From Octopus sinensis (lineage: Eukaryota), in assembly GCF_006345805.1 (NCBI RefSeq), contig NC_042999.1, positions 88,040,001 through 88,104,000 on the forward strand: DNA of 64,000 nucleotides. Reading direction: 5' to 3'. Numbering within the stretch: the first letter of the stretch is position 1; every line of letters begins with the position of its first letter. The translations under genes were made by a program, and so were the position numbers. This document shows positions 1 through 64,000 of the stretch, piece by piece. The notes beneath the pieces were generated by a model. It searched no databases. It worked only from the letters and a program-made list of their open reading frames with translations, and was not told the origin of the DNA.

Positions 1-500
1 TTGCCGTACAGAGGTTTCTCCTCCCACCTATCAGCCAATTGCTCGTGCGCTTTTTTCATTGCCATCATTTTCACCTTCTTTGCAACAATAGTAGCCGTAC
101 TTCCCTCGGGTTGTTCAGTTTGGGTATCCTGCACGAGATCAGTAGCAAATTTTTTGCTTTCCTTTATTATGAATGAAGCTTCTTTCGTCTCTCGTGATTT
201 TCCACGAGCTTTAGCATCCAGTCATTTGATATTTCGAGATATTTGGCCAGTCCAATTGTGGTTGTTTTGTAAGCTAGTTCAAATTGGATCAGGCCTCGAC
301 CTCCTTGGGCTCTGGGAAGGTAAAGGCGATCTACGTCTGCCTTTGGGTGGTGCATCCTATTACAACTCAGCAGCTTGCGTATTTTCCTATCTATATTCTT
401 TACTTCACTCATATTCCAGTTCAACACATTGTAGCTATAAGTAACAACTGGAACTGCTAAGGAATTTATAGCTAACACCTTGTTACGTGTATTTAGTTCA
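1..500 (-). mobile_element. Dong/R4-clade non-LTR retrotransposon fragment (RT thumb region), 5'-truncated, continuing off the window's left edge
   Basis: ORF 167-478 (INSLAVPVVTYSYNVLNW...MHHPKADVDRLYLPRAQGGRGLIQ) and downstream DRWEEKPLYG align by eye with the Dong-type ORF at 50889-51503 (INTLAVPVISYSYNILNW...MHHPKSDIERLY...GRGLIQ...RWQEKPLHG). It abuts (ATT)n. Confidence 0.85.
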
Positions 501-501
501 G

Positions 502-502
<1 letters not shown>

Positions 503-555
<53 letters not shown>

Positions 556-577
556 CATCATTATCATTATTATTATT
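503..577. repeat. (ATT)n/(TAA)n microsatellite
   Basis: Direct reading. Confidence 0.98.
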
Positions 578-580
578 AAA

Positions 581-950
581 GTGGTGATCTGGCAGATCGG
601 GACTAAGTACTTAGCGGCATTTCTTGTTGCCCTTTACGATCTAAGTTCAAATTTCGCCGATGTCATCTTCGCCTTTCATCATTCCTATTTATGTATGTAC
701 TCCATGAGCACGGGGATCATTTGCAGCGATTCCCACCCTACGCCTGCAATTTCAGACTTTGTGTCTATAGTAGAAAGAATTATTTATTATTATTGTTAAG
801 GTAGCAAGCAATCCGGTAGAACCGTTAAGGTGTTGGACAAAATATTTAGCAGTTTTATCTGGCTCATTGCATTCAGCGTTCAAATTCCACAGATATCGAC
901 TTTGACTTTCATCCTTTCAGAGTCGATAGAATAAACACCAGTCATTTAAC
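581..950 (+). mobile_element. Two tandem degenerate copies of a tRNA-like SINE (family B)
   Basis: B-box-like GTTCAAATT(T/C)C followed by the gtcgactttgcctttcatcc-like core, shared with copies at 22053, 25302, 49815 and 53316. Confidence 0.65.
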
Positions 951-2588
951 ATTGCTGATTTTGCTCCAGAATTTAATATCAATAATTATTTTATTACTTG
1001 CTAATGTATGGTTTGGAGTTTTCTTTTCCTGGCATGTAGTTGATGTATCTCTGATAAGTTATATACTCTGCTGTGCTGGTGTAGTTCGTGTTTTTCTGCC
1101 TGTGTTGCAGATTTGGTACACGAGAGACTGTCTACGGACTCTAAAGCGTCAATTATATCTGATCTAAATCATTCTTAAACAAATCCGTTACGGAGCAAGT
1201 AAATGAAATATATATAAGCTACTAGTGAGAGCTATATGTCAGTCTTTTTACACCTTTCGGAATATATAAGGATCACGAATGATAATTTTTCTCCTTTACT
1301 ACAAATAAATATATTACAAAATCTCATAAACTGCTATTGAATATTTAATGTCCCTCGGCTATTTCAGTTTATTGGTATTCTATAACATTTTCACCCGCCA
1401 TATTTCTCTTCTGAATAATTATTGTACATTATCATGCCTGAAATGATATCAGTTCAGCAACTTTAGATGTGATGTGATTGTTGTCTCTTAACAACTCTAG
1501 CGAACAAATTTTAGTGCTCTTTAGAAATGTGTCAGCGTCACAATCTCATTTCCTTGTGTGTATAAGTTAGAAATTAATTTTTCTGATCTAACATTTCCGG
1601 CTGTACGAAGTTTGAAAGCTATTTCATATAACTGCTACAACTACTAACTTCTGTTTTATCCAGCTTTTTATAGCTTATTGTTAATGTTTCTTGTTGTTTT
1701 TCATTTATTTGTTAATTTTAGCACCAACTCCGGAAGTTGTATTGATCACCAACAAGAATTTCGCTCTTTTGCAACAAATAACTTTTATCTTCTTTTTAAA
1801 ACACGAGATTAAATATACTTGTAACATAACAAAAGAAATCTTGTATTCTAGGTTGAAGGTTAAGCTAATTCTACACTTCGTATCCGTTGTTAGAAAAGCA
1901 AAACAAAACATTTAACTCTTTACTAATATTGACAATAAATAAATTGACATGTATTTATTCGAAGTTTCTATAAAAATAACCTAATCTCTACGACTTATAA
2001 ATATATTTATTTCTTTTAATTTACATTTATTTGTTGTTTACAGTGTTTAGCTCTTAGTTTGATATATTTTTATAAAGTTTTGCATTCCGATTAGATTTAA
2101 TTCCATCGATTTGAGTCTTGCATTTTATTTGGATAAATTTTGAAATTACCTGAGAAAATTTATTATTTGTCAGAAGAGAAAGCATAAGAAAATCAGATAA
2201 AAGCTTAGAGAAAGACAGCGTTATTAGCAAAGAGTGCTAATAATGATACACAACTGGAAAAATCGGAAAGAATATGAAGAGAAGAGTGCTGAATAAAAGT
2301 ATATGCCAAGGAGAGAAGGGAAAGGAGAACGTTAAGAAAAAGTTTGAAAGCACAAAATAGTTTGCACATATGAAACGTCTTTGCAATATATTAAAAGTAT
2401 AAAATGGAAGTGAAGTTTATGGAGGTAAGCTCTAAATGCGAAGACTCCATGTCTCTTTCTCCTCTCTGCATGAAGGTAATCCCTTTCCGCATATAAACGT
2501 ATTACACGACAACATATACTTGTAAGCATAGGTTTATTTGTCGTCTTTCACGAAATTAATTTTAAATACGGAATAGAAATGCTGGATA

Positions 2589-2623
<35 letters not shown>

Positions 2624-2751
2624 GTTTGTGCCTTCCAAATGCTGTTTTTACTGAGATCTCCCTTTTTAGTAGAAGAAATAGCTATAACCTTTGACTGCTA
2701 TTCTAAATTCGGTATGTGGTAAGGCAACTCGTTGCTAAACCTTATTGCTTA

Positions 2752-2823
<72 letters not shown>

Positions 2824-4044
2824 TCAAAATTCAAATATGCATGGGACATGTTCGAAAATGTAACAAAGCAATTCACTTTATTTTGTCATGGAGAAAAGTT
2901 TTCGTTCTAGATTAATAGCTGTAAACACACGAAGGCATTTCGAAGTACCATCTAACCATACTGATGTATGCATGCATTTTGGAGTAGTTATCTCCTTTTC
3001 AAGGTCAAGAGGGTTCACACTAGAAAATTTAAGTTTAAAAACACAAAACCTTTCAGAACTTTATTATCGATTAAAGACAGAAAATATTTACATTTGTTAT
3101 CAAAGCATGCTACCGATTTCAATCGTTTCAAAAGACGACTTAGTCATGCGGAAAGAGAATGGAAAATAAACTGAAATAACTATGATTAAATTAATCTTTC
3201 ATCATATCACTTGAAGAATTTTACATATTTTCTCATAAAATTGACATGGTGCTTGTATTTAATTTCCTTCTGATGGCTGTTGGGTCGTCGTCGTCGTAGG
3301 GTATATCATATTTTTATTCGTATATATATATATATATATATAATATATATATATATATATCAGAATGTGTCTGTACACATATAGGTTTATATGTATGTAT
3401 ATCCTAGCTATGACTTTTAAATACAAATGCATCAGGAGGTCAGAAATTCTGAGGAGTGTGAACCATTTCTTATCCACTATTGTTCCTAAGCCTGCTCTGA
3501 TCCATAGTAGTAGCACCTGTCAGGGACCCATATATGGGTTATGTAGCATGTTTGAGGATAGTCTGAGCGAGGGATCTTTAGCTGTTGTCATAACATCCTT
3601 CTAAGAGAGGGATGATCTGATGTGAAACCCACGGTTTCATGTAATTACCTGTTATCTCGCTTTGGTATGTCACTAGGTCCTAATTATGGAATCTCAGCGT
3701 GTTAGCAATCACGCTGCAAAGCGTTTATCACTATAATCCATTGACGTACACATGTCCTTTTATGGTGAGCTTAATCCTCATTCCATCTACTAAAAGTCAT
3801 ATGACAAAGGACAACTGTCGACGTGTGCAGCCCTAACCAGTTTGAAGCGCACAGTTAATTACAACTTTCGTCTATCCTCTCTTCTACAAGCCACGCAGAT
3901 CCGTAGTGGGACTGAATAGTCATCCAAGAGGTCATTGACAGACAACCATTTATGGACAGCGAATTAGTACAAGAGGACGACAGTCATGTGTGAAGATCGA
4001 GTAGTGACCAAATAATATACACACATATGTGTGTGTATATTTAT

Positions 4045-4081
<37 letters not shown>

Positions 4082-4099
4082 CCCCTCAACTTTTCACTT

Positions 4100-4676
4100 C
4101 ACTGTGTCCCTGTCCTTTTTTGTCGCTCCTCCTTAATTCTTCTGTCCCTCTGCTTCTACTTCTCTCTCTTCTCTTCCCACGTGATGGCCAGTCAACCTAG
4201 CCTGTTCTTTCTTTCTTTGTCTGACCGCCGTCGGTGCAACATCGATATTCTTCCCTCTGTATGTGTAATATTTTCATATCTGCCGTAAGGCTTCATTTCC
4301 CACGCACCAGCTAAATTCAATTCGTCCTTAGTCGAAAGACACCTGTTGTTCTGTCCTGTTATTATTTTTATTGTATTTTTTATTGCATTTATATTTGTGT
4401 AATTGTGTCCGTTCTTTCCGTCCTTGTTTTTGTATACATTCACTGCTTTCTTCCACGGAATCTAATGGTCTTAGCTTAGTTTTTCCTTGGGGCTGGCCAG
4501 ATTGGAGCAATCTCAAGAATAATCAGCCGAAAGTGTGAGGATCATCTGGCGCTTGGCTGAGGATAGAGGGCTTCAAATGACCCGTCCTTCTTTCCTTTGC
4601 ATCGTCTATCTGGATGTTTTGTGGTCTCTGTTTTGTATCACCTAGCTGTTCGGATTTTTTGCGTTCTTGTCCAATT
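4100..4676. repeat. Unclassified CT-rich interspersed repeat flanked by (TA)n (possible Penelope pLTR-like)
   Basis: Pyrimidine-rich, non-coding segment bounded by (TA)n tracts; classification is inference only. Confidence 0.3.
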
Positions 4677-4684
4677 TATATATA

Positions 4685-4741
<57 letters not shown>

Positions 4742-4885
4742 ATATATGTATATATATACATATATATATATATTATATATATATATATATATATGTATGT
4801 ATATAAATATATTTATATATATATATGTATGTGTATATATATATGTATACATATGTATATATATATGTATATATTTATATATATG

Positions 4886-4933
<48 letters not shown>

Positions 4934-4970
4934 ATATACCTGTGTGTGTATATGTGTGTGTGTGCGTGTG
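4677..4970. repeat. Compound (TA)n/(TG)n microsatellite
   Basis: Direct reading. Confidence 0.97.
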
Positions 4971-5869
4971 TGTAAGGCAATATAAATGAGATACAGCTGA
5001 CTCTCATTTCAATATTTACTTAGTGATTGCTACACTTGTTTGCAGCATACTGGAGTGATTTCACCCAAATTATACTTGATTAGATATCATAACTTGTTAG
5101 AGTTATAACAAAAACATATCCACATTTAATATAAAATTGTAATAAACATAAACGCATGTATCCCTTAATAAATACTCTGGTAGGTGTATACAATGAATTG
5201 CGCTATCTTAAATATTAATCCAGAATCAATTACACGAATCAAGTATTAGCAATTATACAGGCAAATAGAACATGCAAATTATCTCATAATTTTCAGATTC
5301 CTTGCCTCTCTAATACTTTATATTTAGGTATTTTATTTTGCTTTGATTAGGCCAGGATATGCTTAATGCAAACATATGATGACATACTTACCAAACTTCA
5401 GTTATTCCAGACCCAGACAAACAGTTCTTACTTGGACCTATTATGCTAAAGTATTCTATAATTTTAAAAATTCAAATAAAGTAGTGGAAGAGAATGTTTA
5501 GTTTTTCACTTAGAAATAAATGTATGCTAAATATATGACATCTACAGCAACTTCCTTGCAATACCTCATCCGTAACATGATTAGAACTATTTTCCAAAGA
5601 CTAGCCCGCTACTTCAGGATCAAAAGATATTTTAATCGTTAAATGTTTACTAATATTTTAAAAACTCGGAAGAAACAAACATTCGCAAATAGTTCTGCAG
5701 CTGCACATACATAGGAACCCTAAGCCGCATTCATAAAACAGCCATCTGAAGAAGTCACTTTTGCCTGTGGCTCGTAGACATTTCTCTCACCTGTCTCTCT
5801 CCTCTCTGCATTTTCCATCCTTAACAGAATCGCTTCAGTTATATGGATTTGGTTGGCGTTATGCCATCT

Positions 5870-6050
5870 TCATTCAGACTTTTCTAACACACTTATCTCT
5901 CTTTCGGCTATCCTCCTTGTTGTGCCAACACCCAAGCTCTTCAACAATCATTTCAACGAGGTTTTCCTTTCCAGAACTACGTTCCTCTAGACTTCCTTCA
6001 CTGATCATATCTTTCCTGTAATATTTTAAAACGGACATCAATGGAATCAG
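5870..6050 (-). mobile_element. Possible RTE-type LINE C-terminal remnant
   Basis: ISEGSLEERSSGKEN...SRKRDKCVRKV loosely matches the RTE C-terminal pattern EGxVEGKRxRGRP...DRxxWRxxV. Confidence 0.3.
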
Positions 6051-8581
6051 TCTCACCAGCAGAAATAGGTTTCTTCATTGTATCTTTTATCAAAAAGTAC
6101 TATGTCACAAATGACTATAAATATGAACACCCATTTAGATTTGAAAACTACGTGTGATGAAAATAACTTCGCCACATTACTCTGTGTGCTATAAAACAGA
6201 GACATAATCTGTCTGAGCAGTAAAACTATTAAATTCAGCAAGGGATAATCGTTTCACAGTTAAGTAGGTGCTGAACTAAATAACGGTTATTCTAACAGGG
6301 AGACGATCAGACCAATGAACTCATAAAAAGCAGCAGTTGCCATTTTTATTCTTGCAAGCATCTTAATGCAGCGCCTGATACTGACATTAATTCTGTACTT
6401 GAACTTTGATAAGAACCAGTGATCAGCAGAAATCAATAATCGACAAGAAGAAATAAACTAAAGAAGATTAAAATGTCATTAGATGCCAGTGTACTTTGAA
6501 ATGAAGTATTCAAAATACTACTTAAGTTTTAAGTCTAGTTACCAGTGTTGAACTGCATGGAAGTCTTTTCAGAAAGCTCGGACAGGATAAATGAGCGTGT
6601 TGTGTGTCATTATTGAAAGGTAAATCGTTCTTAAGAGATCGTATTGATGATAATGACTGAACAAACTAACTTTACTTTCAACACATTCCCTTCAGATTTT
6701 AACTGTTCAGATATAGCTGTCATTCTTGTTAAGCAGTTGTATTCAATTATAAATACTATACGGAAAGATTGATATTTAATTACTATTTGTTTACTCAAGT
6801 CAGCGATCTCTATGATTCGTTCAATTAAAACAAAATTCTATTTTCCTGTCAAATTTCATTATGTAAGAAACATTATGTAACTGAATAAATAACATTTATT
6901 TTTATAGCATTTACATTTTTAGAAAAATATTTTCTAATTAGAAGTAACGCTTAAGCCTCAATATAAAAAAATAACATGTGCATATTTTAATTGCTATTGA
7001 AAACATATTGCAATAGTGTTTGTGAATTTGAGGTGATTTCTTTAGGCAAAGTTTCTGGAAAGAAAATGATTGCTTAATTACTTTGACTTATAACATTCTT
7101 AGTCAGAGATTATAGGGCATCTGAACTCAAAATATATTTTATTGGAAATCATATGGTTTTCAAACATTCATACAAACAACAAATATAAGATAGTATAATA
7201 CAGTAATAGTCCAATACTATGCAATTTACTTGGATAGTCGGATGAGGAATTTCCGAAACAATGAATTCTAACTTGAACTAAACAAAGAAATGGAAACAGA
7301 TCCTCCCTCTGGTGCAATGTAGTTGTTTCACCTTCGTATGTTATAAAAGTCAGTTATATGCTTCTAAGGAAATTCTGATGCGATTACAATTATGATATGA
7401 AAACATCGCACATGTCTCCCTACTGAATTTCTTTACTAAAACACTAAAATACATCTTTGGTATTACTAACATGGTAAATGTTTCTCTACATTTATGGAAG
7501 TTTTCGGCAACTTTACCATTCGTATGTAGTAAGTCGCTACTAGCTCTAATTACTGTAACCCATCTAATTATATTCCATAAACGAACATCAATCCTAAACA
7601 TCATTTTCTTAGTCAGGGATTTAACATCAACTAAAAACTGCCATAGTAATTCTCCTTATCAATCACAGGCACAGGCAATAGTTATATTTTGGTGGGTGGG
7701 GCTTGTTGAAAAAAAGTTACGTAAAAGCAATTTCATAATAATGAATGCATATAGTAGGAACCTTTTTTCTTCTTTCATGATATTTATGCAAAATGATGTA
7801 ATAACAATTACTTGGAGGTGCACTTACTAGATTTCCCATGTGTTTTAATGCAATATGAGATGTCAGTGTGACTGAATAGATGCCAAGGAGTGGTACTACA
7901 GCAATCATCCAAAACATCTTACTAGCAAGAACAACTTTAATGGAACTCAAGTCCTATTACTGACAATCAAACCAACTATAGATATTGCGTCAAAGAAATT
8001 CTTTTTAACATCTGTCAGGTTTTATCTTGACTTTTAGTCTTTTCTTGAGAATCATGCGTTTCTGTATGCCAGCATCTTTCTGCTGTCTCTACTTTAATCC
8101 ATCTAATGCGTTATAATTCATAAATGCAGACAGGTATTCTAGTAATATTTCAATCATACTTCCAAAATGCTACGGACTACTCTGAATTACTCTGATGCAT
8201 TACTTCAATAGAAAACAATTATGCAGATAGCACAATAAAGTAAGGCATTGTTAATCAACCATCCCTTTGCAAGTAATATTTTTAAAGTCACATGTCTCAA
8301 CCAACCCTTCATTTAATATTCCATTTAATATATGACGTCCTCGGAGGTTTATGAATTGGAGTAACATCCAAATTGTATTATCATAAACTGGTACGGTATT
8401 AATTTATTAACTCTGTGCTCACAAATGAAACACCCTTATATTAAAATAGACATTGAATATCATACTTAACGTATATAAAACCTTGACAAGCATGACCTGC
8501 GGCGTTTGTCTAAGAGAAAGTCTCTTCACAGATATTTACGTATGTATGTATGTATATATATATATATGTAAACATATATAT

Positions 8582-8683
<102 letters not shown>

Positions 8684-8749
8684 ACATGTACTAGTGTATG
8701 CATGCATGTATGAATGTATGTATATGTGCAGATTTGTATGCTTTGTTTT

Positions 8750-9275
8750 ATGCATGTATTCTCAAGCATATAGTTGCATATTCAGACATGCTCATATATA
8801 TATATATAAATGCTAAGCGTTTGGTAAGTTTTACAGATTTTTACAGTTCCAGCGATGGAATGGATTTCTAGTCTTCGAATTAGCTTTCTCCTTTCTGGAT
8901 TTGAGAAGCCTAATTTCTCAAGATTGGTATTTAGGCAGTGTGTTACATATCTCAAAGCCCCAGTAATTACAGGTATAAATCTGAACGTGTAATCTGGATA
9001 GAGCAACTGCAGATTTCTCAATAGTTCAGCGTAGGTATTCTCTTTTTCACGGATCTTCAGCTTTATGTTGACATCCGCTGGGCAGTTAATTTCCACAACT
9101 CTTCACAGCTTCTCTTCCCAATCCTAAATCATTATATCAGGTCTGTTGTGCTTACATTTTATTGAGGTCTTCACTGGGACATTCCACCATTTCTTCCTTT
9201 TATTATGAGTGGTTTTGTCTTTTACCATACTGTGGGTTCTTATTTCTTTGTCCTCGGGGTCATGTATGTATATGA
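8750..9275 (-). mobile_element. 3' end of an RLE-encoding (R2/R4-type) LINE: restriction-like endonuclease domain plus start of 3'UTR
   Basis: WWNVPVKTSIKCKHNRPDIMI...EINCPADVN...KENTYAEL...FIPVITGAL, the PD-(D/E)xK RLE pattern. The 3'UTR motif is shared with 60940-60965. Confidence 0.8.
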
Positions 9276-9289
9276 CGCGCAAAGAGTGA

Positions 9290-10135
9290 AATCAAGCAAA
9301 ACCTCTACTTGATCTTACAAAAATGCTATTCATGGAGCAGATCATACTCATTCTAACCAGGTACAAAATTGTCCCGGTCCTCTATTTTACAGACAATGTG
9401 GAAATTATCCACAACATAAATATATCACCGACAATATTCTCAGGTCATAACATGATAGAACTGACAATGTATGGCCCGGAATTAACCAAAGATAAACTCC
9501 GTACAGATGGCGCTGAAACCCTATCCAACCGAAATGTCTATAAGGCTGACTGGAAGTCACTTGAAAAACAGATACTCCAGCAGGACTGGCCTAAAATGCC
9601 TCTCTATGCAAGATATTAAACTCAATAAAATCATGTCAATAATGCGAGCCATATGCATTAAATATGTCCCAGAGAAGGAAGCCAATACACACAAAAACAT
9701 CATTCCCCGAGACAGGAGAATACTTATTCAGCGGAGAATAAAGATCTCGAATAGTTTAAACAAATACCTTAATGCCAGTGTGAAATTCCACCTGACAGAG
9801 GAACTCTTCGAAACAGAAAATAAACTCAAAATCTCCCATGAAAAAGAAAGAGAAAGAGAAACCTGGGCAGTCGAAAATATAAAAAGAAATACTAAATTCT
9901 TCTACACATTGCCAAAGAAGTCTGCCTCAGTACGTTGTAAGATAGGGCCCCTATTTGGTAAAAATGGCTCACTAACTGCAGACCCGGGGAACATAAGTGA
10001 AGCACTAAATAAACAATTCCGAAGTGTTTTCACTTCCCCATTGGAAAATATGTAAATGAACAAGCCAAAGGAGTTGTTCAATGTAATGAATCTATTCGGA
10101 AAAGAGGAAAACCATCAATTACATCAACATAACAG
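9290..10135 (+). mobile_element. CR1/L2-group LINE ORF2 fragment (end of APE endonuclease and linker)
   Basis: SPTIFSGHNMIEL (SDHN-like APE motif), then ERETWAVENIKRNTKFFY...KIGPL...ISEALNKQFRSVFT, typical of the CR1 linker; frameshifted. Confidence 0.8.
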
Positions 10136-10447
10136 AAGACAACTTCTCAAAAGTCTGCAGGGTATCAATTTGATCACAAAATAAAGTATTATGAATCCCA
10201 AATGAGAACACTATCCACTATTGCGAACTTTATGTAGTCCACGAATTCAATTACATTTGTTATACCAATACAGACCCTCCATTCATAAAGTTTGACATCA
10301 ACAAACAGATCAGAAGAGCAGATTCAACACGTTCCAAGGTTGACAAAGAGTGGCGTTTTAAAGCTTTCAATGTTTTGCATATAAAGACGCTCAGTGGAAA
10401 TTAAGTAAACTGACTGAATCAGTAAAATGTTGGTTTAATCTAACGTA

Positions 10448-11731
10448 CGAGGGGCGTTCAATAAGTAATGCCTCTGACCCACTTCCCATAGCAGTAGAGC
10501 AACGAAACTTGGCACAGGTATTAGTCTTTTTCTACATAGGAACAACCCAGAGGTACGCATTTCTCCCATCGTTTGATGCAGTTCTGGAGACCGTTTTCGT
10601 AGAAGACCCCAGCTTGGTCCTCCAACCACGACGTGACTTCAGAAATCAAGGCTGCATCATCTGGGAAACGCTTTCCTTTCAAAAACAACTTCATGGCTGG
10701 GAAGAGGTGAAAATCAGAGGGTGCAAGGTCAGGAGAGTAGGGGGATGGGGGAATAGTTCATAGCCGCATGCCTATGCTTCTGATCTGGCGACACGCGAGT
10801 TGTGGACCGGAGCGTTGTCCTGCAGGAGGAGGATGCCTTTGCTGATCTTGCCCCGCCTCTTGGTTTCGATAGCTTCTCTTAATTTCCTCAAAAGTGAAAC
10901 ATGATAGGCTCCTGTAATTGTGGTACCCTTTGCCAGGAAATCTGTCATCACTACTCCGTCCTGGTCCCAGAAGACTGTGAGCATGACCTTGCCAGCAGAG
11001 GGCTGCACCCTTGCCTTCTTTGGAGGAGGTGAGTCATGGTGCTTCCACTGCATTGACTGGGCTTTGGTCTCTGGATCATAGTGATGGACCCAGGTCTCAT
11101 CCTGTGTAATCAGTCTTTTGAAACATTTTGACTCATCTTCTTGGCACATCCCTAAATTCTCGCTTCTGGAATTCTTGCGTTCTTGCTTCTGGAAAAGTGT
11201 GAGCAACCTGGAAATCCATCTGGCAGACACCTTTTGCATATGCAAATGGTCATGAATGATAGTTTCCACAGACCCGGTACTAATCTTGACCTCATGGGCT
11301 ATTTGGCGAATAGTTATGCGTCGATCTTCCAAAATGGCAGCCTCAACTTGACGGACAGATGCCTCATCAATGGCAGAAGGGGTGCGACCAGATCTGGGAG
11401 CTGTTTCCACAGAGTTCCAACCATGTTTGAATTCATGATGCCAGCGTTTTACAAGGTCATATGATGGGGCATCATCACCATAAGTTACTTTCATTTCATT
11501 AAAAGTCTCCTGTGGTGTGCGTCATTTCAAATACAAAAACCGGATCACTGTTCGACACTCAACAGGCTCCATTTCCCACCTGACTCATTTCAAACACCTG
11601 TAAATCAGAAACCACAATTAGTTCGGAGCTGTAATTCACCACTTAATCTATAGTGATATCAATAATTGCACATTCAGCTAGATCAAACAAAGGCAAGTGG
11701 GTCAGAGGCATTACTTATTGAACGCCCCTCG
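10448..11731 (-). mobile_element. Full-length mariner (DD34D) transposon, 1284 bp, perfect 37-bp TIRs, TA target duplication
   Basis: TIR cgaggggcgttcaataagtaatgcctctgacccactt at 10448-10484 and its exact reverse complement at 11695-11731; TA at 10446-10447 and 11732-11733. Confidence 0.97.
10521..11572 (-). pseudogene. Mariner transposase pseudogene (~350 codons; two nonsense codons, one 1-bp deletion)
   Basis: MEPVECRTVIRFLYLK*...TQDETW...QDNAPVH...*...HPP(fs)YSPDLAPSDFHLFP...SYVEKD*. There are 34 residues between the 2nd and 3rd Asp after repairing the frameshift in a C5 run. Confidence 0.95.
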
Positions 11732-12299
11732 TAACAAATTTCTAGCGATTCGAATCCTAATAGCAAGATATTCATTCAGTGATCACGAGTAAGCTACCAC
11801 AGTTTCACGTGATTGATCTATATGTTGGCCAATCAGCGTGAAGCTATGACGTGCCATGGCTCCTCCGCTGATCTAAAATTCGCTCCCTTTTCGCTCTACC
11901 AAAACTGTATGGCGCTCAACTCAGGCAGAAAACCTAGGGTACTCACAGAAGGCAAACCAGTAAGACCAGACCACTTCGAGGACTAGGACAGACCACCTCA
12001 AGCAAGAACCAACTTCGGACACTCACAAATGATGCGTCTTCTACAAGACACGACGCAGTGAATCATGTCAACACAGCCAACACAGCCAACACAGTGAATC
12101 ATGTCCAGCAACAAATATGTTTAAACTTCGTGACTTGCTTCATTTATCATTCATGCAGCCAAATAAAGCACACGACGGTACTCTTCAGTAACACAACACA
12201 CGCTAGCAAGTAACTACCACGACGTCGGTGAACGTGCAACTTCGCAACAAGGTTATATTTCTTACGGTAGTTTTCACCTTTTTTACTTAAATTAAAAAT

Positions 12300-13074
12300 T
12301 AAGTCAGGTACTATGCCACCCTCAACTCTCGCTACTATGCCACTTGTAAACTGAAGCGCACGCAGCTTTTCGAAATTTTGTACTCCTACATTTTGTACAT
12401 TTCGTATTTGTAATCTTGTGGAAAAGTTCAGAAAGTAGCACACAATGTCAGCTCAGAAACGCAAGCGGTTGAGTTTACGCTGAAGGAAAAGAAGGAGATT
12501 ATCAATGCTGCGAAAAACGTTATTGTCGGGCCCCTCGTATCATTAGTAATAGCTGATACAAGTTACCGCCCCTTGTATTGTCCGACATGTTTCACTCTAG
12601 AAGAAATAGCAAAGGAGGTAATGCATAACGAAGAGCCGGTGGAAAGTGAAGACGACGAGTTAATTGTGGAAGAGGAATACGTTTCATTTGCAGATGTCCA
12701 GAGAGCATGGAGCACTATCCGAAAGTTTATGCAGCAGCAGAGCAGCGGAAAACCCAGCGTCATGCAGGCGTGTGATAGGCTAGACAACAAAATGAATGAA
12801 ATCCGCTGAAAGAAGATGCGTCAGCCGACAATTTTCGAGAGCTTCGGGATTAACTAAAAGCAATCTGAACTTAATAAACTTGGATGTCTTCTTTTTACCA
12901 TTGCATTGAACTTCTTATTGGCCTTACTTCCTACCCTATGAATTTTTATTCGTATATTCAGTAAATTTTTGGTTATGTAGTGTTTAGATAACAGACCCTC
13001 GGTACTATGCCAATCTCGGTACTATGCCACTTTGGCTCAGTCCCGCAGGGTGGCATAGTAGCGAGAGTTGACTG
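12300..13074 (+). mobile_element. Tigger/pogo-like DNA transposon, internal-deletion derivative (right end intact, left end not found)
   Basis: ATG at 12446: MSAQKRKRLSL(fs)TLKEKKEIINAAK (CENP-B/psq HTH start) joined directly to an acidic C-terminus (EEPVESEDDE...KMRQPTIFESF). The right end reads ...gagagttgactg|TA, a CAGT-type TIR. Confidence 0.75.
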
Positions 13075-13214
13075 TAATAAGAAACCTTCTTATATATAAG
13101 ATTGCTATATAGAGGAATGCATTGTACATAATGCATTTAGTTTAATGTTGTGAATATATATCAGCTTAGTTTAGTCATTTTCAAGTTAGTTGATATTGAT
13201 ATTATGTTGTTTTC

Positions 13215-13435
13215 AGGTGGCGGGCTGGCAAAATCCTTAGCTAATCGGGAAAAATTCTTAGCAGCATTTCGTCCGTCTTTACGTTCTGAGTTAAAATTCC
13301 ACCAAGATCGAATTTTGTTTCATCAAAGAATGAGGTGGATATAATAAGTACCAATTGAGTACAGGGGCGAATATAATCGCCGTAGCTATTCCTCCGAACT
13401 TGCTGGTTTTGTGCCAAAATTTGGAACTGATTTGT
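13215..13435 (+). mobile_element. Family B SINE, degenerate
   Basis: ggtggcgggctggcaaaatcc...gttctgagttaaaattcc...agtaccaattgagtac...ttgtgccaaaatttgg. Confidence 0.6.
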
Positions 13436-16400
13436 TTCCATAAAGTGGCAAATCTTCCTTCCGCTGCATTGTTATTATAAAAACTTATAAAATAATCGGT
13501 TGTCTTTATAGGTTTAATTCAGCCTTTTTCTAAAGTAATTTTAGAGGTTAAACATACTTGAGAGAAATTTGGGGAGATATTGTATGTTTTGTGCAACTAA
13601 ATGCATGCAATTTCCACCAGCTTGGAGCTCAGTTATTTCCTTGCAGCAAGGATTATGTATTGCAAATTTTGTCAATATATGTAAGATAAAAATTTCGTAA
13701 TTTATAATTTACTATAGAGAATATGATTCAATTAATCATGAATAATAATATATATTTCGGCTTACGCTAAAATTAATTTCGTGTTATTACCACAAAATGT
13801 ACGACACATGTAAAACAAATAATGGTTTACGATAATGGCCTAGCTTGATAGTGTTCGGCTTCGGTACAGTATTATAGACCATGCTTAGATATGTATTCTT
13901 AAATAGAATTACATTATTGTGTTCGTTATACTTGCATGTATAAACAACAAATATTGATTACACAAAAGCAAAAATACAGATATGTAGATTGATTTAAGAA
14001 CATTCGAAAGGGTCTATATCTTTCTATATATACTGATATTGTAGATAGATAAGAATAGAGAAAAGAGAGAGAGAGTGAGTGAGCGAGCGAGGGAGGCAGA
14101 GAAAAAGAGAGAGAGAGAACAGGGCGGTGTATTTGGTATAAAATATGTTATATCACGAACGTTATCTTTGAATTGAAATAAGCATATGTCTTTTATAGAT
14201 GCGAAGTTAAAGAAACATCAAAGGGTAACGATAAGGCGTGTACATAAAATTCTACTCCACAACTATTTATATTCCATTGGGAGAAAATAATAGTCATAAA
14301 TATAGGGTTCTTGTACAAAATTATTTCTTCAACAAATATATTTGAAAATTAACAAATGGTTATATATTGTCAGAAAGACAATATTTTCCCCTTATAGAAT
14401 AGCAAATTATTACTGAAGAAATAAATGTAATATATTATGTGTTCTTAAAAGACGTGCGCCGTAGAAACAAGCTGCAATATCGCGATTTCTATTATTTGAT
14501 CTTTATTTAGTCCTGCTGCACTAATTAACATTACGTAATAGCATAAAAGTATTGCGCGTCACAATCTCTTGTTTGCATACATTAAGATAATACACTTTGT
14601 ATTTATATATAATCAATGCTGATTTTGTCCCCTATTTATTAAATCTATTGTCATATCATTATTGACCAAATTATTGACTACTTCTACATGAGTTAATTAA
14701 GATTACATTATTTTCTAGTGGTTTACTATTTGCCGTCGAAATCATATTCTCAATTTAGAGAGCAAAATAACTTTTAGCTTCAAGTTTTGTTCTATTCATT
14801 GAAATATTTGATGGTAAGACTTCCCACAACTTAGAAAGAGTTGAGTAGGCAACATTCTATAGCAATAACCGGTCGATTAAAACGTGAAATTCAACAATAG
14901 ACAGCAAATTGCGTCCTACAACTAAACACTTATCTTTTTTCTTAATTCTGCATTACTGGAAATTAAGATGCAGACACTGAGTTAATTGATCATCCTATCC
15001 AAAACAAAGTTATTTTCCATTGGTTAAATAATTCAATGAAAACTACAACTACTTAAGTATGATAAGCTACTCAATGAATTCAGTAAAACGTGAAGTATGT
15101 TAATGCAGCATTATAAGAAGGGTAACCTCCCTCATCGCTGGAGAATGAAAATTCATGACAAAATCAATAGGTATTTCATCTCCTCGCTGCAGAAAAACAT
15201 TACTGAATCTTTGGTTTCTATTAGACTAACATTTAAAGACACAGATTACTACTACTCTCCTGCTTATAGTTTTCATTCCAGTAAACTGTACATTTTATTG
15301 AATTTCTCGTAATGAAAGTGGTCTTTTTCATAATTTTGCATATGTTAGTAAGAAAGAAGAGGCTATGTTCATGTTCTTTTTACTTTCTGCTAATATTGAT
15401 GCAATATATGATTATTTTGAACATATGTAAGTCGGCTTTGTTTATGAAGAAAACATGGATAGAGTAAGTCTTTGGGTGTAGCATGTAGTACGTGACCAAA
15501 TTGTTTAACAACAGAAATATCGCTGTATTCGACTTTGCCTTTCATCCTTTTCGAGGTTAATAAAATAAGTATTAGTTGAGCACTGAGAATGATGTAATCA
15601 ATCAACCCCCTCTCCGAAAAATCTGAGGCCTCGTGCCGTGCCTAAAGTAGAAAAAAATTATTTATAGCTACATATATTTTGATCTTCACTGTTAAAAACG
15701 AAATACGATTTATTTCATTTTTCAGCTAGTTTCTAAAATTTATTTGATATCGGCAACAGAAAATTCCCAATGGTAAGAATAAAGCTTCTAAAATAATGAT
15801 GGGAGAAAATTCGAAGTGTTGATTTGGCATAATGATACCACGTCTGTCACGTATATGGAACTTGTGAGTTCAGGTCCCGTGGGTAGCCTTCGAGTTTTTC
15901 AATTAAAGGAATTTAACTCAATATTCCATACGCCATTATTTGTAGTTTATCATCTTCGAGTTCCATTAAATCATTAAAAACTGGTTTCTTTCATATCTTT
16001 CAAAGTCTTTAAAATTCTTGATCTATATACACATTTATACAAACACACACACACACACACACACATTATATATATGTATATACGCATATAGCTATTACAA
16101 ATATATGTGTACGTATGTCTTATTGCACATTAGTTGCATGTGCGTCAGATACATATTTTAATGAAATTTTCATCTGTTGTTGCTGTTGTTATTCCTTGAC
16201 CGCATATTACTTCTAACTGAGCAGACTTTTCCAACCAGGAACTTTATTATATGAAAAGAACAAATAAACACTCCTCCCCTCCTACTAAAATAGTAGACAT
16301 AAAAAGTATCTAAATACAAAACTCGACATACTAGAAACAGCAGCTAAACGACGAATCACGTTTTCAAGATTCTAATTTCCCCTTTTTTTTCTTTGCCAGA

Positions 16401-18388
16401 GGGGTGGAGAGGGCCAAAATAAAAATTTTGGAAATGTGTTTTGGGGGTTTTCAAAACCTTAGTTTTTAAGTACGCTCCAAACGGAAAGTCCGACAAGCTA
16501 GAAACAACAGCCAAACCGAAGATTCACTTTCTAAATGCAAATTACAAATAAGAAAAAAAAAACATTTTTTAATGTAATCTTCTTATCGTGGTGTGTGTGT
16601 GTGTGTGTGTGCAAAAAACTAATTTGTACATACCCTTCTTAATTCCAAAAGATCCTCAACTACAACATGTTCACTTTCTATCACAGATGCGCTGGTGGGG
16701 TGGAGGGGTGTTTATTTATTTTTGAAAAATTGAAATTTTACAATTATTTTTTTTCAGAATCATAATCTCCGTATTTTTCTACGTATTTCACAAAAAGACA
16801 TTTCTAAAAAATAGTGAAAGATTACGGGGTGGGGTGAGGTAGGGGAAGGGGGCTTAAAAGTTTGAAATGCTGATTTTTTTTTAAAGATTTGGTGTCTCCG
16901 CAGTCGAAAAGGTGGGTTTCTCTAGAAAAAAAAAACCAAAGCGGGTGCGGTCCATGTCCTTTACCTCCGCCAATAAACTGTATGTTTATATATACACCTA
17001 TTATTTTGAGGAAATTAATTCCCCCCAAATACTAGGTGTTGAACCAGTATTTCTTTGGATGAAACCATCCCTTCATGAGGTTAACGCATCTAATCGAATT
17101 TAATATAATATAATATAATATTGCGTATATATATATATATATATATACTACACTGGTAGTTGTTAACAGTAATTTAAAGCGATATTATTATAAGTATTCG
17201 TTTTTAAATTTGCATTTATATTAACTAATGAAGTAGATTCATTAATCTATGAATTAAACATTTTATTCTTCCTGATGTTCCTTATCATTTGTGATTTTAA
17301 AGCACTATTTAATTTTACTTCCAGCTTCTATCTCTTGGTCGTTCTCTAGTTATCAGCTACTTCTTTTTATGTTTGAGTTATCTATCTAATGTCTAGCGAT
17401 TTACTTAATGAGTTTCAATTTTATTTTGCTGTTCAAAGTATGTAAGCATTTTCATATGCTGTTGTAATCAGCTGCCATTGATCTTAATTTCGCCCCCGGT
17501 GTTGAAATTAAGAAATAAATATATAAATATATATATATATAGATCTAGAACAGGTAAACTTTAGATTACCAGCAATACTACATTTTCTATAAGTATTCAT
17601 TACAAAGATAAGATAGTGTGGAACTTAAATACTTATTTGTCGTCAGTCCTAATTTGGATGGTATTTACTTTCAAATAAAACACGTACTACTAAGACTGGT
17701 GTTGAATCATTTGATTATACATCATACCTCTTTCGTTTAAACCAAAGAAGAAAATCATTCTTCACATGTGGTAATGCAACATATTGCAAGAAGGTAAAAG
17801 CAGCGAAGAAACAGATTTAATGACTTAAAGCATTACATCCACACTTCTACATTTTGAGTTCGAAATCCGTCGAGGTTAACTTGACTTGTCTTTCTTCTGG
17901 AATCTATATGATAATTAGTTAGATTCAGTTGACCGATTTTCTGTAACATTTGACGGGTTGCATAATAAGGTAGTATAATCAGTATCAAATATTAAAATAG
18001 AAGCTATTTGAATGAAAAAGGGTGGGACCCTGAACACAGTGGTTTTGCAGCAGTAACACTATGTATTGTCTTTAATCGTGTGAGGACGTTAAATTATAAA
18101 TGCTACCTACACTCCAAGACCATTCTTGGTTATACTTACCATATATCAAAGCAAAAACATTCGAGTAGCTATAGGCGTTTAAAATCAAGTAAGTTAAAAA
18201 TATAAACAGTCTAATAATGACAAAATATTGATTTGACACGTATTAAGACTTAGTATTCCGATCTAATAAATCATCGAAACTCCTTAAATCCTGTAAATCC
18301 CCAAGAGGGGACTAAGACTTCTCGCATGAAACGCTACCGAAACTCAATGTCCTTCATATGTATGTCTCTATATATCTCTATGTAGCTA

Positions 18389-18852
<464 letters not shown>

Positions 18853-18854
18853 TG

Positions 18855-19040
18855 AAGGCGCATAGCTCAGTGGTTAGAGCGTCGGGCTTACGATCGTGAG
18901 GTTGTGAGTTCGATTCCCAGACCGGCTTGCGTGTTGTGTTCTTGAGCAAGACACTTTATTTCACGTTGCTCCAATTCACTCACCTGTAGAAATGAGTTGC
19001 ATTCGAAGGTTATAATGGACACACATTTGTGTGTCACGTA
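18855..19040 (+). mobile_element. tRNA-derived SINE head and body
   Basis: A-box TAGCTCAGTGG and B-box GTTCGATTCC, followed by the gtgttcttgagcaagacacttta core shared with other SINE copies; no tRNA 3' acceptor stem. Confidence 0.8.
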
Positions 19041-19142
19041 GCTAGCTAGAGGCGATGGCCTCTCGGAGCTAATCAACGGCAGCATTCATCCTATTTCTCT
19101 AGACTGCCATATTAGCATGGCGATAAATATACATGCGTACAT

Positions 19143-19427
19143 AGGAGTGGCTGTGTGGTAAGTAGCTTGCTTACCAACCACATGGTTCCGGGTTCAGTCC
19201 CACTGTGTGGCATCTTGGGCAAGTGTCTTCTGCTATAGACTCCGGCCGATCAATTCCTTGTGAGTGGATTTGGTAGACGGAAACTGAAAGAAGCCTGTCG
19301 TATATATGTATATATGTATATATATATGTGTGTGTATAAGTTTGTGTGTCTGTGTTTGTCCCCCTAGCATTGCTTGACAACAGATGCTGGTGTGTTTACG
19401 TCCCCGTCACTTAGCGGTTCGGCAAAG
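19143..19427 (+). mobile_element. Family A SINE, 3'-truncated
   Basis: aggagtggctgtgtggtaagtagcttgcttaccaaccacatggttccgggttcagtccc...ttagcggttcggcaaa; near-identical to 62974-63410. Confidence 0.9.
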
Positions 19428-19636
<209 letters not shown>

Positions 19637-19814
19637 GTTTTGCTTGAAGGTATATTCAACTACTGTTTGAATACACACCCAGTAAAAGGAAATTATACAT
19701 TTGATTCTTCGTTTATTATTCAGGTTCCCTGTCAGTAAATCTTCTATAGATACTCTTAAAGTTGTTATAGAAATAAGCACAGAAACACAAACACCTACAT
19801 ATGTACGATATGTT

Positions 19815-19845
<31 letters not shown>

Positions 19846-19991
19846 TATATATATATAATATATAATATATATATATATATATATATTTATAATTAATCAA
19901 TATAGGGAGGCAAAAAAATTTTGTAGAATTCTTTTGCCCCCAGCGGCCTAGTGGGAAAAAATTAAATAGTCATAAACCATTTTTAAGTTCA

Positions 19992-20217
19992 ATATCACAA
20001 TCAAGGAACGGCCATAATAGGCCATTCACCCACTAGAAATAACAGCCAAAAAGCTTCAACCGCAAAATAACATTAATTCCGTAAATCAGGAGAAAATTAA
20101 AATTTTTTTAAATTTTCTCCTGATTTACGGAATTAATGTTATTTTGCGGTTGAAGCTTTTTGGCTGTTATTTCTAGTGGGTGAATGGCCTATTATGGCCG
20201 TTCCTTGATTGTGATAT
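19992..20217. repeat. Perfect inverted repeat: 107-bp arms, 12-bp spacer
   Basis: 19992-20098 is the exact reverse complement of 20111-20217. Confidence 0.97.
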
Positions 20218-22052
20218 ATATATATATATATACAAACATACATACACACTTCTTCATATGCGTGAATGAGCAAGTATGCCTAAATGTAATTTCATACCAT
20301 CTCATAATGCATACATAGCAAATTAACAACCGTGAAATCTACTAAACAATATTTATTACTCATGGCTTCATAAGAAAGCAGAACGGAGACAAACAAACAT
20401 ACAAACATTCATATAATTTAATTCTGTATTTCATTATAAATTATTTGTGTTGTGTCTCTGGTTCCGGGAGAAGGAGAAGCTACTGATATAGTAAATACAA
20501 TTTTGCATCTAGGCTTTCAATTAATGTTGTAAACAACTACTTGTAAACCTCGCATTTAAAGCGAAATTATATTGTTATAGGAAAAATAGTTTAACCTTCA
20601 AATAGCGTTAAATTTTCATGAGGACATAAAAATGTACTTAAATTCTATGGCCTTCTTTAGTAATTAGACTCATGTATATCCAGAAAGCACATATGTCTAA
20701 ATATTACCTCGAGCCGTGAATAACCTAAGTACTAATCATGGGATACAGAAATGTCACACCTTGCTGAAGTAAACTTCATAGACAAATGTAAATCATAAAG
20801 CTAGCTACTCTCTGGATGTCAAAGTTTTTAAAATCTATATAACTGCTGAGACTTTACAAAATTAAATGCATGGTATTTGAGAGCATTTTTCATAAAACAG
20901 TGTTACTGCGACTCACTAGCATTTTGTATCATACAAAAACTAATGTTGACTTTCAAATATTCGTTAAGTAGCACGCTGTAATTGAAACTTAGAATGATGT
21001 AGACTTAACTTACCTTTCTTCAGTTAATAAGAGAGTATTTGAATTTCTGAACCGTTAATGTTTTTTTTATCTCTGTAGGTTATATGCAGGAGCTCTCTCC
21101 ACTCTTCTTTCTATCACATGAAATTTATTTTACGGAAGAGTCTCTGATTTACTGAATTATTCCTTTTTTAACCGTCATTCCCTGAATCCCTTTGTCAATT
21201 TCGTTATTTTACAGGAATTCAGTTTGAGCATCATAAGCATCAATATCATGATTGGATTGTTTCTCCTACTCGGAAAAATGATTCAACATGGCACGGAATT
21301 GATGAATAGTATCTACAAATATATTTGCCATTGTTACTTTAAATATGCCTCATGATTGAATGTGTATTATAGAGTATTGTGGAGCTAATCCCTTATGATT
21401 CCTAATTTCGTTAATCAACTAATACAATTGAAGTTCTTCAAAAAGGTATTAGTATCAATTTTTTTCCAGATCATTTCTGTATCAATACTTAATCCTATGT
21501 CTAATAAATCATTTATATAGAATATCCTTAACAGTATGACACATTATTTTGTATATACATTCTGAATTTGTTTTATACGAAGGTAGCATCTATACCTGTT
21601 ACTATTTCCATGGATTATAATACCATTTTTGTCTCCCATATCCATGTTAGTTTCTGGAAATGTATTATCATTCCTGATACTATTCATAAATAATTAGATA
21701 CCACTTTTACTTCAAAAATAAGTTGTAGTTATAACTGTAATATCATTATCAGTTATATTCATATTAGTTCTGCAAATTTCCCATTCTATTATTATTGTTA
21801 GATACTTGGACAGTACTCTTTATTTAAGTAATAATCTGTAAAGATATCTGGAAACATCAGTTGCCTTTATACTTTATATTTTAAGCAAAGAACATACATG
21901 TTATTCTTAAAGAATACTAGTAACTGAACATTTCAAATTACAGCAGGCGGTGATAATAGGTGTAGGAGAAGAGTATTTTACTACAAACGCTCAAATGGCT
22001 ACGCAGTACGTACTGAGATAAAATAGTCGGAGTAATATTGTTTTTCAAATTA

Positions 22053-22268
22053 GGCGGCGAGCTGGCAGAAACGGCAGCACGCCGGGCGAAATGCTCAGTG
22101 GTATTTCGTCTGCCGTTAAATTCTGAGTTCAAATTCCGCCGAGGTCGTCTTTGCCTTTAATACATTCGGGGTCGATAAATTTAGTATCAGTTGCGTACTG
22201 GGATCGATCTAATCGACTGGCCTCTCCTACCAAATTTCGATCTTGGCCTAGAGTAGAAAAGAATATTG
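22053..22268 (+). mobile_element. Family B SINE, near full length
   Basis: ggcggcgagctggcagaa...gagttcaaattccgccgaggtcg...gtcgataaatttagtatcagttgcgtactgg...agtagaaaagaatatt. Confidence 0.88.
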
Positions 22269-22406
22269 ACTTCAAATTTTGGAACAAAGTCAGTAATTTC
22301 GGGGGAGGGGGTAAGTTGATTACATCGCCCCAGTCCTTTTTTTTAATGACACCGAAATGATGAAAGGTACAGTGGGCATCGGAATGGTTCGAGTGATATT
22401 ATAATG

Positions 22407-22683
22407 GTTAGGGTGTGGTACTCGTGATTGCGAGATCGTGCTTTCAATTCCTAGTCCGGGTGGTGCGTTGTGTTCTTGGGCAATACACTTCATCTCACGT
22501 TGTTCTGTGATCACTTCGACACCTGACATGTAGTACACTGTGCACCTGTTCAGAGAACGTCGACTTGATGGACGGAGGGAGCAAATGTACAGCACATAAA
22601 CTTGATCTCCATAAAGCAATCACTTGAGGAGGTCGTTCGACTAAAAGCTTGTACGCTCATACATCATCTTCGACGGGAGAGTT

Positions 22684-22733
<50 letters not shown>

Positions 22734-22800
22734 AGATGTTACAATGATTCTTGTGGGTTATGTAACAACGCCGATCACAAAACGTACGTACATTGGCAAA
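22407..22800 (+). mobile_element. Degenerate tRNA-derived SINE with internal (TA)n
   Basis: ggttaggg...tttcaattcctagtccggg...gtgttcttgggcaatacactt core. Confidence 0.6.
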
Positions 22801-22911
22801 CAATATATCATATATAATGAACAACGCACATATGTATATATGTGTGTGTGTGTGAGCGTGTGTGTATGTGTGTGTGTGTATTTGGTTCTGTGCATGTGTG
22901 TGTATATGTGT

Positions 22912-22946
<35 letters not shown>

Positions 22947-24249
22947 CATACACACATACAGACACGTGTGTATCGCATGTATGTTGGTAATATGCATGAC
23001 TGTGTATATGTGTGTAGGTACATTTATGATAAAGAGCAAAATTTATTTATTCCATTCCCCAAATAATTTTCCTTTCATGCAATTCAGAAAAAGGGAATAT
23101 GGTTTTTAAATCAGTTGAAATGTAAGAAAATACTGTTCAAAACGAGAGGTATCGCTTTATTCTAGATCTGAAGTGGTGCACTAATTATCTGGCGAAACTG
23201 TCAGATCGATAATTTCTGAATACTTCGAATTGATGTTGTTCTATAGAGTGAATTGCTTGTTGCAAGATATTGAAAATATTATTGATTAAACATTCGCTCA
23301 TTCTAACATGACTTTCTCAGCTACAAGGGAAAATATCTGATATAAGTATAAGCTTTACTTTCAGTTTGCTAACAGGATTGTGGCCTTGCTGCAAAACTGT
23401 TTTAATTGAAGCAGATAACTATCCGACGGAGTCTATAGTTCCTTAACCGTGTTACTACTTTATTATAAAATCTATAAGATTATTTAGGGAAAAAGAGTAG
23501 CTTTTGTACGAATTTTTAACATAGGTGATTCTAGACGAAACCTATATATGGTTATTACAATTTCTTCATATATCGATTACAGCTCCCTGTTTCATAGTAA
23601 ATAGTGCAATAGTTGTAAACCGAGGCGGTAGCGCTCCCATATAATTGAGAGTGTTGTAGCTCACAGCGGGCGATATATACAAAGAAGACGTTAAGGGGGA
23701 AACCACGGAGTGTTCATTTCTCTCTAGAAATATATTCAAACCAGGTACAATATTCGTTTTTAATTAATTAGTGACAGACGTAAACTGTCACATGATTTAG
23801 AACCACCATCTGACACTTTGGGTACCTTTAGAAGAGTTCACTTAGAAGCATATATGCCAAATATCTGTTTTTTTTTAGTTCTTCCTTCCTTCTTTCACCA
23901 GGTCTTGAGACCTTGTAAAACATAAGATAAATTCACGAAATGTTTGTCGGGACTAACAAATGTGCAATATATTGTGATATCAGAGATGAATGAGGTACTA
24001 AAGTTCAATTCAATTTTGTCCGAGTTATATGTCTATATGTATGCATCTATTGTTTTAGGGATCTTTTCCTTTTGATGGGCAACTCAATTAATTGATTTTC
24101 TTTAACTAAACACTTTGAAACTTCGTATACTGGTAGAATGTGTCATACAGAATATCTTTTACTCTTAGCGTTGTTGAGAAAAGGTTCTATTTTCGAAGTT
24201 ATTTCGTGTTTAAGTTGTCGTGTTTCGATAATTTCAACCAATCAATGAC

Positions 24250-25290
24250 GTGTGTTCAGCTGAATAAAATTACTGCTGTTATTTGTCAACAACAACTTCT
24301 GGCGGTATATATTTCCATGACATGAAAGAAGTTTATGGTGACGATGCACCATCATATGACGTAATCATGTACAGGCATCGCCAGTTCATATGTGCTCGGA
24401 CACCGGTGGAAACTGATCCTATTCCTGGACAACCACATTCCGCCATTTATGACGATACCATCCATAAAGTGCGAGCCGACATTTTGGAGGATCGCCGCAT
24501 AACTATTCGGCAACTAGCCCAATAAGTTAAATAAGTGTAGCGTCTGTGGAAAAAATCATTCACGACCATTTGCACATACGGAAGTTGTCTGTACGATGGA
24601 TTTCTCAGATGTTCACACCTTTTCAGAACCAGGATCAAGTCAATTGCTCCCAAACTCATTTGGCAATGTGCCAAGAAAACGAGGAGGACTTTTTCGATAA
24701 AATTATCACACAGAATGGAACATGGGTCCATCACTATGATCTTGAGATTAAAGTCCCGTTGAAGCAATGAAAGCATGCTAGCTCACCATCTCCAAAGAAG
24801 GCTCGTGTCCAACCTTCATCACACAAGGTAATGCTAATCGTCCTTTGGGAGCAGCTCGGAGTAGTGATGATGGATTTTCTGGCAAAGTGTACCACAATTA
24901 ACAGGGCATATTATACTTCTTTGCTACAGAAATTATGGGACTGCATCAAAGCAAGAACGCATGGCATGCTGACCAATGTCATCCGCCTCCTCCAAAACAA
25001 CGCCCCAGTTCACAATGCACATGTTAACAAGATGAAAGCATACTCCTGGGGTTATGAAATCCTTACTCAATGCCCCCACTCTCCCACCTCGCATTATCTG
25101 ACTTCTACCTCTTTCCAACCAAGAAGTCATTTTTTGAAGGAAAAGCACTTTCTATATGATGAACTTATTTCTGAGGTAATGTCTTGGCTCTAGACGCAAT
25201 CTACCGACTTCTACAGATGAGCCCTTCACAGCTGCATAAAGCAATGAGAGAGGTGTGTGATTATTTGGTGGCTATGTAGAGGACTAATAA
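24250..25290 (+). pseudogene. Heavily decayed mariner transposase, same subfamily as 10521-11572
   Basis: DMKEVYGDDAPSYD...ILEDRRITIRQ...IIHDHLH...WVHHYD...PKKARVQPS...LLQNNAPVHN; many stops and frameshifts; TIRs not recognised. Confidence 0.9.
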
Positions 25291-25301
25291 TTATGGCAAA
25301 T

Positions 25302-25722
25302 AGCGGTGAGTTGGCAGAAATGTTAGCAGGCCGGGCGAAATGCGTAGCCGTATTTCTTCAGCCGTTACGTTCTGAGTTCAAATTCCGCTGAGTCGACTTT
25401 GCCTTTCTTCCTTTCGGGGTCGATAAATTAAGTACCAGTTACGCACCGGGTCGATATAATCGACTTAATCCGTTTGTCTGTCCTTGTTTGTCCCCTCTGT
25501 GTGTAGCCCCTTGTGGGCAGTAAAGAAATAAGAAATGTTAGCACGCCGTACAAAATGTTTAGCGGCATTTCGTCTGTCTTTACATTGTGTATTCAAATTC
25601 TGCCGAGGTCAACTTTGCCTTTCATCCTTAATTAATAAATTAAGTACCAGTTGCGTACTGGAGTCGATCTAATCGACTGGCCCCTTCCCCAAAATGTCGG
25701 GCCTTGTGCCGAGAGTAGAAAA
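25302..25722 (+). mobile_element. Two tandem family B SINE copies
   Basis: Repeated gttctgagttcaaattccg...gtcgataaattaagtaccagtt core. Confidence 0.8.
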
Positions 25723-25794
25723 TAATTATTATGGCAAGTTTCGTTTATCTCACTCCTTGGGAAGTGGGTCAGGGGAAATCTTTAATAACCCTTC

Positions 25795-25884
<90 letters not shown>

Positions 25885-25894
25885 ATAATGTGTA

Positions 25895-27195
25895 TAAGTC
25901 AACATGCATGGTAAACAACGAACGGAACCCACAGAATCGGACTTGATCATAAATAAGGATATCATGCAAATAATCAACACTTATTCCACAAATGGAAGCA
26001 CAAAGAACTATCTTACACGAACTGGAAAAACAATCGACAGATTCGAAAGATATATGTACAAATCTACATTCAGAAATCAAGGATTTATTTGAGACCCTAT
26101 CAGAAGTGGTAAAAACTCCAAGAGAAAGTCTAACACAGCCAGAATGGATACAAGAGCAAATTTAGAAAACGAAGCCTATCGAAAAAGAAAACAAATTTGG
26201 GCGACAAGGAAAAAACTTCTTAATATACGTAAACGAAATTTTTGGAAGCCGTACAAATGTAAAAAAAAATATGTTGAGATATACACAGACTGGATTGAGT
26301 CAGACTACCTCTTAAATTCTTAATTAAAGAAATTATAGGAAAACCGGGTTAAGAAACATAACTAAGATGGGTACTGACTATATCAAAAGTAAAGACAGAC
26401 AGAGGAGAATATCGAAAATAGCCACAGGAAATATAGCTGAGAAGATGAAAGAGATGTGGGTTAAAGATGTTACAATCGAAGAAAGTAAATCAAGGCAATT
26501 ATGTCAAAAGAAAGAGTTGTTCCTTAATAAATATGCTGAAAACTACGGTAATGACACCTCAGTACCACGTAAAAGAAATATAAGGAAGCAACCTAACCAA
26601 CACAACATACACGAAAACGCGTGTCTACGAAAATAGTCAACCACCAGGAACTACGATAAGAACTTTCTCAATACACGTAACATACAAGAATACCATGAAC
26701 AAAACAAACACTCCTTTGATCAAAACGTTAGTAAACAAACCAATAATTCATTTGATCAAAATATTAGAGGAAGAAAAACCAGGAAGAAATCACATGCAAG
26801 ACCTCAACGAAAATCGCCTATTAGAAATAGAACAAAAATCCATACTAGGCCGTCAAACAGACCCCAAAAATTCTTTTCATAAACGGAAAATATAAATAAT
26901 ATACACATGGAACAAGAGAAAAGATATACCTAACCAAACACCACAACCAAAATACAAAGCTCACCAGAGAAAAGATGTTAATAATAGAAGGAATAATAGA
27001 CAAAAAGGAATCTATTTTTTAGGGTCAGGGCAGCAAACACCAGAGAAACAAAAGGTTCAGGAAGAAACAACTGTGAAACAACTGATAGGATAGATCTTAA
27101 AATCATCAATCTGTCAGAAAGAAATAAAGACAGTAACAAGCTTCGATTATTGATGAAATGATTAAAATTCACACCTACGCCTATAGTCAACCACC
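25895..27195 (+). mobile_element. Penelope-like element, 5' part of ORF, truncated by a SINE
   Basis: A-rich broken ORFs ending in DLKIINLSERNKDSNKLRLLMK*LKFTPTP (27092-27183), the INLS...KGLKFxPTP motif preceding Penelope RT. Confidence 0.75.
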
Positions 27196-27197
27196 AG

Positions 27198-27488
27198 GTC
27201 TCTTTTGTCGAACCGCTAAGTTACGGGGACGTAAACACACCAGCGTCGGTTGTCAAGCGATGTTGGAGAGACAAACACAGACACACAAGCATATACACAC
27301 ACATACATATATATATATATACATATATATGACAAGCTTCTTTCAGTTTCCCTCTACCAAATCCACTCACAAGGCTTTGGTCGGCCCGAGGCTATAGTAG
27401 AAGACACTTGCTCAGGGTGCCACGCAGTGGAACTGAACCCGGAACCATGTAGTTGGTAAGCAAGCTACTTACCACTCAGCGACTCCTG
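27198..27488 (-). mobile_element. Family A SINE
   Basis: Reverse complement of the consensus seen at 62974-63410. Confidence 0.9.
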
Positions 27489-27566
27489 TGCTTTGATCAC
27501 GAGATACATATAGTTACCAGAGCTTTTATGTTGACACTTAAGTATGGTATTACATTTTTAAGCTCA

Positions 27567-27652
27567 TATGAGATAGAACTCCCTGATTTTCGGTACTTTG
27601 GACTTATTATTACAAGTTAAAATTGCCGAATATCAGGGAGTTCTATATCATA
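27567..27652. repeat. Small imperfect inverted repeat (29-bp arms)
   Basis: tatgagatagaactccctgattttcggta vs the reverse complement of tgccgaatatcagggagttctatatcata (3 mismatches). Confidence 0.8.
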
Positions 27653-28571
27653 AGCGCTTCATATTGTTTCGCCTTGTGATGTTAGAGGTTAACTTCTATT
27701 CTAATTCATATTGCTTCACTTTGTGATGTTAAAAGTCAACTTCTATTCTAATATACAGTGTTCGGAGATTCTGAAGCGTATTCTGTGCTTTTGAAATATT
27801 TAGCAGTTTTGCGAGGAACTGTCAATGCTTAGACACGCGAGGTTGATATGCAATATAGAAAAAGAAATTGTCTAGAAAAAACTTTCATAAGTGTTTTGAT
27901 TATCTCTTCTAAGACGGTATCACGTGTTACCCCCAAGGAATTCACGTCAGCTTAATCAAATGAATTTGATACAAAACACAGCCATTAAGACATATATATT
28001 TCTTGTTTTGTACGCACTGTTTGATTTAACTTAGCATCATAATGGTAGCGCTGCTATAATAATGTCAACTGTACTGTTGTGGTTACGATACTTTGCAATT
28101 ATGGCAATATAGTAGTGAAAAGAAATTTAAGATTAAATATCCTGCACCGTTAAAAATATTGTTGTATCAGAGTGGATTCATCTATAGCTTACTATTATTA
28201 AGTCTGCACTTTTTCTATATCACCGATGTTGTCTGCGTACGCAGCAGTGTGACCGATGCGGTTTTATGTGATGAAAACTCAATGTTTATTTTTTTAATGC
28301 TTTGAGTATCTAAAGTTATTACCTAAGACATTGTAGTTCTTATTCTTGGTTGCAGCCTATGCTTCTTAAGAATCCCTTACGATTAAATATTTGACTTGTG
28401 TGGCAGCTTACCAGAGGCGACATGTACGTGACACAGAAGCTTCTTGTATTTCTTCTTTGAAGGAAGCAAAAGCAAGTAGCCTAAAAAATATGAGGCGAAA
28501 TCTAGAAATGTGACCGAATGTGTATGTGTGTATGCTATGTATGTAAACTATGAATATGTATGTATGTGTAA

Positions 28572-28641
<70 letters not shown>

Positions 28642-29522
28642 ATGTATATGTATATATGTATACACACACACATTTATATATATATGTATGTATATATATT
28701 CACTTTATACTAATGTTATCAACGCTTACTCATTTTAATATCTATCACTCCTTATCTTAACTCACCATTCTTTATATCATAAAACTTGTTGCTATTTTCC
28801 ATTTTATCTATTGAATCTTTCTCTGTAAATATTTAAAATATATTTAGCTTTATCTTTTAAACTGATATACAAGATGACAGTATTAAGAATATATTTGATG
28901 GCAAGAAATTTAGAACCAGCTAGATTGTAACTTGATAAAACAAGGACTTCTCTTTCTAAAATACCGCGATTCATGATGCATACCTTTGGTTGGTTACCTT
29001 CAAAGAGATCTATACATAAAATAGATTTGAATACAGACAATGTAGACTAATTTTAAAATTTCCTTCAATCCGTTGTCAAGTGACACACACGCACGCACGC
29101 GCGCGCGAACACACACGCGCACACACATAAACACAATTCTGAGAAAAATCTATGAATAACAATAGTTTCCTCATTTTTATATAAAAGAAATTGCATAAAG
29201 CTGAAACTATAAAATTTCTCTGTGTCGTATAACCAATATTATACTTTAGTTTCGACTAACTTATCGTTAAATTATTTAAAATCAATGGTTGGTTTTGAAA
29301 TTTATTTATATATTCTAAAGGATATGAATAAAATTTATTTAATTTTCCATCCAGAAATGATACGACTCACTGAACATATTTCCTCGATAAGTATTCCTCC
29401 AAAAGAAATGTTGCACATTTCGATTGCTTTGCTAGAAGCTAACTTGCAAAATATATCCAATTCGTTAAAATTTCTGTTTGAAGGTAGAAAATATATTACA
29501 CTTCCACACACTCATGTATGTG

Positions 29523-29556
<34 letters not shown>

Positions 29557-29899
29557 ATATAATATATATATATATATTATATATATATATAATATATATA
29601 TATATATATTTATAAGTATGTATATGTATGAGTGTGTGTGCATGTATGTAAGTAGATATTTGTGTGTGGTTGTAGGTTCCTTTTTCTAATATTTAGATCG
29701 AGGAAATAGACAGTCTCCTTGGGGACCTTCCCATACAAGTTGAGTATTTAACTTGGAGATTTGGCACCACAAATAAAAAAAAGGCCGTTGGTGCAATACG
29801 TTCTAACTTGCCTGTAGAAAAGGATGAAAACAATTAAGAAAATGGGTGAAACAAATTAAACCGATTTCTTGTGTACCGTGCTAATGTTATAAGAATTTT

Positions 29900-31150
29900 A
29901 TGAAAACATACAGCTTCTGAATTATGCAATTTATTCACATTATTTACAGTGGATGGATATGCGTCCTCATCTTGTTTGTTGTTGCCACGACGTTCCGGCT
30001 GATTTACTCTCCGGGCTTTATCAGGAATTTTGAAGCCAACCTTGTGGCAACAGCAAACAAAATAAGGACACATATCTGCCCAATGTAAATAATGTAAATA
30101 ATCTGCAGAATTTCTCATCTCTAAAATATAGAACACTATGCTATTTACTGCTTAGCAGACATCAGTACGCTTCAGCAAATACATTACTGATTTGCATAAA
30201 CAAGAATCCGTGTTCATGCGAGATTCATCGGTCCAGCGGGATAGCTTTGACCACGGAAACACATAACAAGTTCGATACTCTGCAATGTCTCCACGTCCCT
30301 TTACACCAGTAAACTGCGTATGCTATGAATATACATCGTCTATAGGGAAGAGGTGTTTCTCCGATGACGAAAATCAACAGCGATCATATCTTCATATTCG
30401 TAACTGCCAGAATGAATTAAGAATGAATAGATACGTTAATATTTCGTGAGGCGGCGTAGCATATTCAGTAGGTAATATTCGTGGAGAAAAAGAGTATTCT
30501 GGGTAAGCAGCATACAAAATTTTAGTGAAGTAGCATCCAGATTAGAGAGTAAATGGTATAATGTTATTGTAGTGAAATAATAATTCTGACTTGAGCGTAG
30601 TTGACTGCTGAATGAAGATCCTGATAACAGTATTTTAGTGAAGTTGTATTTTAAAAAACTACTTGTTCAATGCAAGGCAAGACGCAATTGAGAAAACCTG
30701 TAATCAGGAGCATTGGAGCTAAAGCCATCAAGGTATATTGTAGATCTAATGTATCTTTCAGTTTTGAATTAGTATTTGCGTGATTAGAGAGATTTATATT
30801 TCGAGTAACTGCGTAGGGTCTCCATTGTTGGTTCATAAAGTAGCTACTATGAAGCCCAGATCAGTTCTAAACGTGTAGTCCTCTGACACTCGAGTTATTC
30901 GATCAAAACATGCAGGGTGATCCAGAGATACATCATTTCAGTCATATGTCGCCACATTTCACTGACATATGCTGAAATGAATCATATGGGGTTTACTGTA
31001 CTTGCTGTAGAGTCCAATCAGTTTTTAGATCTCTGTAGATTTTTGTGTAAAGTGGAGAGTAGATGAATGGATATACTTAGCAGGGAATAATTAACAGCTG
31101 TTCCAGTTCTTCTGCTGATGTAATAAATATCAGCACAGAATTTCGCTGTT
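29900..31150 (-). pseudogene. Probable intronless class A (rhodopsin-like, peptide/FMRFamide-receptor-like) GPCR pseudogene
   Basis: Ordered motif remnants across frameshifts: TM3 YLWITLHV-FDR (~30900-30935), TM5 IYSLIWMLLH*NFVCCLPRILFFSTNI, TM6 LLIFVIGETP (~30351-30385), TM7 AVNSIVFY then FRDEKFCRLF, and a Cys-cluster tail PYFVCCCHK. Confidence 0.5.
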
Positions 31151-31242
31151 GAGGCTAATGGTGCTGTAGCTATTTCTGTGTGAACGTGTTCCGGCCGAAT
31201 AAAAGAGGTGGTGTTTGTAGGATGTACTATTGCTCTGGGAAG

Positions 31243-31294
<52 letters not shown>

Positions 31295-31384
31295 ATACAC
31301 TATAACATAATACATATGTAAATATGAGTGTATATATTACATTATATATATATACGTGTATATATATAAATTGTGTGTATGTGT

Positions 31385-32680
31385 GTGTGTATATATACAT
31401 TATGTGTGTTTAACTCCACAAACTCGTAAATTCAATTCAGCATGGCTTCGCTGTGGCAGGGAGTGTCTAACACAGCTCTTACATCACATTGAGGATATAC
31501 TTAAAGCCTTGGGAACAGGTTCGTACTCAGGTTCGACAGGGTTGACCATGAAAACTTCTACACTGGATTGAGTATTTCCTGTCGAATAGAACACAATATG
31601 TTGTGGGCGATGGAGTCTACTCAAGCCCAGCAAAAGCCACCAGTCGTGCCCCTCAGGGGACTGTCTTGGGTCCAATCTTCTTTATAATCTACACAAATGA
31701 CCTTTCCAGCATCGTAAATTACTGCAAATTGAAAATATTTGCTGATGAGACAAAGCTTCAACAGATCATCAATGAAGAAGAAGTCCGAACTCAAATCCAG
31801 TCTGATCTCTATGCGGTGAGTCAATGAGCAGACAAAAACAAAATGCAACTAAAGAAGGGAAAATTTGAGCTGATGCATTTTGGAAGAAAGACTATACTAA
31901 AACAGCCATACTCTCTTCCTTCAGTGGAACTGCTCACAGCATCTAATAATATCAGAGACCTAGGAGTAATTGTTGGTAACAATCTCAGTTGGAGTGCCCA
32001 CATCAACAATAAAGTCGATATAGCTCGTATGATGAGCTCCTGGATCTTAAGACCCTTCCGGTCCAGAGAACTAGGTGTCATCATTCCACTTTTGTCCTCC
32101 TTTGTACGGCCACACCTCGAATACTGCTGCCCCATGTGGTCTCCCAATACAAAGCAAAATATCTCGAAAATTGAATCACCCCAGAGGGCACTCACTAAAC
32201 GAATTAAGGGCATGACCGATCTCAATTACTGGGACCACCTTAAAGCCTTGAAACTCTACTCTCTCCAGCGCCGTCGCGAGCGGTACATCATTTGCACGAT
32301 GGGGAGAATATACCGCCAGCATTGCCCAAACGACCTGAACCTTAATTTCAAGGTTCATCCAAAGCTGGGACCTTAGGACATACGTCCCTTGCGCAATTCA
32401 AGATGGATCACAACATATAGGTACACTACGACACAATTTCTTTTTCTCAACGAGTTCTTCCCTGTTTAGCATTGTCCCAAAACTGATCAAAAAGGAAAAG
32501 GATCCCATCACCTTTAAACGGAGTCTGGACACATTTCTTCAAGGAATACCAGGTAAGCCACCTATACCTGGATATAACTCACTACTAAAACTTGACTTAA
32601 AAAGGATTTAGATAATCATATCAGGTGGTGTTATTAAGTTAGACATGGCCTGGACCAATCTTTGGTCGAAGCATATCTAA
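31385..32680 (+). mobile_element. CR1/L2-group LINE, 5'-truncated RT-thumb-3'UTR
   Basis: CLTQLLHHIEDIL...APQGTVLGPIFFIIYTNDL...KIFADETKL...FVRPHLEYCCPMWSP...LKLYSLQRRRER. Confidence 0.92.
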
Positions 32681-32767
32681 GTTATATATAAATATACGTT
32701 TCAATATATATGTATATGTATATATGTATTTATGTATGTATGTATGTATGTATGTATATATATATAC

Positions 32768-32823
<56 letters not shown>

Positions 32824-32932
32824 ATATATGTATACGTATATATATATATGTATACGTATATATATGTATGTGTACGCGCGTGTTAGTGTTTGTGCGTGTG
32901 ATTGTATGCGAGAGTTAGGAGGCGATATTTAG

Positions 32933-33960
32933 GAGATAATGGCTGTAAGGAATGGAACACTTCTAGGTGTGTTGTTTTATTGTTCATAGATATTTGCTTC
33001 GTTGTGTAGGCAGTCACTAATTTTGGTGAGTATAAATCCTTTTACGATGCCAAATGTGAGTGTAGTCTATGTATAACGTCTCATGATATAAAGTGCACTG
33101 CTTTCTTTCTGTCTTTCATTTCTTTTTTGCTTTATATAGTTTATTATGGAGAGATTAAGGGAACCATGAAGAATGAACTCTGGTATTGCAGTGCGACTAT
33201 ATTGTCTTAGAAAATCAGTGTGGCATGATGCGAGTTGTGTCGTTGCTGTTGCTTTTTGGTGATGCTGCCACTAATTATTGTGAAGTACTATTTTATTGTT
33301 AGTTTTATTCCTTATGTTGGGTACAAAGGTTTTCTAGCCTTTTTGTTTCCTTCGGTTTATTTCCTTGTCTAGTTTGGTGCTGAGTTATACTTCGGTTGTG
33401 TGCACTTTTGGTGTGTTGTGTTTGAAGTTGTATTTAATTTCTATGAACTTGTCTATTTCTGGTGTATAATTGGGGTTTTATTTTTATGTCTCTTTGTGCG
33501 TTATGATTTTTTGGATGTGTCTATAATTATTTAGTTAAGTATATGTGCTGCAGTGTTTATATTAGTGACTATTGGTGTTGTTGAGTTCATTTAATTGTGC
33601 TTTTTGAAGTTCATAGAACTGTTTTAGTTTTCTTCATTGATGAGATAATATGTTGTCCTAATAATTGATAGGTGATCTAGCAACGTTGGAGAATATTTTG
33701 TCAAGTTAGGTTAGGGGAGAAGAAGGTGATATCTGGGGAAAGTGTTATAGTAGTTGACTTCTTTAGGGATAACTCCGTGTTGCTGATGGATTGTTTAGAA
33801 TATGAAAGTAATTTATTTGCGGCGATATTGTTAGTTGTATTACATCTTTTGATACCCACAATATATAAAAATCAGGACATTTGTGTGCATTGATGTTTCT
33901 TGCAAATATAGTATTTGTAAAGTGGCGTAGTTAGAGTCTATAATCTGAAGAGACAGCTAG
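32933..33960 (-). mobile_element. Possible decayed Penelope-like 5' region
   Basis: Strong A/C strand skew on the minus strand and a QHGVIPK remnant; flanked by (TA)n tracts. Weak. Confidence 0.3.
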
Positions 33961-34194
33961 TGATGAAGCTAAATGACATTATATATATATATACATATGT
34001 ATACACATATTTATATATATATGCATGTATGTTTGTGTATATATATATGTATATGTATATATATAATATGCATGTATGTATATATATATATATATGTATA
34101 TGTATATATATATGTATATATATATATGTATATGTATATATATATATGTATATATATGTATATGTATATATATGTATACGTATGTATGTGTGTG

Positions 34195-34225
<31 letters not shown>

Positions 34226-34614
34226 ACGTCCATTGCAAAGGCCATATTTTATATTCACATTCTAATGTAAGTTTCTAAAATGTCTGTCTAGTATTATTTG
34301 AGTAAAATTTGAGTAAAATGCTCGCTGTAATATTTTCTAAGAGTATGTTGACTAAAGTGTTGATACATGGACATCGTATGTGATGATAAAAATTCTAGTT
34401 CATAAAAATGTTTCCATTACAGTTAATATCGTGGAATGCAGAATTTTTAATATTCCTTTGTCTTCCTTTTTGTGTATAAGGCACTTGTTAAATGTATAGT
34501 GCGTATGCTTCTGGCGTTGGAAACAGGATTAAATACAATAATTATAGATTTTATTTTTTGCTGTTGCTGTTTATCTAAATCTGTAAAGTTGTGAATTTTG
34601 ATTATTGGTGATAC

Positions 34615-34652
<38 letters not shown>

Positions 34653-35370
34653 CGCGTCGACATTGTATGACACTTATAGGTCTCACTTGTGGGTAACCAT
34701 TGGTTCTGTGAGCCAATAACGGCATTGGCACATGTCACATCCTTCGATAGAGATTCTAGTCAGTCTTGTTTACCTTTTGATGTATCATTATCAGTAATAT
34801 TTCATTGTGTATATGTAAGCATTTTCAGATGTTCCGCTAATATTTGAAGAAAATTTGATAGCAATTTTTTTCTTGGCGAGTGACCTAGTCGAATCATTGT
34901 CCTTAGTTTACCAATATAGATATTCTGGTAAGATAGTAGTTGTTGCTGCATAGTCTCAGGTCAGCCATTTCAAGCTAACATATAACTAAAAGCAGCCAAA
35001 ACTGATCACCCAGTCTACGTTTCTAGAACTACATTGCTCTGTGTAAACCTAAAGCCTAACTATAAAGTGTGGTCTTCGGAAACATAAGCAGATGGAATGA
35101 TTATCTAAATCGTCTGTCGTTGACTTTGGGTAAAATTATATTATAGGGACTAACATGATGAGAAAACAATTACTTAAGGGGAGAATTAATGCGGAAATCT
35201 TAGTATGGACTAGTAAAAGAAAAAATAACATTTTGCAGCATTAAAGATCATTAAATTCAAGAGCTTCTAAATAAACAGCTTCTAAATTTAAATGCTTCTA
35301 AATACATGAAGTAGTAACATACTTTGCTGATCATATCTAAGAAACTTATACAAAAATAATGGCAGATGTA

Positions 35371-35467
35371 GGACAAATGGTAGCTGAATGAATTGGAAAG
35401 GCTTGTCAAGAACATGAAATGCACAATATTCAAGTCGAAGTAAGGAGGTCTAGGGTCCGGTTGCGAA
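35371..35467 (+). pseudogene. rpsK: Bacterial ribosomal protein S11 fragment
   Basis: GQMVAE*IGKACQEHEMHNIQVEV(fs)GLGSGCE resembles S11 AQMxAExAxKAxxEHGxxxxxVxVKGPGxGRE. Confidence 0.7.
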
Positions 35468-35497
35468 TTGGAATAGATTAGGTCATGTTATGATAAA

Positions 35498-35602
35498 ACG
35501 CATGAAATTGTTCGAGAAAATATTACAATATCAGTTATGTATTCAGGTAGCATTAAAGGAACAGGAACAAGCTGTCCTAGTTTTGAAGATTAAATTCCTT
35601 TT
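35498..35602 (+). pseudogene. mnmG: Bacterial MnmG/GidA tRNA-modification enzyme fragment
   Basis: THEIVRENITISVMYSGSIKGTGTSCPSFED*IPF matches the conserved THExIxxNLxxSPMYSGxIxGxGPRYCPSIEDKxxRF motif. Confidence 0.8.
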
Positions 35603-35620
35603 GAATAAGTAGAGAATAAG

Positions 35621-35656
35621 ATAATTGGAACTTTAAAATATATTTCTCCTGAAATT
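35621..35656 (+). pseudogene. Ser/Thr protein kinase subdomain VIII-like shard (PrkC/PknB-type?)
   Basis: IIGTLKYISPEI fits GTxxYx[AS]PE, but is only 12 codons. Confidence 0.4.
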
Positions 35657-35807
35657 ACTCACAAGTTCTTTCATCTCACCCTGGTTTTGTGCATCTACAT
35701 TTTCAACTGATATTTGCCTTGCAAAATTACTCCATTTATATCGGATTTGATAATTTACCGCGTGCTTATAAATGTAATGGTATATAAAAAGGAGTAATGT
35801 TTATTGC

Positions 35808-36199
35808 CGTTACTACCATTTTAACTCCAGGAGGATGCCTCCAGATGGTTATTCAATGCAGTCTGCACCCTGTATATATTGCATGCAGGTAGCAAACCAC
35901 TACCACTTCCAGTGTTGGAACCATCAGACCGTACGGTTTCAAGCTATTTCTACTTATCCTCAGTGGTGGATACTCGTCCGCTAAAGATAGCAATAGTTCA
36001 TTCCAGCTCACAATATATAGAAAAATAAGAATCCACAACTGAAGATGAACACAAATAGCTCGAAACCGTACGGTTTGGTGGTCCTGTTGCTGGAAAATGG
36101 TAGGGATTCGCTTCTCTGTATGCAATATATCCAGGGTGGAAACTGCATCGAATAACCAGCTGGAGGAGGCATCCTCTTGGGGTTAAAATGGTATTAACG
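35808..36199. mobile_element. Foldback MITE-like element (~390 bp, ~170-bp imperfect arms)
   Basis: cgttactaccattttaactccaggaggatgcc...gtacggtttcaagctattt vs the reverse complement of the right half cgttaataccattttaaccccaagaggatgcc...gtacggtttcgagctattt. TSD ambiguous (TA or TTAA/TTAC). Confidence 0.75.
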
Positions 36200-36635
36200 C
36201 TACTTATGGAGCAGTCATGTTGAAGTGGTGATAAACATTACTTCTCAGTACAGTTACTGCTTTCATCTCTTATAGAGGTTTTCTAACTATCTAATTCGCT
36301 CATTGGTAAATAAAAACATCGATATACTAGAAAACTTAGCATTAATGCTGCTGCTGCTTTTGATTTTGAACGATCATATCCTATGTAATAAAAAATTGAA
36401 GCACATGCTTGAATCAGCAGAATTTTCGTATAATAACTTATTCATGCGCTTCTTCAATTTGTTCACTTGAAGATAACGCTAAAAAAAATGCACCCTTTAT
36501 GATCTAGCATGAAATGCTACCAAAAACTAAAAATTTGTATGAATATCAGTTCACGATTTGTTAATGAATTAGATATTCGGGCTGTATCACATTCTGATGC
36601 TGCAGCATATTTTCACCGAAATTAAGCGGAAACAG

Positions 36636-36777
36636 TTATTCTGGCACTGTTAAATAAGTTAATAAACGAATAACAATTGATACCTTTAAGGTAAAATAAA
36701 TTCTTTTGACAATATGTTTTGAATATATCGACACTTGTTGTTTTTTTAAGATTTTCTCTTTTTACCTTCTGCATTCA
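36636..36777 (-). pseudogene. secY: Bacterial SecY N-terminal fragment
   Basis: KHIVKRIYFTLKVSIVIRLLTYLTVPE* matches SecY TM1 (KxxxxRIxFTLxxLIxxRxxxxIxVP); lies immediately after the rplO stop as in the spc operon. Confidence 0.75.
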
Positions 36778-36780
36778 CTA

Positions 36781-36940
36781 TTACACAACCTCTACTTTTC
36801 CAGCTGCTGTTGCAGTTGCTTCTTTTGCAGAGTTTGAAATATTATAAATTTTTCATATTTAAACTCTCAGTCATTTTACGACTATCTCAAATTTTGAGAA
36901 AAGTTTTATCAAAATGTATTATTTGTATGTTTCTAATGTC
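36781..36940 (-). pseudogene. rplO: Bacterial ribosomal protein L15, C-terminal half
   Basis: ...ISNSAKEATATAAGKVEVV* matches the L15 end (xSxxAKEAIExAGGKVEVI). Confidence 0.85.
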
Positions 36941-37313
36941 TGCAAAAGCTACTGATGTACCTGATGTTATTAAGAAACCAATCAAAGGGGCTAAAAATTC
37001 ATTAGTAAGAGTACCACTTGTAGGAACACCAGCTGCTTATGAAATAATGGGATGTTTTGGAGCAGGTCAGGAATGATTATATCATTTATAAAGGGCCTGG
37101 AGTTATTACTGAAGGATGTGTTCGTGCTGTAACTGAACACGCTGGATTAGCAGATGTTTATGCAACATCATTAGGCTCAATTATACCAATTGATATGATT
37201 AGGGCTACAAAAGAAGAATTGAAATCATAAAGTATAGTTGACCAAGTTGCTAGATGAAGTCGTAAAGCAACTGAAGAATTATAAGAATAGTAGAAGTATG
37301 GGAGAATGAACTA
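36940..37313 (+). pseudogene. rpsE: Inverted duplicate of the 3' part of the rpsE pseudogene, inserted into rplO
   Basis: 374 bp, reverse complement of 37579-37952 with 3 mismatches. Confidence 0.93.
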
Positions 37314-37578
37314 TTATGATTAATATATTAAATATTTCATTTTTTAAATCTTTCAAATTAAAGATTGTATAGCATTTTGTATTAATGTGTGTAAATCCCT
37401 CTTTTGGAATTTCTTGGAAAATGGAAGTTTACCCCCCCCCCTTCAAATCAAGGGCGTACTCCTCCACCGGTACGAACATTTTGATCTTTCTTCACTTTAC
37501 CTGAAGTTTTTCCTCGTCCTAATCTGTTGCAGGAATGACGAGAACCTTCTGTATATTTTAAATCATTCTCTTATATTC
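37314..37578 (-). pseudogene. rplO: Bacterial ribosomal protein L15, N-terminal half
   Basis: [43 protein letters not shown](fs, G10 run)*TSIFQEIPKEGFTHINTKCYTIFNLKDL. Confidence 0.92.
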
Positions 37579-37607
37579 TAGTTCATTCTCCCATACTTCT
37601 ACTATTC

Positions 37608-38229
37608 TTATAATTCTTCAGTTGCTTTACGACTTCATCTAGCAATTTGGTCAACTATACTTTATGATTTCAATTCTTCTTTTGTAGCCCTAATCATATT
37701 AATTGGTATAATTGAGCCTAATGATGTTGCATAAACATCTGCTAATCCAGCGTGTTCAGTTACAGCACGAACACATCCTTCAGTAATAACTCCAGGCCCT
37801 TTATAAATGATATAATCATTCCTGACCTGCTCCAAAACATCCCATTATTTCATAAGCAGCTGGTGTTCCTTCAAGTGGTACTCTTACTAATGAATTTTTA
37901 GCCCCTTTGATTGGTTTCTTAATAACATCAGGTACATCAGTAGCTTTTGCAGTTACTAATCCAACACGTGCATTTTTATCACCAATGATTACGACTGCGG
38001 CAAATCTGAAATGACATTCATATTTTGTCACTCTTGTTATGCAATTGTTACAATTGTTTCAGAAAACTCATTACCAGCTTGATTGCAATTAAATGAAATT
38101 TGTTCAGTTAATGATGTTGTTTTAGGTTCATCTTGGTTATTATTGTTCTCTTTTTTCTTTTTTGCTTGCTCTTGAACAGTCGATATCAAATATACAATTT
38201 TTTTTCTGTCACATGTTTCTATTATTCAT
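37608..38229 (-). pseudogene. rpsE: Bacterial ribosomal protein S5 with a long N-terminal extension
   Basis: NEFSETIVTI(fs)RVTKYECHFRFAAVVIIGDKNARVGLVTAKATDVPDVIKK...VRVPLEGT...EIMGCFGAG(fs)[39 protein letters not shown]...EEL*. Confidence 0.95.
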
Positions 38230-38234
38230 TCTGA

Positions 38235-38520
38235 TTATAATTTTATACCATCTTCACGAGCTGATTCAAAAATGAATACTTGTTCATGATAAAACTAACC
38301 ACTGCAATCAAATACAATATTATGAATTTCGTTTAAGTTGAGCATTTTCAGCAATATCTGCGCCAGTGCTTCTTTAACAGCAGCAATAATTGAAGTTGAG
38401 TTTGATCTATTAATTGTGAATAACAATGAACACTTAATTTGTTCACATTTAATCTTGGGAGTAGTAAAGTACCTGCAATTTTATTTTAAAGACAGTAGCG
38501 TCTTTTGTTTTACAGTTAAT
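38235..38520 (-). pseudogene. rplR: Bacterial ribosomal protein L18
   Basis: KRRYCL*NKIAGTLLLPRLNVNKLSVHCYSQLID...IHNIVFDCSG*FYHEQV...ESAREDGIKL* matches L18 (SGTxxRPRLNV...YAQIID...VVFDRGGYxYHG...AARExGLKF). Confidence 0.88.
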
Positions 38521-38774
38521 AGAACATAAAGAATAATAATGTAAAAAATAGACATGGCTTAAGATATATAGAATCGAAGAACAAAATACCAGTTATAATG
38601 TGTGGGAATTATAAGTCTCTAAAGAAAATTATTTTTTTATAAATATTACGGTTTTAATTTTGAAAGGTAATTACTTTATATTTAATTTGTTAAGCTTTTA
38701 TAGAATACAACACAAGTGTTCCTGACTTATTTGCATCTTTCTTTCTCTTTCTCCCTCTCTCTCTTACATATATT

Positions 38775-39112
<338 letters not shown>

Positions 39113-41665
39113 CAATTTAATTATAGAAGAGTATGACTTTCCTACTTATGAATTAAAGTTAAAATGAAATCTACTTTGTCTGAATTAATAAATTCATTGT
39201 AACAGTAATGAACTATTGTCTTTGCGACAGCATCATATCGTAAATATTCTTAATTGTGATAAGTAATATCACAAGTTCTTTTAAATGGCAAGATTTTATA
39301 GTTATTTCCATCATTTGTTGTATTGACTGCTGTGCTACGAAAGTTTACATTTTGTTTGAAGTGTAGAATGGCATCGGAACATGTATTCTCAGTACTCTCC
39401 TGTATATTTCTGTATATGTTAAATAAACTAGGGGTGAAAATAGCAATCAGAATCTAACACTGGTTGTTCTTCCATCTTTATAATTGGTGGAGTGTAATCT
39501 AGTCCAGTATTTAATGCTACTGACGCTACTGATATTGCAGCTGTAATCTGTCTGTGTATGCTTTGTTTTTCATATTTACGTGACCTAAGTGGGGAATGTG
39601 GTCACAGCTTTTATGATGATGATGTTATAGTAGTTTCGAGCTGGTGTAGATGTATTTGGGCGATTTGTTGGGCGTAAGATTTTCAAGCAGCGTTAGGAGA
39701 GTGATGCTTGACATGTGTTGCGGCAACAAGCAGTACTTATCGAATGGTTGGAGAATTTTGATGAAGAGTTACTAAGGTAATATTACTATGAGGAAGTAAT
39801 CTGGTAAAATCTTGAGTTTGGTCGAAATCTGGTCTAATTAAGAAAATTATGTGAAGCATTTTGTATTTACAGAGAGATGTTGGTAGTTAATTATGCAAAA
39901 TAAAGGAATGAGTACTTAAATTATGATCAAACGAGCAATACTTTTAGAGCAGATGCTTTTATAGTATCTGTAGAAAAATAAAGGAAGGGGGACTAATTTG
40001 CAATAATCCACTTGTGAATAATGTTAGTGACTCTCCAGTTTAAAAGCTGGGTTTCTACTGCCACACAAGGAGCCTATCTGTCTTTGTCTGCTGAGACTTA
40101 TGAATATATGCATGTATGTATGTGCGTGTATATGTGTCTGGAGGAGATATACTTTCGACTTTTCTCATATGTATGTAGGATTCTAAAATGGAGTGTTTCT
40201 TCTTCAAGTGTATGGTATGAATTGCATTTGATCAGAGAATTTCGATAAATGATTTACTGATTCGCTCCATCATTATATTATTATATGTAGACGAATGCTT
40301 CCTTCTTCAACAACAGCATAATTCCTTCTTCAAAGGGAATTTTTATTAGCATACTTCTAAGAACTTATCATTAAAACATCCTTAATGTATAACAAAAGGA
40401 TAATTGACGTCACTATTATTCAGTCGATCTAACGAGTGAAGCTCTACATCGTCGCCCCGCCAATAACTAAATTTCTCCCTAAACCAGCGCCAACGTCTTA
40501 AATTGGGTGGGTTATATTCGATACTGTCGCTTCTAGATATTTATAAAAGAATGAGATGGTTACGGCAGTATAACTTTAGATCATAATTCACATCGCTCAG
40601 ACTCAGTGAGGTCAAAGACACTCAGCAACAGGAAATGCGACTTCTATCAGGCCTATTGTACTCGTAACTAGAAAAACTGAATTTGCTGCTTTTTTACTAA
40701 TCTGTAATATCGGGTCTTTAATATTCACATGCATACGTATTCATGCTGCGTTATTATCTACCTATATCCTTGATGTTATATGAAATAATATTGTAAAATT
40801 TATTGCTGAGCAACTTTACAAAGTGTGCTGCTGTATCAAGTGGGAATAATGTCTTTATAAGATATCAGCTTTTCTTAGACTACTGGCTATATGCAATGCG
40901 CATCAGCGTATGCATGTTTGCATACGCGTCTGTAGGAGCGTAACTCATAGTTAATTGCATGTCTAGGGATTCTCAGAAAGTAGTTACCCTTTGCTGATCA
41001 AGCTATTCTCTTAGAGGAGGATGTTTCTTTGAAATAAAAATAACCACACTATGATTATGCACCTTGTAAATCATTCATGTTGTGCTTAATTATCTTCAGT
41101 AATGGTGGAAAATTCCCATCCTGGAATTTTGCACTTTTAAGAACTAAGGATAAAATGGAATGAATTGTATAGTTCTTATGAGATACGTTCCCTTAGAAGA
41201 AAGTTATGCAGTTTGTTTTCTTTTTATGAGGGAAATTTGGCATTACGATATTAGAGATAATAGCACTAGTTTGATTTCATCGTAAAAGATTTAAATGTAT
41301 GGCATAATTCTCATGAAATCAGAGTAAAAAATATATGGTAGAATTTAGTGAGTCAGAGATATGAGGTTCGAGAATATTAACCACATTTCTAGCTATTCAT
41401 AGAAATCATTGTCCATTACATTACAATTGTAGAGATATAAAACATTACGAAATGGTAAATGCATGCATAGGGAGTGTATACGCGCGCGTGTCCTGTGTTT
41501 ATATTTGTGTGCTTGTGAATAAAAATGAAATTAGATATTAGAAATTCAAGTTAGACTTTTGCACGTTTAACGTTTCCTTCACGGTATTTTAAGGTTAAAC
41601 AGCAATTTTGTAGTACAGTAAATAAGGTAATTCCTAAAATACGGTTGGAGGTTGGTAAAACTTAC

Positions 41666-41901
41666 CTGTATTAAGTGCACTAGTGTCAACAAATCTGCCA
41701 GCTTACAAGCCTGAAGAAAACATTTCAAACCTAACTTCTTTGAAAAAATTCGTACAAAGTACAAGTTGACCGTTGGGTATAAATCAACGAAAATAGAACA
41801 TTTTTCTGTTGCCTTAGGCCAAAATTTGGTTGAATAGAATCCAATTTCCATTGTAATAAGAACGTTAGATAAAAGTATAATCAATTTGAAATCTTGCTTT
41901 T
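41666..41901 (-). CDS. Candidate internal exon (236 bp) of an unknown host gene
   Basis: Pyrimidine-rich acceptor ...ttgtttttccttacctcaacag|, donor cag|gtaagt, and one open frame (KQDFKL...VHLIQ); no recognisable homology. Confidence 0.2.
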
Positions 41902-43625
41902 CTGTTGAGGTAAGGAAAAACAACAAACGACGGAAATAAAAGTGTACCATTAATACTGATAACGGCGTCAGCATGACATGGTGGCGATGACAGCGAGAAC
42001 GCAGTTAGGAGTGTTGCTGCTTATTGAGTCAGTTTGCATGGTGATGTTTATGGCTATCGTCATAGTTTAAAAAGCTGCATAGTTTGAAGGATGGAGGTTT
42101 CTATTAAAAATAGAGAGCTTTCACTACCAAATTTCCTTGCTTTTGATTTGATTACATCGATTTTCCAAATCCCATTCAGATTTTTTCATTATTAATTAAA
42201 ATTATCAAGAACTACTAAGAATATTTTTCGATGAATCTACTTTCCACAAAATTCTTTATGACCTCAATCATCTAATCTATTTTCGATTTTTTTTTCAGCA
42301 GGACAGAAATCAATCAGAACAGGCAAAGAAACTGAAAACTAACAAATGCTGTAAATCTTTCAGAAAATGGATGCATATCGCATTACTGCCATTGAAGATT
42401 CTACAGAAATTTAAAAAGAAAACAAATAGAGGAAATATTTCATTTGTTCTTTTCTCTGGAGTCAGATGAAAGCAATAGAAGACGCATTCATCTAAACGAA
42501 CAATTTTCATCTTTTGCCGAGTAATTTTAGCCCAAGAGATTAGAAGAAAAATTCCCAGTTCTGAAAAATTAAACAAGTTATCCAATATTGAAACAAGCAC
42601 AGACGTAATAACAGCCATTCATAACAATAAAGCCAAGTTATTTAGAAGGTAATTTAATTTCTATCTATCCTCGTTTCATAAGTCTCCTAGATGTTATGTT
42701 AACTGCAGTAAGTTGCTAGACTGGAATTTTTGTGGTAATTTCGTCGATGATGTTTCAGTTAATAGATTTAATCTTTTTAATATAAGTTGATCTGTTGCCT
42801 TGGTATTGCTGATAATATAGCATAATTAATGTTAGTGCATATGTATAAGATGTTATATATTTTTGAATGTTGACGCTGATGTTGTTATTATAATATTGCC
42901 AATGTTAGTAGATGTATAACACATGATACACGTTGTCAATGACATTCTTGATAATAATACAGCAACGTTAATGTTAGTTCTCGAATATCTGATGATATTT
43001 ACTCTTGTTACTTTATAAGTTCATTGCCTATATTACTTCCCTATGTTCATGCTGCAGTTACCATTGCTAATGTTGTTTTTGTTGTTGCTGTTATTATTAT
43101 TATTATTATTATTATATTATTATTATTATTATAATTATTATTAATATTATTATTCTAATTATTATTATTATTAACACATTAACACTATTACGCGAGCTGG
43201 TTGAATTCTTAACTCTTCAATAAAAGAAGCATCAGTTAAACAATGGGATTGATATAATCGACTAGTTTTCTTTCCCTTTTAAATTACATGGTTTGAGCCT
43301 ATAGAAAAAATTACTATTAGGTGGTGTTATATGGGTTTCTTTCTTCTATGCAGCTGAAGGTAGTGAAACGAAGTTGCAGAAAGCATTTGTATTCATATTT
43401 GTCCGGATAATCTGGATTTTTACGTGGAGTGTCCCATATCACCTTTGTGGTTCAACCCTAACTTGATGATATCTTCTTGTTATTTTTGTTGTTGCTCTTC
43501 TTGCATTATAGTTCTTTATTGCTATAGGTTTATTTTCAATCTTTTACACAGTGTAGTTACCAAATTCTACTGTATCCTCGTACTGTAAATACTCAACGTC
43601 TCGGAATCTTGTAGGTAATAGGATA

Positions 43626-44918
43626 GTGGGCAGGCTAAAAAGTTCATAGGCTGACTATGATGGTGTGTCGCTAGAGTTGTGAAATCTTGCATGCATTCAT
43701 TTTAATTCTTATTATTATTAACTGCATTGCTTCGTTCCAGATAAACATATACCAAACTGTTTAAAGAAGACTTTAAATGTAACTAGTAGCAACATGTGTT
43801 GAAAATGGACAATATTTGGCACCGTGGTGTTATCCAGTACCTGCAGAAAAAAGATATAGCCCCCAATGACATTCATGTTCACATAGTTGATATATTAGAG
43901 GATGATGTTTCAGCTTTATCAACAATGCAAAAGTGGGAGCTGAATTTGGGAGGGTAAGGGGAAGTTTTAAAGACGATCCAATGTCTGGACATTCTGCAAC
44001 TGACACCATTGCGGAAAACATTGATTGTGTTCACCACAAGCTGATGGATGACAGGCGAGTGACTATAAATCAAATAGCCAATGCTGCTAACATGCCTTAT
44101 GTGAGAATTACGAATATTCAGCGAGATGAGCTTTGCCTGACAAAGGTTTCTACTCAGTGGGTGCCACGTCTTCTGACTCCTGATAAAAAGTGCATTAAGC
44201 TAATCAAATCACGGAAAAATCTGACATTGTTTGAGGCAGATTCTGCTAGTTTACATGGATGTTTCCAAATCCAGGATGATTGTAGGCTGCATCACTTTGA
44301 ACCAACGACAAAGAGGCAATTCATGCGGTGAAAACACTCCACCTTAGTTGCTCCAAAGAAGGCTATGATCGTTTCATTTCATCTATAGGGAAGGCGATGG
44401 CCACTCATTCTCGAGATGCAAAAGGCACCGAGTTTATTGACTACTTCAAAAGGGCCACACCTTCAATGGAAAGGGAGTACTATTCCAACTTGCTGAGGTA
44501 GTTACGAACGTTTATCAAAACCAAACACCCAGGAAAACCGACAGGAGGGTCTTTTTTTAAGAAGACAATATTCTAATGCACAAACCATTGGTTCCAATGG
44601 CCGCTGTGCGTTTTATGGCTTTAAAATGATTGATAACATTCCTTATTCTTCTGATTTGACCTCTTCTGGCTATCATCTGTTACCTAAACTGAAACAAAAA
44701 AAAGCAACACTTGGCTGGGAAGCAGTATCTCAGTGATAATGACGTCATATCTGCTGTTGGTGACTTATCAGACTAACAGGATGAAAGCCCGTCGCCAATG
44801 GGATCCAAGCAAAGCAACAACAATGGAAGGTATGTGTGCACCGCAAGAGAAATATTCTTCACTTGGTCACATTCCATAAGTATCTTAGTCAGCCTATGAA
44901 CTTTTCAGCCGTCCCTCG
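43626..44918 (+). mobile_element. Decayed mariner of a second subfamily with imperfect TIRs
   Basis: Left ta-gtgggcaggctaaaaagttcataggctgacta vs right (rc) tacgagggacggctgaaaagttcataggctgacta. Transposase remnants MDDRRVTINQIA...WVPRLLTP and a PYSSDL-like motif. Confidence 0.88.
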
Positions 44919-45214
44919 TAAATTATCACTCTATCGCTCTCCTCCTCCTCCTCTTCCTTCGCCTCTCCTCCACCTCTGCCTCTCATCCCCCTCCTCCTCC
45001 TACACGTCTTCTTCCACCACCATCATCACCACTACCATTTGAAATAGAACCCCTCAATACCTCAACCATTCTATTGATTTAAAGGTAATAGATTGTGGTG
45101 TGTATATTTTACCATCCAAGTACTTTGGTCACAGCAGTAACAAAAACATAGATATCTAAAGATATCTAATTTTCTAATAAAGCTCGTGTTGATGTCTTCG
45201 CTATAGCATATGAG

Positions 45215-45309
45215 AATTTCAACTACTTGCTAACGTGTGGATTGCCATGAACGATAGTCAAGGGTTATCATGTATGGTGGTCCACACACGCCAGCAAGTA
45301 GTTGAAATT
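45215..45309. repeat. ~95-bp imperfect hairpin
   Basis: aatttcaactacttgctaacgtgtgga vs rc of tccacacacgccagcaagtagttgaaatt. Confidence 0.75.
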
Positions 45310-45898
45310 TCCAGAAGGAGAAGAGGTTTCAATCAATTCGATGTGTATGTGATAAAGTCTAGCTTTTGATGTTCCTGCTTGCTTCCCCTTTCGAATTGCT
45401 CTTTTGTGTGATGCATGCTGAATTTTTTCCCTCTCAAATTACGCTACACCGTCAAAAATTGTTTTTCTCCTCTTTGCTTTATATGAAGCTTGTTATTCCC
45501 TGTTCTCAAAAGAAATAGCACATTTCTTCACATTTTTTTTTCAGTTTTGCTACCACTGTTTTTTTGTGTGGTTTTCCTCTTTGTTTCAATTTCCCATAAA
45601 ACCGCTATGGACTTCTGGTATTACTCATTTGCACAAGATGTCAGCTCCACCTTGAAATACTCTGTATAATGATTGGTTTCACTCAAGTCATTTGAAGTTT
45701 TTCTGGAACTTGAGCATTCGGTGTATGTGTGGTCTAATTCACATTGAGTATATGCTTCAAGCAGCATTGGTGAAACCGCCCGAGTATCTTAACTTGGTGT
45801 TTGTAAATCATCCAAGTTTCACAGCCATACAATATAACTAAGAGCACACTAGTTTTTGTGTTTAATTTAACCTCATATTATGGCCAAAGCCTGCTCCA

Positions 45899-45990
45899 AT
45901 ACATACATACATACATACATACATACATACATACATACATACATACATACATACATGCTTACGTACATGCTTACATGCATGCATGCATAA
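45899..45990. repeat. (CATA)n microsatellite
   Basis: Direct reading. Confidence 0.95.
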
Positions 45991-46429
45991 AGGGAATAAT
46001 AAATAGTACTTAAAAGAAAATTTTTAGATTATGAGTAGTCTTTTAATACGTCTACCCTAATCGTTATAAGCTTCTTATCTTTCGTGGGACAGAAGACAAA
46101 TTTCTTTCTCCGATGAAAATCTAAAATGGACAGAAACTAATAAAATCTTTGTCATTTGTTTTTTCTATCCATAGAAGTTAATTTTCTGTAACCATTTTTT
46201 TTTCTTCGATAACGGGGTTAAAATTGGATATTTATTTAAAAACGTATATCTTTGATTACATTTTCTATAAATGCACGCGCACACACACAAATATACACAA
46301 ACTTGCACATACACACACCTATACTTGTATAATGTTACTCTGAGTTTTACGGTTTCGATCTTTTGAAGAACAAAACCATAAATCTACGAATAAAACACAA
46401 CGAAACACTTTCCCTTCTACAATTTATTC

Positions 46430-46790
46430 TCTTATTCTTTTACTTGTTTCAGACATTTGACTGTAGCCATGCTGGAGCACCGCATTCAGTCGTACAAATG
46501 AACCACGAGCTTACTCTTTGTAAGTCTAGTATATTCCACTTGTCACTTTTGCCGAACCACTAAGTTATGGGGACGTAAACGCAAACACCCACACAAATAT
46601 ACAAACATACATATATATATATATATATACATACATACGACGGGCTTCTTTCAGTTTCTATCTATTAAATCCACTCACAATGCGTTGATTATCCCAAGGC
46701 TATATTAGAAGACACTTGCCCAAGGTGCCACGCAGAGGGACTGAACCCAGAACCATGTGCTTCTTAACACACAGCCACGCCTGCACCTGT
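46430..46790 (-). mobile_element. Family A SINE, degenerate
   Basis: Reverse complement of the consensus (gccgaacc...ggggacgtaaac...aagacacttgcccaaggtgccacgcag). Confidence 0.85.
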
Positions 46791-48025
46791 GACATTTCTT
46801 TTTTGTACTTTAATGCACATAAGCGCACGTGTGCACACACACTCACACACACAATCTCACACACAAACACACACGCATACATATATATCCGTACTTATAC
46901 ATGTGTGCATGCTCATGCTGATATGAATGCATATGTATATCAATGAATACAGATATATATATCATCTAGCGTGTATATATAAGAAAGCATTAAAACTTGC
47001 TGTCAAAAAGTTACATGCACCTATTTTTAATGTGTTTGTCGCATTTTTCAATAAATCAAACAAGAAATTTTTATTACAATTTTCGTCGAACTAAATTCCC
47101 ATTTGATAGAAACAATAAATCAGTAGTGATCTCTTGTCTAATCGTTAGATGTTTTTATATCTGCCTGCTTGTTTGGCTGCCTTTCTCCCACCGATTCTCT
47201 GTAATTTTCTCTCAGTCTCTCTCTCTCTCTCTCTCGCTTTTTTAGTCTATCTGTACCCTCAAAATAATGCCAGACATGTAAAAAAAGAAAAAAACTGGAA
47301 ACAAAGAAGGAAATTGAGAAGGAAAGGAAAGGCGAAGTAAATACACCTATGTGTATTAAATTATCGATTGTTCTCATTCACTAAGTTTCAGTTGATGCAC
47401 AAGAATACCATTTTCTTCTGTTTTCGCGTAAGATGGATGTAAGATCAAATGATAGCAGACAGGCGGCCAGACGATTGAATAAAATAAAATAAAAGACTGT
47501 TCACCATATTGTCTCACTAAAACGCTAAGAAAAAAGACAGTAGAGAATAATGAAATGAAAGCGTTGTATAAAAGGAAATATGTACGAGACGAAAGATGTG
47601 TGGACAGGTTAAGCCATGAAAGTGAGGTCGATGTTAGAAGTTCAACAACGGAATCTTAGTACTCTAAAATGAATATTGATCAATGTGTTTGCGAAATCAG
47701 CTATACATTTTTTGCGTTCTAAAGAGACGTTAGAATTGTCTTTTTAAAATATAATCAATCTGATTCATATGAAGCACTTAAAATATTTTTTGTAAAAATT
47801 ATTGTTTGCTTTAGAAAAAACTTTAACGAAAATATATAAGAGGTATTTTCGAGTTGACAAAGAAGTAAAAAAAAATTAAAATATATGTTTTTCTCAAGTA
47901 AGTTGATTTTCATCAAATCAATCTTTATTTGAAGCTACGACAATAGTGTCTACAGACGTTGTTCACAACCCCCCCACACACACACACACAAACAGCCAAA
48001 TATATATATATATATATATATATAC

Positions 48026-48228
48026 GCGAGAAAGAAGCAACAAGAATGGATAGGTTTTTAGTACAATCGTTTCATACAAGGACAGGCTTTATTAAAAGTT
48101 GCAAAAATTACAGCATATAAACGTGTCCCGTTTGTAATTTTTGTAATTTTTGCAACTTTTAATAAAGCCTGTCCTTGTATGAAACGATTGTACTAAAAAC
48201 CTATCCATTCTTGTTGCTTCTTTCTCGC
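48026..48228. repeat. Perfect inverted repeat: 87-bp arms, 29-bp spacer
   Basis: 48026-48112 is the exact reverse complement of 48142-48228. Confidence 0.97.
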
Positions 48229-48371
48229 TTATAATCACCCCACATTACTGTATTGTTAAAACAGTATAGTTTTTTTTGGTGCATCTAAGTTAGGTACCAT
48301 ATTCAAGTAAATTCATTTAAATTAACTTGAATCTTTATTGCTTTTTGTATATATATATATATATATATATG

Positions 48372-48720
48372 TCCAAGATGCATCTCAAAGGTAATTTGAG
48401 ACGCATCTTGGACATCAAGTGGGCCGACGACATCACCAGCACCGAAGTCCTCAACAGGGCCAAGATACCCAGCATACACATCTTGCTCCACCAGCGTCGT
48501 TTGCGCTGGCTCGGCCATGTTCATCGCATGCCATACGGATGGATCCCAAAAGACCTCCTGTATGGGGAATTTGCCACCGGTACAAGAGAACGAGGATGAC
48601 TTCATCTTTGTTTCAAAGATGTTTCTAAGAGGAATATGAAGTCGCTTGATCTGGACGTCCTGAGATGGGAGGAAATTGCAAATGATCGTCCACATAGGAG
48701 GGAAATACTGCCAAAAATTT
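48372..48720 (+). mobile_element. RTE-clade LINE 3' coding fragment
   Basis: LRRILDIKWADDITSTEVLNRAKIPSIHILLHQRRLRWLGHVHRMPYGWIPKDLLYGEFATGTRERG...FKDV. Confidence 0.9.
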
Positions 48721-48949
48721 GGTGTTAAGAAATGACAGAAACTGAAGAGCATCAGAAAAAAATTGCCAGTTGGTATTTTGTTGCTTTCATTCATAAGCTG
48801 AGTTCGAATACAATACCATTGGCTTTGTCTCTGTATGATGTTCTTTGGGGCAGTTGATAAAATAAAATACCAGCTGTCCACATATATCGAATAGCCTCTA
48901 CAAAATATATCCAATAACATCTTCGTTACTGTTATTATTATTATTGTTG

Positions 48950-49017
<68 letters not shown>

Positions 49018-49020
49018 ATT

Positions 49021-49561
49021 GTGCGAGAGAGCAGTGCATGCCATCAAGATGACACTGGGTTAAAATATACGAAGCCCAGTATACCTATCATGACTACCCG
49101 TCTGATAAGGGTACACTAGGCACATACCTCACAACCATATGTGCGTGACATGGTGATCTCATATCATAATAAACAACACTTGACCTTGCAGGTGGGGCCC
49201 AGTTAGAATTTTCTTCTGGTCGAGTAACCCATTCCAGTCAAAAGGTTCCTGAATAAGGGTTGTTTAAGGATGTTGAACAAAACATCCATGTTTCCTGAGA
49301 TGAATTATTCAAACCCCAAAGAATCCCACTCAACACATGGTTATGATGCTCCCCCACTAATTCTGCTCGTGATCAGAGATGCACATATCGTCAGTCACTA
49401 AGGGACATGCTCAACTGGTTAAGGTCAAACAAATGATAAGAAAATCTGTGGTATTGAGCAGAATATTTGCTGTAGCCCATCTTTTATACCAAGACAAAAC
49501 AATGTACATGATAACACTTCCAATCAGTTAAGATCAGAAGTCACGAGAGCCACTGCCTGGC
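49021..49561. mobile_element. ~540-bp non-coding interspersed element embedded in (ATT/GTT)n
   Basis: Bounded by trinucleotide tracts; its terminal gagagagcagtgcatg recurs alone at ~49601-49616. Family assignment is from recall only. Confidence 0.55.
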
Positions 49562-49616
49562 ATTATTATTATTGTTATTATTATTATTATTATTATTGAG
49601 TGAGAGAGCAGTGCAT

Positions 49617-49667
<51 letters not shown>

Positions 49668-49700
49668 TATATTATTATATTATTATTATTATTATTATTA

Positions 49701-49743
<43 letters not shown>

Positions 49744-49749
49744 ATTATT

Positions 49750-49780
<31 letters not shown>

Positions 49781-49814
49781 TATTATTATTATTATTATAT
49801 TATTATTATCATTA
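49562..49814. repeat. (ATT)n microsatellite, interrupted
   Basis: Direct reading. Confidence 0.97.
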
Positions 49815-50025
49815 AGACGGCGAGCTAGCAGAATTTTTAGCGCACTGGACGCCATGCTTAGCGGTATTTCGCCCGTCGCTATGTTCTGAATTCGAATTCC
49901 ACCGAGGTCGACTTGGCCTTTTATCTTTTCGGTGTTGATAAATTAAGTACCAGTGAAACACTTGGGTCGATATATAGTCCCCACCTCACAAATTTGAGGC
50001 CTTGTGCCTCCAGTAAAAGGGCTTA

Positions 50026-50026
<1 letters not shown>
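49815..50026 (+). mobile_element. Family B SINE between (ATT)n tracts
   Basis: gacggcgagctagcagaat...ttcgaattccaccgaggtcgac...gataaattaagtaccag. Confidence 0.85.
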
Positions 50027-50100
<74 letters not shown>

Positions 50101-53045
50101 CATTCAGTAGTTTTATTTTTATAGCGTGCTTTCACTTCACTACCGAGCGCAGCTCTATGTGCCTTAGGTATGTGCTCTGATTTGTTGTGATGCTCTGATG
50201 GTTATTGCATGGAAAGTGTTCTGCGTAGGATGTGTGCAGTGCCTAGTAGTGCAATTTTCTGTATGTTATATGTGTTTGTAAGTCCTGATATTTTTGTTAT
50301 GTATTTGTCTGAATACTTTTTTATCATGCCTAATGCACCTACTATGAGAGGAATTGTTTCTATTTTTAGATTCCACATTCTGGTTACCTCTATTTCTAGG
50401 TCTTTGTATTTTGAAAGTTTCTCCATTTCTTTTAGAGTCACGTTGTCATCTGCCGGTATTGATACATCAATTAGAAAGCATTTTTTTTCTTCATGATCTC
50501 TGACAACTATATCTGGTCTGTTGGCCTTAATTTCTCTATCTGTGTGTATCGGCATATCCCAGAGTATGGTTGCTTTCTCGTTTTCTGTAACCTTTTCTGG
50601 TGTGTGCCTATACCATCTTTTTTCTGTTTTTATTCCATAATGTTGGCATAGCTTCCAGTGTATGTAGGTTCCAACTCTGTCATGTCTGTGAATATATTCC
50701 TTCTTAGCCAGGACTGGGCAGCCAGAGATAATATGATTTATTGTTTCTTGTCCATCTCCACATATTCTGCAGTTACTTGTTATATTTCTTTTCATTACAT
50801 GTCTTTGGTAATTTCTGGTGGGGAGGCTTTGGTCTTGTGCTGCAATTAAAAATCCCTCTGTCTCTGCTTTGAGTCCTGAGCTTCTCAACTATTGCTGGGA
50901 TTTTTCTTTGTCTATTTCTTTTGCGTTTAGTTTAGTCCAGTATTTACCATGAAGGGGCTTTTCTTGCCATCGTTTTATCATTGTTCGTTGCTGTTCTGTT
51001 TTTAGTTTGGATTTCATTTGTTTTATAGCTTTTGTTGTTTCTTCATCTTCTTCTTCTTCTTCATATTTATTAGGTGGTATGATTTCTTGCTTGTATTTGT
51101 CAGCTTCCTTAAATACTGAGAACAGTTTTTTGTTTTGCTCGTGTTTTGCCGCTATTTGTATCAGTTTTCCTTCCTTCTGAAGTAGATATTTTTGCAGTCC
51201 TATGGTGGATATTTTATAGTAGTTTTCGAGTTGTATAAGGCCTCTACCACTTTCTATACGTTGTATATATAGTCTTTCTATGTCAGATTTTGGGTGATGC
51301 ATCCTAGATCCTGTCAGTATTTTTCTTGTTTTCCAATCTATTTTGGTCAGTTCATTTCGTGTCCAGTTAAGGATATTGTAGCTGTAACTTATAACTGGGA
51401 CAGCTAAAGTGTTAATACCTATTATCTTGTTTTTAGCATTGAGCTCTGTTTTTAGTATTGATCTAACTCGTCTATAATATTCTTTTTTTATTTTCTTTTT
51501 CATTTGTGTGTGTTGTGTGTTATCTAGTTCATGGATTCCTAAGTATTTGTAAGTTTGGCTTTGGTCTAATTATTTTATTTCATTGGTTTTATCTAGTGTG
51601 ATGTTGCTACTCTTAACTAGTTTTCCTCTTTTCAGGGTTACTTTGGCGCATTTTTCTAATCCAAATTTCATATCTATTTCTTTGGTAAATCCATGAACTG
51701 TCTTTAATAGTGTTTCCAGCTGTTTGTAATTTGCAGAGTATAGTTTTAGGTCATCCATATATAAAAGGTGGCTGATCGTTTTGCCGTAACATTTATATCC
51801 GCATCCAGTTCTATTTAACATATCAGATAGAGGTGACAGTGCCAAGCAGAAAAGGAGTAGAGAGAGAGTGTCTCCCTGGAATATTCCTCTTCTAATGGGG
51901 TTGGCTTTGGTTTTCATGAGTCCCTCTTTTGTTTGGAGCTGTAGCACGGTTTGCCATTTATTCATAGAGTGCCTTATGAATGTTATAAGTGTTGGTGCTA
52001 CTTTGTTAATGGTTAGTGTTTCGAGGATCCATGTGTGGGGGATGCTATCAAACGCCTTTTTTGTAATCGATCCAGGCCATACTGAGACCTTTCTTATTTC
52101 TGTGGCTGTCTTCCGTTATGGCTTTATTAATCATTAGTTGATCTTTACAGCCATATGAGCCTTTGCGGCATCCTTTCTGCTCTTCTGGAAACAGGTTGTT
52201 TTCGTCCAGGTGCTTGTTCAACCTTTGCGTTATCACTGCAGTAAATGCCTTGTATATTGTAGGGAGACATGTTATTGGTCTGTAGTTTTCTGGTTTTGCT
52301 GTCTCATTTGATTTGGGAATTAAGATGGTTTTCCCCTTCGTGAGTCATTCAGGCATTGTCTCTGGCTCTGCTAGCATGCTGTTAAAGTTTTCAGCCAGCT
52401 TTTTGTGCATTACTGTTAGATATTTCAACCAGAAGTTGGGGATCTTGTCATGCCCAGGTGCCTTCCAGTTGCTTAGTCTTTGCAGTGCCTGGATGACCTC
52501 TTCAGTTGTTTTGGGGGTCCAAAGTTGCTCAGATGCTGAGTTTGTTGTTTTCATACTTCTTTTTTTTGTTTGTTCGTTCGCCGACCATATTTATCTCCAG
52601 AATTCTTCCACTTCTTCTGCCGTTGGTGTTGCAATGACTTCTATTTTATTTTTGCCAAGTTCTTGGTAGAACTTTTTGGGGTTGCAGTTGAACTTTTTGT
52701 TTTGTTCAAAGAAGCGCTGGCGTTTCTCGTACCGGCGGATCCTTTGTGCTTTGGCAAGGATATCTTGCTTCAGCTTTTCTTTTATCTCAGGTATATTTTT
52801 TTCTGTGATGTTATATTTGCGGAGTATTTTTGTTTTCTTTTTGTTGCTCAGTAGCGTTGATTGTCTACTGATTTCATCAAGAATCGACAGACCTTTTCTC
52901 ATTTTTTGTATTTTGTTTTGGATGTTATTTATCCACAGGGTTTGTTTGGGTGGTGGTACTCCTGTTTGGATGGGTTTGAGTGAGTATCTTTTGTGGCTGC
53001 AGTGGCTGCTGCGTATACTAAGTCATTTAGCTTAGTGATATCGCT
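50101..53045 (-). mobile_element. Dong/R4-clade LINE, 5'-truncated (~2.9 kb), RT + CCHC + RLE, inserted in (TAA)n
   Basis: NWKAPGHDKI, NYRPITCLP, WIDYKK, RGIFQGD, HLLYMDDLKLY (RT); CRICGDGQETINHIISGC (CCHC); RPDIVV...IDVSIP...KLSKYKDL (RLE). (ATT)n on both sides (50027-50100, 53046-53316); several stops and frameshifts. Confidence 0.96.
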
Positions 53046-53066
53046 TATTATTATTATTATTATTAA

Positions 53067-53108
<42 letters not shown>

Positions 53109-53125
53109 CATTATTATTATAGTTA

Positions 53126-53157
<32 letters not shown>

Positions 53158-53212
53158 GTTATCATTATTATTATTATCATTATTATTATCGTTATCATTA
53201 TTATTATTGTTA

Positions 53213-53271
<59 letters not shown>

Positions 53272-53275
53272 GTTA

Positions 53276-53316
<41 letters not shown>
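53046..53316. repeat. (ATT)n/(ATC) microsatellite
   Basis: Direct reading. Confidence 0.98.
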
Positions 53317-53700
53317 GAGCTAGCAGAATCATTAGCTGCCGGGCTAAATGCTAAGCAACATTTAGCCCATGTATACGTGCTGGGTTCAAATTTCGCCGAG
53401 GACGACTTTGCATATCATACTTTCGGAGACAATAAAATGAGTACCAGTTGAGTACCATTCGACGAAATCGAATTAACCTCCACTCTGGAATTGCTGGCCT
53501 TGTGCCACTATTGGAAACCATTATTATTATTATTATTAAGACTGTGACATTTCAGAATCTTTAGTGCGTCAGACAATATTCTTAATGGCATTTCTTCCGG
53601 CTATTTACAATCACAATTCAACGGCGTCGACTTTACCTTTCATACTTTCGAGTTCGATAAATTAAAGTACCAGTCAAATACAAGGATCAATCTAAACAAC
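53317..53700 (+). mobile_element. Two tandem degenerate family B SINEs separated by a short (ATT)n
   Basis: gagctagcagaatc...gggttcaaatttcgccgagg; second copy with gtcgactttacctttcatactttcgagttcgataaattaaagtaccag. Confidence 0.7.
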
Positions 53701-54597
53701 TAAACCCAATCGCTTCAAAAATATTTTAACTACCTTTTATAACCAACATATGTATACATTAGAATGAAGTGTGTGAATATAAGACATTAATATTTTCAGT
53801 ATAAATCGATATGCCGAGAAATTTTAAACTTATTTGCTTTAATTTTAAACCATAATGAGATGTTTTAATAATGTACACTAGGAAACATTCAGCAGTAATT
53901 AATTTAAATCATGCCAAGCCGTACGTGAAGAATGTCAGCTATGGAACCGCTATTTCATGTTCTTTAAGAAATGAAATCTTATAAAAATTCTCTCCTTCCT
54001 ACATAGGAACATCTCGTTTTAGCATAATAACGTGTTTATTAAAAATGAACATTAGCAAACATAATATGATCTCATTTATTTTTGCAGTTGCTTTGCATTG
54101 ATGGATTGGTTTGATTTCTGCTACGTATGAAAAATAATGAAGAAATAAAAATCTAATATTTTCTATCGAAAATCAACAAGAATCATTTTATTGTTTTTGA
54201 AGTTTCTATAAATATCTATAATAGAAATGTTGAATATTTTACATAATTTCCTATTGTTTTAAAGATTAATCTAGAAAAACAGACAATTCTCAGTTAATTT
54301 GAAATTTGCAGATAGATTAGTGTGAAAATAAGACTGATAACAGTTTTATTTCATTTCTGGATTAGCAAAGCTTCTTGTAGGAAATAATTAATTTAAGTAC
54401 AGTCATTCAGTGAAAAAGGATTAGTGAATATTCAAGTAGTTGATGTAACCAGTGTGTAGAATAACAGCTAACTTCAATCATGGAAGGAAAACCATTTATG
54501 TATGATGCAGTCAGCTTCGTTCTTTTATTACACCAGTAAGGAAAATAAATATTTGAAAAGAATTTTCTGGGTACACATGCATACCTACGTACATTAT

Positions 54598-54709
<112 letters not shown>

Positions 54710-54799
54710 ATATACGTACATTATATATTTATGTATAATTTTTTTTCAGAATGAGATAAAAAAACAAGGCTGTGAAGATTTTAGAACATTTATAAATAG

Positions 54800-54846
54800 G
54801 TCTTACAGCTGTTTCAGGGATATTTTTATATCCCTTCATGATAGAG
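54800..54846 (-). ncRNA. Degenerate type I minimal hammerhead ribozyme motif
   Basis: (ctctat)CATGA-A-GGGATAT-aaaa-ATATCCC-T-GAAA-CAGCTG-TA-AGAC; the 5' core and stem I are damaged. Confidence 0.55.
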
Positions 54847-55349
54847 TAAAGATTACAAGAGTGTACCCCCCCCCATTTCTTCTATTTGGCACTCCTTCAC
54901 TCTTTACCCTACCATCTCTTTTCACACTCATATATTTCACACTCATATCTTTCTCTCACCTCCCCATTCATATCTATTTATCTTGACTGACTACTAACTG
55001 GTTCACTTTCCCTCTCTTCATCCCTTTATTATCTCTCTCCTTGCTTTTCTTTTTTCTCTTTTCTTTATTCCTCTTTTCCTGTTTTCCATTTGACCTTACA
55101 AATACATTCCCTACTTTTTGGTTACTTTATATAAAGCTTCGATTCAATAACACTTTGTACAAACTCTATACTTGGAATGACCAATTCTAAATACTATTGG
55201 AATTTACTCACAAGGTATTTGGAATATTATATGTATGGATCTACAAGTGTAATATTCCTGCATATCTCGCATCTATTTTCACTCCTCCACTTCAATCTCT
55301 ATTTCATATCTTATCTAAATTAACTATTGCTTAACCATTTTCTCAAACC

Positions 55350-55397
55350 GTCTCCGATGAAGGGATATAAAACATATCCCGGAAACAGGTGTAAGAC
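55350..55397 (+). ncRNA. Type I minimal hammerhead ribozyme motif (U4C, one stem III mismatch)
   Basis: GTCT-C-CGATGA-A-GGGATAT-aaaac-ATATCCC-G-GAAA-CAGGTG-TA-AGAC; stem I GTCT/AGAC, 7-bp stem II. Confidence 0.65.
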
Positions 55398-55644
55398 CTT
55401 CTATCTATAAATGTTCTAAAATCTTCACGAGCCTTGGTTTTTTATTTCATTCTGAATTTTGTTTTATATATACACATGCTAATAACAACATACGTTGGAC
55501 TCCTTATTCGCATAATCACCGAACCTGGAGCTTAACTATGGTCTGTCCATAGCACTTACTCAATATTACCTGACACCTTATTGACACCATTACCTCTCAT
55601 AACATATATATATATATATATATTTACAGTCGCACACACATCTA

Positions 55645-56049
55645 ATCGGCCTTTCCTCATTACATGTGGAAGCACACCGTCGGTTACGACGACGAGGGTT
55701 CCGGTTGATCCGAATCAACGGAACAGCCTGCTCGTGAAATTAACGTGTAAGTGGCTGAGCACTCCACAGACACGTGTACCCTTAACGTAGTTCTCGGGGA
55801 TATTCAGCGCGACACAGAGAGTGACAAGGCCGGCCCTTTGAAATACAGGTACAACAGAAACAGGAAGTAAGAGTGAGAGAAAGTTGTGGTGAAAGAGTAC
55901 AGCAGGGATCACCACCATCCCCTGCCGGAGCCTCGTGGAGCTTTAGGTGTTTTCGCTCAATAAACACTCACAACGCCCGGTCTGGGAATCGAAACCGCGA
56001 TCGTATGACCGCGAGTCCGCTGCCCTAACCACTGGGCCATTGCGCCTCC
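55645..56049 (-). mobile_element. tRNA(Arg)-like-derived SINE, near full length
   Basis: Minus strand ggaggcgcaatggcccagtggttagggcagcggactcgcggtc...ggtttcgattcccagaccggg followed by a ~330-bp non-tRNA body. Confidence 0.85.
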
Positions 56050-56480
56050 ACCCTCATTACATTAGGCATGTATCGAATGTCACAATGTACGACAGTTCTG
56101 ATAGACCATTCTGACACCCTATGTTTTTTAGCAATTGATCTCATTGATCTTCTTGGAGATTTTATTGACAAAGTTTTGAACACTTATAAATTCCGGTGTC
56201 CTTTTAGTGTCTGGACGTTGTGAATGAGTTTTCTCTTTGATACAGATGAAACATTACCATCGCATGCCTCCAGTTCCAATCGAACTTTGTTTACAAATGA
56301 TCTTACAACATTTAGAAAGTTGCTAATTTCTAAATCACTGTGGTTTGCATGTATAGCAATTATGACTGCATGTCTTTCTATTTCTTGAGTTAGCATGATA
56401 TCTTGAAAGGGTTATCTGAAAACAAAAATGATACATTAAATAATTTAAAGGTGTAATGAACTAAAAACGAAGTGTCCTCA
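56050..56480 (-). mobile_element. Tc1/mariner-superfamily transposase N-terminal remnant, interrupted by the SINE
   Basis: TQEIERHAVIIAIHANHSDLEISNFLNVVRSFVNKVRLELE...SKRK(fs)...RSMRSIAKKHRVSEWSIRTVVHCDIRY, a paired-like HTH pattern. Confidence 0.6.
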
Positions 56481-57901
56481 AATACCCCTCGCATCTTGTA
56501 TATATAGTGCTAATATAAAAATGCAATAAACATTGGAATATCTTCCGTCCAATCTCAGAGTTACTAACAATATATTTAATTGTCGAAAATTATGGTAAAC
56601 TACAGATAAATTCATGCACAATTGCCCGGGTGTATTATATGAAGGTCACCTCACTTGGCAGATATTCCAAGATTAAACGTAAAATTAAATCTATATTTTA
56701 ACTATTCTCAAGATACGATGCATAGAACGCAAATAATCTAGGAAGAGTTTGGTATTCAGGAGGCATAGTATTGTAGGCATAGCAGTGAGATTCTGTTCAA
56801 TAAAATATAATCTACTTGTTAAATAATTCTCTTCCTATTGCTATTTTTACTACCCAAAAGAGAGAAGTATTTATGAGATGGATAATGGCAATGGAATTAG
56901 TACATTCTAATTATATTATCTCGACTCAATGACATCTAAGCTCTAAAGAGCAAGATACAAGACTAAATATTATGAGATATACTGTAGTTGTCTGATATAT
57001 AAATATTACGTAAATTGTGTGCTTTAAGGTTAATAGTAACTTTTGAAATGTGAGTTCCCATAATGGAAGTTAAACTATCGACCAATGAATATCTATAACA
57101 ATTATATTAAAGCGGTTTATAGCTTAGCCTTTTATACGATTATCATTATGACTAGCATTCCAAATCAATGTATTGCGACGTAGCAGCTAGGGATTATTTT
57201 AGCGATTGAACCATCTTAGAAAGAAATGTCAGATGAGAGCGTACCTGCAATAAAATGGTAAGGGATGTTGTCATCTGATCGGATATTCCTCAAGCTCATC
57301 AAAATACGAACGTCTTGAAATAATTCTATTATCCGAAATATTCAGCCAAAAATTATCGGAGCTAGAGAGACACACCATTGCACTACAGTACGGAAGAATA
57401 AGTTGGTAGACTTAATTTTTGAGTTACACAGCGATTTAAAATCACTATATACTAAACAGCGAGATACAGAGAGACTGATTGATGTTCATTTACAAATAGA
57501 AAGGTAGATTGAGTAATAAGGAAAATACAAACTTCCACAAACGGCCCCACCACACACGCACACGTGCACATGCGCATGCATATATATAATATGCAGGAAG
57601 CGAACAGATGGAGGACACTGCGGCAAACATATTCTTAAAGTCTAACTAAATTATAATTGTAGACAGTTATAAGATTACAAAATTTCCATTCCTATGTTTC
57701 ATTCATGTACACTGATGATTAAATATGTGTGCGTGAATATATATACATGTATATATACATGAATGTGTGTGTATTTATATGTGTTTATATGTGCGTGTGT
57801 GACTGTTTATGTGCATGTATGTAAATGTATGATATACTCACACACATATGTATAGTGAGAGAGAGAAAGAAATTGACTGATAGGTTGAAGTTTATATGAT
57901 A

Positions 57902-58600
57902 TACAGTGGCGCCTGAAGAGGTTTACATACCCCGCCAGTATTCTGCAATGTTTGGGCAACTGATATCACATGTCACTCTAAATGCCAAACTCTTATTAAT
58001 GACAATTTGATATTTTAATACTTGAAGATTAATTCCTTCATTACTTTTATGAATAAATATATATTATTTACATGTAAACATAGAAACTCTTACTGTAGAA
58101 TACTGTTCTGCGTTAAATTTAAAATTAATGGGAGTATTTAATCAAAAAGTAGATATTCGCGATTCTCTTTCTATTTAGATTCTTTTCATGCCTATATAAC
58201 GTACTCACGTGTTACAGAGTTATTAGAGTCAATGTGAGGTCTCCTATGCACTTTCTCAAGCTGCTAGAGTTGTGTAGTAGGCTTAAACTATAATATCAAC
58301 ACTTGTCTCTTCGGTGCTTTTAGCACTGCCCATCTCGGTGAAAGAATTTCTCTACAGATCTCCGCTGTGAGGATAACTTTCTCTCTACTTGCTTCTTGTA
58401 TCATAATTTTCCTCCATATTTTACGCCCTACCATCAAAAGTGAGGAATGACGGCCTCTACCGGTCAGTTTTGATCATGTGTTTTCACATACATGATCAAG
58501 TTTGATCATGTATGTCCTCTTCTTACTACTGAAGACTCATATTTTCTCGTGCATATAAATCACCCTATTCCACGTCACCGATATTTTCAAGTGCTGCTGT
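57902..58600. mobile_element. Possible Tc1 remnant
   Basis: TA-CAGTGGCGCCTGAAGAGGTTTACATACCC resembles Tc1 termini; minus-strand GRGRH...RKI remnant at ~58300-58470. Confidence 0.35.
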
Positions 58601-59139
58601 TTTATGGCTGACATTGCATAATTCTACAGTATCATTGTTAGTATTGCTGTAAAAACGCCCAGGGTTGGAACATATACCTCAACGCATCTCACGTCATGCT
58701 TTAACAATGCTGCCAATCCGCAGCCTTGGTTTGTGACTATTGCAAAATTTGAACACTGTGATTAGAGGTAGAACAAGTACAGGAGTCTTTTCAATCCGAC
58801 ATTCTATATCTTTACACGAGGAAAGAATGCATTAAATAAAGCAGTCGTAGATATCTCTGAAAAGTCGAGGAGGTAACTGATAAAATGCCTCTAATAAATC
58901 ATAAGTCTGCTTGATCTGGAATGTCCGAGAACATAACAATAACAACAACAATATTTAAAGTATTAGGAGTGCGTTGTGAAATGTATAGTTAAGCTATGTT
59001 GTTCCTTAGTAAACTATCTGAAAATTCTAAATCACATAATTTACTTACGACTGAGTTGAGCATCATGAATAGAATCCTTTTCGTGAATGGAATATTTGAT
59101 TATTCAATTGTACTTAGAAAATTGCACTCTAATACGCTC

Positions 59140-59510
59140 TAATGTACGCACGCATGTATGTATATATGAATGTATGCATGTATGCATCTATGTATCTATG
59201 TATGTATGTGTGTGTATGTATGTATGTATGTATGTATGTATGTATGTATGTATGTATGTATGTGTGTGTGTATCTATGTATGTATGTATGTATGTATGTC
59301 TTTATATATGAATGTATGTGTGCATGTACTGCATGTATGTAAGTATGTATACATGAACATATATTTGAATGAATGATTGAATACTCCTGTGTTTGTGTTG
59401 TGTGTGTGTGTGAGTGTGTGTGTGTGTGAGTGTGTGTGTATGTGAGTGTGTGTGTGTGTGTGTATACGTGTGTGTTTATATGTACGTCTGTCTGTATGTG
59501 TGTATACACA
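59140..59510. repeat. Compound (TATG)n/(TG)n microsatellite
   Basis: Direct reading. Confidence 0.95.
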
Positions 59511-59949
59511 TACTAGCAAAAATGCAGCTTTCCTGTTAGAAATGTTGTCCGTTTAATGTAAGCTCATCAAAATGAAAGCCTATATATATATAAAAAAAAA
59601 AAAACACCAAAGCAACCTCACATAATTCTTTATTTGCATAAGTAAGATTTATGCGAAAATTTATCGAGTCCAAATCTCACTCGATATTTTGGAACTTAAG
59701 TACTACTGATATTTAGTGAATTGTTCTGTCTAAGATTTCACCTTATTAAGTTGAATGAGAACTTCAGTGGATCGTTTCTCCCATTTTCGCTGGTATCCAC
59801 AGGCATTTGTGTTCAATTTATCTTTTCTTACTCTGATCTTGTTTTATCACCTTTCCATATCAATATTGATATGTACAACTACGAAATAGACATAAATGTT
59901 TTGCCGTTCGCAAATTATAATTTGACTTTTTTATATATAAGTAAAGCAA

Positions 59950-60760
59950 AAAGCCATTGAATGTTAGGGATTCTGAAGGAGATATTAAGACGAAATGAAT
60001 AAATCTGCTTGAAAGAAATTACGCCATAAGAAAGAGAAAGTCGATGAAATGGAAGAGAGTTCCGGAGTCTGGCAGTTCGAGGAAAACTAGCTACGACAAT
60101 AGAAATACTTCCTTATTCGTAGACGCACAGCAGAGCTGGATGAAAACGTAGTGAGTTCCGAGTCAGATGAGATGGAACAAAATAATCTGGAGCTAAGAAA
60201 GAAAGTTCATCATTGCGCTTCTTATGACAATAACGATAGAAAAGATAAAGACTGGCGGCGTCGCGTTAATATGACAAGGGTTTCAGGGTTGAAAACTGTT
60301 TTAAATAAATTCGGTTGGTACATGATATAAAAGAACTTATTTTCTTGAAATATGGACTTCAGGATTCCGATTCTCACTTCAGGTTCCATAGATTGCATCT
60401 GGAGGGATATGATTTTATTAATTACAAAACTGCTACTCACAAGATTCTTATCCTAAACCAACATAAAGTGTGGTTTAGTGCCAAAGCACATGTAAAAGTT
60501 TAAAAAGCGCTGAATTGTCAGTTATTCTCGCTGCTTGTCGTCCAATCTCTGAATAGGTTTAATATAATTATCAACAATATCCAGCTTGTTTATTCTCTAT
60601 ACGTCTACTTACTTTGCATTTTGTTTATCGCAAGAACTAAAGGTCTTACAGGACGGATCAAATTAGCGCACCATGTTAGTGGACCACAGTCGCAAAGAAA
60701 CCATTCTGGGGTTACTCTGATTCGAAATATACCCTATTAGGAGCATTAGATCTCTGACCG
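59950..60760 (-). mobile_element. Decayed CR1/L2/Jockey-group LINE 3' region
   Basis: FPRTARLRNSLP (cf. FFPRTxxLWNSLP) at ~60055-60090; weak RT remnants upstream. Confidence 0.5.
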
Positions 60761-60800
60761 GATAAATTTATAACCAGATAAAGTATGTATGTACGTATGT

Positions 60801-60976
60801 CATTATTCAGTTTATTTGAAAAGTTCTCGTCAATAGAGAAAGAACCCCTTTCTAACCTAAATCCAAGGCTCCTTCATTGTAATTTCAACATCAACAACAG
60901 GGTATTTTGTATGTAAGTATGTAGGTATGTATGTATGTTTTATATATGTATTCTCATGCATATAGAGAGAGTAACT
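60801..60976 (-). mobile_element. Short 3'UTR-only copy of the RLE LINE family seen at 8750-9275, between (TATG)n tracts
   Basis: Shared motif ttttat..atgtattctca.gcatatag (8757-8775 vs 60938-60965); (TATG)n at 60783-60800 and 60977-61041. Confidence 0.65.
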
Positions 60977-61058
60977 GTATGTATGTATGTATGTATGTAT
61001 GTATGTATGTATGTATGTATGTATGTATGTATGTATGTATGCATGCATGCATGTATGT

Positions 61059-61350
61059 GAAGGCGCGTGGATTAATATTTAGTATATGCGCTTAACGATC
61101 GTAAGGACGTTAGCTAGATTCCAGGCGACATATTGTTTTATTTCATATTGCCCTAATCCACGTAAACGCAATTCAAAAAGGGCCACCTTTGTCACATTCG
61201 CTGTATCACGCTGAATCTACGTGAGAACTAGGTTAAGGGTACGCCTATTTGTGGAGTGCTCAGTCACTTGCACGTTAATTACACGAGCATACAGTTCCAG
61301 TGATCGAATCATCTGGAACAACCGCCGTCGTAACCGATAGATTACCCAGC
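61059..61350 (+). mobile_element. Degenerate tRNA-derived SINE related to 55645-56049
   Basis: gaaggcgcgtgg head; gctgaatctacgtgagaactaggttaagggtac...gtggagtgctcagtcacttgcacgttaatt body. Confidence 0.7.
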
Positions 61351-61354
61351 CATG

Positions 61355-61389
<35 letters not shown>

Positions 61390-61499
61390 ATAATATATAA
61401 TATATACATATATTTATATATAAATATGTACACATACTCACGCACACACACACAGACACACACACAGACACACACAGACACACACACACACACACACAC

Positions 61500-61556
<57 letters not shown>

Positions 61557-62358
61557 GTATATTCAAGTACGCAGGTGTGTATGGGTGTCTGTGAAAAACA
61601 AGTGTATACCATACATATTCTATACAAAAGATGTTATACAATCATAATCAAAATATAATTAGCGAAGGAAAAAATATATTCCAAGATTGTTCTTTTGTGC
61701 TTCGCTAATTATATTTTCGGTTAATACATCGTATGTTAATGACTTCATTGCTATAATGTCATAGGTACGTGTTTATTCTTTTGTATTTTTATTATACCTT
61801 CGCGCTACACAATTATTATTAGCCAGCTCTTGTTCTGCGCAATTATTTTTAACTCTGATTAGGAACTTAGATATTAACAGTTTTCGATCTACCAAGCACT
61901 GATCCGGTGTTCATCTTGATTCGCTTGTACTAGGACTTCTCACCTATTGTAGACATATATATATATATATATATATATAGGGATGGTGGATGGTGTGGGT
62001 GAGGTTGCGGACAGAAATTTACATTTATTAGTATAGCTTTTATGCATGCATACATGCATGCAAGTATGTATGCATGTATGTATGTATGTATATATATATG
62101 TATGTATGTATGTATGTATGCATGTATGAAAGGTTTTAGTTGAACAAATCGCCCCTTCCTCCCCCACCGAATCCTAGTACTCTTTCTATCGGCACTTTTG
62201 CCGAACCGCTATGTTAATCGGACGTAAACACACTAACAGCGGTTGTCAAGCGGTGGAGAGGGCAAGCACAGACACCAAAAACACCAACATATAGATATAT
62301 ACACACATACACATGCACACACGTACACATACACACACACATACTTTATATATATCTG

Positions 62359-62419
<61 letters not shown>

Positions 62420-62973
62420 CAAATAAGTAACAATGATGTCCAGGTATCAGTGCATTACGGCCGTGTCAAGCGGCTCCATTTAATCGATCAATGAAAACAT
62501 TTATATCAATTTGAAATAAACCGCTCTCCTCAGAGCACCAATCATATAGATTTCCAACATAATGAATAAACCATTTTTTAGCGCAACTTACATCTGTACT
62601 AGCAACCAAAATAATTACATTATTATTCCTTGCTATTTCATTGGCAGAATGAATTTAGTAAATACTGCATACATACAGTCTACTATGATTCAGAATAGCA
62701 TAGTGGAATAGTGGAAGTCAAGAATGAGCGAAAGAGAGATAGTTAAATTTTCAGTCTCCATTATTACATTACTAAGATTATTTGCAGCATATTGTCTCCA
62801 GCTCTTAAGAATTAAATCCTTTGGGAGTTGACAGTTAGGTTCCTGCTAGCGGTGATAAATTAATCAAATGTCAGATTGCTAGTAAGAGAATGACAAGGAA
62901 AGGGAGGCGATAACTAGAGTGAGAAAGGAAGGGGTGGTTTAATCTATTTGATTATCAAATAAAAGGGGCATAA

Positions 62974-63132
62974 GGTGCAGGAGTGGCTGTGTGGTAAGTA
63001 GCTTGCTTACCAACCACATGGTTCTGGGTTCAGTCCCACTGCGTGACACCTTGGACAAGTGCCTTCTACTATAGAAGGCCAAAGCCTTCTGAGTGGATGT
63101 AGTAGACAGAAACTGGAAGAAGCCTGTTGTAT

Positions 63133-63206
<74 letters not shown>

Positions 63207-63410
63207 ACATTTGTGTGTCTGTGTTTTTCCCCCAACATTGCTTGACAACTGATGCTGGTGTGTTTACTTCCCCGTCACTTAGCGGTTCGGCAAGAGAGAC
63301 CAATAGAATAAGTACTAGGCTTACAAAGAATAATCCCTGGAGTCGATTTGCTCGACTAAAGGCGGTGCTCCAGCATGTCCGCAGTCAAATGACTGAAACA
63401 AATAAAAGAG
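62974..63410 (+). mobile_element. Family A SINE, full length, with internal (TA)n
   Basis: ggtgcaggagtggctgtgtggtaag...ttagcggttcggcaagagagacc...ggcggtgctccagcatgtccgcagtcaaatgactgaaaca. Confidence 0.92.
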
Positions 63411-63859
63411 TAAAAAGAAAGAAAGAATAAGGTTGAAAACAAAAAGAGGTCAAAAGCCTTAAGGGTAGTTGTTAAAACTGAGGGTAACGAAACATATCTT
63501 AACTACGAAATTAAGTCAAAATTAAAATTAAGTGAAAAATTTAGAAGGTATTTTAGAAGCATATAGAGGAAAAAGGATAAATGAATAAACTTATATCCTA
63601 AAAATGGGGCACTTTAATATATAAGAGAAAGTTAATAAGGCTTCTCCTAAGTATAATACTAAGGTGGTCATGTTAAAACCATTCAAAAATGAATTTATAA
63701 TTGAATTAAATGTCATATAAGTAGGAGTACATAGTTTATTTTAAACCACGACCAGAATTTAGAGTTCAAACGATGAATGAAATAATCCCATATTGTGTAA
63801 AGTTATTAAAAAACACTTGAAGGTATAACATATCACTTATATCTTTATCTTTCTTCTTT

Positions 63860-64000
63860 TGCCTTTTACTTGTTTCAGTCATTTGACTGCGGCCATGCTG
63901 GAGCACCGCCTTTAGTCGAGCAAATCGACCCCGGGACTTATTCTTTGTAAGCCCAGTACTTATTTTATCGGTCTCTTTTGCCGAACCGCTAGGTGACGGG
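63860..64000 (-). mobile_element. Family A SINE 3' part, continuing off the window
   Basis: tttcagtcatttgactgcggccatgctggagcaccgcctttagtcgagcaaatcgacccc...ttttgccgaaccgc. Confidence 0.92.

Follow-up and report, generated by a model that had tools for sequence, protein, structure and literature searches.

A 64,000-nt stretch of DNA (the window) carries, between animal repeats, about 3 kb of dead and scrambled bacterial genes. With a probability of about 85%, we regard this island as the fossil of an old transfer from a bacterium to an animal, that is, as DNA of a bacterium that became part of the heritable nuclear genome of an animal (most likely an octopod) and has since undergone neutral decay. 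Remnants of six bacterial genes span positions 35371 to 38548, with rpsK and mnmG on the plus strand and secY, rplO, rpsE, and rplR on the minus strand (Table 1). Every remnant is broken by 1 to 5 frameshifts and 1 to 4 stops per gene, and no present-day function of the island is detectable. Six bacterial gene remnants, four of which stand in the order of the spc operon, make the source unambiguously bacterial.

Table 1. Positions of the gene remnants, repeats, and flanking elements in the window
Feature	Position	Strand	Remarks
(GT)n microsatellite	34617-34650		Nearest recognisable host feature on the left; read directly
rpsK (S11) remnant	35371-35485	+	About aa 64-102; one in-frame TGA, one frameshift; adjoins the mnmG piece directly
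mnmG (gidA) remnant	35486-35610	+	About aa 245-290, region of the ...GxGPRYCPSIEDK motif; stop at end
AT-rich spacer	35611-35807		No family or operon-gene match
392-bp palindromic element	35808-36199		Arms 35808-35974 and 36028-36199, about 80% complementary; 53-nt centre
secY remnant	36205-36835	-	N-terminus (about aa 8-99) recognisable at 36835-36594
rplO (L15), C-terminal part	36784-36939	-	About aa 97-151; ends ...AGKVEVV, then stops
Inverted duplicate: 3' two-thirds of rpsE and rpsE-rplO spacer	36940-37313	+	Splits rplO
rplO (L15), N-terminal part	37314-37575	-	About aa 8-98; loop of the hairpin-like inverted repeat
rpsE (S5) remnant	37608-38189	-	Long Lys/Asn/Gln-rich N-terminal extension typical of Mollicutes
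rplR (L18) remnant	38238-38548	-	2 stops, 1 frameshift, internal deletions
SINE-like repeat (about 38780-38930), then (TA)n (38931-39110)	38780-39110		Right host flank

Gene remnants and operon order

An earlier note on this DNA had described six gene remnants with stops and frameshifts at about these positions, four of them in the order rplR-rpsE-rplO-secY. Both descriptions hold: Pfam, TIGR, and tblastn searches matched the six genes (S11 weakly), and L18, S5, L15, and SecY, all on one strand, each gave family-level matches. S5 matched Pfam Ribosomal_S5 (E value, 1.4e-10) and S5_C (2e-9), reached tblastn E values of 1e-29 to 1e-31 against 27 bacterial loci, and had its best protein match in Mesoplasma corruscae (55% identity; E value, 3e-35). 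The lesions of rpsE comprise at least two frameshifts, one TGA, one TAA, and a 3-codon deletion. L18 was recognised by TIGR00060 (1.7e-5) and by tblastn (about 1e-8), and L15 was recognised by TIGR01071 (1.4e-8) and, in its N-terminal part, by tblastn (1e-13). With the inverted insert removed, L15 aligned end to end, covering reference residues 10 to 151. SecY was matched at its N-terminus only, by tblastn with E values of 4e-5 to 1e-3 in a 4.3-kb search space and by frameshift-aware alignment; past about residue 99, the match was not significant. The segment from 36594 to 36205 is homologous, by blastn, to the second copy of the island described below and is too decayed for a SecY alignment. 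A protein screen of the whole window covered the proteins of the spc, S10, and alpha operons only; L6, S8, S13, RpoA, Adk, Map, and InfA gave no score above shuffled controls.

The block resembles the spc operon of non-AAP Mollicutes, mostly of the Spiroplasma-Entomoplasmatales-Mycoides (SEM) clade, with which it has in common the gene order, the abutment of rpsE on rplO without rpmD, and the long N-terminal extension of S5 (PMC4014445). It differs from that operon in that its genes are all dead, an insert divides rplO, and secY breaks off after 230 codons or so at most; no trace of rplF, rpsH, adk, map, infA, or rpsM was detectable beside it.

On the plus strand, the MnmG remnant of about 45 codons matched TIGR00136 (1.2e-7) and several PDB chains, including 2zxh (9e-6) and 3ces, with E values up to 2e-5; its match to Pfam GIDA was weak. 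The S11 match was weak as well (NCBIfam NF003698; E value, 0.022). Its frameshift-aware score was 51, compared with a maximum of 33 to 38 for shuffled sequences, and more than 20 species matched the same 25 to 33 codons in tblastn. S11 is fused at about residue 102 to MnmG at about residue 245. The transition is sharp and, because the two genes are not syntenic, it marks the junction of two separate donor fragments. The earlier note had let the island start at 35150; no S11 codons were detectable upstream of 35371. Neither S13 nor the N-terminus of S11 could be detected in 34651-35370, and Pfam gave no match in 34700-35370. The segment from 34651 to 35370 is either host DNA or unrecognisable donor DNA, and the AT-rich spacer between mnmG and the palindrome may represent donor DNA that has decayed further.

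A second copy with common lesions

A second, diverged copy of the island was found on a Logan contig (L029) from an independent public run (SRR11869390), with 75.6% nucleotide identity to the window copy. It is bounded by microsatellites. The two copies have in common the KYECHF deletion, a TGA at a conserved Gly of L15, and a frameshift near DLE.LN, and the diverged copy with these lesions was present in one further sample besides that run. Differences between the copies amounted to 0.23, 0.22, and 0.245 at the three codon positions, and the ratio of synonymous to nonsynonymous differences was 29:80. Because the differences are spread evenly over codon positions, both copies have drifted neutrally since their split. 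Broken genes and equal rates of difference are the behavior of host noncoding DNA free of purifying selection. The earlier comparison with nuclear transfers of Wolbachia is supported: the genes are Mollicutes-like and pseudogenised, contiguous in the assembly with animal repeats, and represented by a diverged copy that shares lesions with the first, and an old integration, presumably in the germline, fits them.

A profile search with both copies matched P0049, the second copy itself, as the only further pseudogene. Two other proteins, P0308 and P0309, were rejected as pseudogene copies, being S5 proteins of the ordinary bacterial kind. In JGI metagenomes, two 20-mer scans returned chance seed matches only.

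The split between the window copy and L029 reflects either speciation or duplication. The bacterial DNA may have arrived indirectly: a host mobile element or a segmental duplication could have transported or multiplied it, so that the two copies would be paralogues in one genome. We consider this unlikely. The existence of two copies at this degree of identity, the palindromic structures inside the island, and the transposon-rich window would all be compatible with it, but the island is not enclosed by terminal repeats, whether inverted or direct, and it contains neither a transposase nor an integrase. Furthermore, three exact look-ups of window-copy ORFs came back empty in the very collection that holds L029. 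Because these ORFs are missing there, L029 may come from another species, to which the look-ups point weakly.

Donor assignment

Within the best explanation, the donor was most likely a Mollicute of or near the SEM clade. In the window, about 34 nt separate the stop of rpsE from the start of rplO; the corresponding distance is 7 to 23 nt in 10 of 10 Mollicutes loci and 222 to 243 nt, with rpmD present, in 17 of 17 loci of Bacilli and Clostridia. No rpmD lies between the two genes in the window, a trait that is not exclusive to Mollicutes: L30 has been reported within this class only for the Acholeplasma/phytoplasma subgroup and is missing from many other bacteria (PMC4014445). The N-terminal extension of S5 aligns to that of Mesoplasma (ENNNNQDEPK versus ENANNQTQPER), and the motifs HFRFAAVV, VGLGTGKA, and ADVYAKSLG are common to the remnant and Mesoplasma S5. 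The top eight taxa by identity were all SEM-clade Mollicutes. In a neighbor-joining tree of S5, L15, and L18, built on 376 columns of decayed sequence with long branches and on a limited set of taxa chosen by motif matching (no Hominis-group or typical Pneumoniae-group Mollicutes), the two copies fell inside the Mollicutes with 95.5% bootstrap support and were sister to a barnacle Spiroplasma with 81%. Operon spacing, S5 extension, and tree thus agree with the Mollicutes-like source that had been proposed for the island.

Bit scores for S5 were 139 for Mesoplasma, 123 for Bacillus subtilis, 85 for M. pneumoniae, and 72 for Escherichia coli, and the identity margin over the best Bacilli was small (0.56 to 0.61 versus 0.556 or less). 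An exhaustive HMMER search with the S5 N-domain found no close living donor, with no match above 58% identity among 1.84 billion protein representatives (best, 44 to 58%); the only unusual match was again P0049. The five in-frame TGAs stand opposite Leu, Gly, or Ala and not Trp, and no conserved Trp position falls within the recognisable parts. Since the in-frame TGAs fall on non-Trp residues, they lend no support to a donor that read UGA as Trp.

There is a small chance that the insertion is real and its donor a different one, either a member of the Bacillota outside the Mollicutes that has no rpmD (an Erysipelotrichia- or Bacilli-like symbiont yet to be sampled, for instance) or a Mollicute from a deep, as yet unsampled lineage outside the SEM clade. 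The S5 N-domain is 50 to 55% identical to that of many Firmicutes, Pseudogracilibacillus trails by only a few percent in identity, and such a donor would suit both the wide absence of L30 and the lack of signs of UGA as Trp. However, the operon spacing fits all 10 Mollicutes loci and none of the 17 others, and the aligned S5 extension, the motifs common with Mesoplasma, and the bootstrap value argue for a Mollicute.

Host setting

The claim that host microsatellites and SINEs flank the island is borne out by a (GT)n tract on the left and by a SINE-like repeat followed by (TA)n on the right. The SINE-like repeat has five other copies in the window, and a 30-mer that we take to belong to an Octopus SINE has an exact match there, which supports a cephalopod host indirectly. 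The same contig carries ORFs of mariner and LINE elements, copies of SINEs, and microsatellites, with host repeats within 250 to 700 bp of the remnants, a continuity seen in the assembled sequence. No exact match is on record for three ORFs of the island and ten ORFs of the window. The mariner ORF belongs to a horizontally spread element, with matches in a mantis shrimp, a fish, and Octopus at 62 to 88%, and gave no information on the host.

An assembly chimera, in which reads of a tissue-dwelling Mollicute were stitched into a host contig, is very improbable. Mollicutes are common in cephalopod tissues, where Mycoplasma has been reported to dominate the reproductive-tissue microbiota (PMC12383823), and genuine Mesoplasma-like S5 genes occur in unrelated public runs (L001 and L030). 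Contamination, however, would not readily account for breaks in all six genes, including those for essential ribosomal proteins and SecY, for scrambled fragments whose closest match among real proteins reaches no more than about 55% identity, or for a second, independently assembled copy that is bounded by microsatellites and carries common lesions. The arms of the inverted repeat, moreover, differ at 3 sites, which argues against a fold-back artefact of assembly. Because all genes are broken, the donor pieces are scrambled, and no protein representative exceeds 58% identity, we judge that the island is not a live contaminant.

Proposed history and relation to known transfers

For a nuclear fossil of this kind we infer, from the structure of the locus, a germline route, an end-joining mechanism, the identity of the host, and the timing of events as follows. 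A Mollicute in or beside germ cells would have released DNA, which then became trapped where a chromosome had broken. Ligation would have joined three or more donor pieces from separate places (the rplR-rpsE-rplO-secY' block, the mnmG piece, and the rpsK piece) end to end and in mixed orientation, much as in NUMTs and in nuclear Wolbachia transfers (nuwts). The inserted genes would never have been expressed as proteins, so that stops, frameshifts, and deletions accumulated, and the already broken sequence would then have split into the window lineage and the L029 lineage.

Transfer of this type is already known. In arthropods and nematodes, dead insertions of Wolbachia DNA are well documented. 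Examples come from Glossina morsitans (PMC3998919), Drosophila ananassae (PMC4558871), and the filarial "ghosts of symbionts past" (PMC12693587). Like the island, nuwts consist of bacterial chromosomal DNA in an animal nucleus, broken into rearranged and pseudogenised fragments between host repeats, and they can persist as a fossil record after the symbiont is gone, which is how we read the island. They differ in that their donor is an alphaproteobacterium and their host an arthropod or nematode, whereas here the donor would be a Mollicute and the host is apparently a cephalopod; the island is also only about 3 kb long, and its heritability is presumed. Mosaics of organelle DNA formed by end joining at double-strand breaks (NUMTs and NUPTs) likewise string short, non-adjacent pieces together head to tail and in mixed orientation; they too have sharp junctions, like that between S11 and MnmG here, and undergo neutral decay and later local duplication. 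The donor of the island was, in contrast, a free-standing bacterium. An organelle origin was ruled out, given that rplO and mnmG are not animal mitochondrial genes and the operon structure is bacterial. In the literature searched, we found no report of such a transfer with a Mollicute donor or a cephalopod recipient, in line with the earlier note, which knew of no description in cephalopods.

If the island is confirmed and found in relatives, a Mycoplasma- or Spiroplasma-like bacterium once had access to the octopod germline, which would fit the reported dominance of Mycoplasma in reproductive tissue, and the fossil could serve as a dating marker. Such loci could also be mistaken for Mycoplasma contamination and wrongly removed or flagged by decontamination pipelines. 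Because the locus is without apparent function, its value is historical and methodological and not mechanistic. It is conceivable, though doubtful, that a Mollicute genome was integrated into octopod chromosomes on a large scale in ancient times and that the island is one visible part of it, with many fragments genome-wide and orthologous fossils across species. Such fossils would testify to a germline-associated Mollicute symbiont of cephalopods, vertically transmitted and since lost, and would provide a way to date it.

Palindrome and inverted duplicate

The 392-bp palindrome had been described as a host-type MITE, a claim that we could not confirm. No second copy exists in the 64-kb window, no clear target-site duplication is visible, and the ORF of the element has no Pfam match. 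Just outside both arms lies an 18-nt inverted match, beyond which inverted homology was not significant; this match hints at a fold-back duplication instead of a MITE. The palindrome, a putative MITE that may equally be an old fold-back duplication, is unusable as proof of host residence.

The inverted duplicate of rpsE at 36940-37313 had been overlooked in the first reading. Its 374 nt are 99% complementary to 37579-37952, with 3 mismatches between the arms, and its site is exact, between ...CATAA and (G)ACATTA of rplO. L029 lacks the duplicate and is contiguous across the site. The fold-back duplication is young and, because it is absent from the other copy, not conserved. We propose that, in the window lineage only and much later than the split from L029, rplO suffered a break whose repair copied 374 nt of neighbouring rpsE by folding back, which would have produced the hairpin-like inverted repeat. 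Fold-back duplications by break repair or template switching (MMBIR/FoSTeS-type events) similarly yield an inverted copy of adjacent sequence with a single-copy loop between the copies, inserted without loss of target bases and with 0 to 1 nt of junction homology; for the island, this mechanism is deduced from structure alone.

More speculatively, the inverted repeat with its 265-nt loop might be transcribed as a long hairpin RNA that is processed into small RNAs, a co-option that would suit young (or possibly homogenised) arms of such complementarity but is highly improbable, since the duplication is not conserved, Rfam (like a tRNA scan) has no match in the window, and the near-identity of the arms is explained well enough by their recent origin.

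Composition of the island

The minus strand of the island carries remnants of rplR, rpsE, rplO and 5' secY in the spc (bacterial ribosomal-protein) operon order claimed for it by the earlier note, and stops and frameshifts, likewise claimed, were found in all four when lesions were counted by frameshift-aware protein-to-DNA alignment against Mesoplasma grammopterae proteins. Pfam, run on all six frames of 34700-38900, detected both S5 domains (E values of 1.4e-10 and 2e-9), L18 in two pieces and a weak GIDA match. L15 (E 1.4e-8), L18 (E 1.7e-5) and MnmG (E 1.2e-7; PDB 2zxh, E 9e-6) were found in NCBIfam and PDB searches. The S11 family match was weak (E 0.022); in tblastn, more than 20 species match identical codons, and S11 scored above shuffled controls in frameshift-aware alignment. 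All six gene remnants reported earlier are present, with S11 the weak one. The tblastn queries were proteins from 27 bacterial loci surrounding their S5 genes. They detected no further genes of these operons elsewhere in the window, and none of rplF, rpsH, rpsM, rpoA, adk, map or infA was detectable. The genes of the island serve ribosomal, secretory and tRNA-modification housekeeping, with no toxins or viral sequences among them.

Features of the island and of its surroundings (window positions)
Feature	Position	Strand	Basis or remark	Stops (TAA/TAG)	In-frame TGA	Frameshifts
L18	38506-38238	-	tblastn; internal deletions	2	0	1
S5	38046-37611	-	tblastn; 3-codon deletion	1	1	at least 2
L15 N-terminus; C-terminus	37567-37310; 36958-36784	-	tblastn; lesions for L15 as a whole	1	3	5
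Second S5 piece	36933-37281	+	tblastn			
Inverted rpsE copy	36940-37313		99% complementary to 37579-37952			
SecY N-terminus	36749-36594	-	tblastn; lesions in first 60 codons	1	0	1
Palindrome	35808-36199		left of secY remnant; 392 bp, arms ~80% complementary, 53-nt centre			
mnmG fragment	35486-35610	+				
rpsK fragment	35371-35485	+	S11 aa ~64-88 at 35371-35445 (tblastn)			
Mariner/Mos1-type transposase ORFs	10772-11494; 24831-25193; 43933-44331	-; +; +	Pfam Transposase_1			
LINE-type reverse-transcriptase ORFs	50202-51965; 31843-32376	-; +	RVT_1 E 9e-12, zf-RVT E 2e-5			

The rpsK fragment is joined directly, and in frame, to the mnmG fragment. These two genes are not adjacent in the loci compared and both run opposite to the spc genes; the island is accordingly a mosaic, assembled from three or more donor pieces.

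A second copy and the inverted rpsE duplication

The S5 N-domain search of 1.84 billion representatives returned one odd match, a 58-aa ORF (P0049) bearing the window's derived residues LVTA.AT, PIKGAK and GCF. It lies on L029, a 1582-bp Logan contig from run SRR11869390, which matches window 38153-36205 in one piece after removal of an inverted insert (75.6% identity, with 266 mismatches and 128 gap positions in 1613 columns). Simple repeats delimit the homology at both ends of L029. Several lesions are common to the two copies. In S5 these are the KYECHF deletion with a frameshift close by; in L15, a TGA stands where the GFEGG motif has its invariant Gly; and the reading frame shifts near DLE.LN in both. 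L029 also lacks rpmD. Their differences are spread evenly over the codon positions (0.23, 0.22 and 0.245), and single changes comprise 29 synonymous and 80 nonsynonymous ones, as neutrality predicts. Since the pseudogenizing lesions are common and the differences neutral, the sequence was dead before the copies split, and both have drifted since; their combined drift comes to about 0.2 substitutions per site. L029 may be an orthologue from another species or a paralogue; exact look-ups of three ORFs of the window copy in the collection that contains L029 came back empty, a weak hint at another species.

The insert is a 374-nt inverted copy of rpsE that interrupts rplO near codon 98; once it is removed, L15 residues 10-151 align. 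L029 lacks it and reads ...CATAA-G-ACATTA... exactly at the insertion site of the window. As the arms mismatch at 3 of 374 sites, the inverted duplication is roughly 25 times younger than the split. Together with its source, it forms a hairpin-like inverted repeat (374-nt arms, 265-nt loop) that would, if transcribed, yield long double-stranded RNA.

The 392-bp palindrome had been described as a host-type MITE. The palindrome itself was confirmed; its status as a MITE was not, as it has neither another copy in the window nor an evident target-site duplication, and no protein-family match. Either a host MITE or an earlier fold-back event of the kind seen at rpsE could account for it. An 18-nt inverted match flanks both arms (35789-35808 and 36227-36246) and recurs at L029 1503-1522 (E 0.007), which suggests that the element may be no transposon but the product of a fold-back duplication with island sequence in it; the wider alignment beyond these 18 nt was not significant. 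The palindrome was not counted as evidence of host residence.

Affinity of the donor

The clearest discriminator of the donor is gene order. In the window, about 34 nt separate the rpsE stop from the rplO start; this gap is 7 to 23 nt in 10 of 10 Mollicutes loci, whereas it is 222 to 243 nt, with rpmD between, in 17 of 17 Bacilli/Clostridia loci. Within Mollicutes, L30, the rpmD product, is reported solely from the Acholeplasma/phytoplasma subgroup (Grosjean et al., PMC4014445). Searched as a protein, the stitched S5 matched Mesoplasma corruscae best (55% identity, E 3e-35), along with a Mesoplasma-like Logan protein. Its score was 139 bits with Mesoplasma and, against solved structures, 123 with B. 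subtilis, 85 with M. pneumoniae and about 72 with E. coli. A Lys/Asn/Gln-rich N-terminal extension of about 50 codons in the window S5 is alignable to that of Mesoplasma.

In a neighbor-joining tree of S5, L15 and L18 (376 columns), both copies fell inside Mollicutes in 95.5% of bootstraps, with a barnacle's Spiroplasma endosymbiont as their neighbor in 81%; the taxa were picked by motif matching, without Hominis-group and typical Pneumoniae-group species, and branches are long. When a match in either copy was counted, the eight top taxa were all Mollicutes of the Spiroplasma/Entomoplasmatales/Mycoides clade (0.56 to 0.61 identity), with Bacilli at 0.556 or less. No S5 N-domain match exceeded 58% identity among the representatives searched, and by this comparison sampled living bacteria include no close donor. 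Five in-frame TGAs (including 37437, 37070 and 35389) align to Leu (three), Gly (one) or Ala (one) in Mollicute homologues and none to Trp, so they do not inform on the donor's genetic code; the Leu-aligned ones fit TTA-to-TGA mutation, not Trp coding.

Mesoplasma-like L6-L18-S5 clusters also occur in two unrelated Logan runs, L001 (SRR33317154) with intact genes and L030 (SRR6224382) with S5 called as two fragments, probably through sequencing errors. Presumably derived from live Mollicutes in those samples, they contrast with the broken copies.

Origin of the island

Broken essential genes, the scrambling of the island and the existence of an independent second copy make contamination or chimerism very unlikely. 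The best-supported account has four steps. Several Mollicute DNA fragments would have been end-joined into a chromosome break in the germline, a step modeled on NUMTs and Wolbachia nuwts; the genes would have died at once after capture; neutral decay and a split into two lineages would have followed; and fold-back repair inside rplO would have come later. Germline access is plausible because Mycoplasma reportedly dominate the microbiota of cephalopod reproductive tissue (PMC12383823). Bacterial insertion of this kind is well documented in the case of Wolbachia (PMC3998919, PMC4558871, PMC12693587). As the earlier note had supposed, no description of Mollicute-to-cephalopod transfer was found in the literature searched.

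Host repeats around the island

Repeats in the window include mariner-type transposase ORFs and LINE reverse-transcriptase ORFs, as well as a SINE-like repeat and numerous microsatellites. Flanking by host repeats, as previously asserted, was recovered: one SINE-like copy begins about 230 bp away from the end of rplR, while the other five are scattered elsewhere in the window. A 30-mer that we take to belong to an abundant Octopus SINE has a perfect match at 63878-63907, and a single base differs at 63364; repeat copies at 63364-63393, 63878-63907 and 46452-46481 lie 0 to 3 mismatches from it. These matches are a lead to the host lineage rather than an identification by database, and the sole such pointer to emerge. 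The LINE-type ORFs are ordinary host retroelement remains. A 152-aa, nearly all-Ile "ORF" at 52993-53451 (+) was rejected as an (ATT/ATA)n-type simple-repeat artifact. The mariner ORF is 62 to 88% identical across mantis shrimp, fish and Octopus (88% to Logan proteins, 84% to a mantis-shrimp protein) and shares one 90% cluster with a cardinalfish protein. An element so widely shared did not point to the host; judged by these identities, the family looks to have spread horizontally among marine animals.

What the first reader, a model, noticed from the sequence alone, without database searches (positions are those of the whole stretch)
35371..35656. Shattered-and-religated donor genome: ~100-bp shards of unlinked genes fused end to end
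Seen: an rpsK shard (35371-35467), an mnmG shard (35498-35602) and a kinase-like shard (35621-35656) lie on the plus strand within 290 bp, opposite in orientation to the spc block. Known: these genes are not normally adjacent in bacterial chromosomes. Inference: fragmented bacterial DNA was concatenated by end joining at one break, like complex NUMT insertions.
Basis: partly seen in the sequence, partly recalled or inferred. Interest (0 to 1): 0.8.

Follow-up and report, generated by a model that had tools for sequence, protein, structure and literature searches.

The report
Scrambled Spiroplasma-like DNA fossil in animal genome
A 3.1-kb stretch of this animal chromosome is a dead, rearranged patchwork of gene fragments from a Spiroplasma-like bacterium; this is a real but already familiar kind of bacterium-to-animal DNA transfer with no sign of function.

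Summary
The rpsK (uS11) fragment at 35374-35445 and the mnmG fragment at 35492-35596 are real. They lie on the + strand, at most 46 nt apart, and are inverted relative to a minus-strand rplR-rpsE-rplO-secY' block at 36642-38506. The 'kinase-like' fragment (35621-35656) has no support.

It abuts secY codon ~55-66. A 514-nt insert that gave no bacterial hit, carrying a 392-nt foldback, splits it.

Each piece that could be traced points to Mollicutes. S5 is 61% identical to Spiroplasma, S11 is 67% identical to S. melliferum, and the best solved-structure match to nrdF is Mesoplasma florum. The donor of mnmG could not be resolved.

All pieces carry stops and frameshifts. LINE and mariner remains and microsatellites surround them, so this is an old pseudogenised transfer, not contamination.

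rpsK is not unlinked: in S. melliferum it lies 2.9 kb downstream of the secY break, in the same direction. Its inversion here proves rearrangement. Ligation of fragments at one break is the best reading, but a larger insert followed by deletion and inversion is not excluded. It is a new member of a known kind, of modest interest.

The parts
35374..35445 (+). rpsK (uS11) pseudogene fragment, aa ~64-87. It may extend to 35362-35485 (aa ~62-99) across a 1-nt frameshift, with an in-frame TGA at 35389 and a TAG at 35474.
   Evidence: tblastn against S. melliferum S11: 67% identity, E 2.8e-5. The top PDB hits are uS11 at residues 62-95. The tail is not significant alone.
35492..35596 (+). mnmG (gidA) pseudogene fragment, aa ~255-289, covering the region of the GxGPRYCPSIEDK motif. 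It has a one-codon deletion and a TAA at the Lys of EDK.
   Evidence: NCBIfam TIGR00136 E 1.3e-6. Pfam GIDA E 0.0067. PDB MnmG E 5e-5. 53-58% identity to Mycoplasmatales MnmG. No continuation downstream.
35597..35659 (.). Unassigned 63-nt gap between the 3' ends of the mnmG and nrdF fragments.
   Evidence: No significant family or structure hit in any frame.
35660..35789 (-). nrdF fragment B, aa ~192-248 of the class Ib/Ie RNR beta subunit, with an internal deletion of about 50 nt and a frameshift.
   Evidence: tblastn with M. florum NrdF 118-249: FYIPLHL*ARGKLSN (67%) plus ...QGEMKELV, joint E 0.008 over the whole window. Joining it to fragment A raises the NrdF profile score from 12.8 to 19.1 bits.
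35790..36303 (.). 514-nt GC-richer insert (40-43% GC) that splits nrdF. It gave no bacterial family hit and carries a 392-nt foldback (35808-36199, terminal inverted arms 91% complementary). A 13-nt imperfect direct repeat tggta[a/t]ataaaaa flanks it (35778-35790 and 36304-36316). It is probably a host transposable element with a target-site duplication.
   Evidence: the repeat finder, composition and direct reading of the sequence. Both copies of the repeat encode nrdF FY(L/I)P. There is no other copy in the window.
36304..36591 (-). nrdF fragment A, aa ~92-195, with two frameshifts and in-frame stops. The Trp codon of HEWVI reads TAA.
   Evidence: NCBIfam NF010572 E 5.3e-7. The best PDB hit is 6gp2, which I recall to be Mesoplasma florum class Ie NrdF, at E 1.2e-5. 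tblastn E 3e-11.
36642..36752 (-). secY 5' fragment, aa 19-55, possibly extending to ~aa 66 at ~36610. The gene stops there.
   Evidence: tblastn against S. melliferum SecY: 46% identity, E 5.9e-5.
36784..36938 (-). rplO (L15) 3' part, codons 95-145. It is collinear and ungapped with S. melliferum L15.
   Evidence: tblastn aa 123-145, E 0.037. I counted 51 codons for 51 residues by hand on the translation.
36939..37313 (+). Inverted duplicate of the rpsE 3' half plus the rpsE-rplO spacer, inserted between rplO codons 94 and 95.
   Evidence: Inverted repeat 36940-37313 / 37579-37952, 374 nt, 99%. S5 aa 87-201 lies on the + strand.
37310..37567 (-). rplO (L15) 5' part, aa 4-94, with several stops.
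   Evidence: tblastn 46% identity, E 9e-16.
37611..38040 (-). rpsE (S5) pseudogene, aa 58-201, with one frameshift and one stop.
   Evidence: Pfam S5_N E 1.1e-10 and S5_C E 1.4e-9. Best homologues are Spiroplasma spp. at 61% identity, E 8e-33.
38241..38506 (-). rplR (L18) pseudogene, aa 15-120. This is the right-hand end of the bacterial DNA.
   Evidence: tblastn E 2e-8. Pfam L18p E 0.0017. Nothing bacterial in 38401-43380.

Best explanation
Window 35.36-38.51 kb is a non-functional fossil of DNA from a Spiroplasma-like Mollicute, presumably a symbiont with access to the germline, integrated into an animal chromosome.

It is a mosaic of at least four pieces that are not contiguous in the donor:
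- a collinear 1.5-kb rplR-rpsE-rplO-secY' operon piece;
- an nrdF piece of at least 0.43 kb, joined to secY codon ~55-66;
- a 105-nt mnmG piece;
- a 72-126-nt rpsK piece.

The last two are joined head to tail and inverted relative to the rest.

The most likely origin (inferred, not shown) is that fragments of bacterial DNA were ligated to each other and into one chromosomal double-strand break by end joining, as in complex NUMT/NUPT insertions. Neutral decay followed, leaving stops, frameshifts and small deletions in every piece. Two later local events also occurred: a 0.5-kb foldback element inserted into nrdF, and a 374-nt inverted duplication of the rpsE 3' half landed inside rplO.

Nothing here is expected to encode a protein.
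For: Bacterial, Mollicute-like origin:
- S5 is 61% identical to Spiroplasma spp.; 19 of the 20 hits are S5 proteins at 59-61% identity, every named one a Spiroplasma, and the remaining hit, a Williamsoniiplasma, is at 56%.
- L18, S5, L15 and SecY follow the S. melliferum order and spacing.
- S11 is 67% identical to S. melliferum.
- The best solved-structure match to nrdF is 6gp2, recalled as Mesoplasma florum NrdF.

Mosaic of unlinked genes:
- Neither mnmG nor nrdF lies within 10 kb either side of rpsE in S. melliferum.
- The junctions are tight: S11|mnmG at most 46 nt, mnmG|nrdF at most 63 nt, secY|nrdF about 20-50 nt.

Rearrangement is certain: rpsK is co-directional with secY and 2.9 kb downstream of it in the donor-type operon, but it is inverted here.

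Pseudogene state: every piece has stops or frameshifts.

Host context:
- LINE reverse-transcriptase and mariner ORFs and dense microsatellites.
- No bacterial hits in the flanks that were scanned: 32930-33970, 34270-35373 and 38507-43380.

Precedent:
- Spiroplasma/Mycoplasma were donors of 37 HGT loci in ants (PMC13320244).
- Mosaic organelle insertions formed by NHEJ are described in PMC6215612 and PMC9630118.
Against: - A single ligation event is not demonstrated. No donor genome close enough (the best is 61% amino-acid identity) was available to define breakpoints or microhomology.
- The inverted duplication in rpsE/rplO shows that this locus rearranged locally after, or independently of, integration. 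The rpsK-mnmG inversion could therefore also be secondary.
- rpsK lies on the side of secY where the operon order predicts it. That fits a longer original insert that later lost secY-adk-infA-rpmJ-rpsM.
- The donor of the mnmG piece is unresolved: 53-58% identity to Mycoplasmatales, about 55% to Aquifex (my count on the alignment), 62-64% to unnamed metagenomic fragments.
- No TGA-at-Trp signature of the Mollicute genetic code could be shown.
- The host species and read-level support for the assembly are unknown.
Confidence: 0.5

Rival explanations
1. A much larger, initially collinear piece of the Mollicute genome, possibly hundreds of kb, was inserted. It was later whittled down by many internal deletions plus at least one inversion, leaving small remnants side by side.
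For: - rpsK lies on the downstream side of secY, as in the operon.
- The locus demonstrably underwent later rearrangements: the 99% inverted duplication, a ~50-nt internal deletion in nrdF and a 6-codon deletion in L15.
- From my own knowledge, large Wolbachia inserts are known to decay in this way.
Against: - Three or more very large deletions would be needed, each leaving only 0.1-0.4-kb remnants. mnmG and nrdF are each more than 10 kb from the spc operon in S. melliferum.
- No other bacterial remnants were found within 2.4 kb to the left or 4.9 kb to the right.
Confidence: 0.33
2. Several independent insertions of bacterial DNA occurred at different times and happened to land in, or be drawn to, the same fragile site.
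For: The pieces come from at least three donor regions and lie in two orientations. The donor of the mnmG piece is unresolved.
Against: The junctions are direct, with no host sequence between S11|mnmG or secY|nrdF. The density of disabling mutations is similar in all pieces, about 1 per 25-40 codons by my count. Repeated hits within 3 kb of a large genome are improbable.
Confidence: 0.1
3. An artefact: bacterial contaminant reads were mis-assembled into a host contig, or the matches arose by chance.
For: No read data could be examined. The S11 fragment fails the family-library scans.
Against: - The genes are riddled with stops and frameshifts and are only 40-67% identical to any known bacterium. 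They do not come from a living contaminant.
- A GC-richer foldback insert that gave no bacterial hit sits inside nrdF.
- E-values range from 1e-6 to 1e-33 for five independent genes clustered within 3 kb.
Confidence: 0.03

Closest known systems
Endosymbiont-to-host nuclear transfers: Wolbachia 'nuwts' in insects, nematodes and isopods, and the Spiroplasma/Mycoplasma-derived HGT loci reported in ants (PMC13320244)
   Same: Bacterial housekeeping genes sit inside an invertebrate chromosome. They are pseudogenised, fragmented, rearranged and locally duplicated, and the donor is of a germline-associated symbiont type.
   Different: The donor is a Spiroplasma-like Mollicute rather than Wolbachia. 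The host looks like a non-insect, possibly marine, invertebrate: the closest named relatives of its LINE element are echinoderms, corals and shrimp at ~60% identity. The insert is very small (3.1 kb) yet samples at least three donor regions.
Complex or mosaic NUMT/NUPT insertions (PMC6215612, PMC9630118)
   Same: Non-contiguous donor fragments lie in mixed orientation, joined almost directly at a single nuclear site, and then decay neutrally.
   Different: The donor is a free bacterial genome of ~1-2 Mb rather than an organelle genome. Junction microhomology and filler bases could not be examined here.
S10-spc-alpha ribosomal protein operon cluster of Mollicutes and Firmicutes
   Same: The order and spacing rplR-rpsE-rplO-secY match S. 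melliferum. rpsK belongs to the same cluster.
   Different: The block is truncated at L18 aa 15 and SecY aa ~55-66. adk, infA, rpmJ and rpsM are missing. rpsK is inverted. rplO is split by an inverted copy of the rpsE 3' half.

Membership tests
uS11 / rpsK | Significant sequence similarity to S11 at the homologous position | tested here: met
   tblastn against S. melliferum S11 aa 64-87: 67% identity, E 2.8e-5 over the whole window. PDB uS11 chains rank on top at residues 62-95 but are weak (E 0.08-1.3). Pfam and NCBIfam are silent.
MnmG / GidA | Match to the family profile across the GxGPRYCPSIEDK region | tested here: met
   TIGR00136 E 1.3e-6 at positions 243-278 of 616. PDB MnmG E 5e-5. 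Only 35 of ~615 codons are present.
A GTxxYxxPE-like motif alone is not sufficient. | tested here: not met
   No Pkinase or other significant hit for 35597-35820 in any frame.
NrdF (class Ib/Ie ribonucleotide reductase beta subunit) | Match to the family profile or to solved NrdF structures | tested here: met
   NF010572 E 5.3e-7. 6gp2 E 1.2e-5. tblastn E 3e-11 for fragment A and 0.008 for fragment B.
Bacterium-to-animal lateral transfer fossil | Sequence of bacterial origin flanked on both sides by host-type sequence on one contig | tested here: met
   Bacterial hits occur only in 35374-38506. LINE, mariner and microsatellite sequence lies around them, and nothing bacterial was found in the flanks that were scanned. 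Read-level validation was not possible.
Bacterium-to-animal lateral transfer fossil | Loss of coding capacity (pseudogenisation) | tested here: met
   Stops and frameshifts occur in S5, L15, L18, S11, mnmG and nrdF.
Complex (mosaic) end-joined insertion, NUMT-like | Two or more fragments that are non-contiguous in the donor and directly adjacent in the recipient | tested here: met
   S11|mnmG at most 46 nt; secY|nrdF about 20-50 nt; mnmG|nrdF at most 63 nt. mnmG and nrdF are absent from 10 kb either side of rpsE in S. melliferum.
Complex (mosaic) end-joined insertion, NUMT-like | All fragments come from one donor and were joined in a single event, with NHEJ signatures such as microhomology or filler bases at the junctions | not testable with these tools
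   The closest donor is 61% identical at the protein level. No Spiroplasma mnmG or nrdF locus could be fetched. No orthologous host loci were available.
Mollicute (genetic code 4) donor | In-frame TGA at conserved Trp positions | tested here: inconclusive
   The in-frame TGAs in S5, L15 and S11 align to Leu, Gly and Ala, not Trp. The one conserved Trp covered (NrdF HEWVI) reads TAA, one step from TGA.

The most novel reading that the evidence does not exclude
The block records one germline repair event in which the genome of a lysed Spiroplasma-like symbiont was shattered, and at least four random pieces of 0.1-1.5 kb were ligated into a single break in a non-insect, possibly marine, invertebrate. 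That would be a bacterial analogue of complex NUMTs. The near-perfect 374-nt hairpin derived from rpsE may also be transcribed into small RNAs.
Probability: 0.3. Interest if true: 0.45.

Novelty: new member of a known kind. Interest (0 to 1): 0.33.

Why it matters
It adds a Mollicute-derived case to a record of bacterium-to-animal DNA transfer that Wolbachia dominates. It shows a very small insert sampling several distant donor regions, the pattern expected if end joining captures fragmented bacterial DNA in the same way as organelle DNA. It also marks a past, probably germline, association between this host lineage and a Spiroplasma-like symbiont. For annotation, it warns that these ribosomal-protein, mnmG and nrdF matches are neither contamination nor genes. 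There is no sign of function, so its value is as a historical and mechanistic marker.

Tried and rejected
I used X-masked code-4 translations instead.
2. Finding a Spiroplasma MnmG failed four ways:
   - the word-index homology search found no candidates;
   - a genome-contig scan with the fragment found nothing;
   - an exhaustive phmmer search returned only four short unnamed MnmG fragments and one low-complexity false hit;
   - a DNA pattern aimed at code-4 mnmG returned Mycoplasmatales and Zinderia but no Spiroplasma.
   The mnmG donor therefore remains unresolved.
3. The idea that the 'kinase-like' stretch is a continuation of mnmG (an LEPEG-like motif) was rejected: alignment scores were at noise level.
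4. A possible L6 fragment at 35645-35770 (tblastn E 0.014 locally, 0.7 window-wide) was rejected. The stretch reads better as nrdF fragment B, and the PDB uL6 hit aligned in a different register.
5. My first nrdF 'TGA = Trp' observation was a wrong-frame artefact, shown, and is withdrawn.
6. A composite nrdF peptide that scored E 2e-4 counted the same nucleotides twice in two frames. The corrected path alone gave no hit. Support for fragment B therefore rests and on the 6-bit gain.
7. There is no nucleotide similarity between the two sequences flanking the foldback beyond the 13-nt repeat.
8. Exact look-ups of window ORFs in public collections found nothing. The host species could not be named: the accessions of the closest LINE copies were not found in the literature.

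Full report
**Context**

The window is about 33% GC. It is full of (TA)n, (TG)n and (AAT)n microsatellites and carries LINE-type reverse-transcriptase and mariner-type transposase ORFs. No tRNA or Rfam family was found.

A near-intact LINE ORF at 50202-50885 has its closest relatives in unnamed assemblies: 89% in a Logan SRA contig and 82% in GCA_024449705.1. Its closest named relatives are echinoderm, coral and shrimp proteins at about 60%. The window is therefore animal chromosomal DNA, but the species could not be named.

(a) rpsK. I fetched the S10-spc-alpha cluster of Spiroplasma melliferum and ran its 33 proteins against the window with genetic code 4.
- S11 aa 64-87 aligns to 35374-35445 on the + strand: QMVAEWIGKACQEHEMHNIQVEVR against QMVAEAAGKASQEHGMSSVQVEVK. 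Identity is 67% and E is 2.8e-5.
- Solved uS11 chains are the top PDB matches at the same residues, but each is weak on its own.
- Pfam and NCBIfam do not see the fragment.
- After a 1-nt frameshift the sequence reads GGLGSGCELE*IRS, which resembles KGPGPGRDAAVRS. That tail is not significant by itself (p~0.12).

(b) mnmG. The + strand at 35492-35596 reads DKTHEIVRENITISVMYSGSIKGTGTSCPSFED*I.
- It matches NCBIfam TIGR00136 at E 1.3e-6, Pfam GIDA at E 0.0067 and solved MnmG structures at E 5e-5.
- It is 53-58% identical to Mycoplasmatales MnmG proteins fetched with a DNA pattern.
- It covers only about 35 of ~615 codons. No other mnmG piece is in the window, and the homology stops at 35596.

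(c) The 'kinase-like' stretch at 35621-35656 gives nothing in any library. It should be dropped.

**The surroundings**

On the minus strand the same tblastn run shows:
- L18 aa 15-120 at 38506-38241;
- S5 aa 58-201 at 38040-37611;
- L15 aa 4-94 at 37567-37310;
- L15 aa 123-145 at 36852-36784;
- SecY aa 19-55 at 36752-36642.

The order and spacing match the Spiroplasma operon. Pfam confirms S5 and L18.

A database-wide search with the S5 fragment returns S5 proteins at 59-61% identity, all the named ones from Spiroplasma. A Williamsoniiplasma follows at 56%.

L15 is interrupted between codons 94 and 95 by an inverted copy of the rpsE 3' half plus spacer. This is the repeat 36940-37313 / 37579-37952: 374 nt, 99% identical, 265 nt between the arms. 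With that copy removed, the remaining 51 codons line up without gaps against L15 95-145.

A six-frame NCBIfam scan of 34801-36700 found class Ib ribonucleotide reductase beta (NrdF) on the minus strand at about 36591-36298, E 5.3e-7. The best solved-structure match is 6gp2 (E 1.2e-5), which I recall from my own knowledge to be the Mesoplasma florum class Ie protein, another Mollicute of the Entomoplasmatales.

I read M. florum residues 118-249 off the printed alignments and used them as a tblastn query. This gives:
- fragment A at 36538-36304, E 3e-11, with two frameshifts;
- fragment B at 35789-35660, reading FYIPLHL*ARGKLSN ... QGEMKELV, joint E 0.008.

Joining B to A raises the NrdF profile score by 6 bits over the sequence actually adjacent to A.

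Between A and B lie 514 nt of GC-richer sequence (35790-36303) that gave no bacterial family hit. It holds a 392-nt foldback and is bracketed by a 13-nt direct repeat, identical at 12 of 13 positions, that encodes the same nrdF codons FY(L/I)P. The simplest reading is that a host transposable element inserted into an already resident nrdF fragment.

nrdF starts within about 20-50 nt of the point where secY stops. Its other end lies 63 nt from the 3' end of the mnmG fragment, tail to tail.

**Extent of the bacterial DNA**

NCBIfam scans of 32930-33970, 34270-34810 and 38401-43380 found nothing bacterial. The bacterial DNA is therefore confined to about 35.36-38.51 kb.

**What it is**

Five bacterial genes (six counting rplO) cluster in 3.1 kb. 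Each is truncated and each carries stops or frameshifts. None is more than 67% identical to any known bacterium.

This rules out chance and contamination by a living bacterium. The block is an old, pseudogenised lateral transfer from a Spiroplasma-like Mollicute.

The mosaic nature is real. mnmG and nrdF are not within 10 kb either side of rpsE in S. melliferum, yet partial copies of them sit directly against partial secY and rpsK.

rpsK, however, is not unlinked. In the donor-type operon it lies 2.9 kb downstream of the secY breakpoint and in the same direction. Here it is on the expected side of secY but inverted, and adk, infA, rpmJ and rpsM are missing. That inversion proves at least one rearrangement beyond simple deletion.

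**How it arose (inferred)**

This mechanism is documented for complex and mosaic organelle insertions (PMC6215612 and PMC9630118). It explains tight joins between very small pieces from distant donor regions, with no other remnants nearby.

I cannot exclude a longer collinear insert that was later reduced by large deletions and an inversion. The locus clearly kept rearranging: it shows an inverted duplication, a TE insertion and small internal deletions, and rpsK sits where the operon order would put it.

Separating the two models needs a close donor genome and orthologous host loci. Neither could be obtained here.

**Donor unity**

The spc block, S11 and nrdF point to Mollicutes. The mnmG fragment has the Firmicute/Mollicute-type IKGTG motif before the PRYCPS region, but it is too short to place: 53-58% identity to Mycoplasmatales, about 55% to Aquifex by my count on the alignment, and 62-64% to unnamed metagenomic fragments.

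No TGA-for-Trp signature could be shown. An early impression of one was a wrong-frame artefact.

**Novelty**

Endosymbiont DNA fossils in invertebrate genomes are well known. Spiroplasma/Mycoplasma donors have been reported for 37 loci in ants (PMC13320244). Mosaic end-joined insertions are well described for organelle DNA.

This is a new member of a known kind. It may be notable for the host lineage and for how many donor regions are sampled in so small an insert. It is non-functional and of modest interest.

Noticed in passing
window 36940-37313 and 37579-37952: A 374-nt inverted duplication, 99% identical, of the rpsE 3' half plus the rpsE-rplO spacer. The copy is inserted exactly between rplO codons 94 and 95, so rplO codons 1-94 form the 265-nt loop of a near-perfect hairpin. 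The three mismatches imply a recent duplication or ongoing gene conversion in an otherwise old pseudogene block.
   Followed up: partly
window 35790-36303 (foldback 35808-36199): A GC-richer 514-nt insert with 35-nt terminal inverted arms (91% complementary) and longer internal inverted arms splits the nrdF fragment. It is flanked by a 13-nt direct repeat identical at 12 of 13 positions. It looks like a MITE-type host element with a target-site duplication, but there is no second copy in the window.
   Followed up: partly
Its best solved-structure match is 6gp2, recalled as Mesoplasma florum NrdF. The conserved Trp codon of HEWVI reads TAA, one step from TGA.
   Followed up: yes
window 50202-51965 (minus strand): Adjacent long ORFs of a LINE-type retrotransposon (reverse transcriptase and zf-RVT region), nearly intact. 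They are 89% and 82% identical to copies in a Logan SRA assembly (SRR7158634) and in GCA_024449705.1, and about 60% identical to echinoderm, coral and shrimp proteins. This is probably a recently active element and the best clue to the host.
   Followed up: partly
window 10772-11494, 24831-25193, 43933-44331: Mariner/SETMAR-like transposase ORF fragments (DDE region and HTH region) in several copies, identified by eye from the translations.
   Followed up: no
window 28.4-29.7 kb, 31.2-31.4 kb, 32.6-32.9 kb, 33.97-34.27 kb, 38.93-39.17 kb, 52.9-53.4 kb and elsewhere: An unusually high density of long (TA)n/(TG)n and (AAT)n/(ATT)n microsatellites, several of which bracket the bacterial block.
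   Followed up: no
protein P0142 (SRR5699024-derived, 161 aa; not in the window): The best exhaustive-search match to the mnmG fragment is itself a short MnmG fragment of Firmicute/Mollicute type with an internal duplication of about 45 residues. It could be another decayed, transferred mnmG copy in some other organism.
   Followed up: no
window 35230-35300: Three copies of a short motif (gcttctaaat) within about 50 nt, just left of the rpsK fragment, in sequence of unassigned origin. The left border of the insert could not be fixed more closely than 35.1-35.37 kb.
   Followed up: no

Follow-up and report, generated by a model that had tools for sequence, protein, structure and literature searches.

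A dead piece of a Mollicute ribosomal-protein operon in animal-type DNA, probably the relic of a lateral transfer

How does a piece of a bacterial ribosomal-protein operon come to lie in animal-type DNA, does any part of it still function, and which bacterium did it come from? These questions are raised by a bacterial tract of ~2.3-2.5 kb, the broken piece of such an operon, in an otherwise repeat-rich, animal-type window (the whole stretch of DNA that was analysed, 64 kb in length). The tract is embedded in one 64-kb assembled sequence with eukaryote-type repeats on both sides. The host context comprises tens of kb of microsatellites as well as mariner-like and reverse-transcriptase open reading frames, and a SINE-like repeat that occurs in five further copies lies ~300 bp from the insert. 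The base composition is uninformative on the origin, the GC content amounting to 31.9% in the tract, 32-35% in the flanks and 32-34% in Spiroplasma operons. The following features were determined:

38235..38515, minus strand: remnant of rplR (L18), lacking approximately its first 10 codons and ending with its own stop TAA (38237-38235)
37608..38234, minus strand: pseudogene of rpsE (S5), comprising a 55-codon N-terminal region and then the core, and ending with its own stop TAA (37610-37608)
37577..37607, minus strand: spacer of 31 nt between S5 and L15, without rpmD
37314..37576, minus strand: 5' part of rplO (L15), with the start codon now ATA and codon 2 TAA
36938..37313, plus strand: inverted duplicate of 37579-37954, determined by repeat search and a Pfam S5_C match on the plus strand
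36781..36937, minus strand: 3' part of rplO (L15), ending with SAKEATATAAGKVEVV and followed by TAA TAG
36205..36774, minus strand: 5' remnant of secY with its ATG at 36774-36772, determined by tblastn and HMM matches
35808..36199, no strand assigned: self-complementary fold-back element (arms 74%), adjoining the truncated end of secY
35316..35445, plus strand and thus opposite to the tract: remnant of rpsK (S11; tblastn E 3e-5, phmmer i-E 2e-5)

On the minus strand the genes follow the order L18, S5, L15 and start of SecY, and the matches from Pfam, PDB and tblastn are colinear as expected. Judged by these comparisons, the homology of the L18, S5 and L15 remnants is far above chance. L18 showed a weak Pfam L18p match in two frames, a PDB L18 match of 2e-9 and a tblastn match with Spiroplasma L18, while S5 matched the Pfam families Ribosomal_S5 (1.2e-10) and Ribosomal_S5_C (1.4e-9), its stitched, i.e. 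conceptual, translation reached 1e-34 against PDB S5 chains, and L15 reached 6e-9 against PDB. For a 74-residue translation of the S5 N-domain, the best matches were only 43-54% identical. The stitched S5 gave no match in a word-indexed protein search, which can be explained by too few exact 5-mers common to the pseudogene and real proteins. In secY an early frameshift was found, SecY residues ~10-46 are recognisable with heavy decay beyond, and the gene is truncated near codon 195. This remnant reaches to ~36205 and the homology to a second copy described below (contig L001) down to ~36200, so that the tract extends past position 36636, where the original prediction had let it begin. An assignment of 36300-36940 to L6 was ruled out, since this region consists of the 3' end of L15 and secY. 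The S11 remnant contains the stretch QMVAEWIGKACQEHEMHNIQVEVR, which is 67% identical to residues 64-87 of Spiroplasma S11, and weak similarity may extend to ~35560. No trace of S13, InfA, Adk, RpoA, L17 or Map could be detected beside it, and when each gene of an S. melliferum-like operon region of 20 kb served as a probe, no further bacterial fragment apart from S11 was revealed in the 64-kb window. On the plus strand, Pfam found nothing bacterial in 35601-39000 except the duplicated S5_C, and neither Rfam nor tRNA scans gave a match anywhere in the window.

Stops or frameshifts were found in every gene of the tract and none is intact, a point absent from the original prediction. In L18, in-frame stops were found after RRYCL (TAA) and in FDCSG*FYH (TAG), and the frame shifts once near 38390. 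In S5, the 5' part shows a frame break at ~38045 (8 nt where 3 are expected) and a 9-nt deletion removing the VTKGGR loop, and the 3' part shows a -2 frameshift at ~37815, an in-frame TAA (37664-37662) and a TGA (37637-37635). In the 5' part of L15, 6 codons are deleted from the GRG...KTSG loop, a conserved glycine has become TGA, and a poly-G run at ~37440 contains a frameshift. L15 is furthermore interrupted by the inverted duplicate of 376 nt, which comprises the C-terminal half of S5, the spacer and the nucleotides immediately preceding L15. The arms of this repeat show 3 internal differences over 374 nt.

A second decayed copy was found on contig L001 from the independent public read set SRR11869390, where it occurs in 2 samples and is 80% identical to the window copy. 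The two are colinear in the alignment once the inverted duplicate is removed; the latter is absent from L001 and appears as a clean insertion. L001 shares with the window copy the frame break, the deletion of 9 nt and the -2 shift in S5. Differences between the copies are spread over the three codon positions with 17.8%, 20.9% and 20.0% (p = 0.63) and are accompanied by many indels whose length is not divisible by three. The common lesions and the even divergence over the codon positions indicate a relic that was already dead and drifted neutrally in two lineages, and the shared lesions of the second copy point to an insert that was itself inherited vertically. In JGI metagenomes, DNA-pattern scans revealed no further copies. 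L001 may be a paralogue in the same species instead of an orthologue in another. It is only tentatively considered, and held to be the less probable case, that the window copy and the copy from SRR11869390 are orthologues in two related hosts, whose ancestor would have carried a Spiroplasma-like bacterium near its germline.

Altogether, it is regarded as about 80% probable that the tract represents a fossil lateral transfer, in which a piece of the spc operon of a code-4 Mollicute came to lie in a eukaryotic chromosome and is now functionless. Instead of being integrated, the tract could belong to a living Mollicute, either contaminant or symbiont, whose DNA was misjoined to a host contig during assembly. 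Invertebrate samples commonly contain Mollicutes, and mix-ups of this kind do occur, as can be seen from a public record whose annotation presents a Spiroplasma S5 as a beetle protein; a chimeric read might in principle also explain the inverted repeat. However, multiple stops and frameshifts affect essential ribosomal genes, the divergence from L001 is neutral over the codon positions, and a decayed homologue with the same lesions occurs in an independent read set. Moreover, the bacterial part is limited to ~2.3 kb within 64 kb of repeat-rich eukaryote-type DNA, and the difference of the repeat arms at 3 sites is not as expected of a fold-back read artefact. A misjoin is thus very improbable. 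Even less credible is a domestication of the transferred genes, which would then still be useful to the host. No support for it was found, the only open frames in the tract comprising 50-88 codons, and no gene of the tract showed an intact frame under purifying selection. As regards protein function, it is contradicted by the fact that every gene carries stops and frameshifts and that L15 has lost its start codon, by the equal substitution at the three codon positions with indels out of multiples of three, and by the splitting of L15 through the duplication.

With regard to the donor, the original prediction had pointed to the Spiroplasma/Entomoplasmatales/mycoides group, based on the absence of L30, an extended S5 and three motifs. 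It had located rplO ~30 bp after the rpsE stop without space for L30, which agrees with the measured spacer: 31 nt separate the stop of S5 from the codon aligned to the L15 start (ATA 37576-37574, then TAA), while a gene for L30 of ~180 nt would not fit. The L30-less order L18-S5-L15-SecY was present in 8/8 code-4 Mollicutes loci examined (two Spiroplasma endosymbionts, an S. melliferum-like contig, S. culicicola, the endosymbiont of Anurida, M. capricolum, Mesoplasma lactucae and one further Mollicute), so that the nearest relatives do not carry rpmD. Among the loci with a called L15, the spacer amounts to 12-19 nt in Spiroplasma, Mycoplasma capricolum and Mesoplasma; a gap of ~200 nt containing L30 was found in Bacilli, an Acholeplasmatales genome and Xianfuyuplasma. 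Since rpmD is also absent from 5 Erysipelotrichales loci, the L30-less order is not exclusive to code-4 Mollicutes. Among Mollicutes, L30 has been reported in the Acholeplasma/phytoplasma group only and is absent from all others (PMC4014445). Accordingly, the absence of rpmD, being common to all these other Mollicutes and some Erysipelotrichales, is a coarse marker.

Further evidence comes from S5 itself. Between the stop of L18 and the S5 core, which begins with EFSETIV, 55 codons with a high content of K, N, E and Q (38234-38070) were counted, which bears out the predicted K/N/E-rich extension of ~55 codons, although they contain no usable ATG. In a Citri-type locus this distance amounts to 53 codons, and S5 comprises 203-268 aa in code-4 Mollicutes compared to 166 aa in B. 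subtilis. The motifs HFRFAAVV, DVYA.SLGS and LKYTEGS were all three recovered. HFRFAAVV and DVY[AT].S[LI]GS, both from S5, occur in 6/8 code-4 Mollicutes loci and in 0/78 other Bacillota loci, while four Erysipelotrichales loci likewise contain the L15 motif L[KQ]YT[EDP]G.

The codon usage may point in the same direction. Only two conserved tryptophan positions could be aligned, Trp44 of S11 (35328-35330) and Trp118 of SecY (36376-36374), and both are TGA in the window as well as in the Spiroplasma references, the SecY position being TGA in L001, too. A reading of TGA as tryptophan would rest on these two codons, TGG to TGA being a single transition and the other TGAs of the tract lying at glycine or leucine positions.

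The best genome matches were two Spiroplasma with 49-50% identity, the extension included. For the S5 core, the identity decreased from 60% in Citri-clade Spiroplasma via 57.5% in S. culicicola (Apis clade) and 50% in mycoides to 49% in Bacillus, the Citri clade thus leading S. culicicola by a small margin, and L001 alone yielded the same ranking. In a neighbour-joining tree of concatenated L18, S5 and L15 (440 columns, 500 bootstraps, with the eight code-4 Mollicutes loci but without Hominis and Pneumoniae groups), the window copy and L001 grouped together in 100%, fell inside the code-4 Mollicutes in 99.8% and were sister to Citri-type Spiroplasma in 88%. A tree of S5 only with 132 taxa placed both copies with the clade and apart from the outgroups in 93% of bootstraps. 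With the 153 sites agreeing between both copies only, the support decreased to 76% for the clade and to 57% for Citri-type Spiroplasma. All trees are distance trees without Hominis-group or Pneumoniae-group Mycoplasma, with the Chrysopicola clade represented by S5 only, and since the host DNA is AT-rich like that of Mollicutes, a decay to AT-rich codons could draw the pseudogene toward Mollicutes. Gene order, S5 motifs and extension, TGA at tryptophan positions and the 99.8% in the neighbour-joining tree nevertheless agree with the group predicted. The assignment of the donor to the Spiroplasma-Entomoplasmatales-Mycoides clade with genetic code 4 is supported, and the donor was probably a Spiroplasma near the Citri-type lineages.

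A real insert could also originate from another donor without L30, i.e. a Hominis- or Pneumoniae-group Mycoplasma or a member of the Erysipelotrichales. Erysipelotrichales use the standard genetic code, which is at odds with TGA at two conserved tryptophan positions, and they fall outside the 99.8% clade, although five of their loci lack L30 and four contain L[KQ]YT[EDP]G. M. pneumoniae was compared by PDB score only, and its S5 (84 bits) lies well below that of B. subtilis (123 bits), while its L15 and L18 are absent among the PDB matches. The S5 motifs and the top similarities indicate Spiroplasma; a profile search likewise ranked Spiroplasma, Entomoplasmataceae and mycoides at the top, which is a weak point since the profile was built from such sequences. 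In favour of such a donor, L30 is lacking throughout Mollicutes outside the Acholeplasma/phytoplasma group (PMC4014445), and M. marinum and M. todarodis, both isolated from cephalopods, are members of the Hominis group (PMC11567158), of which the trees contain no sequences. Taken together, another donor is unlikely, though less so than a misjoin. Considerably more weight is given to a bacterium of the right clade that lived in no heritable or intracellular symbiosis, for example a transient, gut or prey-borne bacterium such as a crustacean Spiroplasma, whose DNA accidentally reached a germ cell. The insert consists of one small fragment, the 20-kb Spiroplasma operon probes found no other bacterial piece in 64 kb, and literature searches gave no report of Spiroplasma in cephalopods. 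On the other hand, most documented transfers from bacteria to animals come from germline-resident symbionts such as Wolbachia, and the Spiroplasma clade includes many maternally inherited symbionts of arthropods. Nothing in the sequence separates the two routes. The accidental one is possible but not favoured, and a heritable or intracellular symbiont, as had been suggested originally, is a reasonable inference, to which the second decayed copy with its shared lesions lends some weight.

According to the favoured reading of a fossil transfer, a spc piece comprising L18-S5-L15-SecY and a rearranged scrap of S11 would have been integrated from a Mollicute into the host chromosome, presumably by ordinary break repair in germline cells and from a donor living in or near the germline. 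The reading frames would have been lost before the two present-day lineages of the copy split, with neutral drift since. Later, in the lineage of the window, the 376-nt inverted duplication would have been dropped into L15, and the DNA beyond secY was probably inverted or lost, likewise as a later event in this lineage. Within the window, no other copies of the fold-back element that now adjoins secY were found.

The insert by itself has no functional consequence. Dead bacterial inserts are, however, a record of microbes that once had access to an animal germline, and in this case the donor would not belong to the Mollicute lineage now known from the presumed host group. If host and orthology are confirmed, the insert could serve as a datable marker of a lost association and as a clean case of neutral decay in an animal genome. 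If the copies are orthologues and the host is a cephalopod, it would give cephalopods their first molecular trace of a germline-associated symbiont of Spiroplasma type, distinct from their Hominis-group gut Mycoplasma and datable by the presence or absence of the insert across species.

To our knowledge, no germline bacterial symbiont of cephalopods has been described. The original prediction had referred to Mollicutes as common in cephalopods, which holds true for the gut, where Mycoplasma is a core taxon (PMC9082898), but the cultured isolates M. marinum and M. todarodis are of the Hominis group (PMC11567158), a different lineage from the donor clade, so that the link to the donor is weak. 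The gut Mycoplasma resemble the donor as Mollicutes without rpmD (PMC4014445) that are associated with the presumed host group; in contrast, they are gut-living, and the insert falls in the Spiroplasma-Entomoplasmatales-Mycoides clade in trees without Hominis sequences.

The closest counterpart is the spc operon of Citri-type Spiroplasma (the S. melliferum-like L082 and the endosymbionts of Seladonia tumulorum and Antitype chi, L002 and L003), which shows the same L30-less order and an S5 of ~204 aa with a similar N-terminal extension of 47 residues. Insert and Citri-type operon have GGRHFRFAAVVVIGD, AGLADVYTKSLGS, IDQIAKLRGKTVEEL and an L15 beginning with LQYTDGARHSKKRLGRG in common, as well as TGA at the conserved tryptophan positions of SecY and S11. 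They differ in the spacer (31 nt compared to 12 nt), in the breakage of all genes, the interrupted L15 and the truncated secY of the insert, and in an amino acid identity of only ~60% for the S5 core, while S. melliferum and S. culicicola share 84%.

With respect to its fate, the insert is comparable to the Wolbachia-derived inserts in nuclear genomes of insects and nematodes, which are rearranged, non-functional, neutrally decaying and vertically inherited. By analogy, it appears as a fragment of endosymbiont type in host DNA that is rearranged and dead, decays neutrally and would be passed on vertically, but it comprises only ~2.5 kb in the window and derives from a Mollicute instead of an alphaproteobacterium.

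The tract holds decayed bacterial ribosomal-protein genes with the following features:

36205-38515, minus strand: remnants of rplR (L18), rpsE (S5), rplO (L15) and the 5' part of secY, in that order
38237-38235, minus strand: L18 stop
38234-38070, minus strand: 55 K/N/E/Q-rich codons 5' of the S5 core 'EFSETIV'
37610-37608, minus strand: S5 stop
37576-37574, minus strand: codon aligning with the L15 start, 31 nt beyond the S5 stop
36938-37313: inverted copy of 37579-37954 (S5 C-terminal half plus spacer), placed within L15
36937-36781, minus strand: L15 3' end ('...SAKEATATAAGKVEVV' and stop), resuming past the inverted copy

Both S5 domains were found by Pfam (1.2e-10 and 1.4e-9), and L18 weakly, split over two frames. 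Compared with solved chains, the stitched S5 (a conceptual translation across frame breaks) matched S5 at 1e-34, while L15 and L18 were matched at 6e-9 and 2e-9. Since only 31 nt separate the S5 stop from the L15 start, L30 cannot fit. The original prediction of rplO directly following rpsE was therefore borne out, and its S5 N-terminal extension of about 55 K/N/E-rich codons and all three of its motifs (HFRFAAVV, DVYA.SLGS and LKYTEGS) were recovered.

None of L18, S5, L15 and secY is intact. L18 comprises two in-frame stops and one frameshift. In S5, the frame breaks just 5' of 'RVTK' (8 nt instead of the expected 3), the VTKGGR loop is lost through a 9-nt deletion, the inter-domain linker carries a -2 shift, and an in-frame TAA lies at 37664-37662. 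At the L15 start, ATA replaces ATG and codon 2 is TAA. Further into the gene, six codons are deleted, a conserved Gly position reads TGA and a poly-G run contains a frameshift. The secY ATG (36774-36772) is immediately followed by a frameshift; the gene is recognisable over residues about 10-46 and ends near codon 195, at about 36205.

A representative search with the S5 N-domain found P0036, a 58-residue ORF sharing the odd residues LVTA[KR]AT..PDV.K.PIKGAK with the window S5. The contig carrying it, L001 (1582 bp, Logan assembly of SRR11869390), occurs in two samples and aligns to the window minus strand in two blocks, contiguous in L001, at 38153-37314 and at 36937 to about 36205. Since 36938-37313 is missing from this alignment, the duplication, whose 374-nt arms are 99% complementary with three internal sites different, arose later, as an insertion specific to the window's lineage. 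Over about 1520 aligned bases, L001 and the window copy are 80% identical, and both carry the frame break, the 9-nt deletion and the -2 shift of S5. Between them, codon positions 1, 2 and 3 differ equally (17.8%, 20.9% and 20.0%; chi-square p = 0.63), and many indels have lengths not divisible by three. Together with the common lesions, this indicates that the genes were dead before the copies parted and have drifted neutrally since. The tract is without function.

The remainder of the window looks eukaryotic, being dense in microsatellites and containing remnants of mariner-like transposases as well as reverse-transcriptase ORFs; whole-window scans yielded no tRNA genes or Rfam families. Features of the surroundings are:

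35316-35445, possibly to about 35560, plus strand (opposite to the main tract): rpsK (S11) scrap, 67% identity over 24 residues to Spiroplasma S11
35808-36199: self-complementary fold-back element of 392 nt, exactly at the truncated secY end
38823-38947, near 934, 22068-22190, 25371-25438, 25559-25629 and 49882-49953: six copies of a SINE-like repeat (70-125 nt, 75-88% identity), the first lying about 300 bp beyond the insert's L18 end
10772-11494 (minus, a 240-codon open frame), 24831-25193 (plus) and 43933-44331 (plus): mariner-like transposase remnants
50202-53022 (minus), 31471-32373 (plus) and 9507-10055 (plus): reverse-transcriptase/LINE-type ORFs, adjoined by long simple repeats coding for poly-Ile/Thr at 52932-53448

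Except for the S11 scrap, no other gene of the 20-kb S. melliferum-like operon region was detectable in the 64-kb window. The scrap points to an originally longer operon insert that was subsequently inverted and mostly lost. The fold-back element, without further copies in the window, may be a host element or a rearrangement product.

Regarding the donor, the L30-less order L18-S5-L15-SecY was found in two Spiroplasma endosymbionts, an S. melliferum-like contig, S. culicicola, the Anurida maritima endosymbiont, Mycoplasma capricolum, Mesoplasma lactucae and one further Mollicute. Bacilli, one Acholeplasmatales genome and Xianfuyuplasma showed a gap of about 200 nt with L30. Among Mollicutes, L30 is reported only from the Acholeplasma/phytoplasma group (Grosjean et al., PMC4014445). 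The nearest relatives, in which rpmD had been proposed as a refuting finding, lack the gene. Five Erysipelotrichales loci (L029, L030, L038, L043, L048) also have L15 right after S5 without L30, so that rpmD loss is not limited to Mollicutes; two loci labelled Erysipelotrichaceae (L018, L023) keep an L30-sized gap. The absence of L30 thus agrees with a Mollicute donor, but is a coarse trait.

S5 comprises 203-268 aa in these Mollicutes compared to 166 aa in B. subtilis, and the distance from L18 stop to S5 core is 55 codons in the tract compared to 53 in the Citri-type locus. HFRFAAVV and DVY[AT].S[LI]GS occur in six of eight loci from Mollicutes using genetic code 4 and are absent from all 78 other Bacillota loci; the LKYTEGS-type L15 motif is also present in four Erysipelotrichales loci. 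TGA stands at a conserved Trp position in S11 (35328-35330) and in SecY (36376-36374), a sample of two codons; Spiroplasma references show TGA at both positions and L001 at that of SecY.

The best genome matches of the stitched S5 were two Spiroplasma (49-50% identity, extension included), followed by Bacillaceae (41-48%, core only). Over 146 core columns, Citri-clade Spiroplasma came out at about 60% identity, S. syrphidicola at 58%, S. culicicola at 57.5%, mycoides at 50% and Bacillus at 49%, a ranking reproduced independently with L001. Hominis- and Pneumoniae-group Mycoplasma were left out of the trees; M. pneumoniae, judged by PDB matches alone, scored 84 bits for S5 compared to 123 for B. 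subtilis and was not among the PDB matches for L15 or L18.

Three further records were noted. L088, a 14-kb Citri-like Spiroplasma contig (Logan SRR32488676), has the S5 with the highest similarity to that of the tract (61.6% in the core region) and several short gene calls (S14 41 aa, L6 139 aa, L15 76 aa with frameshift, Adk 145 aa); it could represent a symbiont in decay, a further insert or assembly errors. P0181, a Spiroplasma-type S5 of 216 aa listed in NCBI as 'hypothetical protein Zmor_008688 [Zophobas morio]', represents contamination or transfer in the beetle assembly. In L084 (Spiroplasma endosymbiont of Anurida maritima), L14 and L5 are uncalled, as is L15, which reads as an 88-residue fragment; this is a possible sign that the genes of this endosymbiont are decaying or that its genome sequence contains errors.

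The trees are distance-based and place the copies on a long, AT-drifting branch. In the main one (neighbour-joining, L18+S5+L15, 440 columns, 500 bootstraps), the window copy and L001 grouped together (100%), within the code-4 Mollicutes (99.8%) and as sister to Citri-type Spiroplasma (88%). Restricted to sites agreeing in both copies, support was 76% for the clade and 57% for Citri-type Spiroplasma. An S5-only tree of 132 taxa placed the copies with the clade, apart from outgroups, in 93% of replicates. Gene order, S5 length, motifs, similarity and trees support the predicted Spiroplasma/Entomoplasmatales/mycoides affiliation. Judged from its sequence, the tract most likely represents a dead lateral transfer whose donor belonged to the Spiroplasma-Entomoplasmatales-Mycoides clade and was probably a Spiroplasma.

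The predicted germline access must have happened, since the second copy shows that the insert is inherited. The heritable or intracellular symbiont proposed with it is one of two possibilities: the donor may have resided in the host as a heritable symbiont or infected it in passing, which sequence alone cannot separate. The link from the donor to the Mollicutes pointed out as common in cephalopods is weak, as the latter are gut Mycoplasma (PMC9082898) and their cultured isolates fall into the Hominis group (PMC11567158). In the literature searches, neither Spiroplasma in cephalopods nor this transfer turned up. The natural-history interest is moderate and hinges on confirmation of the presumed cephalopod host and on orthology of the two copies. 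Altogether, the tract adds a fresh example to a known type of event in which bacterial DNA becomes a fossil within an animal genome.

Follow-up and report, generated by a model that had tools for sequence, protein, structure and literature searches.

A 373–374-nt inverted copy of rpsE sequence within rplO in a decayed Spiroplasma-like gene tract of octopus DNA

A decayed Spiroplasma-like rplO gene in the 64-kb stretch of octopus DNA analyzed here (the window) is split by a reversed copy of part of the neighboring, likewise decayed rpsE gene, and the copy and its source now form a long inverted repeat. The context of the arm boundaries identified which arm is the copy, the interrupted gene was intact at the resolution of one codon, and lesions common to both arms placed the copying after the decay of the genes. 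We infer that one event produced this arrangement, probably a single switch-and-return (fold-back) templated insertion in DNA that was already dead. Such an event may have started at a break or at a fork, which, like the polymerase involved, sequence by itself does not reveal.

The bacterial gene tract and its surroundings

The minus strand carries a decayed rplR-rpsE-rplO-secY fragment of ~1.5 kb. The gene names rpsE and rplO given in the first-pass annotation were correct, as seen from NCBIfam matches to rpsE_bact (1.6e-29), rplO_bact (3.5e-6), and L18_bact (1.6e-5). The features of the tract and its inverted repeat are as follows, together with an outlying fragment on its left.

35374–35445, plus strand: rpsK (S11)-like fragment of 24 codons, 16/24 identical, QMVAEWIGKACQEHEMHNIQVEVR (tblastn)
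36642–36782, minus strand: secY 5' fragment (aa 14–55), with which the colinear bacterial tract ends on the left
36784–36939, minus strand: 3' part of the rplO pseudogene (codons ~94–145), cut off from the 5' part by the insert
36940–37313, plus strand: left arm, the inserted copy, with rpsE codons ~91–205, the stop codon, and 29 nt of rpsE-rplO spacer
37282–37284, plus strand: rpsE stop codon (TAA) in the left arm
37314–37578, minus strand: spacer between the arms, with 2 nt of intergenic sequence and rplO codons 1 to ~93 (pseudogene)
37579–37952, minus strand: right arm, the source copy, with the 3' part of the rpsE pseudogene and intergenic spacer (stop codon at 37610–37608)
37953–38230, minus strand: 5' part of the rpsE pseudogene, beyond the repeat, with a frameshift between '...TIVTIA' and 'RVTKYE...'
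38238–38506, minus strand: rplR (L18) pseudogene bearing a frameshift and stops, with which the bacterial tract ends on the right

Comparison of the S5 fragment with 5.8 billion proteins returned matches exclusively to Spiroplasma S5 (56–59% amino acid identity), and none of these sequences was nearly identical to it. The gene order of the tract, rplR-rpsE-rplO-secY without rpmD, was that of a Spiroplasma reference locus (L002). When 31 reference operon proteins were searched by tblastn, only rplR, rpsE, rplO, secY', and the rpsK fragment were recovered in the tract and its flanks. A search of genome contigs with the S5 fragment yielded one irrelevant archaeal match, and exact-peptide patterns are too strict for a donor of ~59% identity.

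As a whole, the rpsE (S5) pseudogene occupies about 38230–37608 of the minus strand and the interrupted rplO (L15) pseudogene 37576–36784, with the former rplO start codon now reading ATA (37576–37574). Multiple stops and at least five frameshifts had accumulated in ~1.5 kb. In Spiroplasma, TGA encodes Trp (genetic code 4); because the donor uses this code, the TGA 'stops' of the tract need not be lesions. At 37432–37441, within the conserved 'FEGG' motif of L15, ten consecutive C residues (ten G on the gene strand) coincided with a frameshift and represent a homopolymer expansion in the rplO pseudogene.

The sequence on both sides of the tract was eukaryotic: it was rich in microsatellites and contained mariner transposase ORFs as well as a LINE whose ORFs are long. 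Scans of the window for tRNA and Rfam families gave no matches. Because Spiroplasma-like genes in donor order lie pseudogenized within eukaryotic sequence, we regard the tract as a small, long-dead nuclear integrant of Spiroplasma-like DNA in an animal chromosome, as judged from gene content and context. The breakage of two essential genes was tolerated because these genes are Spiroplasma-like sequence in an animal chromosome.

Several other elements were noted in the window. Two mariner-type transposases (10562–11499 and 24317–25251) were ~70% identical to each other and lay in opposite orientations; the first retained an open frame of 240 aa, and the best named relative was from the mantis shrimp Oratosquilla oratoria (84%), a match that is weak evidence on host affinity since mariners move horizontally. 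A LINE-type retroelement (50202–51965, minus strand) had three consecutive long ORFs of 131, 204, and 228 aa and therefore looks young. Its closest relatives (82–88%) were on short contigs, one of them in the NCBI assembly GCA_024449705.1, and relatives at ~60% were found in echinoderms, corals, and Penaeus. Overall, the best matches of the LINE and mariner ORFs were at 82–91%, and the named relatives were marine invertebrates, crustaceans among them. Long (TA)n tracts with many perfect small palindromes followed the bacterial tract closely on its right (38944–39131), and a long low-complexity tract with mostly isoleucine ORFs was located at 52929–53451.

The rpsK-like fragment lies ~1.2 kb to the left of the tract in the orientation opposite to that of the remaining operon pieces, and of the sequence expected between it and secY', the genes adk, infA, rpmJ, and rpsM are absent altogether, as is the greater part of secY; this inverted fragment points to further rearrangement of the same insert. 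Also between rpsK and secY, a segment of ~392 nt (35808–36199, centered near 36003) matched its own reverse complement at 74% identity. This segment was present once in the window, had no similarity to bacterial proteins, and could be a fold-back element if it is not a palindrome left by an older inverted duplication. Given the inverted rpsK fragment and this palindrome, the tract has been rearranged more than once.

Structure, direction, and timing of the duplication

A repeat search of positions 35500–39500 identified one long inverted repeat, with arms at 36940–37313 and 37579–37952, each 374 nt long, 99% complementary, and 265 nt apart. Base-by-base comparison of the arms over 374 nt found three mismatches and no indels: T at left-arm position 37021 against the complement of 37871, G at 37192 against 37700, and G at 37246 against 37646. 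These results agreed with the arm coordinates, the three differing sites, and the 265-bp spacer reported in the first-pass annotation. The differences, amounting to 0.8% (3/374 nt), were all substitutions, and none was in a homopolymer. The same comparison showed that pairing ended abruptly at all four arm ends, leaving the flanks unpaired. By self-BLAST, this was the sole repeat of >90% identity in the 64-kb window, the remaining repeats being transposon copies of 66–89% identity, and an inverted repeat of 374 nt is far beyond chance.

The two arms differed in their context. On the right, aa 62–134 of S5 aligned as one HSP from 38040 to 37822 (tblastn), crossing the outer boundary of the arm at 37952/37953, and the inner end of this arm ran through the rpsE stop codon (37610–37608) and 29 nt of spacer to end 3 nt before the former rplO start. 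On the left, aa 91–134 and 142–205 of S5 were encoded on the plus strand at 36939–37070 and 37090–37281, respectively (tblastn), and the arm was flanked on both sides by internal rplO codons. Since the right arm is continuous with native rpsE, and removal of the left arm restores the colinearity of L15, the left arm is the insert. The opposite assignment, with the left arm as original and the right arm as copy, was ruled out by the context at all four boundaries.

The state of the target was examined by removing the insert in silico. In the unedited sequence, aa 4–97 of Spiroplasma L15 mapped to 37567–37301 and aa 123–145 to 36852–36784. Removing 373 nt while keeping C36940 gave one L15 HSP that scored 81 bits and spanned aa 4–145, whereas both the unedited sequence and a version lacking all 374 nt scored 67 bits, and the alignment ended at the junction. 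The uninterrupted rplO join on the minus strand would be ...ATTAATCATAAGACATTAGAA..., and the rejoined site reads INH-K-TLE, compared with INH-Q-TLV in Spiroplasma L15 (...DINHQTLVTKK...). The first-pass reading of the rejoined site as INHKTLE was thus upheld by the alignment. Direct reading of the sequence found no target-site duplication at the left arm, and the rplO target appears to have undergone no detectable loss or gain at one-codon resolution, as gauged against an L15 that is only 46% identical and with the ancestral state taken from this protein outgroup rather than from an ancestral DNA allele. Junction homology was 1 bp at the outer junction (C36940/G37952) and 0 bp at the inner junction (37313–37314/37578–37579). 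C36940 may belong to rplO, and because it is a 1-bp junction overlap the insert length is given as 373–374 nt. The earlier description of an insertion with no deletion, no target-site duplication, and 1 bp of microhomology therefore holds at codon resolution, with 0 bp at the inner junction.

The decay of rpsE provided the order of events. In both arms, S5 residues up to aa 134 and from aa 142 onward are in different frames, reflecting a common frameshift, and both carry a common TAA within '...EELKS*SIVDQ...' and a common TGA. As the arms align without gaps, all indels are common to both. The common frameshift and TAA indicate that copying postdated pseudogenization. The stops and frameshifts previously described as shared thus include one certain frameshift and one certain TAA, whereas the TGA may not be a lesion.

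The three differences between the arms, all non-synonymous in the old rpsE frame, were polarized against 19 Spiroplasma S5 proteins. A Val found in 18 of the 19 was retained in the copy and lost in the source; an Asn (19/19) and an Ile (18/19) were retained in the source and lost in the copy. As Val, Asn, and Ile are ancestral, the source has acquired one derived residue and the copy two. Three substitutions with derived states on both arms form the pattern expected of neutral drift after a real duplication, whereas long-read error would instead give mostly indels on one copy. The divergence of 0.8% is small beside the decay of the tract. The earlier claim that the duplication is much younger than the decay can accordingly be kept as to order, which follows from the shared frameshift and TAA; 'much younger' presumes that there was no gene conversion from arm to arm.

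Mechanism and alternative explanations

The structure is best explained by the following course of events. A piece of ~1.5 kb carrying Spiroplasma-like rplR-rpsE-rplO-secY' would have entered the nuclear genome of the animal, where it decayed. Long afterwards, during break repair or at a fork, a growing DNA end would have left its template at rplO codon ~93 and jumped 265 nt back to the opposite strand in the rpsE-rplO spacer (in the sense direction of the operon), copying 373–374 nt backwards as far as rpsE (S5) codon ~91. Synthesis would then have resumed at the exact position left, that is, at the next base. In four-point notation this corresponds to a 3-2-1-4 event in which point 1 adjoins point 4, which is equivalent to fold-back (snap-back) followed by end capture. 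The product would be the 374-nt inverted repeat with its 265-nt loop, which would have drifted neutrally since then (three substitutions). In reverse complement, the inserted copy matches nearby sequence of the same molecule, the donor being 265 nt away, and one switch-and-return accounts for the whole difference from the ancestral state inferred from the protein outgroup.

No inverted microhomology was found at the base of the hairpin, where pairing between the arms does not continue into the spacer (TTATGA... is unpaired with ...TATTC). If a microhomology were hidden within the end of the arm, rplO would gain bases, a reading that the L15 alignment does not favor. With junction homologies of 0 bp (inner) and 1 bp (outer), annealing-based priming is therefore not visible in the sequence, and such junctions suit the passive uptake of a fragment just as well. 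Nearly all local fold-back or theta inserts characterized by experiment are shorter than this one. The first-pass annotation had proposed replication template switching or polymerase theta; the generic label of template switch or fold-back suits the locus, while theta has no specific support in view of the 1/0 bp of homology and the length of 373–374 nt.

The same arrangement could also have arisen by fragment capture, in which rplO, cleanly broken, would have taken up a free copy of 37579–37952, ligated by classical end joining and backwards by chance, with no priming by the break end. The captured fragment could be double- or single-stranded; over-replication, displacement, the sister chromatid, and the homologue are among its possible sources. 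Junction homologies of 1 bp and 0 bp are typical of NHEJ, and the uptake of near or far fragments at breaks has been documented (PMC11724301). However, the donor is only 265 nt away and still intact, and a local switch-and-return needs no fragment-generating step; furthermore, the break lost no bases. We consider fragment capture unlikely, while still giving it some weight.

An assembly or library artefact would require that a chimeric molecule, such as a strand-displacing polymerase chimera or a fold-back long read, entered the consensus, with the three mismatches being haplotype differences or uncorrected errors. All four junctions rest on one assembly. Neither the 88-aa ORF spanning the left junction nor P0001 had a database record, and when metagenome contigs were scanned for exact matches to two arm sequences, a 32-mer and a 23-mer, none was found. 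Marine invertebrates commonly show heterozygosity of nearly 1%, and haplotype mixing could mimic a divergence of 0.8%. Yet the path exits rplO and re-enters it at the adjacent base, giving two exact junctions where library chimeras normally have one, and fold-back reads yield palindromes that have no spacer and never rejoin the flank. This exact return to the target is a stronger argument against an artefact than the mismatches, which the first-pass annotation had invoked: by themselves the mismatches would also fit a haplotype-mixing chimera, although their restriction to substitutions outside homopolymers, with derived states on both arms, does disfavor read error. Taken together, these observations make an artefact unlikely.

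Slightly less probable again is an old rearrangement, in which the inverted piece would have been joined in at or soon after integration (multi-fragment end joining) and the arms, lesions included, later homogenized by gene conversion. The tract is otherwise scrambled, as seen from the inverted rpsK fragment and the loss of most of secY through rpsM, and inverted repeats are known substrates of gene conversion. Conversion would nevertheless have had to spread the frameshift and the TAA over 374 nt while sharp ends stayed at a codon-precise site, and the older palindrome nearby (35808–36199) has drifted to 74%, so that the locus shows no evident homogenization. A mobile element that carried rpsE sequence into rplO has a negligible probability, the entire insert being homologous to rpsE and its spacer and nothing favoring such an element except that the arm is an insertion; a transposon was rejected since target-site duplication, terminal repeats, and further copies in the window were all absent.

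A single switch-and-return insertion of this kind belongs to a known class of mutation, and the locus is an unusually long and clean example that reveals neither a new mechanism nor a function; the insert itself has no evident function. Its value lies in the two dead but recognizable reading frames, which serve as a ruler that tells original from copy, gauges loss at the target, orders the events, and registers independent later mutation. The locus thereby offers a teaching-quality natural case of a long switch-and-return templated insertion and a calibration point for callers of template switches and fold-backs, being long and almost devoid of microhomology. The locus also serves to mark a nuclear insert of Spiroplasma-like origin, and a Spiroplasma-like fragment in an animal chromosome is one more case of a known phenomenon.

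Two further possibilities are highly speculative. If the locus is transcribed, a 374-bp hairpin with a 265-nt loop could give rise de novo to hairpin RNA or small interfering RNA; separately, the locus could represent natural germline fold-back from a 265-nt loop over hundreds of bases with essentially no priming homology. The predicted stem of a plus-strand transcript contains two G-U pairs and one U-U mismatch. If true, a source of hairpin RNA would have been born by template switching from symbiont-derived DNA. A template-switch origin has reportedly been proposed for new miRNA hairpins.

Comparison with known systems

As a nuclear integrant, the tract can be compared with the Spiroplasma ixodetis cassettes integrated in the nuclear genome of Ixodes ricinus (PMC11617991). 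In both cases, Spiroplasma-type genes in bacterial order are pseudogenized, fragmented, and interleaved with host sequence. The octopus tract differs in its host, its very small size, and its amino acid identity of only ~59% to any sequenced Spiroplasma.

For the insertion itself, the FoSTeS/MMBIR and ODIRA models share with this locus a replication-based switch to the opposite strand that generates inverted copies. These models describe copy-number changes of kilobases to megabases, usually with microhomology (PMC10766183), whereas the event described here is of sub-kilobase size and returns to its origin. Inserts made by Pol theta or SD-MMEJ range from a few to tens of bp, are primed by microhomology of at least 2 bp, and are often accompanied by deletions (PMC2943611, PMC4912351). 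The templating of the insert from the break flank is similar, and snap-back is a described mode of this pathway; the homology of 0–1 bp, the lack of a detectable deletion, and the length of hundreds of bp are different.

A closer topological match is provided by yeast breaks, at which fold-back of one end with a 41-nt loop is followed by Pol delta extension along that end's own flank, unwinding, and NHEJ capture by the other end with 0–5 bp of homology (PMC11724301). As in yeast, the octopus locus contains an inverted copy of the break flank, a loop, and capture homology within the range of 0–5 bp (here 1 bp), and it likewise combines an inverted repeat and spacer with no loss at the break. 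The yeast inserts are 2 to ~150 bp long, mostly under 14 bp, and arise from inverted microhomology of 10 bp (PMC11724301), in contrast to the insert of 373–374 nt, the loop of 265 nt, and the lack of inverted homology at the priming junction found here.

In the four-point template-switch model, nearby sequence is copied as its reverse complement and an inverted repeat is made (Loytynoja & Goldman 2017, PMC5453318). The 3-2-1-4 pattern is compatible with either the nascent strand itself (snap-back) or the other parental strand as template (PMC5453318), and this event type fits the octopus locus exactly. In human haplotype assemblies, template-switch events of up to 318 bp have been described (PMC9435742). 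Compared with such catalogued events, the locus is a pure insertion that, at 373–374 nt, lies at or beyond the long end of the class.
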